Source: Clostridia bacterium
Lineage (GTDB): Bacteria; Bacillota; Clostridia; Oscillospirales; CAG-272
Direction of reading: 5' to 3'
Assembly (NCBI GenBank): GCA_017621475.1
Contig: JAGATA010000003.1
Span: forward strand, 76,072-140,071
Length of the DNA: 64,000 bases
Shown: positions 1 through 64,000 of the stretch, piece after piece
How positions within the stretch are numbered: the stretch's first letter is position 1
Layout of the letters: every line of letters begins with the position of its first letter
Notes under the pieces: generated by a model
Told to the model about the DNA's origin: nothing
What the model saw: the letters and a program-made list of their open reading frames with translations, nothing else
Database searches by the model: none
Translations under genes and position numbers: made by a program

Positions 1-2
1 TG

Positions 3-2333
3 CAGACGAACACTCCTGTTTTTGCAAAAAAATATATAAGCTTTGAAAAAAGCGTGGCTGAAAATGGCGTGACCTCCCAAATACGAGCTGAAAACGGCGG
101 TATGGTGCTCTGCGAAACCGAAATTACGACAGAGCGCGAATGTAAAATTACCATAGAAAATCTTGGTGGTGCTTTTGCGCTTTCCGTGTGCGGTGAAAGG
201 CACGCTTTCGGCGAAAAAATACTCCTTTCCCAAGGTTCAAACAGAGTGGCTCTTGTTGGACACGATCCTAAAGTTTTTGTAAAAGGAGAGGGATTCGCGC
301 TGGGAAAATGGAAAAAAGCAGAACCCGAAAAGTGCGATGCCACGAAAAAGAAACGCCCCCCGCGTTTTCCTTGGAACGACCTTGCGAGCGAAGAAAAGCT
401 GCCCGAAAAAGTTGAGTGCTACCTTACTTCCAAGGTTCAGCTTGCTATGCGTGATGCGGGAGATACTTCTTGCGAGCTTACCGATTTTGAAAAGATAAAA
501 TATAAAAAATATATCTCTTGTGGGGATTCCGTAACGGACGAAAAGCTTGAAAAAGCCGCACCGAGAGAAAAATCCGACAAACTTCTCGGCATTATTGGGA
601 GAGAAAATATTTTTGCACCCGATGGTGAAACGACAATTCCGCCTTCGGACAAGGATGTTACTTTTATTCTGGATTTCGGCGTTATGCATGTCGGCGGTAT
701 TTACCTTGATGTGAGCGCGAAAAGCGGAACAAAGCTTACTTTTTCTGCTTTTGAAGCTATAAATGAAAATGGTACTGTTATTGACAGCGAGCGCAGAATG
801 CTTGTCTATACCTGCAAGGAGGGAAGAAACGAATATATTTCCCACACACGAAAGGGCTTTCGTTATTTGCTTGTCAACATTCCCGCACGTGATTATGACG
901 TAAAGATACATAATATTTTCCTTTACGAATGGAGATTTCCCACAGAAACACTTTCGGATTTTTCCTGTTCCGACGAGCGTATAAACGAAGTCTATAAAAT
1001 GTGCATAGATACGGCAAAGGTATGTATGCTCGACGCATACGTTGATTGCCCCGGGTATGAGCAGAATATCTGGGTGGGAGATGCGGGTGTGACAGCGCTT
1101 GTAAACCTTTGCAATTTCGGCGCTTACGATTTCAACGAAAGATTTCTCTCTCTTATCGCGGGCTCTGTCACGGACGGACTTCGCAGATTATACAGAACTA
1201 ATAATAAACGATATCTTTCGGGTAGATTTTTGCCATGCGCTTCTTTTCCCACTTATCCCGAGGGCAATATACCGATATGGAGCTATATGTGGGTTCTAAC
1301 CGTGGCAGAGCATTATAAGCACACGGGGGACAGGGAAGCTCTTGCAAATCTTCTTCCAGCGGTGGAGGAAACGCTTCGCCGTTCGCTTTTGATGCTCAGC
1401 GAACGCGGGCTTCTTTCTATAAACGGTGCGTGGAACCTTATCGAATGGGCGAATAACGACCTTTGCGAATACGGCGAACCCACGGCAAACAGCATTATGC
1501 TCTCGTACTGCTTTAAAGTATTTGCAGAGCTTGAAGCGGAGCTTGGAAGAACGGAGATGGCGGAAGAATATAAATGCGCTTCAAAACGCATAAAAGACGC
1601 TGTAAACAAATATTGTTGGAAAGAGGAGCGCGGCGCGTATATAGATACCGTGCGCGATGAGGTTTCTTACGCAGAATATCTTAAATATTATAGCGAAATT
1701 GGAAAAACTCCGCTTTCGCTTGAGGATTATCTTGCGCTTTCCCGCGTGAGTGTGCAGACAAATACCTTTGCTGTAATGTACGGCGTTGCGGATGGGGAAA
1801 GACGCAATCTTGCTCTTTCTATGCTTGCGGAAAATATTGAAAAGGGTGTTTTTGTCGCCGGCTCTCCCGCATACCGCACAGTAGGAATACCTAGCGAGGC
1901 GGAAGCACCCGGCGGTATTGTCCACGTTGGTTCGCCGTTCTTTATGTATTTTGTGCTTCACACGCTGTTTGAAAACGGATATTCCGAGTTTGCGTTGCGC
2001 TCTATCAAGCGCGAGTGGGGCGATATGCTTGATTCAGGCGTTACGACTTGTACCGAAACCTTCAACAGCAAGACGGAGTGGAAAACGCGAAGCGTGGCGC
2101 ACGCTTGGTCGGCGTCCCCGGCGATATTCCTTGTTACAGAGCTTTTGGGAGTTAAGCCTTTAAAGCCCGGTTTTGCGGAATTTGAAGTAGCTCCGTGTGC
2201 TTCCGACGTGAATTTTGCAAAAGGAAGTGTGCCGACGCCTTACGGTGAAATATACGTTGAATGGTATAAAGACGAAAACGGTAAGATAAATATTTCTTGC
2301 ACCTCACCAAAAGAGTGCGTGCGGATAAGATAA
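3..2333 (+). CDS. GH78-like six-hairpin glycosidase (alpha-L-rhamnosidase family), probably 5'-partial at window edge
   Basis: ORF track 54..2333 (GTG start), but the same frame has no stop back to nt 3, so the start may lie upstream of the window. DAYVDCPGYEQNIWVGDAG resembles the GH78 catalytic-domain motif. The C-terminal GVKPLKPGFAEFEVAP tail is typical of rhamnosidase C-domains. A terminator follows. Confidence 0.6.
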   Translation, partial: QTNTPVFAKKYISFEKSVAENGVTSQIRAENGGMVLCETEITTERECKITIENLGGAFALSVCGERHAFGEKILLSQGSNRVALVGHDPKVFVKGEGFALGKWKKAEPEKCDATKKKRPPRFPWNDLASEEKLPEKVECYLTSKVQLAMRDAGDTSCELTDFEKIKYKKYISCGDSVTDEKLEKAAPREKSDKLLGIIGRENIFAPDGETTIPPSDKDVTFILDFGVMHVGGIYLDVSAKSGTKLTFSAFEAINENGTVIDSERRMLVYTCKEGRNEYISHTRKGFRYLLVNIPARDYDVKIHNIFLYEWRFPTETLSDFSCSDERINEVYKMCIDTAKVCMLDAYVDCPGYEQNIWVGDAGVTALVNLCNFGAYDFNERFLSLIAGSVTDGLRRLYRTNNKRYLSGRFLPCASFPTYPEGNIPIWSYMWVLTVAEHYKHTGDREALANLLPAVEETLRRSLLMLSERGLLSINGAWNLIEWANNDLCEYGEPTANSIMLSYCFKVFAELEAELGRTEMAEEYKCASKRIKDAVNKYCWKEERGAYIDTVRDEVSYAEYLKYYSEIGKTPLSLEDYLALSRVSVQTNTFAVMYGVADGERRNLALSMLAENIEKGVFVAGSPAYRTVGIPSEAEAPGGIVHVGSPFFMYFVLHTLFENGYSEFALRSIKREWGDMLDSGVTTCTETFNSKTEWKTRSVAHAWSASPAIFLVTELLGVKPLKPGFAEFEVAPCASDVNFAKGSVPTPYGEIYVEWYKDENGKINISCTSPKECVRIR

Positions 2334-2339
2334 GACGGA

Positions 2340-2367
2340 CCTCCGCGAAGGCTTTCGCGGAGGTTTT
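2340..2367 (+). terminator. Rho-independent terminator
   Basis: 10-bp GC-rich stem cctccgcgaa/ttcgcggagg, 4-nt loop, then TTTT. Confidence 0.65.
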
Positions 2368-2433
2368 GTGTATATTGACTTTATAGTATATTTTTTATAT
2401 AATTTATATATTGCAAGAAAAGGAGGTGAATCT

Positions 2434-3126
2434 ATGATATACATAACAGGGGACACCCACGGAGATATGAACCGATTTTACGGCGCGTTTTTGCCGAATG
2501 AAAAATCCCTTACCGAAAAAGACTTTGTTATAGTTTGCGGAGATTTTGGCTTTGTTTGGGAATTAGAAGGAACAAGGGAGTATATTCGGGAGAAAATGAT
2601 ACTTGACGAGCTTGAAAAAAAGCCTTATACGATACTTTTTTGCGATGGCAACCACGAAAATTTTGCACGTCTTAACTCTTTGCCTATAAAGAAATGGAAC
2701 GGCGGCAAGGTACACCGCATAAGGAAAAATATCCTGCACCTTATGCGTGGTCAGGTCTATATGATAGACGGAAAGAAGTTTTTTTCAATGGGCGGTGCAT
2801 ACAGCATTGACCGCCATATGAGAAGAGAGAACATCTCTTTTTGGAAAGAGGAGATGCCGTGCGCGGCAGAATATAACGAAGCGCTTAAAAATCTTGAAGC
2901 GAACGGTTTTGAGGTTGATTATATAATTTCACACACAGCCCCGTCCGACATTATAATCGCTATGGGAAAAAGCGGCGACGTTCACGAATGGGAACTTACA
3001 TCGTTCTTGGGGCGTCTTTCTTATGAAGTGAGTTTCAAAAAGTGGTTTTTCGGACATTGGCATACGGAGAAAGATATTTTTGGCAAATTCCGCGCACTTT
3101 GGTTTGACGTTTGCGAAATAAGATAG
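2434..3126 (+). CDS. Metallophosphoesterase (calcineurin-like phosphoesterase family)
   Basis: Internal ATG preceded by aaaggagg. The N-terminus MIYITGDTHGD, plus GDFG and GNHE motifs, are classic metallophosphatase signatures. Confidence 0.75.
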   Translation: MIYITGDTHGDMNRFYGAFLPNEKSLTEKDFVIVCGDFGFVWELEGTREYIREKMILDELEKKPYTILFCDGNHENFARLNSLPIKKWNGGKVHRIRKNILHLMRGQVYMIDGKKFFSMGGAYSIDRHMRRENISFWKEEMPCAAEYNEALKNLEANGFEVDYIISHTAPSDIIIAMGKSGDVHEWELTSFLGRLSYEVSFKKWFFGHWHTEKDIFGKFRALWFDVCEIR

Positions 3127-3201
3127 AAAAATTTAAAAATATCCCAACCTTTTTAACTTTTCCGTGTCTTTATGGGTGAAAGCTTTCAAGGAGATAAACA
3201 A

Positions 3202-4875
3202 ATGAAAAAACAGGATGCAGAGAGAATTATAAACGAATATATAAAACCCCTCTACGGCTTTGCGCTTAAAAGATGCAAAAATATGCAGGATGCAGAAGAC
3301 CTTTCGCAGGAGATTGCGGTACGCGCATATAAAACGCTTCTTCTCCGTCATGATATTGATGACACGGCGAAGTTTATATGGACCATAGCGCACAACACGC
3401 TTGCAAATTATTACCGAGACAGCGCGCGTGCGTTTGTCGGCGTTTGCTTGGACGATCTTTCGGAAACTCTTTCTGACGGAAAAGATTTCGTTTTGGAATT
3501 GGAAAAGGACGAAACGGTATCTAAACTTCAAAGCGAGATAGCGTATCTTTCGAAGCTTCGCAGAAAAATAATTATCGCATATTATTACGAAAATAAAAAG
3601 CAAGAAGAAATAGCGGCAGAGTTGAAAATTCTTCTCGGTACTGTTAAATGGCATTTGTTTGACGCAAAAAAAGAATTGAAAAGAGGAATGGAGACTATGA
3701 GAAAACCGAGTGAACTTAAATTTAATCCGATAAAGTTTGAAACCTGCGGAACGAACGGCTCTGTCGGAACGGAAGGAGAAAACGGAAATTTTTTCCGAAG
3801 CGCACTTGCGCAAAATATTGCCTATGCTGTTTACAGCGAGGCGAAAACCGTAAATGAGATAGCAGAGGCTCTTGGTGTGTCGCCCGTTTACATTGAAAGT
3901 GAAGCGGAACATCTTGAAAAATACGGATTTTTAATAAAGCGCGGTGAAAAATATCTTGCCAATATCTTAATAGAAGAAGTTTCTGCGGAAAAAAGCAAAA
4001 TTCAGGATGAGATTTACTCAAAAGCTGCGAAGATGTTTGCTTGCGAACTTTTTGACGCAGTATCAAATTCTCCGCTTATCGATGACCAAAATATCGTTGC
4101 CTCTAACAGAATGAAGGATATTGTAAACGGTTTTCCTGTTTTTGAAAAGGATAAAAACTTTATTCTTTGGTCGCTTGTGCCGTATATCATTGCGTGGAGC
4201 GGGGAAAGTATCTATGACGAGGAAGAAAAGGTAAGTTTTGAAGAAGCCGCAACGCGCAGAATAGACGGCGCACAAAATATTTGCTGTGCTATGGTGAACA
4301 CTTGCGGGGAGGAGATGCCAAAGTATTTTGAAAATATGCGAAAATGCTTTGGTCCCGCTTGGCAGGAAAAAAAGAACGTTATGCTTTGGCAGTTTGATAC
4401 CGAATGGTCAGGAAAACGTATGGACGAGGAGTATTTCGGCAAGATAGGTCATATGCTTTCCGATTTGAACCGCTTTTTTAATGACGAGCTTTCTTTCCGT
4501 GATTCGCCTCTTGTTGAAAACGGATACCTTCGTATTCACGAAAGCGAGAAAGGACAATGGATAACCTTGCAGAGCGTTTGGATAAGAAGCGAAAATGCAA
4601 GAAAAGCGCTCGTTGCCATAGGCGATGCTGTCCGCGAAAAATATAAAGCGGAATTTGCTTCTCTTCGTGCGCAGTATATGGAGCTTATGCTGGAGGGAAC
4701 ACCTAAGCATCTTTATAAAATGGCAGCATATCCTTTGCAGCATACGTTTTATTGCGAAGGTATGTTTTTGTTTTATTGCCTTCGCGAGCTTCTTGAATGT
4801 GGCAAGCTCAAAGAGCCGAAGGACTATCAAAAGAAAAACCTTACTTCGGTTATAATAACGAAAGAAAAAAGTTAA
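3202..4875 (+). CDS. Sigma-70 family (ECF-like) sigma factor with ~380-aa C-terminal extension
   Basis: ATG after caaggag. Region 2-like DAEDLSQEIAVRAY..IAHNTLANYYR and region 4-like EEIAAELKILLGTVKWHLFDAKKEL lie within the first ~175 aa. A second HTH-like stretch (TVNEIAEALGVSPVYI) follows, then a long domain I do not recognise. Confidence 0.7.
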   Translation: MKKQDAERIINEYIKPLYGFALKRCKNMQDAEDLSQEIAVRAYKTLLLRHDIDDTAKFIWTIAHNTLANYYRDSARAFVGVCLDDLSETLSDGKDFVLELEKDETVSKLQSEIAYLSKLRRKIIIAYYYENKKQEEIAAELKILLGTVKWHLFDAKKELKRGMETMRKPSELKFNPIKFETCGTNGSVGTEGENGNFFRSALAQNIAYAVYSEAKTVNEIAEALGVSPVYIESEAEHLEKYGFLIKRGEKYLANILIEEVSAEKSKIQDEIYSKAAKMFACELFDAVSNSPLIDDQNIVASNRMKDIVNGFPVFEKDKNFILWSLVPYIIAWSGESIYDEEEKVSFEEAATRRIDGAQNICCAMVNTCGEEMPKYFENMRKCFGPAWQEKKNVMLWQFDTEWSGKRMDEEYFGKIGHMLSDLNRFFNDELSFRDSPLVENGYLRIHESEKGQWITLQSVWIRSENARKALVAIGDAVREKYKAEFASLRAQYMELMLEGTPKHLYKMAAYPLQHTFYCEGMFLFYCLRELLECGKLKEPKDYQKKNLTSVIITKEKS

Positions 4876-4886
4876 CTTCGTTAACT

Positions 4887-4912
4887 AAAAACGCCCCGAA
4901 AAGGGCGTTTTT
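4887..4912 (+). terminator. Rho-independent terminator
   Basis: aaaaacgccc / gggcgttttt stem with cgaaaa loop and T-run. Confidence 0.6.
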
Positions 4913-4981
4913 GCATAAGGAAAACTTTGTTTAAACAAGCAAAATTGCGCACGTTCCACGCGGGGTTTCCTATGTTATAAA

Positions 4982-5012
4982 GTAAAACCACCTCCGCAGG
5001 AGGTGGTTTTAC
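4982..5012 (-). terminator. Strong hairpin, probable terminator of the 5020..6045 gene
   Basis: 14-bp perfect stem gtaaaaccacctcc / ggaggtggttttac with 3-nt loop, followed on the minus strand by a TTTAT tail. Confidence 0.5.
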
Positions 5013-5019
5013 TACTCTA

Positions 5020-6045
5020 TCATAGAGATCGAGAGAGCATTTTTTTGAGTGTTGAAATATTTGCGGATATTGCACGAAGCGTTGCTTTCTTGCGATTTTT
5101 CGTAAGATCGCTGCGAAGAAGCAACGAATCGAATCCCGTGGTACATTGAATTTTGAATTCGATATTCAAAAATCCGTCTTTTATATTGCAAGATGTCGTT
5201 TTTTCGAAAGCGTGCATCTTTTTCAAAACAGCAACTTCCATGGAAAGCTCGGAAAGGTCGGAAATAATGTGAAAAGCATCGCTTTCATCATTGCAAATCT
5301 TGCTGCAGGCTTTTGTTTGCAAACGTATCTTTGCATAACCTTCCTGGCAATATTCCAATGAAGGCGCGATACATTTATTATCCGAAAATGTTAAACAGAC
5401 ATATATCATTTTGAATAAAACGAATAAAAAATCATCTATATTTATTTTACAAAAACAGAATTTTCTTGCATTATCGAGCATTGTAACAGCAGATATTTTA
5501 AAGCCGAGCGAAGCAAGCGAACTGCCGGCTTTGGAACACACAAGCTCCAAAACTTCTGCCATATCAAAAATATCTCTGTTCATAAAAGAGAGCTTATCTC
5601 TTGAAACCTTCATAAGTAGCAAAAGGTCATCCAAAAGCCTTATAGGGGAAGAATTTTCAAAATAATTTTGGCTTTCTTTGTAAGCGTTATATGCAGAAGT
5701 GTAAAAATCGAAAAAGTTTCCTTTAAATTGATCTTTAACTCTTTCAAGCATAACTTTACTGTTTTCCAACTGTAGGTTTGAAAAGAAAACAAAGAAAACG
5801 GTTTCGTCGTCATAAAGAAAAACAAGGGCACGCTTGAACTGCGTGCCCTTTGTAAATTGTATTTCTATAGGCTCGGAAAGATCTGTATCTTTATTCAATT
5901 CATCTGTATGAAGAGTGATTCTGGAGCTTTTTCGAAAATTTGAGAAAAATCTTTTTGCTATGTTATTTTTATGCTGTATTACAAAATTTCTGTCTGTAAT
6001 AATTATGGGAAAATCCGCAAGATTGAAAATATCATAGCATATCAT
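5020..6045 (-). CDS. Hypothetical soluble protein, PAS-like N-terminus plus degenerate histidine-kinase-like C-terminus
   Basis: 341-aa ORF. LLDDLLLLMKVSRDKLSF..FDMAEVLELV..IDDFLFVLFKMIYVCLTFS follows the spacing of HisKA/HATPase_c blocks, but I see no H-box His, N-box Asn or DxGxG. No clear SD. AT-rich relative to flanks. Confidence 0.4.
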   Translation of the reverse strand: MICYDIFNLADFPIIITDRNFVIQHKNNIAKRFFSNFRKSSRITLHTDELNKDTDLSEPIEIQFTKGTQFKRALVFLYDDETVFFVFFSNLQLENSKVMLERVKDQFKGNFFDFYTSAYNAYKESQNYFENSSPIRLLDDLLLLMKVSRDKLSFMNRDIFDMAEVLELVCSKAGSSLASLGFKISAVTMLDNARKFCFCKINIDDFLFVLFKMIYVCLTFSDNKCIAPSLEYCQEGYAKIRLQTKACSKICNDESDAFHIISDLSELSMEVAVLKKMHAFEKTTSCNIKDGFLNIEFKIQCTTGFDSLLLRSDLTKNRKKATLRAISANISTLKKMLSRSL

Positions 6046-6051
6046 GATCTA

Positions 6052-7449
6052 TTAAACAGTGTGAACTTTTTTGTCGAAGTCTGCGTTAGCGCTATCGATA
6101 TTGTACATAGCGTTTTTACGCGCTTCGAAGAATTTAACGGCAACCTGTTCAAAGAGAGCGTAGGAAAGAACGTCTTCGTCCTGAATTGCCCAAGGTTTAA
6201 CCTTTTCACGGAGCGTTTCAAGCTCGGGCTTGAGGTCGTCTGCGGGGCGGTAGTTGATGGGCTTTTCGCCGCCAAGGATCTGTTTTACAAATGCGGGGTC
6301 GATCTTAACGGGTGTTTTACCGTATTCGCCGCGAACAAGACCCTTGAATTCTTTTGTACACATCTTGTAGCGTTCACCTGCGAGCACGTTGAACACAGCC
6401 TGCGTGCCAACGATCTGGGAGGAAGGTGTTACAAGCGGAGGATAACCTGCATCTGCACGAACACGCGGAACTTCTGCAAGAACTTCGTCAAGAAGTTCGG
6501 ATTTTCCTGCCTGCTTGAGCTGAGAAACAAGGTTGGAAAGCATACCGCCGGGAACCTGGTAGAGAAGGGCATTAACGTCAACCTTAAGCACTTTGGGATC
6601 GAGCAAGCCGTCCTTCATATATTTTTCACGCAAGGGAGTAAAGTGTTTGCAAACCTTGTCAAGCTCGTTAAGGTCAAGACCCGTATCGTATTCCGTGCCT
6701 GCAAGAGTTGCAACGATAGCTTCCGTGGGAGGCTGAGACGTACCGAGAGCCATGGGAGATATAGCTGTATCAACAATATCAACGCCTGCTTCGATAGCCT
6801 TGAGAAGCGTCATAGAGCCAAGACCGGATGTGTAGTGCGTATGGAGCTCTATCGGAACTTTAACCTTCTTTTTGAGCATTGTTACAAGCTCATAAGCATT
6901 GTAGGGTGTGAGCAAGCCTGCCATATCTTTGATACAGATAGAGTCTGCACCCATTTCCTCAAGCTGCTTTGCATACTGCGCAAAGCCTTTGTTGGAGTGC
7001 GCGGGGCTTGTTGTATAGCTGATAGCCGCCTGAACGTGGCCGCCCTCTTTCTTCGTAGCTTCGATAGCTGTTTTGAGGTTGCGGGGGTCGTTAAGAGCGT
7101 CGAAAATTCTGATGATGTCGATACCGTTTGCAATGGACTTCTGAACGAAATATTCAACAACGTCATCTGCATAGTGACGGTAACCGAGGATGTTCTGACC
7201 GCGGAAGAGCATCTGAAGCTTTGTATTCTTTACAGCACCGCGGATCTTGCGGAGTCTATCCCAAGGATCTTCGTTAAGGAAACGAAGGCAGGAGTCAAAC
7301 GTAGCGCCGCCCCAAGCTTCCAAAGAATAGTAGCCGACTTTATCCATCTGCTCCAAAACGGGGAGCATATCTTCCGTTGTCATACGTGTCGCGATCAAGG
7401 ACTGATGCGCGTCACGAAGAACGGTTTCACAAATTTTTACTTGTGCCAT
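6052..7449 (-). CDS. Oxaloacetate decarboxylase alpha / transcarboxylase 5S-type carboxyltransferase subunit (no biotinyl domain)
   Basis: N-terminus MAQVKICETVLRDAHQSL..EAWGGATFD is the HMGL-like pyruvate carboxyltransferase signature. At 465 aa it lacks a C-terminal biotinyl domain. Confidence 0.85.
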   Translation of the reverse strand: MAQVKICETVLRDAHQSLIATRMTTEDMLPVLEQMDKVGYYSLEAWGGATFDSCLRFLNEDPWDRLRKIRGAVKNTKLQMLFRGQNILGYRHYADDVVEYFVQKSIANGIDIIRIFDALNDPRNLKTAIEATKKEGGHVQAAISYTTSPAHSNKGFAQYAKQLEEMGADSICIKDMAGLLTPYNAYELVTMLKKKVKVPIELHTHYTSGLGSMTLLKAIEAGVDIVDTAISPMALGTSQPPTEAIVATLAGTEYDTGLDLNELDKVCKHFTPLREKYMKDGLLDPKVLKVDVNALLYQVPGGMLSNLVSQLKQAGKSELLDEVLAEVPRVRADAGYPPLVTPSSQIVGTQAVFNVLAGERYKMCTKEFKGLVRGEYGKTPVKIDPAFVKQILGGEKPINYRPADDLKPELETLREKVKPWAIQDEDVLSYALFEQVAVKFFEARKNAMYNIDSANADFDKKVHTV

Positions 7450-7479
7450 ATTTAAAATCCTTTCTAAATTTCTTGAAAA

Positions 7480-8691
7480 TTAGCCAAACATAGCAAGGAA
7501 TACGCCCGCTGCGATAGCGGAGCCGATAACACCCGCAACATTGGGACCCATAGCGTGCATAAGAAGGAAGTTGGAAGGATCTTCTTTTTGACCTTGGATC
7601 TGGGCAACACGCGCCGCCATAGGAACGGCGGAAACACCTGCGGAACCAATGAGGGGGTTGACTTTACCTTTAGTGAGCCAGCACATAATTTTGCCGCCGA
7701 GAAGACCGCCGAGCGTGGAAAGAGAGAACGCTATAAGACCGAGGATGATGATCTTTATCGTAGGCCAATCGAGGAAGTTTTTAGCGTTTGCCGTGGCACC
7801 GACGGAGATACCAAGGCATATTGTTACGATATTCATAAATTCGTTCTGAGCTGTCTTGGAAAGTCTTTCCGTAACGCCGGAAACCGTAAGAAGGTTGCCG
7901 AACATCAGAAGACCAATAAGCGGAGCCGCATCGGGAACTATAAGGCAAACGACAGCCGTTACAACGATGGGGAACATAACAAGCTCGAGCTTGGATACGG
8001 GACGAAGTGTCTGCATCTTTATCTGACGTTCCTTTTTTGTTGTCATAAGCTTCATAAGCGGGGGCTGGATCATAGGAATAAGCGCCATATAGGAATATGC
8101 CGCAATGGCGATAGCGCCGAGAAGGTGGGGGGCAAGCTTTGTTGTTACAAGGATGGCAGTAGGACCGTCCGCGCCGCCGATAATACCGATCGCTGCCGCT
8201 TCAAGTTCTGTAAAGCCAAGGAGAAGCGCGCCGGAAAAAGCAACGAATACACCAAGCTGCGATGCCGCACCGAGGAAAAGTGTTTTGGGGTTGGCTATAA
8301 GAGGGGAGAAGTCTGTCATCGCACCGACACCCATAAAAATGATGGAGGGGTAGATGGCAAATTTAACGCCGAGATAGATGAAGTCAAGGAAGCCTCCGTT
8401 ATTCAGTATATGAAGGAAAATATCGGAGAGCTGGTGGGAGTATGTACCGTCAGCCATCTTAACACCATCTATAAACCAATCCATATGGAAGAGATTTGCT
8501 CCGGGCAAGTTTGCAAGGAGCATACCGAATGCAATAGGGAGTAGGAGCAACGGCTCGAACTTCTTGACGATCGCGAGGTACACGAGAACGCCGACGATAA
8601 CGTACATTATCAATGTTTTTATAAGCATTTCTGTGGACTCAAACTGTGCGATACCGGTTGTTGCAAGAAAAGAATTTATTGCGTCTAACAA
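7480..8691 (-). CDS. Na+-translocating decarboxylase beta subunit (OadB/MmdB/GcdB family)
   Basis: 403-aa polytopic membrane protein with glycine-rich helices (IGIIGGADGPTAI, SAGVSAVPMAARV) typical of the family. Sits in a decarboxylase cluster. Confidence 0.85.
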   Translation of the reverse strand: MLDAINSFLATTGIAQFESTEMLIKTLIMYVIVGVLVYLAIVKKFEPLLLLPIAFGMLLANLPGANLFHMDWFIDGVKMADGTYSHQLSDIFLHILNNGGFLDFIYLGVKFAIYPSIIFMGVGAMTDFSPLIANPKTLFLGAASQLGVFVAFSGALLLGFTELEAAAIGIIGGADGPTAILVTTKLAPHLLGAIAIAAYSYMALIPMIQPPLMKLMTTKKERQIKMQTLRPVSKLELVMFPIVVTAVVCLIVPDAAPLIGLLMFGNLLTVSGVTERLSKTAQNEFMNIVTICLGISVGATANAKNFLDWPTIKIIILGLIAFSLSTLGGLLGGKIMCWLTKGKVNPLIGSAGVSAVPMAARVAQIQGQKEDPSNFLLMHAMGPNVAGVIGSAIAAGVFLAMFG

Positions 8692-8732
8692 GATTTATTC
8701 ACCGCCGTTCAGTTATAAGGTATTCTTTAAAA

Positions 8733-9104
8733 TCAGTTAAGTGTGACGAGAACTTCACCACTGGATACAGAAGCGCCGGACTGAACGTTAACAGAAGCAA
8801 CGGTGCCGTCTTCGGGAGCTTTGATTTCGTTTTCCATCTTCATAGCTTCGAGAACGCAGAGTGTGTCGCCTTTTTTTACAGCAGCGCCAACGGATGTGTT
8901 AACTTTTACGATTGTACCGGGCATAGGAGCAGTAACAGTTACACTGCCGGCAGCACCGGCGGGAGCAGCTGCGGGAGCAGGAGCAGCTGCAGGAGCGGGA
9001 GTAGCCACGGGAGCGGGAGCAACTACAGGAGCAACGCCGCCTACAACTTCTTCAACGTTTACAACGTATGTCTGACCGTTTACGGTTATATTATATGTTT
9101 TCAT
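8733..9104 (-). CDS. Biotin carboxyl carrier subunit (biotinyl/lipoyl domain)
   Basis: 123 aa with an Ala/Pro linker and the EAMKMENEI biotinylation motif. Confidence 0.9.
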   Translation of the reverse strand: MKTYNITVNGQTYVVNVEEVVGGVAPVVAPAPVATPAPAAAPAPAAAPAGAAGSVTVTAPMPGTIVKVNTSVGAAVKKGDTLCVLEAMKMENEIKAPEDGTVASVNVQSGASVSSGEVLVTLN

Positions 9105-9123
9105 TTTAAATTATCCTCCGAGA

Positions 9124-9432
9124 TTATTTAATACGTTTGAAAGATACAACGCGGAATTTTGTTACGGGCTCTCCGCAGTAAGCCGAGATAGCAGCCGCAA
9201 GGACCGCAACAAGCTCTGCATCATTTGCAGAAGCGGGAGCGGGCGCAGGGGATACTGCAGGGGCGGGAGCAGGGTCTGCCTTGGGTGCTTCCTCTTTTGC
9301 TTTGGGCTCTTTCTTGGGCTGGTTTATAAGACCCATACCCTTAATCGCAAAATAAATAATTGCAATGATCGCGAAAACAGCAAGCATACCGAGACCTATG
9401 ATCTGACCGCCTTCGAATAAGAGATCTAACAT
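9124..9432 (-). CDS. OadG-like small membrane subunit of the decarboxylase
   Basis: 102 aa with a single N-terminal TM helix, an Ala/Pro-rich linker and a conserved-looking C-tail AAISAY. Position between the carboxyltransferase and the biotin carrier. Confidence 0.6.
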   Translation of the reverse strand: MLDLLFEGGQIIGLGMLAVFAIIAIIYFAIKGMGLINQPKKEPKAKEEAPKADPAPAPAVSPAPAPASANDAELVAVLAAAISAYCGEPVTKFRVVSFKRIK

Positions 9433-9455
9433 AGCAGAAATCCTCCTATCTTAGA

Positions 9456-10856
9456 TTATAAAAGCATTTCAAGGGCCGCTGCGATTCTCTGACGGAGTTC
9501 GTCGGAAGAGATGATGTCATCGATATGACCGTTCTTTGCAGCCGCAACGGGAGTTGCGCATTTTTCTGCCCATTCAGCAGCAACTTTTGCGTGCTTGGAT
9601 TCGTCATCTACAAGACCGAGGAATGTAACAGCGGAGTTAGGTTCCATAGCGGCGATCTTTGCACTTTCAAGAGCGAGGCAAACATCAGCGCCGAGGGCTT
9701 TTGCACCCATAGCTGTGTAAGCGGCACCGTAGGAACGGCCGAGAGTTACCGTAACCTTGGGAACGTAAGAGAGAGCGTATGTTTTTGCAAGATTTGCAAT
9801 CTTTTTGGAGATGCCTTTCTTTTCGGCTTCTTCCGTAGCGGGGATACCGCAGCTGTCAACAAGAGTTACAACGGGGATGTCCTGTGCATCGCATTTTTCG
9901 ATAAATTCAGCCGCTTTGTCAGCTGCGCAACCGCAAAGGCGACCGTCTTTTTCAGCAGGATTATTTGCAACGACTGCAACAACGTGACCGTTCATTGTTG
10001 CAAGGCCGCAAACCATAGCTTTTGCGTGTTCTGCGTAAAGTTCTGTGAAGGAGCCTGCATCAAATACGTTTGCGATAACGTCGTGAACGTCATATGCGCC
10101 GTCTGTATTAACAGCAACAAGTCTGTTGGGTGTGTCGCCCGTAGCGATCTCACCGGTGAAGTAGGGGATGAGCTTTCTTGCTTTTGCAAGAGCGTCTGCA
10201 TCGTTTTCAGCAACGAGAGCAGCTGTGCCGTTTTTAGCAAGCTCTTCTGCTGTGCCGAGCTTTTCGCCTGCGGCGCTCATATACATTTTACCTGTGGAGC
10301 CTGCCGCGATAACGAAATCGAACATCTGCGCGATAACTGCAGCATGACCTGTGCAGGGACCTGCAACTATAGCGATCTGAGGAATCTCTGCGTTTGCTGC
10401 GCAAGCTATAATGGAACCGTAGCCGGCAAGAGCATCTGCTCCTTCAAGCACTTTTGCACCTGCGGAATCGAATACGCCGATAATGGGGGATTCAGCAACG
10501 ATTGCCATTTCGTAAATTTTTGCGATCTTTTTCGCGTGCATTTCACCGAGAGCACCGGAGAGTCTTGCAAAATCCTGAGAGAATGCGAAAACGAGAGTGC
10601 CGTCGATAGCGCCGTAACCTGTTACAACGGGTTCAAAGTTGTCGTCGTTTTCGGAATCGAGTTCTGTTGTCTTTCTGCCAACATACGCTCCGATCTCAAC
10701 GAATGTGCCTTCGTCGAACAGTGCGGCCATACGGGAAGCAGCAGAGAGCTTGCCTGCTTTTGCAAGTTCAGCATCTGCGCGAGCCTGTTCATCCGCAAGA
10801 GCTTTGCGCATTTCTGCGGCTGTCAAGCGAGATGAGAAAAAGTTTTTTTCAGCCAT
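9456..10856 (-). CDS. Acyl-CoA carboxyltransferase (12S / MmdA / PccB family), divergent
   Basis: Collinear by eye with transcarboxylase 12S (FDSAGAKVLEG, IAIVAGPCTGHAA, VVANNP, LVDSCG). At 466 aa it is shorter than usual, and the canonical GG oxyanion pairs are altered (TGHAA, YGAAY). Confidence 0.8.
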   Translation of the reverse strand: MAEKNFFSSRLTAAEMRKALADEQARADAELAKAGKLSAASRMAALFDEGTFVEIGAYVGRKTTELDSENDDNFEPVVTGYGAIDGTLVFAFSQDFARLSGALGEMHAKKIAKIYEMAIVAESPIIGVFDSAGAKVLEGADALAGYGSIIACAANAEIPQIAIVAGPCTGHAAVIAQMFDFVIAAGSTGKMYMSAAGEKLGTAEELAKNGTAALVAENDADALAKARKLIPYFTGEIATGDTPNRLVAVNTDGAYDVHDVIANVFDAGSFTELYAEHAKAMVCGLATMNGHVVAVVANNPAEKDGRLCGCAADKAAEFIEKCDAQDIPVVTLVDSCGIPATEEAEKKGISKKIANLAKTYALSYVPKVTVTLGRSYGAAYTAMGAKALGADVCLALESAKIAAMEPNSAVTFLGLVDDESKHAKVAAEWAEKCATPVAAAKNGHIDDIISSDELRQRIAAALEMLL

Positions 10857-10992
10857 TTTTTGTCTTCCTTTCCGACCTTTTTGGTCAAAACAAAGATTAA
10901 GTCTTATTTTTCAGAACGGGAAATTTTCGTTTTGTCACACAGGCTTGGGTATGGCGAAACTATTCTCCCCCATTCTAAAATACTATATTGAA

Positions 10993-11021
10993 ATTTTATC
11001 ACAAATAAGCAAAAATAGCAA
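10993..11021 (-). promoter_or_regulatory. Sigma-A-type promoter of the decarboxylase operon
   Basis: Minus strand TTGCTA-17 nt-TAAAAT with a TGn extended -10, ~130 nt upstream of the 10856 start. Confidence 0.45.
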
Positions 11022-11111
11022 GCCTTTTCCGCATTATTTTGATTATATATTTGTTATTTGCTCTATATATTGTAGAGCCGTCTGGTACGTAAGGAGGCAT
11101 ATGTAAAAAAG

Positions 11112-11144
11112 AAAAAAAGCCGCTGTGTGTGCGCGGCTTTTTTT
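11112..11144 (-). terminator. Terminator downstream of ackA (A-run/T-run flanked, bidirectional shape)
   Basis: agccgc / gcggct stem flanked by an A7 and a T7 run. Confidence 0.6.
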
Positions 11145-11159
11145 CGGTAGATATCAAAA

Positions 11160-12365
11160 TTAAAGATTGGAAACGATGTCTGCTGTGTCGGAAGCGATCA
11201 TAAGCTCTTCGTTTGTGGGGATCACCCAAACGGCAACCTTGGAGTTCTTTGTGGAGAGCTTAACGTTGTCGGATTGACGGAATGTTTTTGCGTTGAGTTC
11301 TTCGTCGATCTCGATTCCGTAGAATTCCATATTCTTGCAAACTCTTTCGCGGAGCTCTACGTTGTTTTCGCCCATACCTGCTGTAAATACGACAGCATCA
11401 AGTCCGTTCATTGCGGCAGCGTAAGAACCGATGTATTTTTTGATCTGGTATGCAAGAATGTTTGCGGCGAGCTCGCATCTCTTGTTGCCTTCAAGAATGC
11501 CTGCTTCAACGTCACGGCTGTCGGAAGATACGCCGGAAACGCCGAGGAAACCGCACTTCTTGTTCATAAAGTTATCCATTTCATCGGGTGTGAAGCCTTC
11601 TTTTTTCATAACGAACGTTACGATAGCGGGGTCGATAGCGCCGCAACGTGTACCCATTTCAACACCGTCAAGGGGAGTAAAGCCCATTGTTGTGTCGATA
11701 ACCTTGCCGCCCTTAACAGCGGAGATTGAAGAACCGTTACCAACGTGGCAAGTAACGATTTTTGTTTCTTCTACGGGCTTGTCGAGGAGCTTTGCCATTT
11801 CGCGGGAAACGAACTTGTGGCTTGTGCCGTGAAAGCCGTAGCGACGAATGTTATATTTTTCGCACATTTCATAGGGAAGAGCGTATGTATAAGCTTCTGC
11901 GGGCATTGTCTGGTGGAATGCTGTATCGAATACGAGAACCTGGGGAACTGTGGGCATAACAGCCTTACAGCCTTCGATACCCATAATAGCTGCGGGTGTG
12001 TGGAGAGGAGCGAGGTCGCGGCAGAGTTCAAGCTTTGCAAGAACTTCATCTGTGAGAAGGCAGCTTTCGAAGAAGTAAGGACCGCCGTGAACGACTCTGT
12101 GACCGATAGCTTCGATTTCATCCATGCTTGCAAGGCAACCGTATTCCTTGCCTGTGAGGGCATCTACAACGATCTTTGTTGCAACAGAGTGGTTGGGCAT
12201 AGAAATTTCTTCTGTCCATCTTCTTCCGTCGGCGCATTTGTGATCGATCTTACCATCAATACCGATTCTTTCGCAGATACCTTTAGCTAGAACTTCGCCT
12301 GTTACTGTGTCGAAAAGCTGATATTTAAGAGAAGAGCTTCCGGCATTTACTACCAATACTTTCAT
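11160..12365 (-). CDS. ackA: Acetate kinase
   Basis: MKVLVVNAGSSSLKYQLFD N-terminus, 401 aa, collinear with AckA throughout. Confidence 0.95.
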   Translation of the reverse strand: MKVLVVNAGSSSLKYQLFDTVTGEVLAKGICERIGIDGKIDHKCADGRRWTEEISMPNHSVATKIVVDALTGKEYGCLASMDEIEAIGHRVVHGGPYFFESCLLTDEVLAKLELCRDLAPLHTPAAIMGIEGCKAVMPTVPQVLVFDTAFHQTMPAEAYTYALPYEMCEKYNIRRYGFHGTSHKFVSREMAKLLDKPVEETKIVTCHVGNGSSISAVKGGKVIDTTMGFTPLDGVEMGTRCGAIDPAIVTFVMKKEGFTPDEMDNFMNKKCGFLGVSGVSSDSRDVEAGILEGNKRCELAANILAYQIKKYIGSYAAAMNGLDAVVFTAGMGENNVELRERVCKNMEFYGIEIDEELNAKTFRQSDNVKLSTKNSKVAVWVIPTNEELMIASDTADIVSNL

Positions 12366-12522
12366 TAAAAAACCTCCGTATAATTCCGATTGATTTTTGT
12401 GTAATAATATATTATAATTAGTGATATAAATAATCGCTTATAATTATTATACATACTGTAACCATTATTTTCAATAGAAAATACCAATAATTTTTATGAA
12501 AAAAGTAAAAAGGGGCGCGAAA

Positions 12523-13710
12523 ATGAAGAATTTTGCCGTTGTTTGTGAATATAATCCGTTTCATTTCGGACACGAATATCATATTTCCGAACTGAAAAAA
12601 CAGGGTGCAAATGTTATATGCGTAATGAGCGGAGATTTTTGCCAGCGCGGCGAAGCGGCCGTGCTCGATAAATACGCTCGCGCCCGTGCGGCGCTTTCGG
12701 GCGGTGCTGATCTTGTTTTGGAACTTCCTTTCCCGTATAGTGCTGCCGGTGCGGAAAAATTTGCTTTCGGCGCTTTGGATATAATAAGCCGCCTTGGTTT
12801 TTCCACAGAGCTTTCCTTTGGGAGCGAATGCGGGGATGCGGACACTATTTTAAGAACGGCAAAAAATACTCTATCGGAAGAGTTTAAAACGCTGCTTACA
12901 AAAGAACTTGGCGAAAACCCCGAAAAGCCTTTTGCAAGCGTGTATTTTGATACATATCACTCTCTTTTCCGTGAGGAGGGAATCTTCACAGGCTCAAATA
13001 ATATTCTCGGAGTGGCATACGCTTCGCAGATAGTTGAAAGAGGCTTGCCTGTTTCGATTTCGACGATAAAACGTGCAGGGCAAAATTTTGGCGGCACCGG
13101 CGAAGGCCTTGCCAGCGCCACCCATATTCGCGAAAAGCTTTTTAAAGAAGGAATAATGTCTTTAAAAGAGCTTATGCCGAAATATTCATATGAAATTTTG
13201 AAGTCGGAGGCGGAAGCCGAAAGAATCGTTTACCCGGAAGGAATGTTTAATATATTTACGTCTTTTTTGCGTATGCACGTTCCATCCGATATTGCCCATT
13301 TTGCAGAGAATGATATAAGCCTTGTTGCGCGGCTTATAAAAGCGGGGAAAGAAGCGCATAGCTCTGAAGAGCTTTTTGCGTTTGCCGCAACGAAAAAATA
13401 CTCTCCCTCTCGCGTGCGCCGCGCTCTGCTTTTCTCATATTTTGGTGTAACACAGGAAATGCTGTGTACGCCACCTGCATACACAACGCTTCTTGCGGCG
13501 AATGCACGCGGCAGAGAGCTTCTGTCCGTATCGCGAAAAAATGCGAGCATTCCCATTATAACAAAACTTGCAGATTACGAAAAATACGGGGAAGACGTAA
13601 AGCGTGCTTTCGAGTTTTCAGAAAAAGCCGCCTCTGTCCGCGCTTTGGCGCAGGGAAAAGTGGGGAGCGCATCTGAACTGATGAAGAAAGCTCCGTATAT
13701 AGAAAAGTAA
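12523..13710 (+). CDS. tmcAL: tRNA(Met) cytidine acetate ligase (YlbM/UPF0348 nucleotidyltransferase)
   Basis: MKNFAVVCEYNPFHFGHEYH matches the TmcAL N-terminal HxGH nucleotidyltransferase motif. Start chosen at an internal ATG after aagggg. Confidence 0.75.
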   Translation: MKNFAVVCEYNPFHFGHEYHISELKKQGANVICVMSGDFCQRGEAAVLDKYARARAALSGGADLVLELPFPYSAAGAEKFAFGALDIISRLGFSTELSFGSECGDADTILRTAKNTLSEEFKTLLTKELGENPEKPFASVYFDTYHSLFREEGIFTGSNNILGVAYASQIVERGLPVSISTIKRAGQNFGGTGEGLASATHIREKLFKEGIMSLKELMPKYSYEILKSEAEAERIVYPEGMFNIFTSFLRMHVPSDIAHFAENDISLVARLIKAGKEAHSSEELFAFAATKKYSPSRVRRALLFSYFGVTQEMLCTPPAYTTLLAANARGRELLSVSRKNASIPIITKLADYEKYGEDVKRAFEFSEKAASVRALAQGKVGSASELMKKAPYIEK

Positions 13711-13724
13711 GATAAAACTTCTTT

Positions 13725-13754
13725 GCCGCCCTTTTTCAAGAAAGGGCGGCTTTT
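13725..13754 (+). terminator. Rho-independent terminator
   Basis: gccgcccttt / aaagggcggc stem, 6-nt loop, TTTT. Confidence 0.7.
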
Positions 13755-13781
13755 GCATATACTGTAACGGAGGTGATATTT

Positions 13782-14684
13782 ATGATAAAAGGCTCAATAG
13801 CCGCCATTGTCACGCCTTTTCTTGAAAATGGAGAAATAGACTTTCATTGTTACGGTAAAATTATCGAATTTCATATAGAAAATCATACGGACGGAATAGT
13901 TGTTCTCGGCACGACGGGGGAAGCACCCACGGTAAGTGACGCCGAAGCCGCAGGGCTTGTAGATTACGCGGTCAGTATCGCACAGGGACGCATACCTATA
14001 ATCGCGGGGTGCGGCTCCAACGACACGTCAAGAGCGAAAAAGAAATGTATCGCCGCGCAAAAAGCAGGAGCTGACGCAATACTTTTACTTACGCCTTATT
14101 ATAACAAGACCAATTCAGATGGAATGATAAAGCATTTTACGGAGTGCGCGGACAGCGTGGATATCCCCATTATAATTTACAACGTTCCTTCACGTACGGG
14201 CTGCTCCGTCACGCTGGAACAGCTTGCGATTCTAAAACAGCATCCCAATATCGTGGGCATCAAAGAAGCAAGCGGAAATATCGGCTTTTTTACCCGAGTG
14301 TGCGCGCTTGCGGATGAAAATTTTGCTGTATATTGCGGATGCGATGAATTTAACGTGCCTGCGCTTGCGGCAGGTGCTGTCGGTATAATTTCCGTGCTTG
14401 CAAACATTTTGCCGCAGGAATGCCACGAGATGGTATCTCTTATGGAAAAGGGAGAGCTTGCGCAGGCAAGAGCGATGCAGCACCGCTACGGCGCGCTTAT
14501 TTCCGCGCTGTTTCTTGAGGTGAACCCAATACCCGTGAAAACGGCTGTGAATATACTGAATTTTAATGAGGTTGGCAATATCGGTTCATTTCGCTTGCCG
14601 CTTTATGAGATGAGTGCGGGCGCACGCGAAATACTTGTGCGCGAACTTGATAAGGTAAGAGAAGATTTTGAAAAATATCAATAA
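13782..14684 (+). CDS. dapA: 4-hydroxy-tetrahydrodipicolinate synthase
   Basis: ggagg RBS then ATG. GSIAAIVTPF, GTTGE and YNVPSRTG motifs. Confidence 0.9.
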   Translation: MIKGSIAAIVTPFLENGEIDFHCYGKIIEFHIENHTDGIVVLGTTGEAPTVSDAEAAGLVDYAVSIAQGRIPIIAGCGSNDTSRAKKKCIAAQKAGADAILLLTPYYNKTNSDGMIKHFTECADSVDIPIIIYNVPSRTGCSVTLEQLAILKQHPNIVGIKEASGNIGFFTRVCALADENFAVYCGCDEFNVPALAAGAVGIISVLANILPQECHEMVSLMEKGELAQARAMQHRYGALISALFLEVNPIPVKTAVNILNFNEVGNIGSFRLPLYEMSAGAREILVRELDKVREDFEKYQ

Positions 14685-14717
14685 AAAAACTGTGATGCGT
14701 GAGCATCACAGTTTTTT
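14684..14717. terminator. Bidirectional terminator between dapA and ispH-S1
   Basis: aaaaaactgtgatgc / gcatcacagtttttt 15-bp arms with a 4-nt loop, and A/T runs on both sides. Confidence 0.7.
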
Positions 14718-14733
14718 GTTTGTGAAAATCAAA

Positions 14734-16701
14734 TTATTCAGCGTCTTCTGCAGGAGCTGCAACTTCGTTTTCTTCGTTAAGAAGAGCACGAACGGAGAGG
14801 CTTACTTTCTTGTTTTCGGTGTCGATCTCGAGGATCTTAGCTTTTACAACGTCGCCTTTCTTGAGTACTTCAGCGGGTGTAGCAAGCTTCTTGTTAGCGA
14901 TCTGAGAAATGTGGATAAGACCGTCAACACCGGGGATAACCTGTGCGAATGCACCGAAGGGCATAATGGAAACAACTGTTACGTCTGCAACATCACCAAC
15001 TGCGTAGTTGGATGTGAAAGCGTTCCATGGGTTTGTTTCTTCTGTCTTGTAGCCGAGGGATACTCTGCCTTTTTCACGGTCGAAAGCTTTAACGAAAACT
15101 TTGATCTCGTCGCCAACGGAAACAACTTCCTTGGGGTTAGCGATTCTTGTCCAGGAGAGCTCAGATGTATGTACCATACCATCTACGCCGCCGAGGTCAA
15201 CGAATGCACCGTAGTTTGTAAGGCTCTTAACCTTACCAACGTAGAATTTGTCAACTTCAACTTCTGCCCAGAATGCTTCTTCAGCAGCTTTGCGTTCTTC
15301 CATAACTACCTTGCGGATGGAAGCAACAACGTGACGTTTTTCGGGTGTAACTTCGATGATCTTGAATTTCTGAACTGTGCCAACGATGGAAGAAAGATCG
15401 CCGCCGCGTGCAACCATTGTCTGGGATGCGGGGATAAAGATTCTGTTGGAAAGAGCATATGCGATAACGCCGCCCTTAACAGCTTCTGTGATCTTACCTT
15501 CGATAATTGTTTCGTTTTCGGCAGCTTCAACAACCTTCTGCCAGTCTTTCTGTGCGTCAACCTTCTTCTTGGAAAGCATTGCGATACCGTCGAGGTCACT
15601 TACTCTGATAGCGATAGCATCAACTGTGTCGCCAACTTTAAACAGGTTTTCAAGTTTGGCTGTGGGGTCGTCTGTAACATTTTCAAGTGTAAGGATACCT
15701 GTTACCTTGGAACCGATATCAACGTGTACTTCTGTATTGGATACGGATGTAACAACACCGGATACTTTGTCTCCTGTATTTAAAGTTTTGAAAGATTCAT
15801 CAAGAAGCTGTGCGAAATTTTCCTGTTCGCTCATGATTTTTTTTACCTCCTCAATCATGTAACCGGGCGTGGAAGCTCCGGCTGCGATGCCCACGTGGGA
15901 CATCTGTGTTATATTTTTCGGAATGTCTTCGAAATGTTCTACAAAGAATGTGTGCGGGTTGTTTTTGCGGCTGATCTCAAAAAGCTTCTTCGTATTGGAG
16001 CTGTTTTTGCCGCCGATAACCAAAATGGCATCACATTTTTGCGAAAGTTTTTCCACTTCTAACTGACGATTTTCCGTAACACAACATATTGTATCAAAAA
16101 TAAGCGGATTTGTACATACTTTTTTGAGAAATTCTTGACAATTTTTATATTCTGCAAGATTTTGGGTTGTTTGAGACGCCAAAATTGTTCGTTTTGAGTG
16201 CAACTTTTGTGCATTTTGACTTTTTATAAAAATTTCAAGCTTTTCTTTTGAATCAAAAATAAAGAATTCTCCCTTTATATGGCTCGCAATACCTATCACT
16301 TCCGGGTGGTTTTCCGTGCCGAAGAGAAGGGTGAGTGTATCTTTATTTGTGTGTTCATCTGCAATGGAATGTATTTTGGAAACAAAGGGGCAAGTGCAAT
16401 CGATAAGGGTCGCTCCGCTTGCGGCGAGCCTTTCTGCAACAGATTTTTTTACACCGTGAGCGCGGATGACAAAAACCAAGTTTTTCACATCCTCGGATTC
16501 GACAAGAGACAGTGCCTCATCCTCATCCAATACGTTTACGCCCAAGGAGCTGAGTTTTTCCGTTATAACGGGATTGTGAATAAGCAACCCCAGTGTATAT
16601 ATCTTTTTGCCTTTGTATTCTTCAATAATATTGTAAACGGTATTTACGGCGCGTTCAACGCCGAAACAAAAGCCTGCATATTTTGCAACGGTTATTTCCA
16701 T
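14734..16701 (-). CDS. ispH: Bifunctional IspH (HMBPP reductase) / ribosomal protein S1-domain fusion
   Basis: N-terminus MEITVAKYAGFCFGVERAV matches IspH. The C-terminal half has repeated S1 domains (GxVxxVxxxGAFVDLGGVDG). This fusion is known in Clostridia. Confidence 0.9.
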   Translation of the reverse strand: MEITVAKYAGFCFGVERAVNTVYNIIEEYKGKKIYTLGLLIHNPVITEKLSSLGVNVLDEDEALSLVESEDVKNLVFVIRAHGVKKSVAERLAASGATLIDCTCPFVSKIHSIADEHTNKDTLTLLFGTENHPEVIGIASHIKGEFFIFDSKEKLEIFIKSQNAQKLHSKRTILASQTTQNLAEYKNCQEFLKKVCTNPLIFDTICCVTENRQLEVEKLSQKCDAILVIGGKNSSNTKKLFEISRKNNPHTFFVEHFEDIPKNITQMSHVGIAAGASTPGYMIEEVKKIMSEQENFAQLLDESFKTLNTGDKVSGVVTSVSNTEVHVDIGSKVTGILTLENVTDDPTAKLENLFKVGDTVDAIAIRVSDLDGIAMLSKKKVDAQKDWQKVVEAAENETIIEGKITEAVKGGVIAYALSNRIFIPASQTMVARGGDLSSIVGTVQKFKIIEVTPEKRHVVASIRKVVMEERKAAEEAFWAEVEVDKFYVGKVKSLTNYGAFVDLGGVDGMVHTSELSWTRIANPKEVVSVGDEIKVFVKAFDREKGRVSLGYKTEETNPWNAFTSNYAVGDVADVTVVSIMPFGAFAQVIPGVDGLIHISQIANKKLATPAEVLKKGDVVKAKILEIDTENKKVSLSVRALLNEENEVAAPAEDAE

Positions 16702-16704
16702 AGC

Positions 16705-17343
16705 TTATTCTTCCGTTTTTTTATCGGGATTGAGCGCGCAAATTCTTTCTGCGATGAGTTTGGTTGCGGCGTTCACTTTTGCGAATCTGCTCTCATCAGG
16801 AGCGCTTTCCGCTTCAAATCCGAGTTCTTCATATTTTATCATATCTCCGAAGTAAATATCAACCCTTCTGAAGAATTTTGTTCTGTAATTTTTCGGTTTT
16901 ATATAAACGGGAAGAATATCGCATTTTGCTTCGCGCGCAATCATACCGGCACCGCTGCGAAACTCTGAAACTTCGGGGGCTTTATCTCTGTGGCGTGTAC
17001 CCTGCGGGAATATGCAAACGACCTTGCCTTCCTTGAGTTTATCAATAGCGCCGTGAAGCGCTTTTGTGTCTGCCAAGCCGCGTTTTATCGGAATAACGCC
17101 AAGACGGATCGCCAAGAAGCGAAGAATGGGGTTTTTCATTATCTCCGCTTTAGCGATAAAGTGTATCTGCTGTTTTGTGCCGATGGCAACAAAACAGATA
17201 TCGTGAGCGCTCACATGGTTTGCGCATATAAGATAAGATGCTTTTTTATCCGGTCTTTTTTCTTTGTTATGATATTTTTTCGGGAAACAAATGAAATAAA
17301 ATATTTTTACAAAAAACAGTAATACTGCGTAAAGTGCGTTCAT
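16705..17343 (-). CDS. plsC: 1-acyl-sn-glycerol-3-phosphate acyltransferase
   Basis: NHVSAHD (HX4D) and FPQGTR motifs. The start overlaps the cmk stop (ATGA). Confidence 0.8.
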   Translation of the reverse strand: MNALYAVLLFFVKIFYFICFPKKYHNKEKRPDKKASYLICANHVSAHDICFVAIGTKQQIHFIAKAEIMKNPILRFLAIRLGVIPIKRGLADTKALHGAIDKLKEGKVVCIFPQGTRHRDKAPEVSEFRSGAGMIAREAKCDILPVYIKPKNYRTKFFRRVDIYFGDMIKYEELGFEAESAPDESRFAKVNAATKLIAERICALNPDKKTEE

Positions 17344-18002
17344 TTTATCTTCTCCATTATAATATTTATTGCCGTTTCAAGCGTTTTTTCAAGAGATTCG
17401 GAATTGTCGAGCATTATTGCGTCTGCAGCAGGAATAGCGGGAGCGATCTTTCTTGTGGAGTCGCTCTTATCGCGCTCTGCCATGGTTTTCTTGACCTCTT
17501 CAAGTGTTATGCTTTCTCCTTTTACGAGAAGCTCCTCGTGTCTGCGCTTCGCTTTTGCTTCATCGCTTGCGTTCATAAAAAATTTTACCGTGGCATCGGG
17601 GAGTATTACTGTGCCGATGTCGCGGCCGTCCATTATGACGTTATTCGTCTTTGCCATATCTCGCTGGAGGTCGAGAAGGAACGCACGAACTGCGGGAAGT
17701 GCGGACACTTTTGAGGCGCACATAGAGATTTCGTTAGTGCGAATCTTATCGGAAACATCCTCTCCGCAAAGGAACATTCTTTGCGCGCCGTCTATGTACT
17801 TTACTTCAAGCGTAAGAGAGGGAAGAAGCGCGCATACCGCGCCTTCGTCCGTGGGGTCTGCTCCGTTTCTGAGAGTGAAAAGTGCTATCGTACGGTACAT
17901 CGCGCCCGTGTCAACGTAGATGTAGCCGAGCTTTTTTGCAAGTGCTTTTGCAACGGTGCTTTTGCCCGCACCGGAGGGACCGTCAAGTGCTATGCTTATC
18001 AT
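17340..18002 (-). CDS. cmk: Cytidylate kinase
   Basis: ISIALDGPSGAGKSTVAKALA..YVDTGAMYR. Start moved to the second ATG (18002), which has an AAGAGG SD 6 nt upstream and removes the overlap with the upstream gene. Confidence 0.9.
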   Translation of the reverse strand: MISIALDGPSGAGKSTVAKALAKKLGYIYVDTGAMYRTIALFTLRNGADPTDEGAVCALLPSLTLEVKYIDGAQRMFLCGEDVSDKIRTNEISMCASKVSALPAVRAFLLDLQRDMAKTNNVIMDGRDIGTVILPDATVKFFMNASDEAKAKRRHEELLVKGESITLEEVKKTMAERDKSDSTRKIAPAIPAADAIMLDNSESLEKTLETAINIIMEKIK

Positions 18003-18003
18003 T

Positions 18004-19260
18004 TTATACCTCTTCATAAAGTTTATTTACCGCAGCTTCTGCCGCTTTCATTGCCGTGGAGAATGCTATCTGCAAATTGAAGCCGCCTGTGTATGCGTCA
18101 ACGTCGATGACTTCGCCCGCAAAATAAAGATTTTCCAATTTTTTCGCCTGCATAGTGTTTGGAGAAATTTCCGAAACCGCAACGCCGCCGCTTGTGACTA
18201 TTGCTTCGTTTATCGGGCGTGTGCCGCTTATTTTGACCGTAAATTTTTTAAGCACGCAAACAAGCTCGCGGCGCTCCTTTTGCTTTATGGAATTTACTTT
18301 TTTGTTCGCGGGAATGCCCGTGCGCGCAACGACGGGAGCTATCATGGAGGAGGGAAGCAGGTCGCAGAGCGCGTTTGCAAATTCCTTATTCTTGTATTTA
18401 TCAAAATCGGAAATTATTCTCTTATCAAGCTTTTCCTCATCGAGCGCGGGCTTTAGGTCTATTTGTACCTCGTACCTGTCCTTTTCCATCGGGCGCATAT
18501 GCGCGGATGCGGAAAGGATAGTGGGACCGCTTACACCGAAGTGTGTGAAGATCATCTCTCCGAAATCTTCGTATATTTTTTTGCTTTTCTTGCCCGTGTC
18601 TATAACGCAGACACCTACGTTTTTGAGTGCAAGGCCCTGCATTTCGGGGCAGCACGGGTCGTCCGAGGTAAGCCCGATAAGGGAGGGAATTGTGGGGGTT
18701 ACTTTAAGCCCAAGCTCCTCTGCAAAGCGAAGACCGTCGCCATCACTTCCTGTTCCGGGGTAGGAAACACCGCCCGTACAAACGATGACCGCGTCGAACT
18801 CGTATCTTCTTTTATCTGTTTCGACAAAAGCAATACGCTCTCCCGTTTCATTGGGAATAAGTGAAGTTACCTTTTCATTTACGATCTTTGCACCGCTTTC
18901 AAGCACATATTTTTTCAGCGCCATAACAACATCATGCGCTTTATCTGAAACGGGGAAGACCCTGTTTCCTCTTTCGGTTTTAAGCGGTACACCGAGGGAC
19001 TCGAAAAGCTCCATTGTATCGGCAGAGGAAAAAGAATTTATCGCGGAAAACATAAATTTTCCGTTCTTTGTCATATTTTTTATAAAATCGTCCGGCGTAC
19101 AGTTGTTCGTTACGTTGCATCTGCCCTTGCCCGTGATACCGAGCTTCATTCCGAGAAGTTTATTTTTCTCGAAAAGTGTAACGTCTGCACCCATAGACGC
19201 GGCTTTGCCTGCGGCGCACATTCCTGCGGGACCGCCGCCGATAACGGCTATTTTTTTCAT
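18004..19260 (-). CDS. NAD(P)/FAD-dependent oxidoreductase, HI0933/YhiN-like flavoprotein
   Basis: MKKIAVIGGGPAGM dinucleotide-binding N-terminus. 418 aa, collinear with the HI0933 family. Confidence 0.8.
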   Translation of the reverse strand: MKKIAVIGGGPAGMCAAGKAASMGADVTLFEKNKLLGMKLGITGKGRCNVTNNCTPDDFIKNMTKNGKFMFSAINSFSSADTMELFESLGVPLKTERGNRVFPVSDKAHDVVMALKKYVLESGAKIVNEKVTSLIPNETGERIAFVETDKRRYEFDAVIVCTGGVSYPGTGSDGDGLRFAEELGLKVTPTIPSLIGLTSDDPCCPEMQGLALKNVGVCVIDTGKKSKKIYEDFGEMIFTHFGVSGPTILSASAHMRPMEKDRYEVQIDLKPALDEEKLDKRIISDFDKYKNKEFANALCDLLPSSMIAPVVARTGIPANKKVNSIKQKERRELVCVLKKFTVKISGTRPINEAIVTSGGVAVSEISPNTMQAKKLENLYFAGEVIDVDAYTGGFNLQIAFSTAMKAAEAAVNKLYEEV

Positions 19261-19271
19261 CGATTCACCTC

Positions 19272-21182
19272 TTATTCTTTGACGGAAGAAATAAATTCTT
19301 CCGCTTCTTCGAGCATAAGAAAAAGCTCTTCTGTGCGTTCATCTATCTCCTCTATGCGCGCGGAAATTTCCGAAAGGCGGACGTAGTTTGTTGCAGCACT
19401 TGTCGAAGCTTCCTCTTCGAGTGCGCTCTTTTCTTCGTCAAGCTTGTTTATTTCTGCTTCGGATTTTTCGATTATACGCTCGTTTTTTCTTATTTCGGAT
19501 TGAAGTTTTTTATTTTCAAGATATTTAGCTTTGCTTACTGTTTCCGCTTTGGGCGCGGAAAGAGTGAGTGCTTCTGCCTCCTCTTTTTGTCTTGCTTTGT
19601 ACGCAATGTAGGAATCATATCCATCTCGCCAATCAAAAAATCCGTTGCTCATATCAAATATACGGGTTGCAAGCTTCTTTATAAAATAACGGTCGTGCGA
19701 CACGGCGATTATCGTGCCGTCGAAGGCAAGCAGGGCATCTTCAAGCGCTTCGCGGGAGCCGATGTCAAGGTGGTTCGTCGGTTCGTCGAGGATGAGAAGA
19801 TTTACTTTTGTAAGTATTATCTTGCAGAGTGCGAGGCGCGCACGCTCACCGCCCGAAAGCACGGAGACCGTCTTTTCCATATCCTCTGCGAAGAAAAGGA
19901 ATGCGGCAAGTGCGCTTCGCGCCTGCGTGTAGGTCAGCTTTTCGTGCGCGTTCATTATTTCTTCAAGGACGGTATTTGTTTCCGTGAGGTTTTGAATCTC
20001 CTGATCATAATAAGCCGCTTCGACGGCGCTTCCAAAGTAAAGCTCACCGCAGTCGGCTTTCTTTTTGCCGCCGAGTATTTTGAGAAGCGTGGATTTACCG
20101 CAACCGTTAGGTCCTATGATAAGCACGCGGTCGTTTTTCTTTACAAGGAAAGAGATATCGGAAAAGATGCTCTTTTCGCCGTAAGAAGCGCAAAGTCCGT
20201 CGGAAACGAGAACATCGTTTCCGCTCTCGCCAGAATATCCGAAGGAAAGGCGTATGTTTTTTGGAATAGCTTTGGGAGCTTCTATCTTTTCCATACGCGC
20301 AAGCGCTTTTTCGCGGCTTTCCGCAGCGATAATATTGCGTTCTCTGTTCCACCTGCGCTGCTGCTCTATGTAAGCCTCCTGGCGCGCGATCTCTTTCTGT
20401 TGTTCGATATATCTATGTTCGAGCGCTTTGCGTTCGGCGGCTTTTTTCTCTGCAAAAGCGGAGTAATTTCCGCTATAAAGGGTAGCGCGTTTATGCTCTA
20501 TTTCAAGCATTTTTGTTGCCACAACATCCAGAAAATAACGGTCGTGGGAAACAATTATAAGCGTTTTTGAGTATGAACGCAGGTGGTTTTCAAGCCATTC
20601 CAGCGTGTCTGTGTCAAGGTGGTTTGTAGGTTCGTCGAGGATGAGTATATCCGGCTCAACAAGCAGAAGACGCACAAGGGAAAGGCGCGTGCGCTCACCG
20701 CCCGAAAGATTACCCACAATCGTGCCGTGCATACTTTCTGGGAAGCCGAAACGCGAGAGCATAGATCTTATTCTGCCGCGGAACTCATAACCTCCGATGT
20801 CGCGGAAACGCTCGGTAAGGGAAGTGAACTCGGAGATAACCTTGTCGTGTCCCTCTGCAACCTCGTGCTCAAGCTCCGAAATGCGCTTTTCAAGGCGAAG
20901 CTGTTCGGGAAATGCGTGAAGCATTTCCTCGAAAACGGAGCTTTCGGAAAAAAGCATTGCATTCTGCTCAAGCATTGCAACTGTTTTGCCCTTGCCTATA
21001 TATACGTTACCGCGCGAAGCCTGCATATTTCCGCAGATTATTTTGAGGAGCGTGGATTTTCCCGCACCGTTCACGCCGACTACGCCGAGGCGGTCACCTT
21101 CGTTGATTGAAAAATTTATATTGTTAAGAATTACGTCTGTTCCGAATTCCAGACTTATATCGTTTACACTTAATGCGATCAT
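19272..21182 (-). CDS. ABC-F family ATPase (two ABC domains, no TMD, C-terminal coiled coil)
   Basis: Two Walker A motifs (GVNGAGKST, GPNGCGKST), two LSGGE signatures, a charged interdomain linker and a Glu/Lys-rich C-tail. Confidence 0.85.
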   Translation of the reverse strand: MIALSVNDISLEFGTDVILNNINFSINEGDRLGVVGVNGAGKSTLLKIICGNMQASRGNVYIGKGKTVAMLEQNAMLFSESSVFEEMLHAFPEQLRLEKRISELEHEVAEGHDKVISEFTSLTERFRDIGGYEFRGRIRSMLSRFGFPESMHGTIVGNLSGGERTRLSLVRLLLVEPDILILDEPTNHLDTDTLEWLENHLRSYSKTLIIVSHDRYFLDVVATKMLEIEHKRATLYSGNYSAFAEKKAAERKALEHRYIEQQKEIARQEAYIEQQRRWNRERNIIAAESREKALARMEKIEAPKAIPKNIRLSFGYSGESGNDVLVSDGLCASYGEKSIFSDISFLVKKNDRVLIIGPNGCGKSTLLKILGGKKKADCGELYFGSAVEAAYYDQEIQNLTETNTVLEEIMNAHEKLTYTQARSALAAFLFFAEDMEKTVSVLSGGERARLALCKIILTKVNLLILDEPTNHLDIGSREALEDALLAFDGTIIAVSHDRYFIKKLATRIFDMSNGFFDWRDGYDSYIAYKARQKEEAEALTLSAPKAETVSKAKYLENKKLQSEIRKNERIIEKSEAEINKLDEEKSALEEEASTSAATNYVRLSEISARIEEIDERTEELFLMLEEAEEFISSVKE

Positions 21183-21298
21183 TTTTACACCTTAATAAAT
21201 AATAGTTATCAGTAATATTATACCCTATAAATATATCGTTTGTCAATTTGTTTTGCGGTGCATATTATTTTATTAGGAAAAATATAAGGAGGTTTTTT

Positions 21299-21823
21299 AT
21301 GAATTCCAACACAAAGTCAGTTTGCAATCTTTCTCTTCCATATCCCGAACTTCGCGTAGAGCGCCAAAATCCGAAATATGCCGCTATGCTTTCTCTTGCT
21401 TATGCGGGGCAGGAGGGCGAGCTTCCCACCATCCTTTCGTATATTTACGGCAGCATGGTCTGCGCTAATGCTTTGCCGGAAATGCTTCGCGAAACGCTTC
21501 GCTGCATTGCGGTTTCGGAGATGCGCCATCTTGAAATGCTGGGTGAACTTATTTTTATGCTCGGCGGAGACCCTCGCTTTTGTACATCCAATAAACGGAT
21601 GGGAATAAATACGGCTATGTTACCGTATAAAGTCTCTCCCGCAGAAGTCATAGCGCAAGCAATATCGGGCGAGAAAAAAGCGATAAAGCTTTATGAAAAT
21701 CTTATTCTCTCGATTGAGGATAAATACGTGCGCGAGGTGCTTCGTCGCATTATAAAGGACGAGGAGCATCATCTTAAAATATTTTCTGAGATGCAGTACG
21801 TCCCCGCGCCTTACAGAAGATAA
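21299..21823 (+). CDS. Ferritin-like / manganese-catalase-family protein (CotJC-like)
   Basis: aaggagg RBS. NPKYAAMLSLAYAGQEGELPTILSYIY and SEMRHLEML resemble the CotJC/Mn-catalase di-metal helices. EEHHLKIF lies near the C-terminus. Confidence 0.5.
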   Translation: MNSNTKSVCNLSLPYPELRVERQNPKYAAMLSLAYAGQEGELPTILSYIYGSMVCANALPEMLRETLRCIAVSEMRHLEMLGELIFMLGGDPRFCTSNKRMGINTAMLPYKVSPAEVIAQAISGEKKAIKLYENLILSIEDKYVREVLRRIIKDEEHHLKIFSEMQYVPAPYRR

Positions 21824-21828
21824 ACGCA

Positions 21829-21855
21829 AAAATACCGCTCCGGGAGCGGTATTTT
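21829..21855. terminator. Bidirectional terminator
   Basis: aaaataccgctc / gagcggtatttt 12-bp arms with a 3-nt loop. Confidence 0.65.
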
Positions 21856-21868
21856 CTATTGTTTTTGT

Positions 21869-23518
21869 TTATTCTTTTTCCCAGGATACAATGCTTCGGA
21901 TGCCTTTTGTTTCCGTTTCGGCATAAGATATTTTAAGGCTGTCTCCAACGGAAATAAAGATAGCGGATGCGTCCTCTGCAAGACTTACGCGGTAGTAATT
22001 TCCGTCATCACAGAGGAAGAACCAAACGGAATTTCCGTCTATAACGAGCTTTTCAACAGACGTAACTTTAATGTGTGCGCTGTCCTTTTCCGCTTCCGCA
22101 CCGCTTATGATACCGTTTTGAGAGAGGAGCTTGCGGTATGCGTTTATAGCCTGCTCCTGCGTTTCTCCCGTGGCAACAAGGCTGTAATGCTCAACGTTTA
22201 CAAGTGCGTAAAGTTTAACAAGACCGCTGTTGTCCTTGAGCACCATAATATACGTTGCTTCTCCGGAAATGTTTACAAGTGCGGGGAAGGAGGCGTCGTA
22301 ATCCTTTTCCTGGACTTCGCCCTCTGCCGCGCTCATAGCGGAGTATTCTTCCGCACCCACAACGGCGTAATATTTATACTCACCCGTGCGCGCGTTGGAA
22401 ACGATAAAGCCGATATTGGAAGCATCTGCCGTAACGGATGTTACGCCTGTATAATACCAAACGTCATCATCGTGCATAAGGTAGCCGAAATCGTCCGTGG
22501 TTTGCTTGCAGCCCTTGTTGCCGATAACGCTGTTCCAGAATCCGCCCGAAAGTGTGCCGTGCCAGTTATATTTATCTTCCGCAAGGTAGCCGTCGAAAAC
22601 AATATCCACCCAACGCGGAACTTCGCCAACGGAATAGAGAGTGGAAGTACCGTCGCAAGGATTAAAGATTATGACCTCACTTACATCATATGCACCGAAG
22701 ATGGAAACCTGAGGTTTCATGCAGGAAACTATATAGAAAGGGTTACCGTCTTCGTCAACTTCGAAGTTTACGGTACCGAATATTTTTGTGGGATATTCAA
22801 AGCGGAGCTTTCTGTAAAGATCTTCTCCGAAATATGCGCTGTCAACGTATTTAAGGGGAGTTGAAAGTTTTTTGTATTCTGCGGTATTGTTTACGGGATC
22901 GACCATAATGTAGCCGGGAACGCCGTCATCTCTGTTGCCGAGCCATTTAAAGAATCCGTCATATTCAAGGCAGGAAAGTTTTTTAGGGAATCCCAGATAA
23001 TTTATTTGAGTATAAGTACCGTTTACAACGTATTGCGAAACAACATCGGAAAGAGAACCGAGCGCTCGATTGCCGATGGTGATAGCGGAGTTCGTATCCA
23101 TAAGCGCGATGTTTGTTACGGCGTTTGTTTCGGGCATATCTGTCGCAAAATCTGCCTCATTTACGGTTATGACGTTTGCGTATTTTTTAGCGTTGAAAAA
23201 TGTGGAAGAGAAGATGTTTCCTGCGAGTATAACGAGCAACGGAAGAACTATAAGAGCAACCATTACTTTGCTTGCGGTGCTTTTTTTGCCGCGGGCAAGC
23301 TCAACTCTTGACGAGGAGCCGGGAAGCTTATATACCTTGAAGAGATTGCCGAAGCAGAAGGGTGCCAAGTATATTGCAAGCACCATGGTTAGAAAGAGCC
23401 AAAATTCGTATGCCAAAGGATTTATCGGCGGGAGCATTACATAAAAGAGAAGAAAAACTATTGCCGAACTGATAAGAAGTTTTACTGCTGTTTTTATAAC
23501 AGAATTTGGTTTTTTCAT
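21869..23518 (-). CDS. Hypothetical membrane protein with large extracytoplasmic domain
   Basis: Start at MKKPNS after aggagg. Three predicted N-terminal TM helices, then ~430 aa with no motif I recognise. Confidence 0.5.
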   Translation of the reverse strand: MKKPNSVIKTAVKLLISSAIVFLLFYVMLPPINPLAYEFWLFLTMVLAIYLAPFCFGNLFKVYKLPGSSSRVELARGKKSTASKVMVALIVLPLLVILAGNIFSSTFFNAKKYANVITVNEADFATDMPETNAVTNIALMDTNSAITIGNRALGSLSDVVSQYVVNGTYTQINYLGFPKKLSCLEYDGFFKWLGNRDDGVPGYIMVDPVNNTAEYKKLSTPLKYVDSAYFGEDLYRKLRFEYPTKIFGTVNFEVDEDGNPFYIVSCMKPQVSIFGAYDVSEVIIFNPCDGTSTLYSVGEVPRWVDIVFDGYLAEDKYNWHGTLSGGFWNSVIGNKGCKQTTDDFGYLMHDDDVWYYTGVTSVTADASNIGFIVSNARTGEYKYYAVVGAEEYSAMSAAEGEVQEKDYDASFPALVNISGEATYIMVLKDNSGLVKLYALVNVEHYSLVATGETQEQAINAYRKLLSQNGIISGAEAEKDSAHIKVTSVEKLVIDGNSVWFFLCDDGNYYRVSLAEDASAIFISVGDSLKISYAETETKGIRSIVSWEKE

Positions 23519-23566
23519 AATAATCAACCTCCTGAAGACTATATAATGCAAAAAAGTTTAAAAATT

Positions 23567-24979
23567 TTATTTAAGGTTTTTCTTTTTGACCTCAACGTAT
23601 GCGTTTGTTTCTTTTGCTATTACGGAAGAAAGTGCAAGCAATGCTATTATATTGGGAAGCGCCATAAGTCCGTTGAATATATTCGCGATGTTCCAAACTG
23701 CGGCAACCGTAAGATAAGGACCTACAAGTACGGCAAGAATGTAAAGGATTCTGTATGTAAATTTTACGTATTTATTGCCATTGGAAAGATAATCAAGGCA
23801 TTTTTCGCCGTAAAAGTCCCAACCGAGAATCGTTGTGAAAGCGAAAAATACGAGGCATATCATAAGGATGAACGAGGATACCTGAGAGGGCAGGGAAAGT
23901 CCGCTCTTGAATGCGTCCATAGTGATAGCAACGCCTTCAAGACCTTTATTCCAAGAGCCGCCGAGTATAACGGCAAGACCTGTGAGCGTGCAGATAATGA
24001 TAGTGTCGATAAAAGTACCTGTCATTGTAACAAGACCTTCGTGTACGGCGTTATCCGTTTTTGCGGAGGCTGTTGCTATGGGAGCAGAGCCAAGACCTGC
24101 TTCGTTGGAGAAGACTCCTTTTGCAACGCCTTCCTGGATAGCTATAAACATACTGCCGACAACGCCGCCCGTAACTGAAGCAGGGTTGAACGCACCCTTG
24201 AATATCTCAAGAAGTGCTGCGGGAACTCTTGTTATGTTGCAGCAAAGTATAATTATTACTGCTGCGGCATAGAGTATTGCCATAAAAGGAACGACTATGG
24301 TGGAAACGTAAGAAATTCTCTTGATGCCGCCGATAACAACAAGCGCGGTGGCAAGAGCTACCAAAGCGCCGCCGATAACAACAGCCCAAGAGTAAGAGTT
24401 TTTGCCTATAGTGAATGCAACGTTATCGTTGTTTGGGTCAAAGAAGCTGCCAATGGCAGAGGAAATGCTGTTTACCTGTGTGATGGTACCGATGCCCATA
24501 AGACCTGCGAGCGCACCGAAAATTGCAAAAAGCTTTGCAAGCCAAGTCCATTTCTTTCCCATGCCTTTTTCTATATAGTAGAAAGGACCGCCGCTGACAT
24601 TGCCTTTTTCATCGAAATGGCGGTATTTGATGGCGAGGAAGCCTTCCGCATATTTTGTTGCCATTCCGAAAAATGCGGCAACGAGCATCCAGAAGAGCGC
24701 ACCGGGACCGCCTGCGGCAATAGCAGTTGCAACACCTACGATGTTGCCCGTTCCGATGGTTGCGGAAAGTGCCACGCAAAGCGCGGAAAAACTTGATATC
24801 TCGCCTTTTCCTTCGCTATTGTTGCCTGTAAACATAATTTTAATGGATTTCCCGAAATGCTTTATCTGGACAAAATGCGTTCTTATCGTAAGAAAGAGCC
24901 CTGCGGCAAGTATAAGCATGATAAGGGGAATTCCCCAGACAAAATCGGAAACAACTTTTGTGATCTGATCGAAGTTCAT
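23567..24979 (-). CDS. Alanine/glycine:cation symporter (AGCS family)
   Basis: Start at MNFDQITK after aaaggag. GGPGALFWMLVAAFFGMATKYAE and the polytopic profile are typical of AGCS. Confidence 0.85.
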   Translation of the reverse strand: MNFDQITKVVSDFVWGIPLIMLILAAGLFLTIRTHFVQIKHFGKSIKIMFTGNNSEGKGEISSFSALCVALSATIGTGNIVGVATAIAAGGPGALFWMLVAAFFGMATKYAEGFLAIKYRHFDEKGNVSGGPFYYIEKGMGKKWTWLAKLFAIFGALAGLMGIGTITQVNSISSAIGSFFDPNNDNVAFTIGKNSYSWAVVIGGALVALATALVVIGGIKRISYVSTIVVPFMAILYAAAVIIILCCNITRVPAALLEIFKGAFNPASVTGGVVGSMFIAIQEGVAKGVFSNEAGLGSAPIATASAKTDNAVHEGLVTMTGTFIDTIIICTLTGLAVILGGSWNKGLEGVAITMDAFKSGLSLPSQVSSFILMICLVFFAFTTILGWDFYGEKCLDYLSNGNKYVKFTYRILYILAVLVGPYLTVAAVWNIANIFNGLMALPNIIALLALSSVIAKETNAYVEVKKKNLK

Positions 24980-25315
24980 AATGCTTCTCCTTTTTATTTT
25001 TGACAATATTGCGCCCTTTTTGCAAAAAACGAAAAAGAGAACCGCATTTTTTTTGCAAATGCTGTTGAAATAATTGCTCAAAAAGGATATAATGTCAATT
25101 GTATTTATTTTTTATGTAAAGAAGTATAACACAAATAAAAAATAAATTCAATGAAATTTTGCCCGTGGAACAAAACATTGGAGAAGGTTACAAATTTTTG
25201 ATAAAATCTCCGCTATGTGTGTGTGAACACGGGAATAAAACAAGCTATGTCCGTAAATTGAAGACACTTGTGCGCAAAATACGGAATGACAAGGCTGCTT
25301 TTGGCGCTATAACGC

Positions 25316-25354
25316 AAAAACAGTGTCTGCACTCAAACATTGAGCACAGACACT
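25316..25354 (-). terminator. Probable terminator of the tRNA pair
   Basis: Imperfect 14-bp hairpin agtgtctgcactca / tgagcacagacact, followed on the minus strand by TTTTT. Confidence 0.5.
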
Positions 25355-25458
25355 AACCGTATTGCGATGGTACGGATTCTTTATAACGAAACTCCACCAT
25401 TGTGTGATAAACAAAAAGTTAGCAGTGTCAGCCCCGATTTTGGGACCGGCACTGCCGA

Positions 25459-25532
25459 TGGAGCGAGTGACGGGAATCGGACCCGCGTATTCGGCTTGGG
25501 AAGCCGATGTTCTGCCATTGAACTACACTCGC
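25459..25532 (-). tRNA. tRNA-Gly (anticodon CCC), CCA encoded
   Basis: Manual cloverleaf: GCGAGTG acceptor, GTTC/GAAC D-stem, TCGGC-TTCCCAA-GCCGA anticodon arm, 4-nt variable loop, GCGGG-TCCGATT-CCCGT T-arm. Confidence 0.85.
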
Positions 25533-25567
25533 GAAAGCAAAACAGCCCGGCTAAAACCGAGCTGCAG

Positions 25568-25643
25568 TGGAGCTGGTGATGTGACTTGAACACACGACCT
25601 GCTGATTACGAATCAGCTGCACTACCGACTGTGCTACACCAGC
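25568..25643 (-). tRNA. tRNA-Thr (anticodon CGT), CCA encoded
   Basis: Manual cloverleaf: GCTGGTG acceptor, GCTGA-TTCGTAA-TCAGC anticodon arm, GTGTG-TTCAAGT-CACAT T-arm. Confidence 0.9.
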
Positions 25644-25665
25644 GAACCTATCAAAAGCGAGAATG

Positions 25666-25694
25666 ATTATAGCATATAAAACAATTTTTGTCAA
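25666..25694 (-). promoter_or_regulatory. Consensus sigma-A promoter for the tRNA-Thr/tRNA-Gly pair
   Basis: Minus strand TTGACA-17 nt-TATAAT, ending ~22 nt upstream of tRNA-Thr. Confidence 0.65.
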
Positions 25695-25723
25695 TAATAT
25701 TTTTGAAAAAAGGTAGAAAAAAT

Positions 25724-26578
25724 ATGAAACTTACCGATATGTCATATGCCCACGAAGTTATGGAGCGCCACGGAATTGCTCCAAAGAAAAAATTCGGGCA
25801 AAACTTTTTGACCTCGGATGCGGTCGTTTGCCGCATCGCAGATACCCCTTCCGAAGATAAAGAGGTTGGCGTTCTGGAAATAGGCCCCGGCATAGGCACT
25901 CTTACAGAGGCTCTTGCGGACAGATATAAGAAGGTCGTTTCCGTTGAGATAGATGAAAGTCTTCTTCCTGTGCTTGCGGATACCGTCGGCTGGCGTGACA
26001 ACGTTACCGTTGTTAACGCAGACGCAATGAAACTCGATCTTCCCGAATTTGTAAAGGAACATTTCGGAGATATGAAAGTGTGCGTCTGCGCAAATTTACC
26101 ATATTATATAACATCGCCTATTATTATGAAGATCCTTGAATGCGGTCCTCTTTTTGAGTCTGTTACCGTTATGATACAGAAAGAGGTTGCTCTAAGGCTT
26201 GCTTCTGCGCCGGGAAGCGCGGATTACGGCGCTATAACCCTTTTCGCGTCTTATCTTGCCGATGTTAAGAAGTGCTTTGACGTTTCACCGGGAAACTTTT
26301 TGCCGCAACCGAAGGTAACATCTGCGGTTATTCGTATGAAACCGCATAAAAAGCCTCCCGTTGATGTAAAAGATCCCGAAAATATGCAAAAGATAATAAA
26401 GGCGGCGTTTGAACAGAGGCGAAAAATGCTGGCAGGCGCACTTGCTGCGGCTACATCCAAAGTAAGCAAAGCCGTTATAAGTGAAAAGATCGCTGCGGCA
26501 GGGCTTCCCGCAGACGTTCGCGGAGAAAAGCTTTCTCTTGCGGATTTCGCGCGTCTTTCGGATTTGCTTGAAATTTAG
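25724..26578 (+). CDS. rsmA: 16S rRNA (adenine1518/1519-N6)-dimethyltransferase
   Basis: KKKFGQNFL, LEIGPGIGTLT and NLPYYITSPI motifs. Confidence 0.9.
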   Translation: MKLTDMSYAHEVMERHGIAPKKKFGQNFLTSDAVVCRIADTPSEDKEVGVLEIGPGIGTLTEALADRYKKVVSVEIDESLLPVLADTVGWRDNVTVVNADAMKLDLPEFVKEHFGDMKVCVCANLPYYITSPIIMKILECGPLFESVTVMIQKEVALRLASAPGSADYGAITLFASYLADVKKCFDVSPGNFLPQPKVTSAVIRMKPHKKPPVDVKDPENMQKIIKAAFEQRRKMLAGALAAATSKVSKAVISEKIAAAGLPADVRGEKLSLADFARLSDLLEI

Positions 26579-26587
26579 GAGATTATT

Positions 26588-27976
26588 ATGAATAAAAAGA
26601 TAAAAGAATTTTCTGATTATATAAAAGGAAAGAAAGTTGCGCTCATTGGCGCCGGCGTGAGCAATATGGCGGCAGTGGACCTGCTTCTTTCAATGGGTGC
26701 TGTTCTTTCCGTTCGCGATAAGCAAAACGATGAAGCAAAGGCACAAATGCTTTTGGAAAAAGGGGCGAAGGTATTTTTTGGTGAAGATTACCTTGACGGT
26801 ATATATGAGGAAGTCCTTTTCAAATCTCCCGGCATACGCCCCGACGTGCCAGAGATAGCGAGCGCTTGCGCGCGCGGCGCGGTGCTTACATCGGAGATGG
26901 AGGTGTTCCTTGCTCTTTGTCCTGCAAAAATTTATGCCGTAACGGGAAGCGATGGAAAGACCACGACGACGACTCTCGTTTCCAAAATGCTTGAAGCGGA
27001 ATATAAAAAGAACGGCAAGGGTAAAGTTTACCTTGGCGGCAATATAGGAACTCCGCTTTTGCCGTATATTCTTGAAATGACCGAGGATGATGCCGCGGTA
27101 GTGGAGCTTTCCAGTTTTCAGCTTTTCTCTATGAGTGCGCACATCCATAGTGCCATCGTTACAAACATAACGCCTAATCACCTCAACTGGCACGTTGATA
27201 TGGATGAGTATATCGAGGCAAAAGCTAAAATATTTGAAAAACAGACGGAAAAAGACCGTCTTGTGCTCAATGCGGAAAACGATATAACTCTCTCCCTTTC
27301 GGAACGCGCAAAGGGAAGTGTTACGCTCTTTTCTTCTAAGAAGGCGCTTACCGAAACACGCAGTATATATCTTGACGGTGAGCAGATAATCTACTTTGAC
27401 GGAAGCGAAAAAACTCCCGTTATGACTCGTTCGGATATAAAGATCCCCGGTATTCACAACGTGGAAAATTATATGGCGGCTTGCGCATGCGTCTTCGGCG
27501 AGGTGAGCGTTGATACTATGAAGGAGGTGGCGCGCACTTTCGGCGGCGTTGCCCACAGAATAGAGCTTGTTGCCGAAAAGAACGGAGTTAAATACTACAA
27601 CAGCTCCATTGACACAAGCCCCACGCGCACGGCGGCGGCTTTGCGTGCTTTTTCGGAAAAGCTCGTTGTTATCGTCGGAGGATACGATAAGCATATTCCG
27701 TTGGAGCCTCTCGCACCTCTGCTTTCGGAGCACGCAAAATTTATAAGCGCAACGGGAGACACGGGCGAGAAAATAATGAATATTATGCTTGACTCGGACT
27801 ATCCTTGTGATAAAATAGTATATACGAAAGATTTTGACGGCGCGTTTGCCGCGGCGGTGAAAGCCGCGCAATGTGGCGATACCGTTATTCTTTCGCCCGC
27901 CTGCGCAAGTTTTGATGCGTTCAAAAATTTTGAAAAGCGCGGTGAATATTTCAAAGAGCTTGTAAATGCTCTTTGA
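26588..27976 (+). CDS. murD: UDP-N-acetylmuramoyl-L-alanine--D-glutamate ligase
   Basis: GAGVSN N-terminal Rossmann motif and the VTGSDGKTTTTTL P-loop. 462 aa. Confidence 0.9.
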   Translation: MNKKIKEFSDYIKGKKVALIGAGVSNMAAVDLLLSMGAVLSVRDKQNDEAKAQMLLEKGAKVFFGEDYLDGIYEEVLFKSPGIRPDVPEIASACARGAVLTSEMEVFLALCPAKIYAVTGSDGKTTTTTLVSKMLEAEYKKNGKGKVYLGGNIGTPLLPYILEMTEDDAAVVELSSFQLFSMSAHIHSAIVTNITPNHLNWHVDMDEYIEAKAKIFEKQTEKDRLVLNAENDITLSLSERAKGSVTLFSSKKALTETRSIYLDGEQIIYFDGSEKTPVMTRSDIKIPGIHNVENYMAACACVFGEVSVDTMKEVARTFGGVAHRIELVAEKNGVKYYNSSIDTSPTRTAAALRAFSEKLVVIVGGYDKHIPLEPLAPLLSEHAKFISATGDTGEKIMNIMLDSDYPCDKIVYTKDFDGAFAAAVKAAQCGDTVILSPACASFDAFKNFEKRGEYFKELVNAL

Positions 27977-28008
27977 TAGATATTAAAGATTTTAAAGAGG
28001 AAAAATAA

Positions 28009-29256
28009 ATGGAATTTTCACAGAAAATACTTGATATAGCAAAAAAGGCGGAAACCGATCTTGCAGAGGTTTTCTCACAGATAGATGATATAGCGTATAA
28101 AAACACATCGAAGGTGCTTGACTCTTTCCGCAAGCACAGAATTTCGGAAGCTATGCTTTACGGTTCTACCGGCTACGGCTATGGAGACGCGGGCAGGGAC
28201 GCTCTTGACCTTGTTTACGCAGATGTTTTCGGAGCTGAAGCAGCTTTCGTGCGCCATAATATCGTAAACGGCACACAGGCAATCGCAATAGGTCTTTACG
28301 GCTTGCTTCGCCCCGGCGACGTTATGCTCTCCATCACAGGCAGACCCTATGACACTCTTTCCGACGTTATCGGTGATAAGACAAAAAACGGAGACGGCTC
28401 TCTTTACGATTTCGGAGTGACTTACGATGACGTTGCACTCAAGGACGGCAGACCTGATTACGAAACCATCGCGGAAAAAATAGAAAAATGGGGAGATAAA
28501 CTCAAACTTGTTTATATCCAGCGCTCCAAGGGTTACGAAACACGCCCCACTTTCTCTTCAAAAGAAATAGGAGAGATGATCTCATTTGTAAAAGCACGCA
28601 CGGGTGCTTACGTTGCCGTTGACAACTGCTACGGCGAATTTTGCGATACCGAAGAACCCACGACTTACGGCGCCGATCTTATTATGGGCTCGCTTATCAA
28701 AAATCCCGGTGGCGGTCTTGCGGAGTCCGGCGGTTACATCGCGGGTACGAAGCGCGCGGTAGAGCTTGCTTCTTACCGCCTTACAACGGTTGGTATAGGT
28801 TGTGAAGCCGGCGCGACTGTAGGACAGCTTCGCAATATGTTCAAGGGCTTTTTCTTCGCACCCCACGTTGTGGCGCAGGCTGTGAAAACGGCTGTTTTTG
28901 CGGCATACGTTTATGAGTCTCTTGGATTCGAAGTATTTCCGAGCTGGAGGGAAGCTCGCCATGACATCGTTCAGACGGTGAAATGCGGATCTCCCGAAAA
29001 GCTTATCGCATTTTGCCGCGGAATACAGGCGGCATCCCCCATCGATTCATTCGTTGCTCCCGAACCCTGGGCGATGCCGGGTTATGAGGATGAGGTAATA
29101 ATGGCGGCAGGCGCATTTACCAGCGGTTCTTCCATAGAACTTTCCGCAGACGGTCCTTTGCGTGCGCCTTATACTGCTTACTTCCAGGGCGGTCTTACAT
29201 ACGAAAGCGGCAAATATGCCGTTATGATGTCCGCGGACGAGATGCTCAAAGCTTAA
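28009..29256 (+). CDS. YnbB-like PLP-dependent enzyme (Met_gamma_lyase / aluminium-resistance family)
   Basis: STGYGYGDAGRDALDLVYADVFGAEAAFVRHNIVNGTQAI is characteristic of this family. Confidence 0.75.
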   Translation: MEFSQKILDIAKKAETDLAEVFSQIDDIAYKNTSKVLDSFRKHRISEAMLYGSTGYGYGDAGRDALDLVYADVFGAEAAFVRHNIVNGTQAIAIGLYGLLRPGDVMLSITGRPYDTLSDVIGDKTKNGDGSLYDFGVTYDDVALKDGRPDYETIAEKIEKWGDKLKLVYIQRSKGYETRPTFSSKEIGEMISFVKARTGAYVAVDNCYGEFCDTEEPTTYGADLIMGSLIKNPGGGLAESGGYIAGTKRAVELASYRLTTVGIGCEAGATVGQLRNMFKGFFFAPHVVAQAVKTAVFAAYVYESLGFEVFPSWREARHDIVQTVKCGSPEKLIAFCRGIQAASPIDSFVAPEPWAMPGYEDEVIMAAGAFTSGSSIELSADGPLRAPYTAYFQGGLTYESGKYAVMMSADEMLKA

Positions 29257-29273
29257 AATTGCGAATAATAGCG

Positions 29274-29302
29274 AAAACGCACGATAAATTCGTGCGTTTT
29301 TT
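29274..29302 (+). terminator. Rho-independent terminator
   Basis: aaaacgcacga / tcgtgcgtttt stem, 5-nt loop, T-run. Confidence 0.65.
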
Positions 29303-29319
29303 GCGTTTTTGCCTTCTTT

Positions 29320-29354
29320 TTGCGACAAAAAAATCACGCACGGAAGTTTATAAT
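29320..29354 (+). promoter_or_regulatory. Candidate spoIIG-type promoter (TTGCGA, 23-nt spacer, TATAAT) overlapping a 0A-box-like TGCGACA
   Basis: TTGCGA at 29320-29325 and TATAAT at 29349-29354. TGCGACA is one mismatch from the reverse 0A box TTCGACA. Confidence 0.35.
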
Positions 29355-29385
29355 TTACTCATTGAATGTTTTAGGGGACGGTAAA

Positions 29386-30243
29386 ATGACGGAGTATATA
29401 TACGGCGATATACTTTTTATAATAAATTTCAGTATGGATTTCCTCGCACTTTTTATCTGCGGCAAGATCCTGCATTTCCGTATGAATGTGTGGCGTGTGA
29501 TAGGTGGTGCAAGCCTTGGCGGAGTTTATGGGGTTGCCGCCCTGTTTTTTTCTTTCGGTACTGTAGGAGATATAGCGGCGGATCTTTTTGCCGCTTTTCT
29601 TATGTGCCTTGCGGCGTTTCATAGCGGAAGACTCCGTAAGACCGCAGCGGCGACAGCTATGTTTTATGCGGTGTCTCTTCTTCTGGGCGGAGCTATGACA
29701 GCACTGTATTCTAAGATAGGAAGGTATAAATCATACATAGAGATAGGCGGAAGCATATCTACCGTGTTCGGTGAGATGGATATGTGGGTGTTTGTGATCT
29801 TGGCGGCTGCCTCTGCTTTTCTAACTTACTTTTTGCAAAGAGCGCTTCGCTCGCGTATGTCTGGCAAATTTTGCAGGATACGAGTAACTTTGGACGAAGG
29901 GCAGTATGAGTTTTCTGGATTTTTTGATTCTGGAAACTGCGCAACCGAACCAATATCAGGTAAAGCGGTGATTTTCATTTCCGCGTCTGCGGCACTTGAA
30001 GTGGGGGCGCAAAGCCTTGTCTTCTGCCGCGCCGGAAACATTACGGAAGAAGACGCGGAGAAAGTGAGGTTCGTTCCGCTTAATACCGTTTCGGGATATT
30101 CACTTGCCGTCGCCACAAAGCCGAAAAAGCTTGAAATAATGGTAAAGCACGATTTTGAAGAGCGTGATGCGCTTATCGTTTGCGATGAGCACGCACACGA
30201 TTATTCGGGAGCGCAGTCTCTTGTGCCGCTTTCGCTTCTTTAA
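29386..30243 (+). CDS. spoIIGA: Sigma-E processing peptidase SpoIIGA
   Basis: Five N-terminal TM helices, the GFFDSGN aspartic-protease motif, and position immediately upstream of sigE. Confidence 0.85.
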
Positions 30244-30257
30244 AAAGGGGGATAACG

Positions 30258-30965
30258 ATGATTTTTTTGAAAATTAAAATGATGTTCTTTTCGCTTCTTG
30301 AACGGCTCGGTCTTATAAAGGGCGTACATTACATAAGCACAACGGAAAGTTTGCCGCCGCCCATGAGCGCAGAAGAAGAAAATGATACCATAGCTCATTT
30401 GGAAGAAGATCCCGCACTTCGCAAGATACTTGTGGAAAGAAACCTTCGCCTTGTGGTCTATATTGCAAAAAAGTTCGAGAATACGGGAATAAATATAGAA
30501 GATCTTATCTCTATCGGAACTATAGGCCTTATAAAAGCCGCAAATACTTTTCGCGCAGATAAGAATATCAAACTTGCAACGTATGCTTCACGATGCATAG
30601 AGAACGAGATCCTTATGTATATAAGGAAGACGAATGGGGAGCGTCGCGAGCTTTCTTTCGATGAACCCCTGAATGTGGATAGGGACGGAAACGAGCTACT
30701 GCTTTCCGATATTTTGGGAAGCGATGGTGATACTGTAAGCGCCGATATAGAAAGTGCAGAGGAGAAAAAGATAATAGCACAGGCTGTTCGTTCTCTTTCT
30801 CCGAGAGAGCGTGAGATAATAGAACTGCGTTTCGGGCTTTGCGGAAGGCGCGAACTTACGCAAAAAGAAACTGCAAAAGCGCTTGGAATATCGCAGTCTT
30901 ACATATCTCGCCTTGAGAAAAAGATAATAGAAAGACTCAAAAAAGAAATTTCGGGAAAAATCTAA
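30258..30965 (+). CDS. sigE: Sporulation sigma factor E (pro-sigma-E)
   Basis: The pro-sequence plus [11 protein letters not shown] resembles B. subtilis EALPPPLSKDEE. Regions 2-4 are conserved ([20 protein letters not shown]). Confidence 0.9.
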
Positions 30966-31004
30966 AAAAAATCTTTAATAAGGTGAAAAAAATTCAAAAA
31001 AGAC

Positions 31005-31032
31005 TTGCAAAAATAAAAAAGTGTGATATAAT
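31005..31032 (+). promoter_or_regulatory. Sigma-A promoter of rpmE
   Basis: TTGCAA-16 nt-TATAAT with a TGn extended -10. Confidence 0.6.
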
Positions 31033-31070
31033 ATAGCATACGTGAATATGTTTAAGTGAGGTGCTAAACA

Positions 31071-31274
31071 ATGAAAGAAGGAATCCATCCTAACTACGTT
31101 GACGCGAAAATTGTTTGCGCGTGCGGCGAAGTTATAAATACAAAATCGACAAAAGGTGACTTCCACGTCGAAGTTTGTTCCAAGTGTCATCCGTTCTTCA
31201 CCGGCAAGCAGAAATTCGTTGACGCCGGCGGACGTGTTGATAAGTTCAAAAAACGTCTTGAAAGCAAAAGATAA
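31071..31274 (+). CDS. rpmE: 50S ribosomal protein L31 (Zn-ribbon type A)
   Basis: MKEGIHPNY.., CxC..CxxCHPFFTG. Confidence 0.95.
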
Positions 31275-31293
31275 TTTTGGCTTAATTTTTTGT

Positions 31294-31339
31294 GAGCGTG
31301 AGAAACGGAGAATATTCGTTCCTCGCGCTCTTTCTCTTT
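31294..31339 (+). terminator. Rho-independent terminator
   Basis: 14-bp stem gagcgtgagaaacg / cgttcctcgcgctc (one wobble, one mismatch), followed by tttctcttt. Confidence 0.55.
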
Positions 31340-31402
31340 GCGTGCAAATAAAACCGTTTTAATGTAAATAATAAATACGATTTTTACGAAAGGTTTTTTG
31401 AT

Positions 31403-32674
31403 ATGACGGAAGAAAAGATTTTGGAAAAAGATAAAGATACAAGAGCTGTGCTCGTATCCGTTATCCCCAAGGGCGCGGACGAGCGTGAATATGAAGTATC
31501 CTTTGATGAGCTTGCGCGCCTTGCCGATACGGCAGAGGCACAGGTCGTTGCGCGCTTAACGCAACAGAAGGAAAACCCAGATGTAAGAACCTACATCGGA
31601 AAGGGCAAGTTAGAGGAGCTTTCCCGACTTTGCGAAAATAATGATATAGACCTAGTTATTTTTGATGACGAGCTTTCCCCTTCGCAAATAAGAAACGTGG
31701 AGGATGACCTCGGCGGTAACGTGCGCGTTATCGACCGCAGTATGCTCATACTCGATATTTTTGCTCTTCACGCAGTAACGGGAGAGGGAAAAACTCAGGT
31801 AGAGCTTGCACAGCTCAAATATACTGTACCGCGTCTTACGGGCAAGGGTACGGAGCTTTCGCGTCTTGGCGGCGGCGTCGGAACGCGCGGTCCCGGTGAA
31901 AGTAAGCTTGAAACGGACAAGCGCCATATCAAGCGCAGAATAGCGGCTCTTGAAGAAGATATAAAAGAAATGGAAAAGAACCGCGCAACACAGCGCCTTC
32001 AGCGCGACCGCACGGGTATTTTCAAAATAGCTATTGCAGGTTACACCAATGCGGGTAAATCCACGCTTCTCAACTATCTGACGGGCGCGGGAATTTTGGC
32101 AGAGGATAAGCTTTTTGCAACTCTCGACCCCACAACGCGCAAATTTACACTTCCCGGAGGAGAAGATGTACTCCTTACCGACACGGTCGGTTTTATACGC
32201 AGACTTCCACACCAGCTTGTAAATGCTTTTCGCTCCACTCTGGACGAAGTCAAGTATGCAAACGCGCTTCTTGTTGTGATAGACTCCTCCGACCCGGAAG
32301 CGGATTCGCAGGGCGAGGTGAGCGCAAAGCTTATTTCGGAGCTTGGCGCGGCTGATAAGCCAATTCTGTTTGTTTACAACAAATGCGATAAGGCAGAGGG
32401 ATTTATCCCGAGAACACCCACGGCACAGAGCTTTGTTGTTTCCTCGAAAACGGGAGAGGGGATAGATGCTCTCGTTGCGAAAATAGAGGAGCTTTCCCAC
32501 GAGAGAGCCAAGGAATATGTTTTTGAGATTCCCGCAAGCGATATGGGCGTTATAAGCAGACTTTATAACAATACAACTGTAAAGGATGTTGAATATACAG
32601 AGAACGGTGCGGTCGTTCGCGCTGTGGCAGATACGAAAAATGCGGGCATTTACGCTAAATATATAAAGCAGTAA
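31403..32674 (+). CDS. hflX: GTPase HflX
   Basis: QVELAQLKY..P, GPGE.KLE..RR and the GYTNAGKSTLLN G1 motif. Confidence 0.9.
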   Translation: MTEEKILEKDKDTRAVLVSVIPKGADEREYEVSFDELARLADTAEAQVVARLTQQKENPDVRTYIGKGKLEELSRLCENNDIDLVIFDDELSPSQIRNVEDDLGGNVRVIDRSMLILDIFALHAVTGEGKTQVELAQLKYTVPRLTGKGTELSRLGGGVGTRGPGESKLETDKRHIKRRIAALEEDIKEMEKNRATQRLQRDRTGIFKIAIAGYTNAGKSTLLNYLTGAGILAEDKLFATLDPTTRKFTLPGGEDVLLTDTVGFIRRLPHQLVNAFRSTLDEVKYANALLVVIDSSDPEADSQGEVSAKLISELGAADKPILFVYNKCDKAEGFIPRTPTAQSFVVSSKTGEGIDALVAKIEELSHERAKEYVFEIPASDMGVISRLYNNTTVKDVEYTENGAVVRAVADTKNAGIYAKYIKQ

Positions 32675-32685
32675 GAGGGTGCGCC

Positions 32686-33309
32686 GTGGAAAGATACAGA
32701 ACAATAAAAAAAGCGGGTCACGCCGAGCTTACGGAGAAAAAATCCGTTTTTATCGGCGATGCCGCACACATTGAAAGCGAAGAAGAAGCGCGCGCTTTTA
32801 TAGAAGAAAAGCGCCGCGCTTACCGCGATGCACGCCATATAGTTTTTGCTTACGTTGTGGGTAATACTATGCGCTACAGTGACGATGGCGAGCCCCAGGG
32901 AACGGGAGGTCCGCCCGTTCTGGACGTTATAAAAAAGAACGGGCTTACGGGCGTTGTTATAACAGTTGTGCGTATTTTCGGCGGTATCCTTCTCGGTGCG
33001 GGCGGTCTTACGCGCGCATATTCGGGAAGTGCCGCAGAGGCTGTTGCAAACGCACATTGCACTTTTTTTGAAGAATATACGGAATACGAGCTGGAAATAG
33101 AATATTACGAATATCAAAAGCTTCTTTATGAAATAACAACGGCGGGCGGAGAGATAACTTTATCTGATTTTGGAAGCGGCGTGAGCCTTTGCTTTGCCTC
33201 TCCTACAAGGATTTCGGAGCGAATTTGCAAAAAAGTTGTTGCCGCGACCAACGGAAAACGCATCCCAAAGCTCAAAAGAACATATTATGACGAAGAAAAA
33301 ATAAAATAA
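32686..33309 (+). CDS. yigZ: YigZ / IMPACT family protein
   Basis: GTG start after agaggg. KKSVFIG..A.H..FAY..SDDGEPQGTGGPP..VVRIFGGILLGAGGLTRAY. Confidence 0.8.
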   Translation: MERYRTIKKAGHAELTEKKSVFIGDAAHIESEEEARAFIEEKRRAYRDARHIVFAYVVGNTMRYSDDGEPQGTGGPPVLDVIKKNGLTGVVITVVRIFGGILLGAGGLTRAYSGSAAEAVANAHCTFFEEYTEYELEIEYYEYQKLLYEITTAGGEITLSDFGSGVSLCFASPTRISERICKKVVAATNGKRIPKLKRTYYDEEKIK

Positions 33310-33403
33310 AGTCAAATTTTTTCGAAAAATTTTTATTTTAAAAAAGGTTTTTTTGAAAAAACTTCGTATATTATAACTATATATCGAAAAGGAGCTTCGG
33401 ACT

Positions 33404-34405
33404 ATGACTATTGCCAGGATGATGAACGAACGTGAAAAACGAAACCTCTCTCCTTTTGCCTGCCTTTCTTCGCAAACAAAGGGAAGGGAGCATTACATTG
33501 AACCATGTACGCTTCGTACGGAGTTTCAGCGCGACCGCGACCGTATCACCCATTGCAAATCATTCCGAAGACTTATGCATAAAACACAGGTCTTTCTGTG
33601 TCCCGAAGACGACCATTACAGAACAAGACTTACTCATACGCTCGAAGTAACGCAGATAGCAAGGACCATTGCGCGTGCGCTGTTTCTTAATGAAGACCTT
33701 GCAGAGGCCGTTGCTCTTGGGCACGACCTTGGCCACACTCCGTTTGGGCACGCGGGCGAAAGCGTTCTTCAGGAGTGCTTTTCTCCGGATTTTACGCATT
33801 ACAAGCAAAGCTTGCGCGTTGTGGAAAAGCTGGAAAACGACGGCGCGGGGCTAAACCTTACATATGAAGTGCGTGATGGAATAGTCAACCATACGGGAGA
33901 TCATCTTGCTTCAACTCTTGAAGGACGTATATGCAAATTCGCCGATAGAATAGCTTATATCAACCACGATATCGACGATGCTGTGCGTGCAAAGGTTCTT
34001 AAATACGAGGATATACCGAAAGAGCTTATGGATATTCTCGGAACGACCCATTCCGCAAGGATCAACACTATGGTCACAAGCGTTATAGAGTACAGTACCG
34101 GCAAGAATGAGATCTCTATGCAAAGCGATATATACGAAGCTACAATGGCTCTTCGCCGTTTCCTTAACGACAACGTTTATTATAATCCCGTTGCCAAGCA
34201 TGAGGAAACGCGCGCAAAGGACCTTTTGCGAAAGCTTTACGAATATTTTGTAAAGCACCCCGAAGAAATGCCGCCGGAATATCTTATCGATGAAAGTGAA
34301 AGTATCGAACGGCGCGTTTGCGATTACATTTCGGGAATGACAGACAGATATGCCATAAATCTTTTCGAGGAACTCTTCGTTCCGAAGGTATGGAATGTCA
34401 ACTGA
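33404..34405 (+). CDS. dGTPase-like HD-domain triphosphohydrolase
   Basis: FQRDRDRITHCKSFRRL, RLTHTLEV and HDLGHTPFGH. Confidence 0.85.
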   Translation: MTIARMMNEREKRNLSPFACLSSQTKGREHYIEPCTLRTEFQRDRDRITHCKSFRRLMHKTQVFLCPEDDHYRTRLTHTLEVTQIARTIARALFLNEDLAEAVALGHDLGHTPFGHAGESVLQECFSPDFTHYKQSLRVVEKLENDGAGLNLTYEVRDGIVNHTGDHLASTLEGRICKFADRIAYINHDIDDAVRAKVLKYEDIPKELMDILGTTHSARINTMVTSVIEYSTGKNEISMQSDIYEATMALRRFLNDNVYYNPVAKHEETRAKDLLRKLYEYFVKHPEEMPPEYLIDESESIERRVCDYISGMTDRYAINLFEELFVPKVWNVN

Positions 34406-34451
34406 GATCAAATTATAATTTATATATAATATTAAGGAGGAACGTCTTGTT

Positions 34452-36203
34452 TTGAAGATATCTCAAGGCTTTGTTGAAGAACTGAAATACAGGAACAAGA
34501 TCGACGACGTTATCTCCTCCTATGTGAATCTTAAAAGGGCAGGGTCGAACAAAGTCGGCCTTTGCCCGTTTCATTCGGAAAGAACGCCGTCGTTTACGGT
34601 CTTTACGAATACGGAGACTTTTAAATGCTTCGGCTGCGGCGCAGGCGGCGACGTTATCACATTTATTATGCGCGCAGAAAACCTGGAATATATCTCTGCA
34701 GTGGAATTTCTTGCAAAACGCGCAGGGCTTGAAATGCCGGATGATTCTGAGCATAAAAGCGAAATGGTAAAACGCTCCCGTATGTTCGATATGAACAGGG
34801 AAGCGGCACGCTTTTTCAACAAAATGTTATACGACCCGTGTGCGCGCCAAGCGCAGGAGTATATTACCAAGCGAAGGCTTTCGGCTTCTGCCGTTAAAAG
34901 ATTTGGTTTGGGCTTTGCTCCCAAAAGCTTCGATGCGCTAAGGAAGCATATGCATTCGCTCGGTTACCGTGACGACGAACTTCGCGAAGCATTCCTTTGC
35001 GGCAAGAGCGAGAGAACGGGAAACTATTTTGACTATTTTCGCGGAAGACTCATCTTCCCGATAATAGATAATTTCGGAAATGTTATCGCGTTTGGCGGCA
35101 GAGCCACGGACGACGAGAGCAAACCGAAATACCTCAATACCTCGGACACGCCCGTTTTCAAAAAGAGCAGGAATCTTTTTGCACTTAACTTCGCAAGGAG
35201 CGCGTGCGAGGAATATCTTATCCTTTGTGAAGGATATATGGACGTCATCGCCGTTAATATTGCGGGATTCCCAAACGCTGTGGCAACGCTTGGCACGGCG
35301 CTTACGTCGGAACAAGCGCGTATTATGGCGAAATATACAAAAAAAGTTGTTATCGCTTATGATAGCGACGATGCGGGTCAGGCGGCGGCAAAGCGCGCCA
35401 TTCCGCTTCTTACGGAGGCCGGGCTTGAAGTTTCGGTGCTGAAGATGCATGATGCAAAAGACCCGGATGAGTATATTAAAAAATTCGGCGCGGCAAAGTT
35501 CCGCGAGCTTATAGAGGGTAGCCGCGGAAAATTCGATTTCCTTTGCGACGGGGTGCTGAAGAAGCACGATATAAACGTTCCCGATGAAAAGGTCAAGGCG
35601 GCGCACGAAATATGCGAGCTTATCGCGGCGATACATTCAAGCGTGGAGCGAAGCGTTTACATTGCAAAATCCGCAGAAAGGCTTTCTCTTGATGAAAAGA
35701 GCCTGCGTTCCGACGTTGAGCGAATACGGAGGAAGCTCGGACGCGAGGAAGATAGCAAGCAGATGCGAAAGATAATATCCGATGCATCGGGCTACGGCGA
35801 CAGAGTTAACCGCGAGGCTGTGGGAAATACGAAAGCCGCAAGAGCCGAGGAGACGATCATCGGTCTTATAATGCTGCGCCCGGAACTTCTTATGAAGATA
35901 AAAAAAGGCGAATATGAGCTTTGTGCGGACGATTTTAAAACTTCGTTTGGCAGAAAAGTGTTCGAGGCTGTTGAAGCTTGCGAGGATAAGGTTGATATAG
36001 GCGTACTTGGCGCACAGTTTTCCGTTGACGAGATAGCTCGTATTACGGATATGCAGCGAAAACGCGCGGACCTTGCGAAAAATGACGAAACCGTGCTACT
36101 TGACAGCATAAGAGCGCTCAAAGAAGAAAAAAACAACGCAGCAAGCGGGGATGAACTTGCAGATGCGTTGAAAATTATACAAGCAAAGAAAAAGAAGCAG
36201 TAA
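34452..36203 (+). CDS. dnaG: DNA primase
   Basis: TTG start after aaggagg. Zinc-finger CPFHSERTPSF..CFGCG, then a TOPRIM EGYMDV..YDSDDAG motif. Confidence 0.9.
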   Translation: MKISQGFVEELKYRNKIDDVISSYVNLKRAGSNKVGLCPFHSERTPSFTVFTNTETFKCFGCGAGGDVITFIMRAENLEYISAVEFLAKRAGLEMPDDSEHKSEMVKRSRMFDMNREAARFFNKMLYDPCARQAQEYITKRRLSASAVKRFGLGFAPKSFDALRKHMHSLGYRDDELREAFLCGKSERTGNYFDYFRGRLIFPIIDNFGNVIAFGGRATDDESKPKYLNTSDTPVFKKSRNLFALNFARSACEEYLILCEGYMDVIAVNIAGFPNAVATLGTALTSEQARIMAKYTKKVVIAYDSDDAGQAAAKRAIPLLTEAGLEVSVLKMHDAKDPDEYIKKFGAAKFRELIEGSRGKFDFLCDGVLKKHDINVPDEKVKAAHEICELIAAIHSSVERSVYIAKSAERLSLDEKSLRSDVERIRRKLGREEDSKQMRKIISDASGYGDRVNREAVGNTKAARAEETIIGLIMLRPELLMKIKKGEYELCADDFKTSFGRKVFEAVEACEDKVDIGVLGAQFSVDEIARITDMQRKRADLAKNDETVLLDSIRALKEEKNNAASGDELADALKIIQAKKKKQ

Positions 36204-36227
36204 TAAAAACTGTGGGAGGATACAAAA

Positions 36228-37505
36228 ATGGAAGAAAACAAAGATTTGATTGAAGATGTGGAAGGTGCAGCTCCTGCCAAAAAGCCGAGAGCAAAAAAGA
36301 GCACGTCTGCTTCTTCCGGTGAAAAGAGAGTGAAAAAAGAAAAAGAGATAAACATTGACGATTATCTCGGTCACAACACTCCTCAAAAGCCCAAGGAAGA
36401 TGTGCTTGCTGACGAAAAGCCTGTGAACATCCAAGATCTTATTGATAAAGCGAAAGCTAAAGGCACGCTTTCCAACAGTGAGATCATGCAGGCGCTTGGC
36501 AACAGTGATTACGATATTGATCAGATCGATAAGCTCTACGAAGCGCTCGAAGGTCTTGGTATCGACGTTACGGAATACTTCAATGATGAAGACAAATATG
36601 ACGAAGATATCGAAAATGATCTTGAAAATTATGAAAGCGCGGAGGATATGGAACAGCTCCTCGCGCAGAAGGGTCTTGCTATAGATGACCCTGTTAAGAT
36701 GTACCTTAAAGAAATAGGTAAGGTTCCGCTTCTTACACCCGAACGTGAGGCAGAGCTTTCCAAGCTTATGTCCGAAGGCAATGAAAAGGCAAAGAAAGAA
36801 CTTGTTGAAGCTAACCTTCGCCTTGTTGTAAGCATTGCGAAACGTTATGTAGGCAAGGGTCTTTTCTTCCTTGATCTTATCCAGGAAGGTAACCTCGGTC
36901 TTATGAAGGCTGTTTCCAAATTTGACTATACAAAAGGTTATAAATTCTCCACATATGCAACTTGGTGGATAAGACAGGCAATAACAAGAGCTATTGCGGA
37001 TCAGGCAAGAACGATTCGTATACCCGTTCATATGGTAGAGACAATTCATAAAGTAACAAAGGTACAGCGTCAGATGCTTCAGGAATGCGGACGCGATGTT
37101 TCTGCGGATGAGATAGCGAAAGAAATGAATATGAGCTCCGAAAAGGTTCGCGAGATCATTAAGATCGCACAGGACCCCATTTCCCTTGAAACTCCTGTCG
37201 GTGAAGAAGAAGATAGCCACATAGGTGACTTTATCGAAGATGATACATCTCCCGCACCCGCCGATGCTGCTTCCTACACTCTCCTTCGCGAACAGCTTGA
37301 AGAGGTTTTGCACACACTCACCCCCAGAGAAGAACAGGTGCTCAAGCTTCGTTTTGGTCTTGAAGACGGACGCACGCGTACTCTTGAGGAGGTTGGACAG
37401 CAGTTTAACATCACAAGAGAACGTATTCGCCAGATAGAGGCGAAGGCTCTTCGTAAACTCCGCCACCCCAGCCGTTCCAAAAAACTTAAAGATTATCTCG
37501 ATTGA
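36228..37505 (+). CDS. rpoD: Primary sigma factor (SigA/RpoD)
   Basis: Acidic region 1, then [40 protein letters not shown] and [17 protein letters not shown]. Confidence 0.95.
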
Positions 37506-37684
37506 TTAAAAATATTTAAAATGTACAATTTATTTCACATTTGTTGTGAGAAATCCACATAGCTTTGTAATTAAGGTAGAAAAACGCGAAACAACTTTGT
37601 TAAATGTGACGAAATAAGCCCCAAAAAACTGAAAAAAATGCTTCAAAAGTGCCTGTTTGGGACTTTTGTGTAAGAAAAAAGACC

Positions 37685-37713
37685 TTGACACAAAAGCGCT
37701 TTTGTTGTAAAAT
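37685..37713 (+). promoter_or_regulatory. Sigma-A promoter of the giant lipoprotein gene
   Basis: TTGACA-17 nt-TAAAAT, ~100 nt upstream of the ATG. Confidence 0.6.
37690..37705. promoter_or_regulatory. Perfect 16-bp palindrome ACAAAAGCGCTTTTGT (putative operator) filling the promoter spacer
   Basis: Self-complementary by inspection. The 14-bp core CAAAAGCGCTTTTG recurs exactly at 48403..48416. Confidence 0.5.
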
Positions 37714-37763
37714 AAAATTGTTGCATAATACCATATATATAGTAGAAATATATATAAAAAGCT

Positions 37764-37798
37764 CTTGCACAGGAGCATAAATTGTGCAAGATTTTTAT
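37764..37798 (+). promoter_or_regulatory. Leader hairpin plus U-run just upstream of the RBS (possible attenuator)
   Basis: cttgcaca / tgtgcaag 8-bp stem, 11-nt loop, then atttttat. The RBS ggaggg follows at 37800. Confidence 0.3.
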
Positions 37799-37814
37799 CG
37801 GAGGGAGTCCAAAA

Positions 37815-40800
37815 ATGTTTAAGAAAATTTTGTCTTTAGCCTTGTGTCTCGGTATGTGTCTGAGTATTGCTCTTACGGCTACTTCGTGCGGCAAAAAAGA
37901 GGTAGAAGCGGCAACAGGCGATGTTCCTGCAACTTTCACACTTCTCGGCATTACCGAAGAAACAACCAAACCCGAATATGTTGAAATGGTTGAAGAAGCC
38001 ATAAACGGTATTCTTGCGCCTAGATACAAATCCAAGATCGAGCTTATGCTCGTTACAAAAGACGAGTATCTAGACCTTGTAGAGGACCAGCTTGACCTTG
38101 CTAAGTATTACGAAACATACGATGCTGCTGTTGCTACCTACAATACTTATGTAAAAAAACAATCCACATCTAACTATAATACCGAAAAAATATTCGGTAA
38201 CTGGATAAAACCCAAGGTTGAAATGAGTCTTGATACTCTCGCAACACGTTTGCTTTATGTTGCAGAGCAGACAACTATCCACGAAGACGGTAAAGTTGAA
38301 ACACTTTATCCCGAACCCCGTTCTCCCATCGATATTATTACTATCGCTGACGAAGATATGTACGACCTCTTCGATTCTTGGGGTCTTTTGAAACCCATCG
38401 AGGCTACATATACATCTTACCAGAACCTTCAGAAGTATATTTACCCTACATACTTCTCTCAGCTTAAAACACTCAAGGGCAATGTTTGCGCTATTCCCAA
38501 CAACAATATGCTTGCAGAATATACGTACTTGCTCGTTGACAAAGAACTTGCCGATAAGTACGATTACAATATCAATAATTTCAGAAGCTTTGCAGATCTT
38601 TCCGATTTCCTTGCTAAAGTAAAAGCAAGCGAAAGCGTTGTTCCTTTTGCAGAAGTACCCGAAGCTCTCGGCGTATTCTATACATTCTCCGAAGATATTG
38701 CTATCGGTACATATTTTGATCCCATCAAGGGCTTCAACGCAGAAGACCCCACATCCGGTTTTAAAATTCAGAACCTCTTTGAAGTAGAAGAATATGTTTC
38801 TCACCTCGCTCTTATGGAAGAGTATGAAGCAGCAGGTTACTTCGGCGGCAATGTAGGTAACGGTTATGCTGTTAAGGTTGTAAAAGGCGATGCTTCTTTG
38901 GCAGAGATCTATGCTGCTGAAGATTCCAAATACGACATCAAAGTTATTCAGAATCCCTTCGTTCTCAGAGAAGCTGTATTTAACGGTATGCTTGCCGTAA
39001 CATCTTATTCTTCCGATAACGAACGTGCAATGGAACTTATTGAAGCTATCAATACAGACTCCGTCATTAAGAATCTTCTCCAGTACGGTATTGAGGGCGT
39101 TAACTACGAAGTAAATGAAAACGGCGTAGTTGAAAGACTCAATAAAGATTATATGATGGATAACGCTCTTACAGGTAACGTTTATATGGGGTACCTTGAA
39201 GAAGGTATGGATGAAACAGAATGGCTCTATGTTCAGAGAACAAACTTGGCTTCTGCTCTTTCTCCTTCTCTTATCTATCCTGTTGACGATGCTTACCTTG
39301 AATCCAACCTTGAAAAGATTCTTCACAGAACAGCACTCTCCGAAGCACTTGCCGAAATCGGTTTGACATATGATCAGTATGACAGCGCTACAGGTTCTAC
39401 AGCTAACGCTTATGGCGATACACTTAAGAAACAGTTTAAAGACTATTTCGTACAACAGCTTATTAAAGAAAGCTATGCTACAGAAGAAAAAGTTGAATCC
39501 GTATTTGCAAGCAACACACCTAACTATTCTTGGTACGAAGACCAGATCGCTAAGAAGATAGTTAACGAAAAATATGCTGATGTTTGCACAACAAGCGAAC
39601 TCAACGTTCTTATTGAAACAAAGATGTGTTCTCCTGCGGATATTTATAATTCCTATACATCCGCCCGTGAAAAGGCATTGCCTTACTACAAAAATATCGA
39701 AAACTTGAGAATCGTTGCTCGTCTTACAGTTTTTTCTGACCTTACAGACGAAGAATATGAAGAAAAATATAATTCTCTTGGCGCAGGTGCTTTTGAAACA
39801 GCTGTTTATGAATATTTGAAGAGCACATACATTGAAGAAAACGACCTTACTGATGAAGAATACGCAGAACTCGTTAAATCCTTCATTATGTCCGCGCTTA
39901 CATTCTTTGATGAAAACAATCAGCAGGTAACATATACTTGGGAAGACTTTGAACAGATCAAGGAAGATGCTCAGAAGTTTGCTGAACCTATGGCTAAAGT
40001 AAGAGAAGCTTATACTGAAAGACTTATTGCAAACGGCTTTACCGAAGAACAGGTTAATGCAATAAATGACATTAAGCTCGGTGAAGAAGTTGTGGGTGTT
40101 ATCAGAGCTGAATATTACAGAAGTCAGAACCATACAGCATCTTCTTTTAGGACTGCTGTTAATAACAAGATCCTTCAGCCCTTCGGCATAGATTACGATG
40201 CATTCAAGGCTATGCAGAACAAGGATAACGCAGGCTACAACAACCTTTTGAAGAAGATGAAATCCGAGTATAAAGATGAGCTTCTTAAAACAATGACAAA
40301 GGACGAATATAACGCCCTTACGATTCCGAAAGTTTTCGACGCTGTATATGCTTACTTTATTGAAAACTATACTAAGGCATATGCTCAGATGTGCGAAGTT
40401 GCAGGTATTTCTTATAGCGAATATATGGAATACAGCGAATATATGGATAAATATATCGACTGCACAAGCCAGATGAAGAGTACATTCTTGTATACTATCC
40501 AGGAAATGTACACATCCGAAGCTGTTAACAAATTCACTCCTGCCGAAGTTGAAAAATATGTATATGAAGCTGTTTACAACGCAGGTTATTATATGAACCA
40601 GGTTGCATCCACTCTTGGTGTAACTCTTTCTGATTATAACTATGCTAAGAACAACGCTAAGAAATATACAGAATATCTCGATAAGCTCGTTGATTCCTAT
40701 AAAGGCGATCTTGCTCTTGCGGGATATAATGCAGCTGAAGTGAAGACATATTCTCCCGAAGATATCGAAGAAATCCTTTGCGAAATCGTTGAAAAGAAAC

Positions 40801-41006
40801 ATTTCGCAGAATATAAGTCTATTGAAGAGATTGCAGCTGAACTTTCTTCTTCCTACATCGCAGGTCTTAAGGATGCGGAAAATGTAACAGAATATTGCAA
40901 GACAAGCGCTAAAGCTCTTTCTGAAAATAATTTGTTCTTTACATTGATTAACTACCTTGACGAAAACTTGCAGAAACAACTCTCTTCTCTTAAAGAAAGC
41001 AAATAA
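37815..41006 (+). CDS. Giant lipoprotein: SBP-like N-terminal half fused to ~580-aa Tyr/Glu-rich C-terminal region
   Basis: ATG after ggaggg. Signal peptide with lipobox LTATSC. GNVCAIPNN..YLLVDKELADKY and NLLQYGIEGVNYEV resemble family-1 sugar-binding lipoproteins. The C-terminal half has no motif I recognise. Confidence 0.7.
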   Translation: MFKKILSLALCLGMCLSIALTATSCGKKEVEAATGDVPATFTLLGITEETTKPEYVEMVEEAINGILAPRYKSKIELMLVTKDEYLDLVEDQLDLAKYYETYDAAVATYNTYVKKQSTSNYNTEKIFGNWIKPKVEMSLDTLATRLLYVAEQTTIHEDGKVETLYPEPRSPIDIITIADEDMYDLFDSWGLLKPIEATYTSYQNLQKYIYPTYFSQLKTLKGNVCAIPNNNMLAEYTYLLVDKELADKYDYNINNFRSFADLSDFLAKVKASESVVPFAEVPEALGVFYTFSEDIAIGTYFDPIKGFNAEDPTSGFKIQNLFEVEEYVSHLALMEEYEAAGYFGGNVGNGYAVKVVKGDASLAEIYAAEDSKYDIKVIQNPFVLREAVFNGMLAVTSYSSDNERAMELIEAINTDSVIKNLLQYGIEGVNYEVNENGVVERLNKDYMMDNALTGNVYMGYLEEGMDETEWLYVQRTNLASALSPSLIYPVDDAYLESNLEKILHRTALSEALAEIGLTYDQYDSATGSTANAYGDTLKKQFKDYFVQQLIKESYATEEKVESVFASNTPNYSWYEDQIAKKIVNEKYADVCTTSELNVLIETKMCSPADIYNSYTSAREKALPYYKNIENLRIVARLTVFSDLTDEEYEEKYNSLGAGAFETAVYEYLKSTYIEENDLTDEEYAELVKSFIMSALTFFDENNQQVTYTWEDFEQIKEDAQKFAEPMAKVREAYTERLIANGFTEEQVNAINDIKLGEEVVGVIRAEYYRSQNHTASSFRTAVNNKILQPFGIDYDAFKAMQNKDNAGYNNLLKKMKSEYKDELLKTMTKDEYNALTIPKVFDAVYAYFIENYTKAYAQMCEVAGISYSEYMEYSEYMDKYIDCTSQMKSTFLYTIQEMYTSEAVNKFTPAEVEKYVYEAVYNAGYYMNQVASTLGVTLSDYNYAKNNAKKYTEYLDKLVDSYKGDLALAGYNAAEVKTYSPEDIEEILCEIVEKKHFAEYKSIEEIAAELSSSYIAGLKDAENVTEYCKTSAKALSENNLFFTLINYLDENLQKQLSSLKESK

Positions 41007-41029
41007 TTCTTCCTAACATATTCATCCCC

Positions 41030-41061
41030 AAAAAAGAAACGGCGTAAGCCGTTTCTTTTTT
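41030..41061 (+). terminator. Rho-independent terminator
   Basis: aaaaagaaacggc / gccgtttcttttt stem, gtaa loop, T-run. Confidence 0.7.
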
Positions 41062-41101
41062 GCTTTTAAGCCGACATAGGTCAGCTTTTTTTCTTATTTA
41101 A

Positions 41102-41135
41102 GTCATATTGCGGGGGACAAGTCGATATATATAAT
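41102..41135 (+). promoter_or_regulatory. Candidate sigma-E-type promoter of the spoIIIA operon
   Basis: GTCATATT (-35 like ..ATATT) and TATATAAT 18 nt downstream (6/8 to CATACAAT), ~25 nt upstream of the TTG start. Confidence 0.35.
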
Positions 41136-41159
41136 GTATGAGAAAGGAAGTGAAATAGT

Positions 41160-42062
41160 TTGAATCATTTGGAAAAAGTGCTTGTATGCTTGCCGGAAAA
41201 GGAAAGAGGGGCTCTTGCTTCGTTTTTGTCGCGCGTGTCTGCAAATAAAATTACGGAAATTAGGCTGCGTGCAGAAGCACCGTCTTCCGTGACTTATGAG
41301 GGGCGTAACGTATATCTTTTTTCGGGCGCAGAGGTAAGATTCAGCGAGCAAGAGCTCCGTGGAATTGTTTCGAGATTGTGCGAAGAATCTATTCACACTT
41401 ACAGTGAAAGTATGAAGCAGGGATATATAACTTTGGATAATGGTATGAGGATCGGGGTATGCGGCAGCGCCGTCTGCGATGGGGACCGCATTCTGGGCTT
41501 ACGAGATGTGACTTCGTTATCTATTCGTATCCCTCATATTTTCCGCGGAGTTGCGGATGAAGTGCTGCCTATTATATGCAACGGGGACAAAATACAAAGC
41601 GCTCTTTTTTATTCGCCGCCGGGAGTAGGAAAAACGACGCTTATAAGAGATATAGCTATGCGCTTGGGCGGCGGAGCCAAGAGGTTTCGAGTTTGTGTTG
41701 TCGATACAAGGAGCGAAATATATATAAAAGAATTTTTCTCTCATTCGCTTTGCGATTTTTTGGATGGTTATCCAAAGGGGCTTGGCATAGAGATAGCAAC
41801 GCGAACTTTTTCGCCTCAAGTTGTTATATGTGATGAGATTGGAGACATTTCCGAAGCTAACGCTATACTTTCCACGCAAAACAGCGGTGTTCCTCTTATA
41901 GCTACGGCACATGGGGAGAACATAGCTTCACTTATGCTTCGCCCTAATATAAAAATATTACACGATGCGGGAATTTTTCGTTATTACATAGAGATAAAGC
42001 GTGATAATGGGGGAGAAAAATGTATTTTCAGCGTTACAGATACGATGCGGAGGCTTGAATGA
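41160..42062 (+). CDS. spoIIIAA: Stage III sporulation protein AA (ATPase)
   Basis: TTG start after aaaggaag. Walker A SPPGVGKTTLIRD. First gene of an 8-gene operon. Confidence 0.85.
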   Translation: MNHLEKVLVCLPEKERGALASFLSRVSANKITEIRLRAEAPSSVTYEGRNVYLFSGAEVRFSEQELRGIVSRLCEESIHTYSESMKQGYITLDNGMRIGVCGSAVCDGDRILGLRDVTSLSIRIPHIFRGVADEVLPIICNGDKIQSALFYSPPGVGKTTLIRDIAMRLGGGAKRFRVCVVDTRSEIYIKEFFSHSLCDFLDGYPKGLGIEIATRTFSPQVVICDEIGDISEANAILSTQNSGVPLIATAHGENIASLMLRPNIKILHDAGIFRYYIEIKRDNGGEKCIFSVTDTMRRLE

Positions 42063-42562
42063 GGATAGCGGGAGCTTTTCTTTTGTTTGTTTTTTTTACT
42101 TTTGCGGGAATTATGCGCGGCGGAAAGGAAAGGGAGAAGCTTTGCGAGTGTGAGGCCTTTCTGGATCTTTTCGAATATGTGAAAAATCAAATAGATTATT
42201 TTTTAACACCTACAAAAATGATATACCGAAATTATTCAAATGCAGTTTTAGAGAAAAAGGGATTTTTGCAATTGCTTCGTTCGCACGAAAATGATGATGT
42301 TTATAGGGATGTTTGGCGCATATCATTTGAAGCTTGTAAAGAACGGTTCAATTTATCAACTTCGCAAGCAAATCTTGTCTTGGGATTTGGGGAGTGTATC
42401 GGTAAATCAAGCGCCCATATGCAATCTGCAAATTTTGATTATTATATCCTCAGAATGGGCGATGAGATAAAAAAACAGCGCGCAGAAAGCGAAAAAAATA
42501 TAAAGCTTTATCGAACTCTCGGTGTGGCGGCGGGAGCTCTTGCGGCGATACTTGTTATATAG
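42059..42562 (+). CDS. spoIIIAB: Stage III sporulation protein AB
   Basis: 167 aa with N- and C-terminal TM helices. Operon position, and a 4-nt start/stop overlap with AA. Confidence 0.75.
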   Translation: MRIAGAFLLFVFFTFAGIMRGGKEREKLCECEAFLDLFEYVKNQIDYFLTPTKMIYRNYSNAVLEKKGFLQLLRSHENDDVYRDVWRISFEACKERFNLSTSQANLVLGFGECIGKSSAHMQSANFDYYILRMGDEIKKQRAESEKNIKLYRTLGVAAGALAAILVI

Positions 42563-42577
42563 GAAGGGTTCGGAAAT

Positions 42578-42772
42578 ATGAATGTGGAGCTTATTTTAAA
42601 GGTCGCGGGGGTGGGCTTCCTCGTGACGGTAGTGTTTCAAGTATTATCAAAATCCGGTAGGGATGAGCAAGCAATGCTTGTATCTGTAGCAGGTATAATC
42701 ATCGTGCTTTTAATGATTGTTGGTGAACTTGGTGGGCTTCTTGATACAATAAAAAATGTGTTTGGACTTTGA
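42578..42772 (+). CDS. spoIIIAC: Stage III sporulation protein AC
   Basis: 64-aa two-TM protein, ILKVAGVGFLV..SGRDEQA. Confidence 0.85.
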   Translation: MNVELILKVAGVGFLVTVVFQVLSKSGRDEQAMLVSVAGIIIVLLMIVGELGGLLDTIKNVFGL

Positions 42773-43158
42773 ATATGATATTAAAGATATGCGGCATTGC
42801 GCTGATCGGGCTTATATGTGTAAGCGTTATGAAAACGCTAAAAAACGAAATATCGGGCTTCATAAGCGCCGCTACGGGGCTTTTAATAGTCGGAAGCTCA
42901 TTTGCCTTGATGTATCCTGTTATAAGCTACATAGGCGAAATTTCAAACGATACGGGGTTTTCGTTGTATATAGAGACGATACTCAAGGCGATCGGTATAG
43001 CGATGATATCCCAAACCACCTCTGATATTTGCCGCGATTGCGGGGAAAACGCGATTGCGGGCAGGGTGGAATTTGCGGCGAAAGCAAGCATTATGCTTAT
43101 TTCTTTACCTGTTGTAAAAAGCCTTATTGCTCTTGCGTTCGAGGTAATGGAAAAATGA
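42769..43158 (+). CDS. spoIIIAD: Stage III sporulation protein AD
   Basis: 129-aa polytopic protein, ILKICGIALIG... Overlaps the AC stop. Confidence 0.85.
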   Translation: MNMILKICGIALIGLICVSVMKTLKNEISGFISAATGLLIVGSSFALMYPVISYIGEISNDTGFSLYIETILKAIGIAMISQTTSDICRDCGENAIAGRVEFAAKASIMLISLPVVKSLIALAFEVMEK

Positions 43159-44273
43159 AAAAAATAATTATCATTTTGTTATTTTGCTCGATTTTTTTTG
43201 TTTCCTTTGCTCCCTGTGTGTTCGCCGGAGAACAAAAAAGCGAATCTACTATAGATGACTCTGCCATACCGCAGGAGATTCGTAAATATCTTCCTGAGGA
43301 GATATTCGATTGTTCTTCCGAAGAATTTTTAGAAATATTTACGGTAAATACGACCTTGAAAACAGTATTATCTATAGCGGGTAATATTTTCCCGGAGGTA
43401 ATGTCTGCCTTTTTACTTTTGGTAGGTCTGTGCGTTATCTCCGCTGTGCTTTCCGCTTTGAAAGAAAGTGCGGGGGTGCAAAATTTGCGCTATGCGTTGG
43501 AATTTATCTCAGTACTTTGCGTGTCAACGGCTGCATTTTACTATGTGCAAGCTCTTTTTGAAGATTTCAGCTTGTTTATGGAACAAGTGACTGCTTTTAT
43601 GAGGATAATTGTTCCTGCTATGTCTGCGCTTATGCTTTCTTCCGGGGAGATAAGCGCTTCGATGGTCTTTGGAAGCGTTCTTGCTGCCATAGTTGCTTTT
43701 TTGGAGAATTTTTCTGCGGTGGTGTTTGTCCCTCTTTTATCCGCGCTTATGTGTATTTCCGTAACTTCGTCTGCTTGCTCGGATGTTGATATTTCGGGAT
43801 TTTCAAGGCTTATTAAAAATATTGTTACATATATTTTATCGGCGGTTATGCTGATACTTACTTGCGTGATGGCATTTCAGACAGTTATTGCCAAGAGCGC
43901 TGATACCGCAGTGGTAAAGGGCGTGAAGTTCGTGATAGGCAACGCTGTACCGATCGTCGGCGGGGCGCTTGCGGATGCGATTACAACGGTAGCTTCTTCG
44001 GTTGGGCTTGTAAGGGCAGGGACGGGTATCGGAGGCGCTATAGTTGTGTGTGTGATGTTTGCCTTGCCTGTAATAAAAATGATACTGTGGAAGCTGATGC
44101 TTGATGCTGTGGGTGCAATATCGTCCGCTTTTTCGCTTCAAAAAGAAAGTGCTTTCTTTTTCGAAATATCTCAGATAACGGGATTTTTAATAGCGGTTAT
44201 GGCGAGTATGGCGATGCTTTTTATAATTGCGCTTGCTGCGGCTGCTTTTTCCGGCGGAGGTGCTGTTAAATGA
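43155..44273 (+). CDS. spoIIIAE: Stage III sporulation protein AE
   Basis: Start at MKKIIIILLF (ATGA overlap with AD). Signal peptide, then a polytopic domain. Confidence 0.8.
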   Translation: MKKIIIILLFCSIFFVSFAPCVFAGEQKSESTIDDSAIPQEIRKYLPEEIFDCSSEEFLEIFTVNTTLKTVLSIAGNIFPEVMSAFLLLVGLCVISAVLSALKESAGVQNLRYALEFISVLCVSTAAFYYVQALFEDFSLFMEQVTAFMRIIVPAMSALMLSSGEISASMVFGSVLAAIVAFLENFSAVVFVPLLSALMCISVTSSACSDVDISGFSRLIKNIVTYILSAVMLILTCVMAFQTVIAKSADTAVVKGVKFVIGNAVPIVGGALADAITTVASSVGLVRAGTGIGGAIVVCVMFALPVIKMILWKLMLDAVGAISSAFSLQKESAFFFEISQITGFLIAVMASMAMLFIIALAAAAFSGGGAVK

Positions 44274-44767
44274 GTTCTTTCTATGAATTTATAAAAAGTT
44301 TTTGCATAATAGCTATATCCAGCGGACTTGCTATGGCTTTATCTCCGGAAGGCAATATGAAAAAATATATAAAATATCTTGTTTCTCTTTGCGTGGTATG
44401 CGCGCTTCTTTCTCCGTTTCTATCCTTTGCACAAAAAGCCCCGAAGCTTTTAACGAATTTTGAAATGGAGATAAAAGACGTGAGCGCGGATGTGAAAGAT
44501 GAAGCGCAAACGAACGTAGCGCTTATAGCAAAGCAGAATATCGAAAACGAGCTTTCGTCGCTCCTATCCGCTAATTTTGGCTTTAAAGAGGATGATATAT
44601 ATATTGTTCTGACGATAGACAGCGTTGATGTTTCCGCTGTCAAGATAACTGACGTTACCGTTTTCCTGTGCGACGTTGCAAAAAAAGAAGAGATAAGTGA
44701 ATATATTTCGGAATTATTTTTAAATACGGTGAATATACATATTATGAAAAAGGGGGTGGGGACGTGA
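44270..44767 (+). CDS. spoIIIAF: Stage III sporulation protein AF
   Basis: 165 aa with two N-terminal TM helices. Operon position, overlapping stop/start. Confidence 0.7.
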   Translation: MSSFYEFIKSFCIIAISSGLAMALSPEGNMKKYIKYLVSLCVVCALLSPFLSFAQKAPKLLTNFEMEIKDVSADVKDEAQTNVALIAKQNIENELSSLLSANFGFKEDDIYIVLTIDSVDVSAVKITDVTVFLCDVAKKEEISEYISELFLNTVNIHIMKKGVGT

Positions 44768-45264
44768 ATAATATTTTTTCGGGAATGGAAAGAAAAAAAC
44801 TCATCTTGCTTTTTGTTATAGGTGCTGTGGGAGTTTTGCTTGTGGTCTTGGGCTACATAGCCCCGTGGGAGCAAAAGGAAACAAATGAAAAAGAAATTGA
44901 AGTTTCTTTGCAAACTATGGAATATATAAGCGAGATAGAGAATAAGATTAGAAGCATAACGGAGAAGATCACGGGAAGCACCGACGTTTCCGTGATGGTA
45001 AGTACCGAAAGCGGTACGGAATTTGTTTATGTTTCCAATGAGGATATGAACGGAGAAGACGTCAGCAAGGAATATATAACCGTAAAAAATGAAAACGGCG
45101 AATATGAGCTTGTCCTTGCAAAAGAGGTATACCCGTCCATCACAGGCGTATCCATCGTATGCCCCGGCGGCGACGATTACGCTGTGCAGAAGAAAATAAT
45201 AAATTCCGTATCTACAGCATTCGGGCTTTCAAAAAACCGTATTTGTGTAGTCGGAACAAAATAA
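44764..45264 (+). CDS. spoIIIAG: Stage III sporulation protein AG
   Basis: GTG start after gggggtgggg. One TM helix plus a C-terminal ring-building-like domain (VSIVCPGGDD..). Operon position. Confidence 0.7.
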   Translation: MNNIFSGMERKKLILLFVIGAVGVLLVVLGYIAPWEQKETNEKEIEVSLQTMEYISEIENKIRSITEKITGSTDVSVMVSTESGTEFVYVSNEDMNGEDVSKEYITVKNENGEYELVLAKEVYPSITGVSIVCPGGDDYAVQKKIINSVSTAFGLSKNRICVVGTK

Positions 45265-45296
45265 AAATAAACAAAATAAAAAGGAGATTTTTACTT

Positions 45297-45962
45297 ATGA
45301 GAAACGAAGAAAGAGCGGCAAAAAGAATAAACGGAGCAGAAGAAGCTGTGGAAGAATCCGTTCTTGAACTTCCTGAAGCAAAGAAAAAAGATTTCAAATT
45401 CAAGAGCGTATTTACATCCGATACTTTCAAAGACGGTGCAAAAAGCTTTGGTGTTCGCAACGTTGCGATAGTTTTGTCTGTGCTTGTTATCGGTGCGGCT
45501 GTGTTTGTAAACTGGAAGCTTTTCGGTGGTCCTTCCGACACGGATAAAAATCAGGGCGGAGCGCAGGCCGGCATTACGGACACAACAGGCGGCGTGACTG
45601 ACGTAAACGCTTCCGGAGAAGATTATTTTGCGGCGTCTCTGGTTGAGCGTGAACGCGCAAGAGACGAAGCGCTTGAGGTGCTTCAAGGCGTTGTAGATGA
45701 TTCCGAAGCTCTTGAAACGGCAAAAGAGCAGGCACTTCTTGACATCGCAACGATGGCGAAAGTTATTGAAAACGAATCCAACATCGAAACTCTTATCAAG
45801 GCGAAAGGCTTTGAAGAATGCGTTGCAGTCATTAACGGCGACAAAGCAAACGTTATTGTAAAGAGCGAGGGATTGCAGCCAAACGATCTTTCACAGATCC
45901 TTGAGATCGTTTATCTTCAGGCTGGCATTCTTCCCGAAAACGTAACGATTATGGAAAAATAA
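45297..45962 (+). CDS. spoIIIAH: Stage III sporulation protein AH
   Basis: ATG after aaaggag. One TM helix, and the C-terminal block FEECVAVINGDKANVIVKSEGL is typical of SpoIIIAH. Confidence 0.75.
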   Translation: MRNEERAAKRINGAEEAVEESVLELPEAKKKDFKFKSVFTSDTFKDGAKSFGVRNVAIVLSVLVIGAAVFVNWKLFGGPSDTDKNQGGAQAGITDTTGGVTDVNASGEDYFAASLVERERARDEALEVLQGVVDDSEALETAKEQALLDIATMAKVIENESNIETLIKAKGFEECVAVINGDKANVIVKSEGLQPNDLSQILEIVYLQAGILPENVTIMEK

Positions 45963-45980
45963 GATTACATAATCATATAG

Positions 45981-46008
45981 AAAGACATAGCGCGTGCTAT
46001 GTCTTTTT
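45981..46008 (+). terminator. Rho-independent terminator of the spoIIIA operon
   Basis: aaagacatagc / gctatgtcttt stem followed by TTTTT. Confidence 0.7.
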
Positions 46009-46068
46009 GTGTTGAATATCAAACTATGGTTGAGTTATAAACAACTATTTGATAATTGCTTTTTGCAG

Positions 46069-46105
46069 AGTTATCTGCTAGAATATAATCACACCGGTGA
46101 TAACT
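46069..46105. promoter_or_regulatory. Inverted repeat AGTTATC-N23-GATAACT bracketing the -10 region upstream of the 46125 regulator
   Basis: The two arms are exact reverse complements. TGcTAGAAT / TATAAT -10 candidates at 46076-46089 lie inside the repeat. Confidence 0.35.
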
Positions 46106-46124
46106 ATTTCAAGGAGGAGCTACT

Positions 46125-47291
46125 ATGCAACTTAATTTAGGAAGAAAAATACGCGAACTGCGCCGCCGCGACGGGCGAACGCAAGATGATCTTGCAGAGA
46201 CTCTAGGTGTGACGGCACAAGCCGTTTCCCGTTGGGAATCGGGCGGCAGTTATCCCGATATGGAGATGATACCTGCTATTGCAAATTACTTTCATATTTC
46301 TATTGACGAACTTTTCGGTTATCACGATGACAGGGAAGAAAAGATAGGAAATATTCTCCATAAGGCTTCCGAGGTCCTCACTAAACAGGGTTTTTTGATG
46401 TATCAAGGATGCCTTTCGGACGATTTTGAAGATTGCATCAATATGTTGCGCGAAGCCTCGGATGAATTTCCCAATGAGCCGAAGATACTTTTAAAACTTG
46501 CCCAAGCCCTTCATATGTGGGGATGGCATAAATACGGAGGGAGAGCAAAGCCTGCCGACTCATCGGGCATAATAGGCGATGATACGGAATACAATTCTAA
46601 AAATATTTATTGGCAGGAAGCAGTTCGTGTATATGAAAAATTGCTCAAAACAGATGCGTCTGCCGACCAACGCGAGGTCGCAATTCGTCAGCTTGTGGTT
46701 CTTTACTGCCGAATGGGAGCATACGAAAAATCAAAGGCACTTGCGAACGCTCAAAATACGCTTACCGTTTGCAAGGAAATACTGTTGCCTATGGCAACAG
46801 CGGGCGAAGAAAAAGCAAAATACCAAGACAAAAGAATTATGGCGCTTTTGAGCAGCCTCAGATCTTCTGTTACCAACGCTGTTGCTATGAGGCCTTCTGT
46901 ATATTCTTCAGAATACGGCAGAGAAATTCTCTTATCGGTTTTAAATCTGTATGAAACGATATTCATTGACGGCAGATGCGGGCGTTGGCATCAGGAAATC
47001 GGGGAATTATATTTGACCTTGGCGGACAGTGAGATAGGAAAAAACGTCAGCTTGGAAGAATCGCTTGTGTACTTTGACAAAGCGTTTGATCATTTTAAAG
47101 AGTATAAACGTATTTACAATGAAGGTGAATATAAGTATTCGGCGCCGTTAGTTTTAAATTTGCCGATGATAGCAAAGGGAGAGCTTGCCCCTGTGGGAGA
47201 TGATTTTTGGACAAAGAGGTTAAGAATGTTTCCTCAAAATATCGTTGATGAAATTCGCAAAAACCCGAAGTACGCCGAATGCTTTGAATAA
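46125..47291 (+). CDS. XRE-family HTH transcriptional regulator with ~320-aa helical (TPR-like) C-terminal domain
   Basis: aaggagg RBS. LGRKIRELRRRDGRTQDDLAETLGVTAQAVSRWESG is a Cro/C1 HTH. Confidence 0.8.
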   Translation: MQLNLGRKIRELRRRDGRTQDDLAETLGVTAQAVSRWESGGSYPDMEMIPAIANYFHISIDELFGYHDDREEKIGNILHKASEVLTKQGFLMYQGCLSDDFEDCINMLREASDEFPNEPKILLKLAQALHMWGWHKYGGRAKPADSSGIIGDDTEYNSKNIYWQEAVRVYEKLLKTDASADQREVAIRQLVVLYCRMGAYEKSKALANAQNTLTVCKEILLPMATAGEEKAKYQDKRIMALLSSLRSSVTNAVAMRPSVYSSEYGREILLSVLNLYETIFIDGRCGRWHQEIGELYLTLADSEIGKNVSLEESLVYFDKAFDHFKEYKRIYNEGEYKYSAPLVLNLPMIAKGELAPVGDDFWTKRLRMFPQNIVDEIRKNPKYAECFE

Positions 47292-47292
47292 T

Positions 47293-47320
47293 GGAAAACC
47301 ACGCGTAAGCGTGGTTTTCC
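47293..47320. terminator. Bidirectional terminator shared by the two convergent XRE genes
   Basis: ggaaaaccacgc / gcgtggttttcc 12-bp perfect stem with gtaa loop. Confidence 0.7.
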
Positions 47321-47323
47321 GTG

Positions 47324-48379
47324 TTATATATGTTGCAAAGAATTTTTTATAAAAATGAAGCGCTCGTCGTTTGCGATAGACTCAAATAATTTACTTTTAT
47401 TATTTATATAGCGCCAATATTGATGAGAGAGGCTCTCCTCACTGTGCTTTTTAAAGTCTTCTTTTGTTGCCGTCAAGGTATTTACAAGCGGGGAAGTGTG
47501 TCTTATTTTATCGAAGCTTTGAGCTTTTTCAAAATGGGAAAGCATTTTTTCGAGCTCCACAAGTGCTTGTTCGTTTTCGCCGAGCTCCATACTGTCGCAA
47601 GCCATAAAGAAGCAAAGTCTGCCAAGTCTGTCTTCCCAATATCCGAAATCTCCGTCGGGAAAAATAGTATAAAAAATATCGTAAAGGGCTTTTCTCATTT
47701 GATGATTCTCATTTGCGGTGTAAGGAGCATCCTTTCTGTTTAAAAGATAGCTTAACTCAACGTACATCTTGTCGCAAATATTATAAAAGAATTTTTGACA
47801 ATGCTCGGTAAGCTCCTCGCCTTTAAGAATGTGTACCAAAAGGTCGTCATATTCTGGCAGCATTTTTGCATAGCGGAGTGCGTTTCCTTCATCACCGTTT
47901 TCCTTCCAAGAAAAACAGAGCGCTCTTATGGCTCCTAATTTATATTCTGCGTTTTGGGATGAAAGCAGAGTTTCGCCAAGCATTATTATTTCATCAAAAT
48001 TTTCCTTAGCATATCCGTTTTGTAGAGCACGCATAAGATAAAACATTACAGTTTCATCATTGGGGTATTTTTTCTGCATTTCGCGGCAAAGTTTAAGCCG
48101 TTCATCTGTTTTTCCTTCGCTATGTAAGAGGGCATTTTCTTCTGTGAATCTTTTTATTTCTGCTTGTTTTTTGCTTTTGACTATATCTATTTCAAGAAGT
48201 ATATCTGCGCTTACTTCGAAAATGCCTGCAAGGATAGGCAAATGGGAAATATCCGGCGCGGTCTTATCACATTCCCATTGGGAAACGGAATTTGCGGAAA
48301 CTCCCAAATATTCTGCGAGTTGTTCTTGGGTTATATTACGCTCTCTGCGTAATTTTTTGATGGTTGTTCCTATTGACAT
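47324..48379 (-). CDS. XRE-family HTH transcriptional regulator, paralogue of 46125..47291
   Basis: IKKLRRERNITQEQLAEYLGVSANSVSQWE HTH. The C-terminal blocks (IFYTIFPDGDFGYWEDRLGRL, LVELEKMLSHFEKA) align with the neighbour (LYETIFIDGRCGRWHQEIGEL, LVYFDKAFDHFKEY). Confidence 0.8.
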   Translation of the reverse strand: MSIGTTIKKLRRERNITQEQLAEYLGVSANSVSQWECDKTAPDISHLPILAGIFEVSADILLEIDIVKSKKQAEIKRFTEENALLHSEGKTDERLKLCREMQKKYPNDETVMFYLMRALQNGYAKENFDEIIMLGETLLSSQNAEYKLGAIRALCFSWKENGDEGNALRYAKMLPEYDDLLVHILKGEELTEHCQKFFYNICDKMYVELSYLLNRKDAPYTANENHQMRKALYDIFYTIFPDGDFGYWEDRLGRLCFFMACDSMELGENEQALVELEKMLSHFEKAQSFDKIRHTSPLVNTLTATKEDFKKHSEESLSHQYWRYINNKSKLFESIANDERFIFIKNSLQHI

Positions 48380-48402
48380 ATAAAAACCTCCTTTTATTTT
48401 TT

Positions 48403-48416
48403 CAAAAGCGCTTTTG
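48403..48416. promoter_or_regulatory. 14-bp perfect palindrome CAAAAGCGCTTTTG (putative operator) between the -10 and the RBS of the 47324..48379 regulator
   Basis: Identical to the core of the palindrome at 37690..37705. It starts 3 nt downstream of the proximal TATAAT. Confidence 0.5.
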
Positions 48417-48418
48417 TA

Positions 48419-48429
48419 ATTATATTATA
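48419..48429 (-). promoter_or_regulatory. Two overlapping TATAAT -10 hexamers for the 47324..48379 regulator
   Basis: Minus strand reads cTATAATATAATta. Only a weak -35 (TTTTCA) is present. Confidence 0.4.
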
Positions 48430-48523
48430 GGAGAAAATTTTGAAAAATCCCACAAAGTGTTTTGCGAACTTTTGTAAAGACCGGCTTCATTTTTGCAATC
48501 GTTGCTTACAAAAGGGAAGACAC

Positions 48524-48554
48524 AAAAAAACCGAAGCCGTGAGGCTTCGGTTTT
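48524..48554 (-). terminator. Rho-independent terminator of the ABC ATPase gene
   Basis: aaaaccgaagcc / ggcttcggtttt stem, followed on the minus strand by T7. Confidence 0.7.
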
Positions 48555-48565
48555 GGGTATTCTGA

Positions 48566-49738
48566 TTAGTGGCAGATGCACTTTTCTGTATCTTTGTCGA
48601 AGATGTGAACGCGTTCTGTATCGATAGCGATTGTGATTGTGTCACCGCCGCGAGCCTGGGATCTGGGAGATACACGAGCTGTGAGCTTAACTTCGCCGGA
48701 ACGGTCGATAACAACGTTCTTTTTCTTCATCTGAGCTTCATCAATAACAACTTTGTTAGCAACGAGGTAGAGGTAGATTTCAGCACCCATAAGTTCTGTT
48801 ACGTCAACGTAAACGTCGAATGCGGAATCCTTGAGAGCTGCGATCTGAGCGGGTGTGTCAACGATAGCTTCGGGACGAACACCTGCGATAACGTCTTTTC
48901 CGATGTATTCTTTGAGTTCGGGAAGGTTAGCTTTGCCTTCGGGAAGTTTGATCTTAACTTCGCCGAATTCGAGGTATGTACCGTTACCTTCTTTGATGAG
49001 CTTACAGTTGATGAAGTTCATCTGAGGTGTGCCGATAAAGCCTGCAACGAATACATTGCAAGGTGTATCGTAGAGGTTCTGAGGTGTGTCAACCTGCTGG
49101 ATGATACCGTCTTTCATAACAACGATACGAGTAGCCATTGTCATAGCTTCTACCTGGTCGTGTGTTACGTATACGAATGTAGCGCCGAGGGTATTGTGGA
49201 GCTTTGTAATTTCAGTTCTCATGCCTGCACGGAGCTTAGCGTCAAGGTTGGAAAGAGGTTCGTCAAGAAGGAATACCTTGGGTTCACGAACGAGCGCACG
49301 GCCGAGAGCAACACGCTGTTTCTGACCACCGGAAAGAGCCTTCGGGAATCTGTCAAGAAGGTGAGAGATGTCGAGGATACGAGCAGCTTCTTCAACTTTA
49401 CGTTTGATAGTTTCTTTGGGAACTTTGCGGAGTTTAAGACCGAACGCCATATTGTCGAATACTGTCATATGGGGGTAAAGAGCATAGTTCTGGAACACCA
49501 TCGCGATGTCACGGTCTTTGGGGGCAACGTCGTTTACAAGACGGTCGCCGATGTAAAGTTCGCCTTCGGAAATTTCTTCAAGACCGGCGATCATACGAAG
49601 AGTTGTGGATTTACCGCAACCGGAAGGACCAACGAATACGATGAATTCTGTGTCTTTGATTTCAAGACAGAAGTCGGAAACGGCTGTAACACCGCCGGGG
49701 TATTTTTTGTAGATGTGTCTGAGTGATAAGCTTGCCAT
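48566..49738 (-). CDS. Sugar-ABC-transporter ATP-binding protein (MsmX/MalK/UgpC type), stand-alone
   Basis: Walker A GPSGCGKST, LSGGQKQRVALGRAL, Walker B VFLLDEPLSNLD and a C-terminal MalK-like regulatory domain. No permease or SBP gene is adjacent. Confidence 0.85.
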   Translation of the reverse strand: MASLSLRHIYKKYPGGVTAVSDFCLEIKDTEFIVFVGPSGCGKSTTLRMIAGLEEISEGELYIGDRLVNDVAPKDRDIAMVFQNYALYPHMTVFDNMAFGLKLRKVPKETIKRKVEEAARILDISHLLDRFPKALSGGQKQRVALGRALVREPKVFLLDEPLSNLDAKLRAGMRTEITKLHNTLGATFVYVTHDQVEAMTMATRIVVMKDGIIQQVDTPQNLYDTPCNVFVAGFIGTPQMNFINCKLIKEGNGTYLEFGEVKIKLPEGKANLPELKEYIGKDVIAGVRPEAIVDTPAQIAALKDSAFDVYVDVTELMGAEIYLYLVANKVVIDEAQMKKKNVVIDRSGEVKLTARVSPRSQARGGDTITIAIDTERVHIFDKDTEKCICH

Positions 49739-50027
49739 AATAACTCCATTCTCGGCGACAATAAGAAAAGATTTTTTTGACCTCTCAGCCGCCGATGAGA
49801 GGATGAAATATACGGGAAGCCGTTCCCGAGGGGAAATTTAAAAATACGAGAGCGCTGGGGTAAAAATTATAAATTTATTCTTCTTTAATATTATAACAAA
49901 GAAATGTTCATTTTGGAAGATGTTATTTGTCCAATTTTTAAAAAAAATATTTGGGCAATGTGCACAATGACCTCTTAAGTATCAATTTTTTCGCGAAAAA
50001 ATTGCAGATTTTCTAATTTATTAGAAT

Positions 50028-52181
50028 TTAAATGTCCTTCATAGTAAGGCCTATTCTGCCTTTGTTTTTATCGATGCTCTTTATCTTAACGCGAACGTGA
50101 TCGCCGACAGAGAGCGCTTCGCTGGGGTGCTTGATAAACTTTTTGCATATTTCCGAAACGTGAACAAGGCCATCCTGATGAACTCCGATATCGACGAAAG
50201 CGCCGAAGTCTATTACGTTACGTACAACTCCGTTCAGTATCATACCCACCTGAAGATCGTTCATATCGAGAATGTCGCTTCGAAGCTCGGGCGTGGGAAG
50301 ATCCTCTCGGATATCTCTTCCGGGCTTTTCAAGCTCTTTTACAATATCGCGTACCGTGGGCTCGCCCGCGCCGAGCTCTTCTGCGATCTTGTTCATACCG
50401 TAGATCTCGGCTGTTTTTTCAAGTCCTTTGAGGCGGAAGTTTTTAACGTCGTCTTCCGTATATCCGAATTTGGAAATTATCTTCTTTGCAACACCGTAAG
50501 ATTCGGGGTGGATGCCGGTGTTATCCAGAATTTCGGAAGAACCCGAAACTCGCAGGAAGCCCGCGCACTGCTGGAACGCCTTTGCGCCTATCTTGGAGAC
50601 CTTGAGTATTTGAGCGCGGTTTGTGAATTCGCCGTTTTCTTCGCGGTATTTTACGATGTTCTTTGCCGCTGTTGCGTTGATACCCGCGATGTGTTCGAGA
50701 AGGGAGTAGGAGGCTGTATTAACGTCAACACCGACGGAGTTAACGCAATCTTCGACAACGCCCGAAAGCGCTTCGTCAAGACGCGCTTCCTTCATATCGT
50801 GCTGATACTGACCTACACCGATGGATTTTGGGTCGATCTTTACAAGCTCTGCAAGGGAGTCCTGAATTCTTCTGGCTATGGAAACGGCACTGCGCTGTGT
50901 AACGTCGAAATCGGGGAATTCCTCTGCACCGAGCTTGGATGCGGAATAAACGGAGGCACCTGCTTCACTTGTTACGATATATTTTGTTTTTCCGCCGAGC
51001 TCGCGAAGAACTTCGGAAATAAATATCTCACTTTCCTTGGAGGCAGTACCGTTGCCGATGGAAACAACGTCAACATCGTATTTTGTAATAAGCTTTTTAA
51101 CTATTTTTGCAGCTTCTTCTTTTCTTTCTTGAGGTTTTGTAGGATAGATAACGGCGGTATCGAGGACCTTACCCGTTTTATCTACAACTGCGAGCTTGCA
51201 ACCCGTTCTGTAGCCTGGGTCAAGACCAAGAACGGTCTTGTTTTTGATGGGAGCCTGCATAAGAAGATTTTTGAGATTCTGAGAGAAGAGTTTTATCGCG
51301 CCTTCGCTTGCTTTATCGAAAAGGTCGGAGCGAATCTCGCGCTCGATAGAGGGGGCAATAAGGCGGAAATAGCTGTCCGCAACAGCAAAAAGCACATTGT
51401 TATAAGCAGGGCTTTTTACGTTTGTAATAATCATACTTGCAAGATAATTGAGTATTATATCCGCGGAAATATCCACGCTTACTTTAAGAAATTCCTCTTT
51501 TTCGCCACGGTTTATTGCAAGCACGCGGTGGGAGGGGACTGTGGTGAGCTTTTCACTATACTCATAATACATTTCGTAAACGGAAGCTTCTTCCTTTGCT
51601 TTCTTGGAGGAGAGGAAGCCGTATTCATATGTCAGCGCACGTATTTCCTTACGGAAATCTGCATTGTCGGAAATGTCTTCAGCTATAATATCAAGAGCGC
51701 CTGCAACTGCGGACTTTGCATCTTTAACGCCCTTTTCTTCGTTTATGTATTTTTCCGCTTCCTCGTAGAGAGAGGGGGAATATTCGTCTTTTTGCTCCAT
51801 AAAGAGATCTGCAAGAGGCGCAAGACCGCGTTCGCGTGCAACTGACGCTCGTGTTTTGCGTTTCTGCTTGAATGGGCGGTATATGTCTTCTACCTCGGCA
51901 AGTATTTGAGCCGTTTCGAGCGCAGAATCTATTTCTTCCGTCATTTTACCTTGCTCTGTAATTGCGGCGCGCACTTCCTCTTTTCGTTTTTCTAGGTTGC
52001 GAAGGTAATTGAGGCGTTCCTCAAGCGCGCGAAGCTGCTCATCGTCAAGAGAGCCTGTTACTTCTTTTCTGTAACGCGCGATAAAAGGAATAGTGTTTCC
52101 TTCGTCCATAAGTTCAACTGCCGCGCGTATCTGAGTTTCTTTTATAGAAAGCTCTTCTGAAAGCTTTGCGATAATATCCAT
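50028..52181 (-). CDS. tex: Tex-like transcription accessory protein (YqgF and HhH domains, C-terminal S1)
   Basis: Start at MDIIAKL after aggag. IPFIARYRKE, and a C-terminal S1 domain GAFVDIGVHQDGLVHVSE. Confidence 0.9.
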   Translation of the reverse strand: MDIIAKLSEELSIKETQIRAAVELMDEGNTIPFIARYRKEVTGSLDDEQLRALEERLNYLRNLEKRKEEVRAAITEQGKMTEEIDSALETAQILAEVEDIYRPFKQKRKTRASVARERGLAPLADLFMEQKDEYSPSLYEEAEKYINEEKGVKDAKSAVAGALDIIAEDISDNADFRKEIRALTYEYGFLSSKKAKEEASVYEMYYEYSEKLTTVPSHRVLAINRGEKEEFLKVSVDISADIILNYLASMIITNVKSPAYNNVLFAVADSYFRLIAPSIEREIRSDLFDKASEGAIKLFSQNLKNLLMQAPIKNKTVLGLDPGYRTGCKLAVVDKTGKVLDTAVIYPTKPQERKEEAAKIVKKLITKYDVDVVSIGNGTASKESEIFISEVLRELGGKTKYIVTSEAGASVYSASKLGAEEFPDFDVTQRSAVSIARRIQDSLAELVKIDPKSIGVGQYQHDMKEARLDEALSGVVEDCVNSVGVDVNTASYSLLEHIAGINATAAKNIVKYREENGEFTNRAQILKVSKIGAKAFQQCAGFLRVSGSSEILDNTGIHPESYGVAKKIISKFGYTEDDVKNFRLKGLEKTAEIYGMNKIAEELGAGEPTVRDIVKELEKPGRDIREDLPTPELRSDILDMNDLQVGMILNGVVRNVIDFGAFVDIGVHQDGLVHVSEICKKFIKHPSEALSVGDHVRVKIKSIDKNKGRIGLTMKDI

Positions 52182-52322
52182 TTTGTTTTTTCTCCTGTGC
52201 ATATGTTTTTGAGAAAACTCATAAATAATATTTTAACACAATGACAGAAAAAAGTAAATATTCGGCGTGGTAGAATTTTACTTTGCAATTTTGGGCAATA
52301 CGGTTAAAAAGTTAAGTATATC

Positions 52323-52351
52323 TTGATAAATTAAATACCTTGTGATATAAT
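52323..52351 (+). promoter_or_regulatory. Sigma-A promoter
   Basis: TTGATA-17 nt-TATAAT with a TGn extended -10. Confidence 0.55.
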
Positions 52352-52379
52352 GCTAAAATAAAGCAAAAATTTGGAGGCG

Positions 52380-53171
52380 ATGTTTTTGAAAAATTATTGG
52401 ACTCAAAGCAAGGACAACGTGTTTGTTGCCGCACACAGAGGGTGGTCGGAAGCTTATCCCGAAAACACGATGGAAGCTTTTCGTGCCGCCGCAGAGCTTG
52501 GTGTGGATCAGATAGAAACGGATATTCGCGTTACCTCGGACGGTGAGCTTGTGCTTATTCACGATGAAACGGTTGAGCGCACTACGGACGGGCACGGAAA
52601 AGTATGCGAGCTTACGCTTGCACAGATAAAGGCGCTTGATGCGGGCGTAAAGAAAGACGAAAAATTCCGCGGTGCGCGTGTGCCGACATTTATAGAATTT
52701 ATGGAGTATGTAAAGGATCTGCCCGATATTACCATAGATATTGAGCTCAAAGAATATCCTACAGAGGGCAGAGAAGAGATCTCTTTTTCGGTTTGCGACA
52801 GGGTACTTGAAATAGTTGACAGATACGGTTTTACGGACCGTTGCGTTATAAACTCCTTTAGCGGAAAGCTCAATGAATACATTTATAAAAAATACGGCAA
52901 AAAATACAGACAGCACGTCTTTTTCCCGAAAGAGCTTCTTGGCGAATGTACGATAGACCCTTATTCCTACGCTTACTGTGCTTGCATTTTCAGCAATGCA
53001 AAATCGAATTATGATATTTTGAGAAGCTATGGTGTACAGCCTTGGGCGGGCGCCGGTGTTAAGGATGAAGAAACACTTGAGCGTGTTATTAAAAACGGAG
53101 CGGAGCTTATTACCTGCAACAACCCCGACGTTATCCTTTCGCTTCTTCGCGAAAAGGGACTTCATAAATAA
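52380..53171 (+). CDS. Glycerophosphodiester phosphodiesterase family protein
   Basis: ggagg RBS then ATG. AHRG..PENT..AF and ETDIRVTSDGELVLIHDETVERTTDG. Confidence 0.85.
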   Translation: MFLKNYWTQSKDNVFVAAHRGWSEAYPENTMEAFRAAAELGVDQIETDIRVTSDGELVLIHDETVERTTDGHGKVCELTLAQIKALDAGVKKDEKFRGARVPTFIEFMEYVKDLPDITIDIELKEYPTEGREEISFSVCDRVLEIVDRYGFTDRCVINSFSGKLNEYIYKKYGKKYRQHVFFPKELLGECTIDPYSYAYCACIFSNAKSNYDILRSYGVQPWAGAGVKDEETLERVIKNGAELITCNNPDVILSLLREKGLHK

Positions 53172-53200
53172 TTTAATATAGGAAAGCGAATAAAACGATC

Positions 53201-53791
53201 ATGATAATAACATATACTCACGCAGACGGCTTATACATCAATATGACAAATCGTTGCTCCAACGCCTGCGATTTTTGCGTAAGGAGTCACGGCGACACCA
53301 TCTACGGCAACCTTTGGCTTGACAGAGAGCCGACTGTTGAAGAAATAAAAGAAAGCATTTTTTCTCACGACCTGTCAAACTTTTCGGAAATAGTTTTTTG
53401 CGGATACGGAGAGCCAACGGTAAGGCTTTCCGATATGCTTGAAATAGCAAAGGTTATCCGCGAAAAGACGGATATATCTATCCGCGTGAATACTAACGGA
53501 CACAGCGATCTTATTGCAGGAAGGGCTACTGCGGCGGATTTTGCGGGGCTTTTCGATGTGGTGTCCATAAGCCTTAATACCTCCGACCCGAAAATTTATG
53601 ATGAAATGTGTCTTCCCAAATACGAGGGAGCACACAAGGCTCTTATCGATTTTGCGGCAAGCGTTAAAAAATACGTTCCGCGCGTTGTCCTTTCCGTTGT
53701 TGATACAACGATCTCTCCTGAGGATATAGAAAAATGCCGCGAAATTGCGAATAATATCGGTGTGGAATTCCGCTTGAGAGAATATATTTAA
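53201..53791 (+). CDS. Small radical SAM protein (TatD-associated radical SAM type)
   Basis: LYINMTNRCSNACDFCVR carries CX3CX2C. 196 aa with no SPASM/twitch Cys cluster. Confidence 0.75.
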   Translation: MIITYTHADGLYINMTNRCSNACDFCVRSHGDTIYGNLWLDREPTVEEIKESIFSHDLSNFSEIVFCGYGEPTVRLSDMLEIAKVIREKTDISIRVNTNGHSDLIAGRATAADFAGLFDVVSISLNTSDPKIYDEMCLPKYEGAHKALIDFAASVKKYVPRVVLSVVDTTISPEDIEKCREIANNIGVEFRLREYI

Positions 53792-53807
53792 TTTCGGAGG
53801 TGATTTT

Positions 53808-53990
53808 ATGGCAGGCAGTTCAAAATGCGAATCTTGCGAATACTACGATTATGATGAGCTTACCGAAACATACCAATGCATGATGTCGCTTGACGAGGAT
53901 GAGATGGTAAAGTTCCTCGGCAGGCGCACGTCGGAATGCCCTTATTTCAAATTTTACGATGAATACAAAAGCGTGCAGAAGCAAAACTGA
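53808..53990 (+). CDS. 60-aa acidic four-Cys protein (zinc-ribbon-like; I recall this as a DUF6472-type family)
   Basis: ggagg RBS 8 nt upstream. CESC..C..C pattern with DEDEM and CPYFKFYDEY. Terminator immediately after. Confidence 0.55.
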   Translation: MAGSSKCESCEYYDYDELTETYQCMMSLDEDEMVKFLGRRTSECPYFKFYDEYKSVQKQN

Positions 53991-53991
53991 G

Positions 53992-54017
53992 AAAAGAAGC
54001 GGGAAACCGCTTCTTTT
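53992..54017 (+). terminator. Rho-independent terminator
   Basis: aaaagaagcgg / ccgcttctttt stem with gaaa loop. Confidence 0.7.
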
Positions 54018-54127
54018 GCGTTACAAAGGTAAATTAAATTTGAACAAATCAAAGTTTGCTTGACAGGGATAAAATGAAATGATATTATATATAATATCAG
54101 AAGAAATAAAAAGGAAGATTTTAAATT

Positions 54128-55003
54128 ATGAAGAAGATTATATCTGCGTTTTTAGCGCTTTCCTTGACGGTTATGGTTTTGGTATCGTGTTCTTCGGGAA
54201 TTTCCGTGCCTTATTATACGCTTGCAATGGATAATTACGGCGAAAACGTGTTCGATGCCTACGATGCCGTTAATGAAATGATAACTTATTATAAGGACGG
54301 CGAAGCGGTCTATGGATATTCTCTCTATATGGAAATATCCAAGGATAAATCGTTTGCTTACAATATTTATGAAACGGCAGGCGACTATACTCTTATTGGG
54401 CATGAGGGTGAGCTTTATTCCGTGAAAGATGGAAAAATGCACGCCATACTCCAGGCAGATAAGAACACATATTTTGATTATGTAAAAAATTATGAAAAGC
54501 GTGACCATATTCTTGATCAGGGGGAAAAATATCAGAAATATTCCAAACCGCTTGAAAATGACGGTACAGAAGTTTCATACTATGCTAAAGTAACTCCTAT
54601 CATTGCCGCTGATCTTTACGAATACGGCATCACGGAAAATGACCGTATAGTATCCACGTACACGCTTGATAAGGACAGATATTATCAAAATATCGTTTAC
54701 AGCGTGGAGCACAGCGACGGCACGCAGGAAAAGATAGCTGAAAGAAAATTTGAATACGGTACGGTCAGAGACGTATTTGAAAAAGTACCCTCACTTTCAG
54801 ATACTGTTGATGTTACCATCGTTTATTACAATGGCACGATAAACGAGATAAGAGACACATATAAAGTTCCCAAGGGCTTATACATCGGTATAGATGCAGG
54901 GGAAGAGAAGGTCTCTTTCTACACTGACGCTTCCTTTGAAACAGAGTTTGATTTTGAAAATGCTGTTGCAGAAAATAGTATGGTAATTTACGCGAAAAAA
55001 TAA
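54128..55003 (+). CDS. Hypothetical lipoprotein
   Basis: Signal peptide with lipobox LVSCSS. 291 aa with no recognisable motif. Confidence 0.6.
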   Translation: MKKIISAFLALSLTVMVLVSCSSGISVPYYTLAMDNYGENVFDAYDAVNEMITYYKDGEAVYGYSLYMEISKDKSFAYNIYETAGDYTLIGHEGELYSVKDGKMHAILQADKNTYFDYVKNYEKRDHILDQGEKYQKYSKPLENDGTEVSYYAKVTPIIAADLYEYGITENDRIVSTYTLDKDRYYQNIVYSVEHSDGTQEKIAERKFEYGTVRDVFEKVPSLSDTVDVTIVYYNGTINEIRDTYKVPKGLYIGIDAGEEKVSFYTDASFETEFDFENAVAENSMVIYAKK

Positions 55004-55026
55004 TTAAAAAAACTTTTAAAAAAGTG

Positions 55027-55055
55027 TTGACAAACTCAAAGTAATGTGATATACT
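55027..55055 (+). promoter_or_regulatory. Sigma-A promoter of the tRNA-Thr/tRNA-Tyr pair
   Basis: TTGACA-17 nt-TATACT with a TGn extended -10. Confidence 0.65.
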
Positions 55056-55100
55056 TAATGCCGTCGCAAGGGAGAACACCTCGCGGCGGCAATTAAATAA

Positions 55101-55175
55101 GCTGGTGTGGCTCAATGGCAGAGCAGCTGATTTGTAATCAGCAGGTTGATGGTTCGACTCCGTTCACCAGCTCCA
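55101..55175 (+). tRNA. tRNA-Thr (anticodon TGT), CCA encoded
   Basis: Manual cloverleaf: GCTGGTG acceptor, GCTGA-TTTGTAA-TCAGC anticodon arm, GATGG-TTCGACT-CCGTT T-arm. Confidence 0.9.
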
Positions 55176-55260
55176 GGGAGCGTTCCCGAGTGGCCAAAGG
55201 GGGCAGACTGTAAATCTGTTGTCAGTGACTTCGGTGGTCCGAATCCACCCGCTCCCACCA
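55176..55260 (+). tRNA. tRNA-Tyr (anticodon GTA), long variable arm, CCA encoded
   Basis: Manual cloverleaf: GGGAGCG acceptor, GCAGA-CTGTAAA-TCTGT anticodon arm, 13-nt variable arm, GGTGG-TCCGAAT-CCACC T-arm. Confidence 0.85.
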
Positions 55261-55261
55261 G

Positions 55262-55300
55262 AAAAGACCGTCAATCTTGATAAAAGATTGACGGTCTTTT
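55262..55300 (+). terminator. Rho-independent terminator of the tRNA pair
   Basis: 17-bp perfect stem aaaagaccgtcaatctt / aagattgacggtctttt with a 5-nt loop. Confidence 0.8.
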
Positions 55301-55483
55301 CAGTTAAATCCGCCTTTAGGGGCGGAATAGATCATTTTATGATGAAATCTGCTAATGCGCAGATGAAATCGCCTGTGTAAGAAAAATCCTCATTTTCTCG
55401 ATCAACACCGCAAAGCAAAATCAAGATAAATAAATTTTTGCTTTTTTTATAAACAAAGCTGCGAAAATATAAGGAGCATATTT

Positions 55484-56389
55484 ATGAGAAAGACATCCGA
55501 TATAAGAATCCGCGATCCTTTTATCGTCACGGAAAAGGGAATATATTATCTTTACGGAACAAGTGACATTTTGGAAACGGAAAGAAGCATTTATGCTTTC
55601 AAAAGTACCGATATGGAAAACTGGAGCGAGCCTTCCGCTATTTTTACTATACCCGAAGATTCTTGGGCGGCAGGCGAGCTTTGGGCGCCCGAGGTACACA
55701 GATATAACGGGAAATTCTATTTGTTTGTGTCAATACTTGGCAAAAACGGACTTCGCGGTGTACAGATTGCGGTAAGTGAAACGCCCGACGGAACTTTTGA
55801 ATGTATTGCAAACCATCCCGCAACGCCGTCTTATCAAAGCTGTATAGACGGCACGCTCTACGTGGAGGATGGTACACCTTATATCGTTTATTCCCACGAT
55901 TGGCCCGATAATTACGTTGAAGAAGCGGGCGCGTTCGTGGGGCAGATCGCCGCAGTTGAGTTGACCTCCGACCTTTGCGAGATGGTGGGTGAGCCTTTTC
56001 TTCTCTTTAACTCAAATGAAGCGCCGCTTTCCGCGGGCAGACCGACAAGACACACGCGAGGCGGTGTGAGGATGTACAGATACGGCTCCGACGCGCCTTT
56101 TGTTATAAAGAATGACGATGGAAGCTTGACGCTTTTGTGGTCGCCTATACCCGAGGGAACTTATATCGTGGCTTCCGCAGTTTGCAAAAGCGGAAAAATA
56201 AAAGGTGAATGGGTGCATCATACGGAAGCTGTTTTCGGGAATAACGGCGGTCACGCAATGATATTCAACGATTTTGACGGCAAAAAGAAAATGTGCTTGC
56301 ATTATCCCGAAAAGCCTCCTATGGAGCGTGCGCTCGTGCTTGACGTGGAGATAGAAAAGGGAATTGTGAAGGTAAAGGAGCAAATATAA
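55484..56389 (+). CDS. Glycoside hydrolase family 43 (five-bladed propeller; arabinofuranosidase/xylosidase-like)
   Basis: IRIRDPFIV..YYLYGTS and ELWAPEVHRYNGKFYLF. Confidence 0.8.
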   Translation: MRKTSDIRIRDPFIVTEKGIYYLYGTSDILETERSIYAFKSTDMENWSEPSAIFTIPEDSWAAGELWAPEVHRYNGKFYLFVSILGKNGLRGVQIAVSETPDGTFECIANHPATPSYQSCIDGTLYVEDGTPYIVYSHDWPDNYVEEAGAFVGQIAAVELTSDLCEMVGEPFLLFNSNEAPLSAGRPTRHTRGGVRMYRYGSDAPFVIKNDDGSLTLLWSPIPEGTYIVASAVCKSGKIKGEWVHHTEAVFGNNGGHAMIFNDFDGKKKMCLHYPEKPPMERALVLDVEIEKGIVKVKEQI

Positions 56390-56550
56390 TGTACGAATAT
56401 AAAGTAGAAGTATATCGAGTTAAAGAAGCGGAAAAAGAAATGAACGAGCTTGCAAAATGCGGTTGGAGAGTGGTTTCCGTTACTTCAAATGAATGTCTTT
56501 CTTGGATGACAAAGGATACTATTGTTGTTACGTTTGAGCGCAACAAGTAA
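56389..56550 (+). CDS. 53-aa DUF4177-like protein (below the ORF-track cutoff)
   Basis: Translated by hand as MYEYKVEVYRVKEAEKEMNELAKCGWRVVSVTSNECLSWMTKDTIVVTFERNK. TAATG overlap with the GH43 stop, and aaggag 8 nt upstream. Confidence 0.55.
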   Translation: MYEYKVEVYRVKEAEKEMNELAKCGWRVVSVTSNECLSWMTKDTIVVTFERNK

Positions 56551-56626
56551 ATTCCAATAAGAAAATAAAAAAGCAAAACAGGTATAATCTCAAATATACC
56601 TGTCCTTAACATATGATATTTAGACT

Positions 56627-56654
56627 AAAAGCGACCGAAAAATCGGTCGCTTTT
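56627..56654. terminator. Bidirectional terminator
   Basis: aaaagcgaccga / tcggtcgctttt stem with aaaa loop. Confidence 0.7.
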
Positions 56655-56657
56655 GTA

Positions 56658-58382
56658 TTATTTTTCTATTTCAGCGGTCTTATTCATAGCAGCGCGGAAT
56701 TTTGCCATTGTTTCTTCATCGAATTTGGGAGTTCTGTCGTAATAGTAAAGACCGTTGCATTCCTGCTCAACGTCATAAAGCTGTGTATAGCAAAGACCCA
56801 TAATATAAGGATTTGTAATGAGTATATCCGCAAGCTTGCAGTATCTTCTTACGAATTCTTCCTGCGTTTCGGGAGCATCGCCATAGCCCCATCCGTCCTT
56901 TTCGTTTTTCGCCCATTTTATACCGCCGTATTCGCTGACATAGATGGGTTCGCCGTGGTATGGCTGAGTGCCTTTGTTGTTTCTTTCAACTTGGTCATTT
57001 ACAACGCCTTCCGCGATGTGAGCGTAGTTATCCTCAAAGCCTTCCGTGCTCTGCATATAATCGTGTACGTCGTATATTTCCATTCCGTCTATATGGTAGT
57101 TACCGCTTGTGGCTATGCAGGGGCGCGTATTATCGTAAAGCTTTGTTATTCTGTATACGCTTTCGATGGGACGAACGTCAAGGTTATTTTCGTGGTATCC
57201 CCACGTTTCGTTAAAGGGGCACCAGCCTATTATGGCGGGGCTGTTGAAGTCGCGCTCGATTATCTCTGTCCATTCGCAGATAAAGTTTCCTTGTGCAACG
57301 GCGTCATTGTAATCCATACCCCAGTTTGCGTGCTCACCCCAAACGATATAACCTTCTTTATCGCAATGGTAGATAAAACGCTTTTCGAAAACTTTTTGGT
57401 GAAGTCGTGCTCCGTGGAAGCCTGCCGCTTTGGAAAGGAGAATATCCTTTTTGAGGTCTTCATCGCTCTTGGCTGTATATATTCCGTCGGGGTAGAAGCC
57501 CTGGTCAAGAACCGTGCGAAGGAAAACTGTTTTTCCGTTGAGCTTGAATTTAAGACTGTCGAGTGCAACCTCTCTCATACCGAAATAGCTTTTTACGCTG
57601 TCTTCACCGAAAGAAAGCTCGAGGTCATAGAGCCTGCCGCAGCCTATTTCCCAGAGATGAAGCTCGGAAAGTGCTACCGTTGCAGTGAAAGAGCCGCCCG
57701 TTACGTTTACGGTTGCCGCACCCATAGGCTTGCCTTCGTAGGATGCCGAAAGGGTGAGAGCGCCGCTTCCGACCGTTTCACCGATAACTGTGAGAGTGCC
57801 GCTTGTTATATTGGGATAATATTTGCAGTTTTTGATGTAAGACTTGGGTACGAATTCAAGCCATACCGTCTGCCAAATACCGGTTGTTCTTGTGTAAGAG
57901 CAACCATAGGAAGCATAGCGATCGCTCTGCTTACCGGAGGGTTGAGCTTTGCTTCTCGTATCGTCCTCTGCAATAACGAATATTTCGTTTTCGCCCTCTT
58001 TTACGAATTTTGATATATCGATCTTAAAAGAGCTGTAGCCGCCGATATGCTTGCCGGCAAGGTTACCGTTTACATAGATAAAGCTGTGAAAATCCACCGC
58101 GCCGAAATGAAGAAAAACATTTTGGCTTACTTCATCTGCCGTAAGCGTTACGATCTTTCTGTAGCAAACGGAAGAGATAAAATCAGTATATCCTATTCCG
58201 GAAAGTACACTTTCGGGGCAAAAGGGAACTGTTATCTTCTTGGAGAGAGAGCCTTTTTTATAAAGCTTTTTTTCTCTTGCGCTTGCGCCAAAGTCAAAGT
58301 CAAATTCCCACTCGCCGTTAAGGTTTCGCCAATTTTTTCTTTCCCATTGCGGGTTGGGATGTTCGGGTCTTGGAATATTCAT
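56658..58382 (-). CDS. Glycoside hydrolase family 2 (beta-galactosidase/beta-glucuronidase-like)
   Basis: RPEHPNPQWERKNWRNLNGEWEFDFD N-terminus and the NSPAIIGWCPFNETWG acid/base region. Confidence 0.8.
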   Translation of the reverse strand: MNIPRPEHPNPQWERKNWRNLNGEWEFDFDFGASAREKKLYKKGSLSKKITVPFCPESVLSGIGYTDFISSVCYRKIVTLTADEVSQNVFLHFGAVDFHSFIYVNGNLAGKHIGGYSSFKIDISKFVKEGENEIFVIAEDDTRSKAQPSGKQSDRYASYGCSYTRTTGIWQTVWLEFVPKSYIKNCKYYPNITSGTLTVIGETVGSGALTLSASYEGKPMGAATVNVTGGSFTATVALSELHLWEIGCGRLYDLELSFGEDSVKSYFGMREVALDSLKFKLNGKTVFLRTVLDQGFYPDGIYTAKSDEDLKKDILLSKAAGFHGARLHQKVFEKRFIYHCDKEGYIVWGEHANWGMDYNDAVAQGNFICEWTEIIERDFNSPAIIGWCPFNETWGYHENNLDVRPIESVYRITKLYDNTRPCIATSGNYHIDGMEIYDVHDYMQSTEGFEDNYAHIAEGVVNDQVERNNKGTQPYHGEPIYVSEYGGIKWAKNEKDGWGYGDAPETQEEFVRRYCKLADILITNPYIMGLCYTQLYDVEQECNGLYYYDRTPKFDEETMAKFRAAMNKTAEIEK

Positions 58383-58412
58383 ATGTAACTCCTTGATTTT
58401 TTTAACATATAA

Positions 58413-58437
58413 AATTGCGCAAAAAAGATGCGCAATT
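58413..58437 (-). terminator. Possible terminator of the response-regulator gene
   Basis: aattgcgca / tgcgcaatt stem with only a weak U-rich tail on the minus strand. Confidence 0.4.
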
Positions 58438-58494
58438 GTTTGCTCTAATTTTACTACGAAACGTGCTATATTTCAATAGAAAATTTATTTTTTA

Positions 58495-59154
58495 TCAAAC
58501 TATTTCAAGTATATAACCGATATTTCTTTTAGCCTTTATTTTGACTTTAGTGCTGATTGAATCAAGTTTTTTTCTCAAATATGATATATACACCCAAACT
58601 ATACCTATTTCGGTGGGTGTGTTTTCTCCCCAAACGCTAGAAAGAAGCTCTGATGTGGAGACATATGTACCTTTATTAAAAATTAAGAATTCCATCATCC
58701 GACATTCTATCCTCGGAAGCGTTAAGCTTATTTCTTTCCCTGCAAGAGTTGATGTATTGATGTTAAGCATTATATCCCCAAAGCAAAGAGAAGAGGGAAA
58801 AATATCTTTTTTGCTTGGGCAAAGTGTGCGCAGGTGAGCAAGGAATTCTCCAACGGCGAACGGCTTGCAAAGATATCTTGTGTTCGCTGTGCATTCTGTC
58901 CAATGTACAATTTCATCTGAAATCAACAGAATCGGGGTTTGAATACCGCTTTGACGGATCTTTGACAGTATTTCGCTTCCTCGTACCTTTGGAATATCAT
59001 CTTCGGCAATTATGCAATCGTAATTTTCCGCGAGAGCGAATGAAAGCGCCGCATCTCCATCGCACACGGTATCCACGGTATGTCCATGGTAGCGGAGTAT
59101 ATTGGAAACGTTCTGTGTTGTTTTCGATTCTCGTTCCGCATATAAAAATTTCAT
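58495..59154 (-). CDS. OmpR-family response regulator, orphan, atypical receiver
   Basis: Receiver domain plus winged-helix output (RIECRMMEFLI..VWVYISYLRKKL). By alignment to PhoB the acidic pair reads E-R and the phospho-acceptor position reads E (IIAEDDIP). Confidence 0.75.
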   Translation of the reverse strand: MKFLYAERESKTTQNVSNILRYHGHTVDTVCDGDAALSFALAENYDCIIAEDDIPKVRGSEILSKIRQSGIQTPILLISDEIVHWTECTANTRYLCKPFAVGEFLAHLRTLCPSKKDIFPSSLCFGDIMLNINTSTLAGKEISLTLPRIECRMMEFLIFNKGTYVSTSELLSSVWGENTPTEIGIVWVYISYLRKKLDSISTKVKIKAKRNIGYILEIV

Positions 59155-59350
59155 TTTTGTATCCTCCGATTGTGTTAGTATTAAAATTGTATTATACGAA
59201 ACTTAATTAAACCTTAAATAAAGAAAAAAATACGGAAATTTTTAAAATTATATACAAATTTACAGGATAAGGGCTAATGAGGGATTGATTTTTTGGTGAT
59301 TTTTGTTTATAATTATTTCGTACAAAACTATAACCCGAAAGGAAAATATT

Positions 59351-61249
59351 ATGAAAAAATTAGTTTCTCTCATTACGGCGCTTGCTGTTTGCGTTTCGCT
59401 TGCTTCGTGTGCCGGCGATGGCGGCACAACTGATGTGACAAAAGATACCTCAACAACTGTTACAACAAATGTTTCCACAACGGCAACATCCTCCACGCTC
59501 AGCGATGTTACAACAACATTGCAGACGACTGAAACATCTGATGTAAAACCTCAAGTACAGTATGGTGAAAATGAAGTGGTTACTCTTGAAGTTGGTAAGT
59601 ATGTAAAACTCAAATATAATCCCGCGTATTGTTCTATAACAACAAATGTTGAACCCAGCGTCGGCGGAAGAGAAAAAGTATCTCTCTTCATCATAATGAG
59701 AGACGGTTTTACTTTTGACGGTTGGTCACAAGATAAGGCTATCCCTAACGGAGGAAGTGTTGCTACCTCATCGAGAACATATAATATCTCCGCAAGCAAG
59801 GACGTAACTGTTTGGGCGAATTATAGTGCAAATATCATTTACGACCCCAACGGAGGTAAAGTAAAATCCGGAGGAGAAACGTATAATCAGGAATATTCCG
59901 TTGTATGGTTCAGATGCCCCAATACACTTACTGCCAAGGATTATTTTGTAAGAGACGGATATACTCTTGTTGAATATAATACAAAAGCGGACGGAACAGG
60001 AACGGCTGTAGGCTTGGGTTCAAGAACCGTTATTCCCGCAGAGGGCAAACTTACGCTCTATTGCATTTGGGAAAAACAGAATGATGCGGCTGATTTTGAA
60101 ACAAAAGTATCCGGAAAAGGCGTTGCTATCACAAAATATAAAGGCACTGCTTCAAACGTAGTTATCCCCGATACTATCGGCGGTAAAACGGTTGTAGCTA
60201 TAGCTTCCGGTGCTTTCAAAGGTTCTTCTGCGGAAAGAGTTGTTCTTACTCCCGGTATTACAACTATTGAAAACGGCGCATTTGAAAACTGCAAAAAGCT
60301 TGAAACACTTGTTATGTTCGACAGCCTTATGAGTGTTTCCTCCAAGAGCTTTTCCGGCACAACTATCAAGAACCTTCGCGTAAACGCGGCTCTTGATATG
60401 TATAAAGAGTGGACTGTCGGTATGATAAACGTTAAGTTAGACAGCTTCCTTTATGCAACATCTCAGCAGAAGGATATATTTGCTATCTACGGCGGTTCGG
60501 GCTCTTACTATGGCTTTGACTGCGAGGCAATAGATGAAGCTCTCGATGGAAAATACGAGGTTATAAATCTCGGCTGCAACGCACAGCTTACCGCAGCTAT
60601 AATGTTTGAATATATGAGCCACTTCCTTGGCGAAAACGATATCGTGCTTTGGGCGCCCGAATCCGGAAACTATATGTTCGGCGCACCTTATTTCCACGGC
60701 AGAACTTGGGAGTTCCTTGTGACTTACTACGATATATTCAGATACGTTGATATTTCCAATTATTCCGGCGTATTCGATTATTACGCTTCTTTTGCTTCCA
60801 GTCACGCGCAGAAGCAGCAGAGCTTTGAATCTTTCAGTGCTGACGTAAATAGCCACGGCGACCATATAAACACAAGAGCTCACGCAGATAAAACTTACCG
60901 CAGTTACTCCGGTTCCTACCAGTCCAGAGTGAAAGAAGTGTTGAACGGAAATTACTCTTATATCGAAGGCATTATCGAAAATATGAGCAAGAACGGCGTT
61001 AAGCTTTACTATACGTTTGCGGCTATGGACGAATCCGCTCCCGATTTCGATGATGACGTATTTGAAAACCTTGCAAAGGCTATGGAAGATACGTTCGGTA
61101 TGATCGCTATTTCCGATTATAAGAACTGCCTTGTGCCTCACGACTGTATGTACGATTCCGAATGGCATCTTACGCTTGAGGGCGCAAAGCTCAGAACTCA
61201 AAGCCTTATAAAAGATATTCTTGCACAGATTGCAAAAGAGGGAACATAA
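59351..61249 (+). CDS. Multidomain lipoprotein: Thr-rich linker, two Listeria/Bacteroides-type B-repeats, BspA-type LRRs, C-terminal SGNH/DltD-like domain
   Basis: Lipobox LASCAG. GFTFDGWS and GYTLVEYNTKADGTG B-repeat motifs. IPDTIGGKTVVAIASGAFKGS..ITTIENGAFENCKKLETL LRRs. The C-terminal ~260 aa is paralogous to the 62955 product. Confidence 0.7.
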   Translation: MKKLVSLITALAVCVSLASCAGDGGTTDVTKDTSTTVTTNVSTTATSSTLSDVTTTLQTTETSDVKPQVQYGENEVVTLEVGKYVKLKYNPAYCSITTNVEPSVGGREKVSLFIIMRDGFTFDGWSQDKAIPNGGSVATSSRTYNISASKDVTVWANYSANIIYDPNGGKVKSGGETYNQEYSVVWFRCPNTLTAKDYFVRDGYTLVEYNTKADGTGTAVGLGSRTVIPAEGKLTLYCIWEKQNDAADFETKVSGKGVAITKYKGTASNVVIPDTIGGKTVVAIASGAFKGSSAERVVLTPGITTIENGAFENCKKLETLVMFDSLMSVSSKSFSGTTIKNLRVNAALDMYKEWTVGMINVKLDSFLYATSQQKDIFAIYGGSGSYYGFDCEAIDEALDGKYEVINLGCNAQLTAAIMFEYMSHFLGENDIVLWAPESGNYMFGAPYFHGRTWEFLVTYYDIFRYVDISNYSGVFDYYASFASSHAQKQQSFESFSADVNSHGDHINTRAHADKTYRSYSGSYQSRVKEVLNGNYSYIEGIIENMSKNGVKLYYTFAAMDESAPDFDDDVFENLAKAMEDTFGMIAISDYKNCLVPHDCMYDSEWHLTLEGAKLRTQSLIKDILAQIAKEGT

Positions 61250-61251
61250 TC

Positions 61252-61500
61252 ATGTTTTCAGACGCTAACATTATTTTAACACTCATACTTTCTTTGATAT
61301 CCGCGGTGCTTTGCACCGCAGAATATCTGGCGGGGAAGTGCCGTGCGCTTTTTCTTGTGCTTGAAACGCTGTATATGACAGCGGCTTGCTTTGCGCTAAT
61401 ATATAAAGGCGGCGCACTTTGCGATGCTCTCCTCGTTATTACCGTAACTCTTGCGGTAAGGCTCTTCTTTGAAATAAAATTGGGGAGGAAAGATAAATGA
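61252..61500 (+). CDS. 82-aa three-TM membrane protein, translationally coupled to the MBOAT gene
   Basis: Starts 2 nt after the upstream stop, and its stop overlaps the MBOAT start (ATGA). Three hydrophobic helices. Confidence 0.55.
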   Translation: MFSDANIILTLILSLISAVLCTAEYLAGKCRALFLVLETLYMTAACFALIYKGGALCDALLVITVTLAVRLFFEIKLGRKDK

Positions 61501-62942
61501 CATTTAATTCAAGTGAATTTTTAATATTTTTCCCCATAACGCTCCTTCTTTATTTCCTCTTGCCGAAGAAGCTTTCACGCATAAGCCTTCTTATTATGAG
61601 TTGTATATTCTATCTCGCGTGGGACATTAAGCTTATAGGTCTTATATTCTTCACAACCTTCGTTTCGTACCTTTGCGCTATAATTATAGAGAAAAGCAAT
61701 AAGGTTGCGATAAAACGGCTTTGCATCGTGGTAACGCTCGTTTCCTGCCTTGGCGTTCTGTTTTTCTTCAAATATTATAACTTCCTTGCGGAAACTCTTG
61801 GTTGGGCTATAAAAGCAACATCCGGTGCTACATATGATTTCACTCTTGATCTTGTTCTTCCTGTCGGTATTTCGTTCTATACGTTCCAGACTCTTTCTTA
61901 CGCAATAGACGTTTACCGCGGAACGGAGAAGGCGGAACGCGACTTCCTTTTGTTCGCGCTTTACGTTACGTTCTTCCCTCAGCTTGTTGCAGGACCTATT
62001 GAACGTCCCGGAAACCTTCTTCCTCAGCTTCGTGAAAAGAACAAGCTTACAAGCGAAAACGCGCGTGCGGGTCTTTGTAAGATGGCTGTCGGCTTCTTCA
62101 AAAAGATCGTCGTTGCCGATCTTTTGGCAGAGTACGTTAATGTTGTCTTCAACGATGCGGCAAACTCCACAGGTCCCGGAATATTGATCGCTACGGTGTT
62201 CTTTGCGTTCCAGATATATTGCGATTTCTCCGGATATACGGATATTGCCATTGGCTGTGCAAGGGTTATGGGCATTAAGCTTATGAAAAACTTTAACCGT
62301 CCTTATACTGCGCTTACGATAAAAGATTTCTGGGCGAGATGGCATATAAGCCTTTCCACTTGGTTCCGCGATTATCTTTATTTCCCCTTGGGCGGCAGCC
62401 GTTGCTCCAAGCCTCGCCATATGTTTAACCTCTTTATGGTGTTCTTCGTAAGCGGTCTTTGGCACGGAGCAAACTGGACGTTCGTCATTTGGGGCTTGCT
62501 CCACGCGTTCTATCGCATCTTAGGTGAGCTCACTTATAAAAAGCGCGAAGCGCTTTGGGCAAAGATGCACGTTGATACAAACAAAACCTGGTTCCGCGCT
62601 CTTCGCAGATTTGTAACGTTTGTCCTTGTTTGTTTTGCTTGGATATTCTTCCGCGCAAACAGTCTTTCCGATATGGCTGTACTTCTTGCTAATCTTACCG
62701 TCGGTTGGGGTAATATTCCCGCAACGCTTACGTCTATGGGTATTGGTATAACCTCTGCTCTTGTAGCCGTACTTAGCATTGTCATTATGTCTCAGCTTGA
62801 CATGCTTACCGAAAGAAACGAAGCAGAAGGCGCTATTTGCACAAAGACAAGCACGGTGTGGCTTGTTTGGGCAGTTGCCATTGCTTGGATAATGCTTCTT
62901 TCTGTTGGCGGCGCGAGCTCGTTTATTTATTTTCAATTCTAA
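61497..62942 (+). CDS. MBOAT-family membrane-bound O-acyltransferase (AlgI/DltB-like)
   Basis: ggggagg RBS. FWARWHISLSTWFRDYLYFPLGGS with the catalytic-His region, and SGLWHGANW. Confidence 0.85.
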   Translation: MTFNSSEFLIFFPITLLLYFLLPKKLSRISLLIMSCIFYLAWDIKLIGLIFFTTFVSYLCAIIIEKSNKVAIKRLCIVVTLVSCLGVLFFFKYYNFLAETLGWAIKATSGATYDFTLDLVLPVGISFYTFQTLSYAIDVYRGTEKAERDFLLFALYVTFFPQLVAGPIERPGNLLPQLREKNKLTSENARAGLCKMAVGFFKKIVVADLLAEYVNVVFNDAANSTGPGILIATVFFAFQIYCDFSGYTDIAIGCARVMGIKLMKNFNRPYTALTIKDFWARWHISLSTWFRDYLYFPLGGSRCSKPRHMFNLFMVFFVSGLWHGANWTFVIWGLLHAFYRILGELTYKKREALWAKMHVDTNKTWFRALRRFVTFVLVCFAWIFFRANSLSDMAVLLANLTVGWGNIPATLTSMGIGITSALVAVLSIVIMSQLDMLTERNEAEGAICTKTSTVWLVWAVAIAWIMLLSVGGASSFIYFQF

Positions 62943-62954
62943 GGAGGTGCAGAG

Positions 62955-64000
62955 ATGAAAAAAGCTTGGTTAAATTTTATTTGCATACTCCTTTGTGTGC
63001 TCCTTCCTTTCGTTGCTATAATTTCCGCGGTGGTTCTTGTGCCTTCGCAGTTTGATAAGACTTTTCTTGGTGCACTTTCTCCCAAGGTAGAACGCCTTTA
63101 TTCCGTTGATGAACCGAAGATCATTATTGTCGGCGGCAGTAGCGTGCCTTTCGGTGTTGATACAAAGCTTCTTGAAGAAGCGCTCGGCAAGCCTTGCGTG
63201 AACTTTGGACTTTATGCTACACTTGGTACAAAGATAATGCTCGACCTTTCGAAAGATGCAATAAAAAAAGGCGATATTATCGTTATTGCTCCCGAAACCG
63301 ATGCACAAACATATTCCTTGTATTTTAATGCAGAGTCTGCTTGGCAGGCTTGCGACAGCGATTTTTCGCTTCTTGCAAAAATAGATTCCGAAAATTACTC
63401 TGCTATGGTGGGCGGATTTTGGAAATATGCAGCTCAAAAGGCGAAATATTTCTTCGGGGATGAGCATCTTGACCCAAGCGGTGTATATAATGCTACATCG
63501 TTTGACGAGTACGGCGATATTGTTTATGAACGTCCGTACAATACAATGAACCTTGGTTATGATCCCAGCCTTTCGATCGAATTTTCTGCTGATATTATCA
63601 GCGAAGATTTTATAGCCTACGTTAATGAATATGTTTCGTTTGCAAAAAGCAAAGGCGCGAAAGTTTATTTCTCCTTTGCTCCGATGAATATTGATTCTGT
63701 TACTCTTGACAAGGACCTTGATGAATTTGAAGCTTTCGATAAGTTGGAAGCTGATATTGCAAACTTCAAAACCTTTATTGAAGAAAACTTTAACGCAAAG
63801 GTTATAAGCGATCCGGCGATGTATCTTTACGATAGCGGCTATTTCTACGACAGCAATTTCCATCTTAACGATGCCGGTGCGGTTATGCATACTGCAAACC
63901 TTGCTGCAGACATAGCCGCGGCAGAGGAAATGGAGCTTCTTATCGATATAACTATCCCCGATGTTCCCGAAAAGCCTGTTATTGAGGAGGATACTAAGGA
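62955..64000 (+). CDS. Membrane-anchored SGNH/DltD-like protein, 3'-partial (runs off the window)
   Basis: Not in the ORF track because no stop is reached. Hand translation from the ATG after aaggagg gives 348 codons without a stop. N-terminal TM helix, then IIIVGGSSVPFGVD and YDSNFHLNDAGA blocks shared with the C-terminus of the 59351 product. Confidence 0.7.
   Translation, partial: MKKAWLNFICILLCVLLPFVAIISAVVLVPSQFDKTFLGALSPKVERLYSVDEPKIIIVGGSSVPFGVDTKLLEEALGKPCVNFGLYATLGTKIMLDLSKDAIKKGDIIVIAPETDAQTYSLYFNAESAWQACDSDFSLLAKIDSENYSAMVGGFWKYAAQKAKYFFGDEHLDPSGVYNATSFDEYGDIVYERPYNTMNLGYDPSLSIEFSADIISEDFIAYVNEYVSFAKSKGAKVYFSFAPMNIDSVTLDKDLDEFEAFDKLEADIANFKTFIEENFNAKVISDPAMYLYDSGYFYDSNFHLNDAGAVMHTANLAADIAAAEEMELLIDITIPDVPEKPVIEEDTK

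Follow-up and report, generated by a model that had tools for sequence, protein, structure and literature searches.

A palindrome of 14 nucleotides, CAAAAGCGCTTTTG, serves, almost certainly, as the DNA element by which a helix-turn-helix (HTH) regulator of the XRE family, designated here as XRE1, controls its own gene, as judged from the comparison of related loci, and a second exact copy of this palindrome lies in the promoter of a gene encoding a large lipoprotein. According to the model favoured here, which as a whole is considered moderately probable, XRE1 binds both copies and represses its own gene together with the lipoprotein gene. The term "window" is used below for the whole 64-kb stretch of DNA that was analysed, "site A" for the copy at the lipoprotein promoter and "site B" for the copy at the promoter of XRE1; the coordinates are collected in Table 1.

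An exact search of the 64 kb returned CAAAAGCGCTTTTG at 37691..37704 and 48403..48416 alone, in agreement with the preliminary description, which had counted exactly two copies and placed both near promoters; both are intergenic and located within sigma-A-type promoters. Variants with one or two mismatches are absent from the window. With up to three mismatches 17 matches in total were obtained against 9.3 ± 3.2 in shuffles; the 15 sites with three mismatches all fall within long open reading frames and are judged to be at chance level, including the 11-nt match at 30874 inside the sigma-factor frame 30258..30965 (235 aa), which had already been called coincidental. This is the sole 14-nt palindrome repeated in the window, and the only regions with at least four CAAAAG/CTTTTG-type hexamers per 150 nt are the promoter regions of the lipoprotein gene and of 47324..48379. 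The rarity claimed earlier for the 14-mer stands at a composition-corrected expectation of 2.7e-4 per 64 kb, while the previous figure of 5e-4 had assumed equiprobable bases on two strands; since the lipoprotein promoter spacer is already operator-like in distant orthologues, such a naive chance estimate exaggerates the surprise. The distances given before, 7.4 kb from the end of the lipoprotein gene and 10.7 kb from its promoter, are correct.

Table 1. Positions and sequences of the predicted operators, promoters, genes and compared spacers (window numbering unless a locus is named; percentages are lipoprotein identities to the window).
Feature	Position	Strand	Sequence or remark
Site A, second operator copy (predicted)	37691..37704		exact match; 16-bp palindrome 37690-37705 with flanks
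Lipoprotein promoter	37685..37713	+	TTGACA (37685-37690), N17, TAAAAT (37708-37713); consensus scan 11/12
Extra inverted half-sites upstream of lipoprotein -35	37644..37668		CAAAAG 37644-37649, CTTTTG 37663-37668
Lipoprotein 5' leader	37714..37814	+	conserved down to 62% orthologues (alignment by eye)
Lipoprotein, presumed target	37815..41006	+	1063 aa; predicted signal peptide, invariant Cys25
Site B, predicted operator at the regulator's own promoter	48403..48416		ACAAAAGCGCTTTTGA on minus strand; exact match and orthologue conservation
XRE1 promoter	48419..48446	-	TTTTCA (48446..48441), 16 nt, TATAAT (48424..48419); consensus scan 10/12
Auxiliary half-site-like hexamers upstream of XRE1 promoter	48459..48474		ACAAAAGTTCGCAAAAC on minus strand
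XRE1	47324..48379	-	351 aa; HTH_3 (aa 7-61) and sensor domain of ~285 aa, modelled as all-helical and TPR-like
Variable island, window	45963-48566
Variable island, L116	18255-19187
Variable island, L118	7069-10467
Variable island, L122	18339-21744
Lipoprotein promoter spacer, window			CAAAAGCGCTTTTG
Spacer, L001 and L122 (85%)			CAAAAGCTCTTTTG
Spacer, L117 (83%)			CAAAAGTGCTTTTG
Spacer, L113 (81%)			CAAAAGCGCTTTTG
Spacer, L110 (65%)			CAAAGGTGCGTTTG
Spacer, L116 (65%)			TGAAAGTCCTTTTG; left half-site damaged (TGAAAG)
Spacer, L115 (62%)			CCACGGTGCTTTTG
Spacer, L089 (61%)			CGGTTTCTCTTTTG
Spacer, L120 (48%) and L121 (45%)			CAAAAAGCCTTTTG

On the minus strand the proximal TATAAT of the regulator promoter, overlapped by a second TATAAT (48429..48424), is followed by 2 nt (not 3 nt, as stated before), the palindrome, 10 nt, and the ribosome-binding site GGAGG, just upstream of which the palindrome had been located before; site B thereby spans approximately -4 to +10 relative to the proximal -10. 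The additional CTTTTG-like half-sites noticed upstream are real and read GTTTTG (48459-48464) and CTTTTG (48469-48474) on the plus strand, and the auxiliary CAAAAG copy persists in L001, L118, and L122 but is gone in orthologues of 60% identity.

For comparison 80 regulator loci were collected by genome scan; their sources are uncultured Oscillospiraceae, together with other Clostridia, from gut and rumen. The motif CAAAAG-N2-CTTTTG with no more than one half-site mismatch precedes the start codon in 45 of 49 XRE1 orthologues (51–91% identity), most typically in the arrangement TGTATAAT-N7-CAAAAGCGCTTTTG-AAT about 40 nt before the ATG, and the palindrome keeps its fixed distance after the -10 even in orthologues of 51–62% identity without common neighbours. 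The same half-sites are retained in 17 of 25 distant relatives, in which the HTH is 70–79% identical and the sensor domain is a different one, only 18–28% identical to that of XRE1; among the orthologues themselves the HTH is nearly invariant (79–92% identity) and the C-terminal domain is about 52% identical. Information content is highest on the 14-mer, where only the two central bases vary (CG, TG, CA, TA).

The distribution of the motif is equally narrow. A search of 118 related loci (1.6 Mb) gave 66 sites with no more than one mismatch, 63 at promoters of the regulator family and 3 at the lipoprotein promoters of close relatives, and none elsewhere in these loci. No conserved neighbour or target gene was found beside the XRE1 orthologues, any one neighbour being common to at most 6 of 53 loci; therefore the conservation of the operator is not due to synteny. 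The earlier claim of autoregulation is thus strongly supported, as the palindrome accompanies the promoter of a family member at more than 60 loci where the surrounding genes differ completely, and autorepression by XRE1 is held to be highly probable on these alignments. Two orthologues of 58–59% identity with the same recognition helix (L012, upstream of the match at about 10001, and L021, upstream of that at about 321) possess a different promoter region without the palindrome, which suggests that autoregulation was lost or the promoter replaced there.

Several other features of these regulator loci were recorded. In two orthologues an insert with GGTTCGACTCCCCAATGCATAA, a sequence reminiscent of the tRNA T-arm, separates the operator from the ribosome-binding site (L047, 9917-9998; L052, 9682-9998) and shifts the palindrome 80–300 nt from the start codon. 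Past the terminator of the regulator gene, 35–60 nt after the stop codon, about nine orthologues conserve CACAAAAGCAGTGCTTGTCAGGAAAA with one ACAAAAG half-site inside (L004, L006, L008, L009, L016, L019, L030, L034, and L048), which could be an auxiliary site or just reflect shared ancestry of the flank. A phage origin of the operator was considered and rejected: the 18-mer TACAAAAGCGCTTTTGAA had one exact match in 2.9 million viral contigs (L123, 1527-1544), and this match is attributed to chance since it lies inside a helicase-like frame, in a giant-virus bin.

The XRE1 orthologues (L002–L054) also carry a conserved distal promoter, TTGACT-N17-TGTGATAAACT, about 115 nt upstream. Between it and the proximal -10 there is a conserved 75-nt block, ACTGTAAAAATTAAAGyr..TTGAATT..GTAAAATrCTTGGTGTAAAA, in which GTAAAA is repeated three times; promoter and block together take up roughly -120 to -20 counted from the palindrome. 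The clade of the window has this block in weak form or not at all. RNAalifold predicted no pairs in the block, a seeming AAAGCA/TGCTT covariation proved unfounded, and a helix drawn by hand scored the same as shuffles; the block may accordingly be a site for another factor. Transcription from the distal promoter could include the palindrome, which is the point in favour of reading it as a hairpin of the regulator mRNA leader, active as RNA rather than as a DNA site. This reading is very improbable: the lipoprotein copy is situated between -35 and -10, outside the transcript, the arms are conserved in sequence without compensatory changes, the stem would consist of only five A-U-rich pairs, and the upstream block gave neither an RNAalifold structure nor a hand-drawn helix better than shuffles.

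The regulator itself belongs to the XRE/Cro-cI HTH_3 proteins (PF01381, 49.8 bits against a Pfam cutoff of 23, aa 7–61), with NAVSQWEC as the recognition helix of the XRE1-type HTH; Pfam assigns no further domain and no TPR match. Sequence matches in the PDB are limited to the HTH (ImmR-like, P22 C2). The AlphaFold2 model (pLDDT 82) is all-helical, and among its full-length matches to solved structures Foldseek ranks PlcR (E 2e-6), PrgX, and Rgg2 highest, with generic TPR proteins next, at TM-scores that are low, about 0.2–0.3 (global 0.26–0.32 against PlcR). A terminator stands on either side of the gene in the window, leaving no space for an adjacent frame; its orthologues are monocistronic and end in a conserved terminator. 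No propeptide gene adjoins XRE1 or its orthologues, and downstream there is no conserved small frame, only the terminator. Given this lack of a neighbouring small frame, XRE1 is modelled as an orphan receptor of RRNPP-like type, and the resemblance of its C-terminal domain to the ligand-binding domain of PlcR, PrgX, and Rgg makes it probable that DNA binding is under the control of a ligand.

XRE1 is the sole gene of the window with an XRE1-type HTH, and it is located in a variable island between spoIIIAH and the gene of an MsmX-like ATPase, which holds one to three regulators of the putative HTH+TPR type in differing combinations. The window contains XRE1 and XRE2 (46125..47291), L001 only XRE1, L118 and L122 contain XRE1, XRE2, and XRE3 (310 aa), and L116 only XRE3, and more distant genomes have unrelated genes at this position. 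Directly after a TATAAT(ATAAT) -10 both XRE2 and XRE3 carry palindromes of their own, with a CACCGGTG core for the former (window 46092-46099) and TCGTAAGCTTACGA for the latter. Since these differ and occupy the equivalent position, the operators follow particular regulators and are not a general promoter feature, and CAAAAGCGCTTTTG is assigned to the XRE1-type HTH. XRE2 was dismissed as the binder: its HTH is 42% identical, its palindrome is another one, and it is absent from L001, which has both sites. The previous choice of 47324..48379 as the relevant gene is therefore upheld.

In the lipoprotein promoter site A takes up positions 1–14 of the 17-nt spacer and lies 111 nt before the ATG. 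This promoter is the best sigma-70 match of the region, and the pattern TTGACA-N17-TAnnWT is present in every lipoprotein orthologue examined, down to 26% protein identity. Such exact conservation of a promoter is unusually strict for an unannotated gene (window 36228-42062 and L081–L122).

Perfect half-sites within this spacer were found in five genomes with lipoproteins at least 81% identical, where the centres vary (CG in the window and L113, CT in L001 and L122, TG in L117) and the upstream flank diverges; of the extra half-sites upstream of the promoter only CAAAAG is kept in L001, L117, and L122. Because this clade has almost the whole promoter and leader in common, the agreement is weak independent evidence. 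The spacers of distant orthologues are degenerate, with 1–9 half-site mismatches, mostly 6 or fewer, and 2 in L110, L090, L099, L105, L116, and L119. Nearly all orthologues, even those with 5–6 mismatches, retain the TTTTG right half and a CA or CAAA at the start of the spacer, which means that part of the match is inherited promoter sequence. Of 140 distinct TTGACA-N17-TAnnWT sites, those with two or fewer half-site mismatches are all lipoprotein promoters, and at three or fewer this is still essentially so, the mode of the background being 6–9.

Where both promoters can be seen, XRE1 in the island and a perfect lipoprotein site occur together in three of three genomes (the window, L001, and L122). 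The locus of L118 has XRE1 and stops before the lipoprotein promoter, its lipoprotein being 92% identical to that of L117; the sister genome L116 has XRE3 in place of XRE1 and the damaged left half-site. Pairing at the level of whole assemblies added nothing, since the lipoprotein contig prefixes CBDNWX, CBDQNI, JAZPJS, and JAZMNE match no collected regulator locus. The palindrome thus accompanies both genes in these three genomes, and the perfect site is confined to relatives whose lipoprotein is at least 81% identical.

These data leave some room, though the possibility is judged unlikely, for autoregulation being real and the lipoprotein copy having no regulatory role, its spacer having drifted from a near-motif to a perfect match in one clade. 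Such drift would be short, as several distant spacers are only one or two half-site mismatches away (CAAAAAGCCTTTTG in L120 and L121, and the six named above), the TTTTG half is near-universal, and the clade with perfect half-sites is narrow with almost identical promoters. However, the persistence of an operator-like spacer at 38–48% protein identity points to selection, ordinary promoter-like sites of the same genomes are typically 6–9 mismatches off, the changes within the clade hit the same two central positions that vary at the regulators' operators, and in the sister L116, whose island has no XRE1, the left half is gone. From the comparison of these promoters site A is rather likely to be functional, and repression of the lipoprotein gene by XRE1 is plausible. 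The lipoprotein link may go far back, at varying strength, or a spacer that was pre-adapted may have reached the perfect match in a single lineage, and both would fit a function in this genome. Hence, of the earlier proposal that the regulator represses both genes, the autorepression part gains firm comparative backing from the 45 of 49 orthologues, and the lipoprotein part is plausible for one clade only.

The identity of the protein bound at site A is less certain than at site B, because the HTH module is common to paralogues and six MAGs hold two members of the family (for example, L039 and L056, L011 and L072, and L005 and L033). It is accordingly conceivable, at a somewhat lower probability than drift, that both palindromes are operators and that the binder, at least at the lipoprotein promoter, is another member of the HTH family with its gene outside the window or, considering the AAAGCGCTTT core, a LacI/CcpA-type protein. 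Members whose sensors are merely 18–28% identical keep a 70–79% identical HTH and the half-sites at their own promoters, and the view of the source genome covers 64 kb. XRE1 speaks against another family member by being alone in the window with this HTH, by its location 10 kb from the target, and by its co-occurrence with the perfect lipoprotein site. The cre consensus has outer TG...CA around a central CG; the palindrome has CA...TG at the outer positions where cre needs TG...CA, and was on that account rejected as a CcpA site, and no LacI-type gene is found next to either copy.

The presumed target is predicted to combine an N-terminal half resembling solute-binding proteins with a C-terminal half of about 500 aa that is helical, with Cys25 following a hydrophobic N-terminus and invariant among the orthologues. 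No match for this family was found in Pfam or NCBIfam; the orthologue profile matched the pneumococcal extracellular solute-binding proteins 5swa, 5suo, and 5mlt with E about 1e-19, over aa 203–553 only. Orthologues of 26–85% identity always follow sigA and in most cases precede spoIIIAA. The leader of the gene (window 37720-37817) folds into a long-range stem UUGCAUAAU/AUUGUGCAA around two hairpins; next comes a U-run immediately ahead of the ribosome-binding site. The single-sequence energy is -20.7 kcal/mol (z = -2.6). The leader matched no Rfam family and gave no consensus structure across distant orthologues. It could be an attenuator, and its high sequence conservation in close orthologues together with this fold suggests a further layer of control.

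In the circuit proposed, the operator CAAAAG-N2-CTTTTG would be read by the Cro/cI-type HTH of an XRE1 dimer. At the regulator promoter the dimer would sit just after the -10 and across the transcription start, where it would block RNA polymerase and cause self-repression; at the lipoprotein promoter it would lie in the spacer between -35 and -10, exclude the polymerase, and so repress the gene. A ligand on the TPR-like C-terminal domain would switch DNA binding on or off. Binding and its repressive sign are read at both sites from position only, and general promoter knowledge is what suggests that polymerase would be excluded from either promoter once its site is occupied.

The nearest described analogue of this circuit appears to be that of the orphan RRNPP-type regulator RstA of Clostridioides difficile, an HTH+TPR protein that represses its own gene via an inverted repeat overlapping its sigma-A promoter and acts on further promoters by sterically blocking RNA polymerase, likewise with repression as the outcome (PMC6414698); the resemblance is functional and architectural only. 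RstA combines an N-terminal HTH with TPR-type repeats, as is predicted for XRE1, and both proteins lack an adjacent peptide gene and occur in spore-forming Clostridia, the XRE1 gene adjoining the spoIIIA operon. They differ in that the RstA repeat is a 29-bp imperfect, AT-rich sequence with no clear consensus, whereas the operator of XRE1 is a sharp 14–16-bp palindrome found family-wide, and in that RstA targets toxin and flagellar genes and the presumed target of XRE1 is a solute-binding-like lipoprotein.

The regulator resembles the RRNPP receptors PlcR, PrgX, and Rgg in its predicted combination of HTH and helical repeats, and those receptors bind palindromic boxes and commonly autoregulate; unlike them, XRE1 has no neighbouring propeptide gene. 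The boxes from which PlcR activates lie upstream of the -35, whereas the two palindromes described here overlap the core promoter, an arrangement in keeping with repression. Among solved HTH sequences the closest are those of phage-type Cro/cI repressors (434, P22 C2, and ICEBs1 ImmR), which likewise use short palindromes overlapping promoters, and the outer ACAA...TTGT bases of the palindrome are presumably common to the operators of phage 434. XRE1 differs from these repressors in its 285-aa sensor domain, which stands in place of a small dimerisation or cleavage domain, and in an operator that is not phage-associated, with a single chance match in 2.9 million viral contigs.

In summary, a regulator family that is uncharacterised and widespread among uncultured Oscillospiraceae of gut and rumen gains a precise operator, ACAAAAG-YR-CTTTTGA, and a first candidate target, a conserved unannotated lipoprotein of about 1000 aa between sigA and the spoIIIA operon, whose promoter would be a clear case of a binding site perfected in one lineage within otherwise frozen sequence. 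The mechanism itself is already known, being the standard autorepressing HTH circuit in an unstudied protein family. The most interesting lead is the HTH and operator common to diverged sensors throughout the family. It is only tentatively proposed that this superfamily consists of orphan PlcR-like receptors with one HTH and one operator whose sensors have diverged to the point of being barely recognisable, forming in gut Oscillospiraceae a hub in which many sensors address one operator. Several members per genome may then converge on their own promoters and on the sigma-A promoter of the lipoprotein gene, and the operator-like lipoprotein spacer, traceable down to about 40% identity, may represent an old link and not a recent gain. 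If the idea of a shared operator is true, many sensor domains would feed one small regulon.
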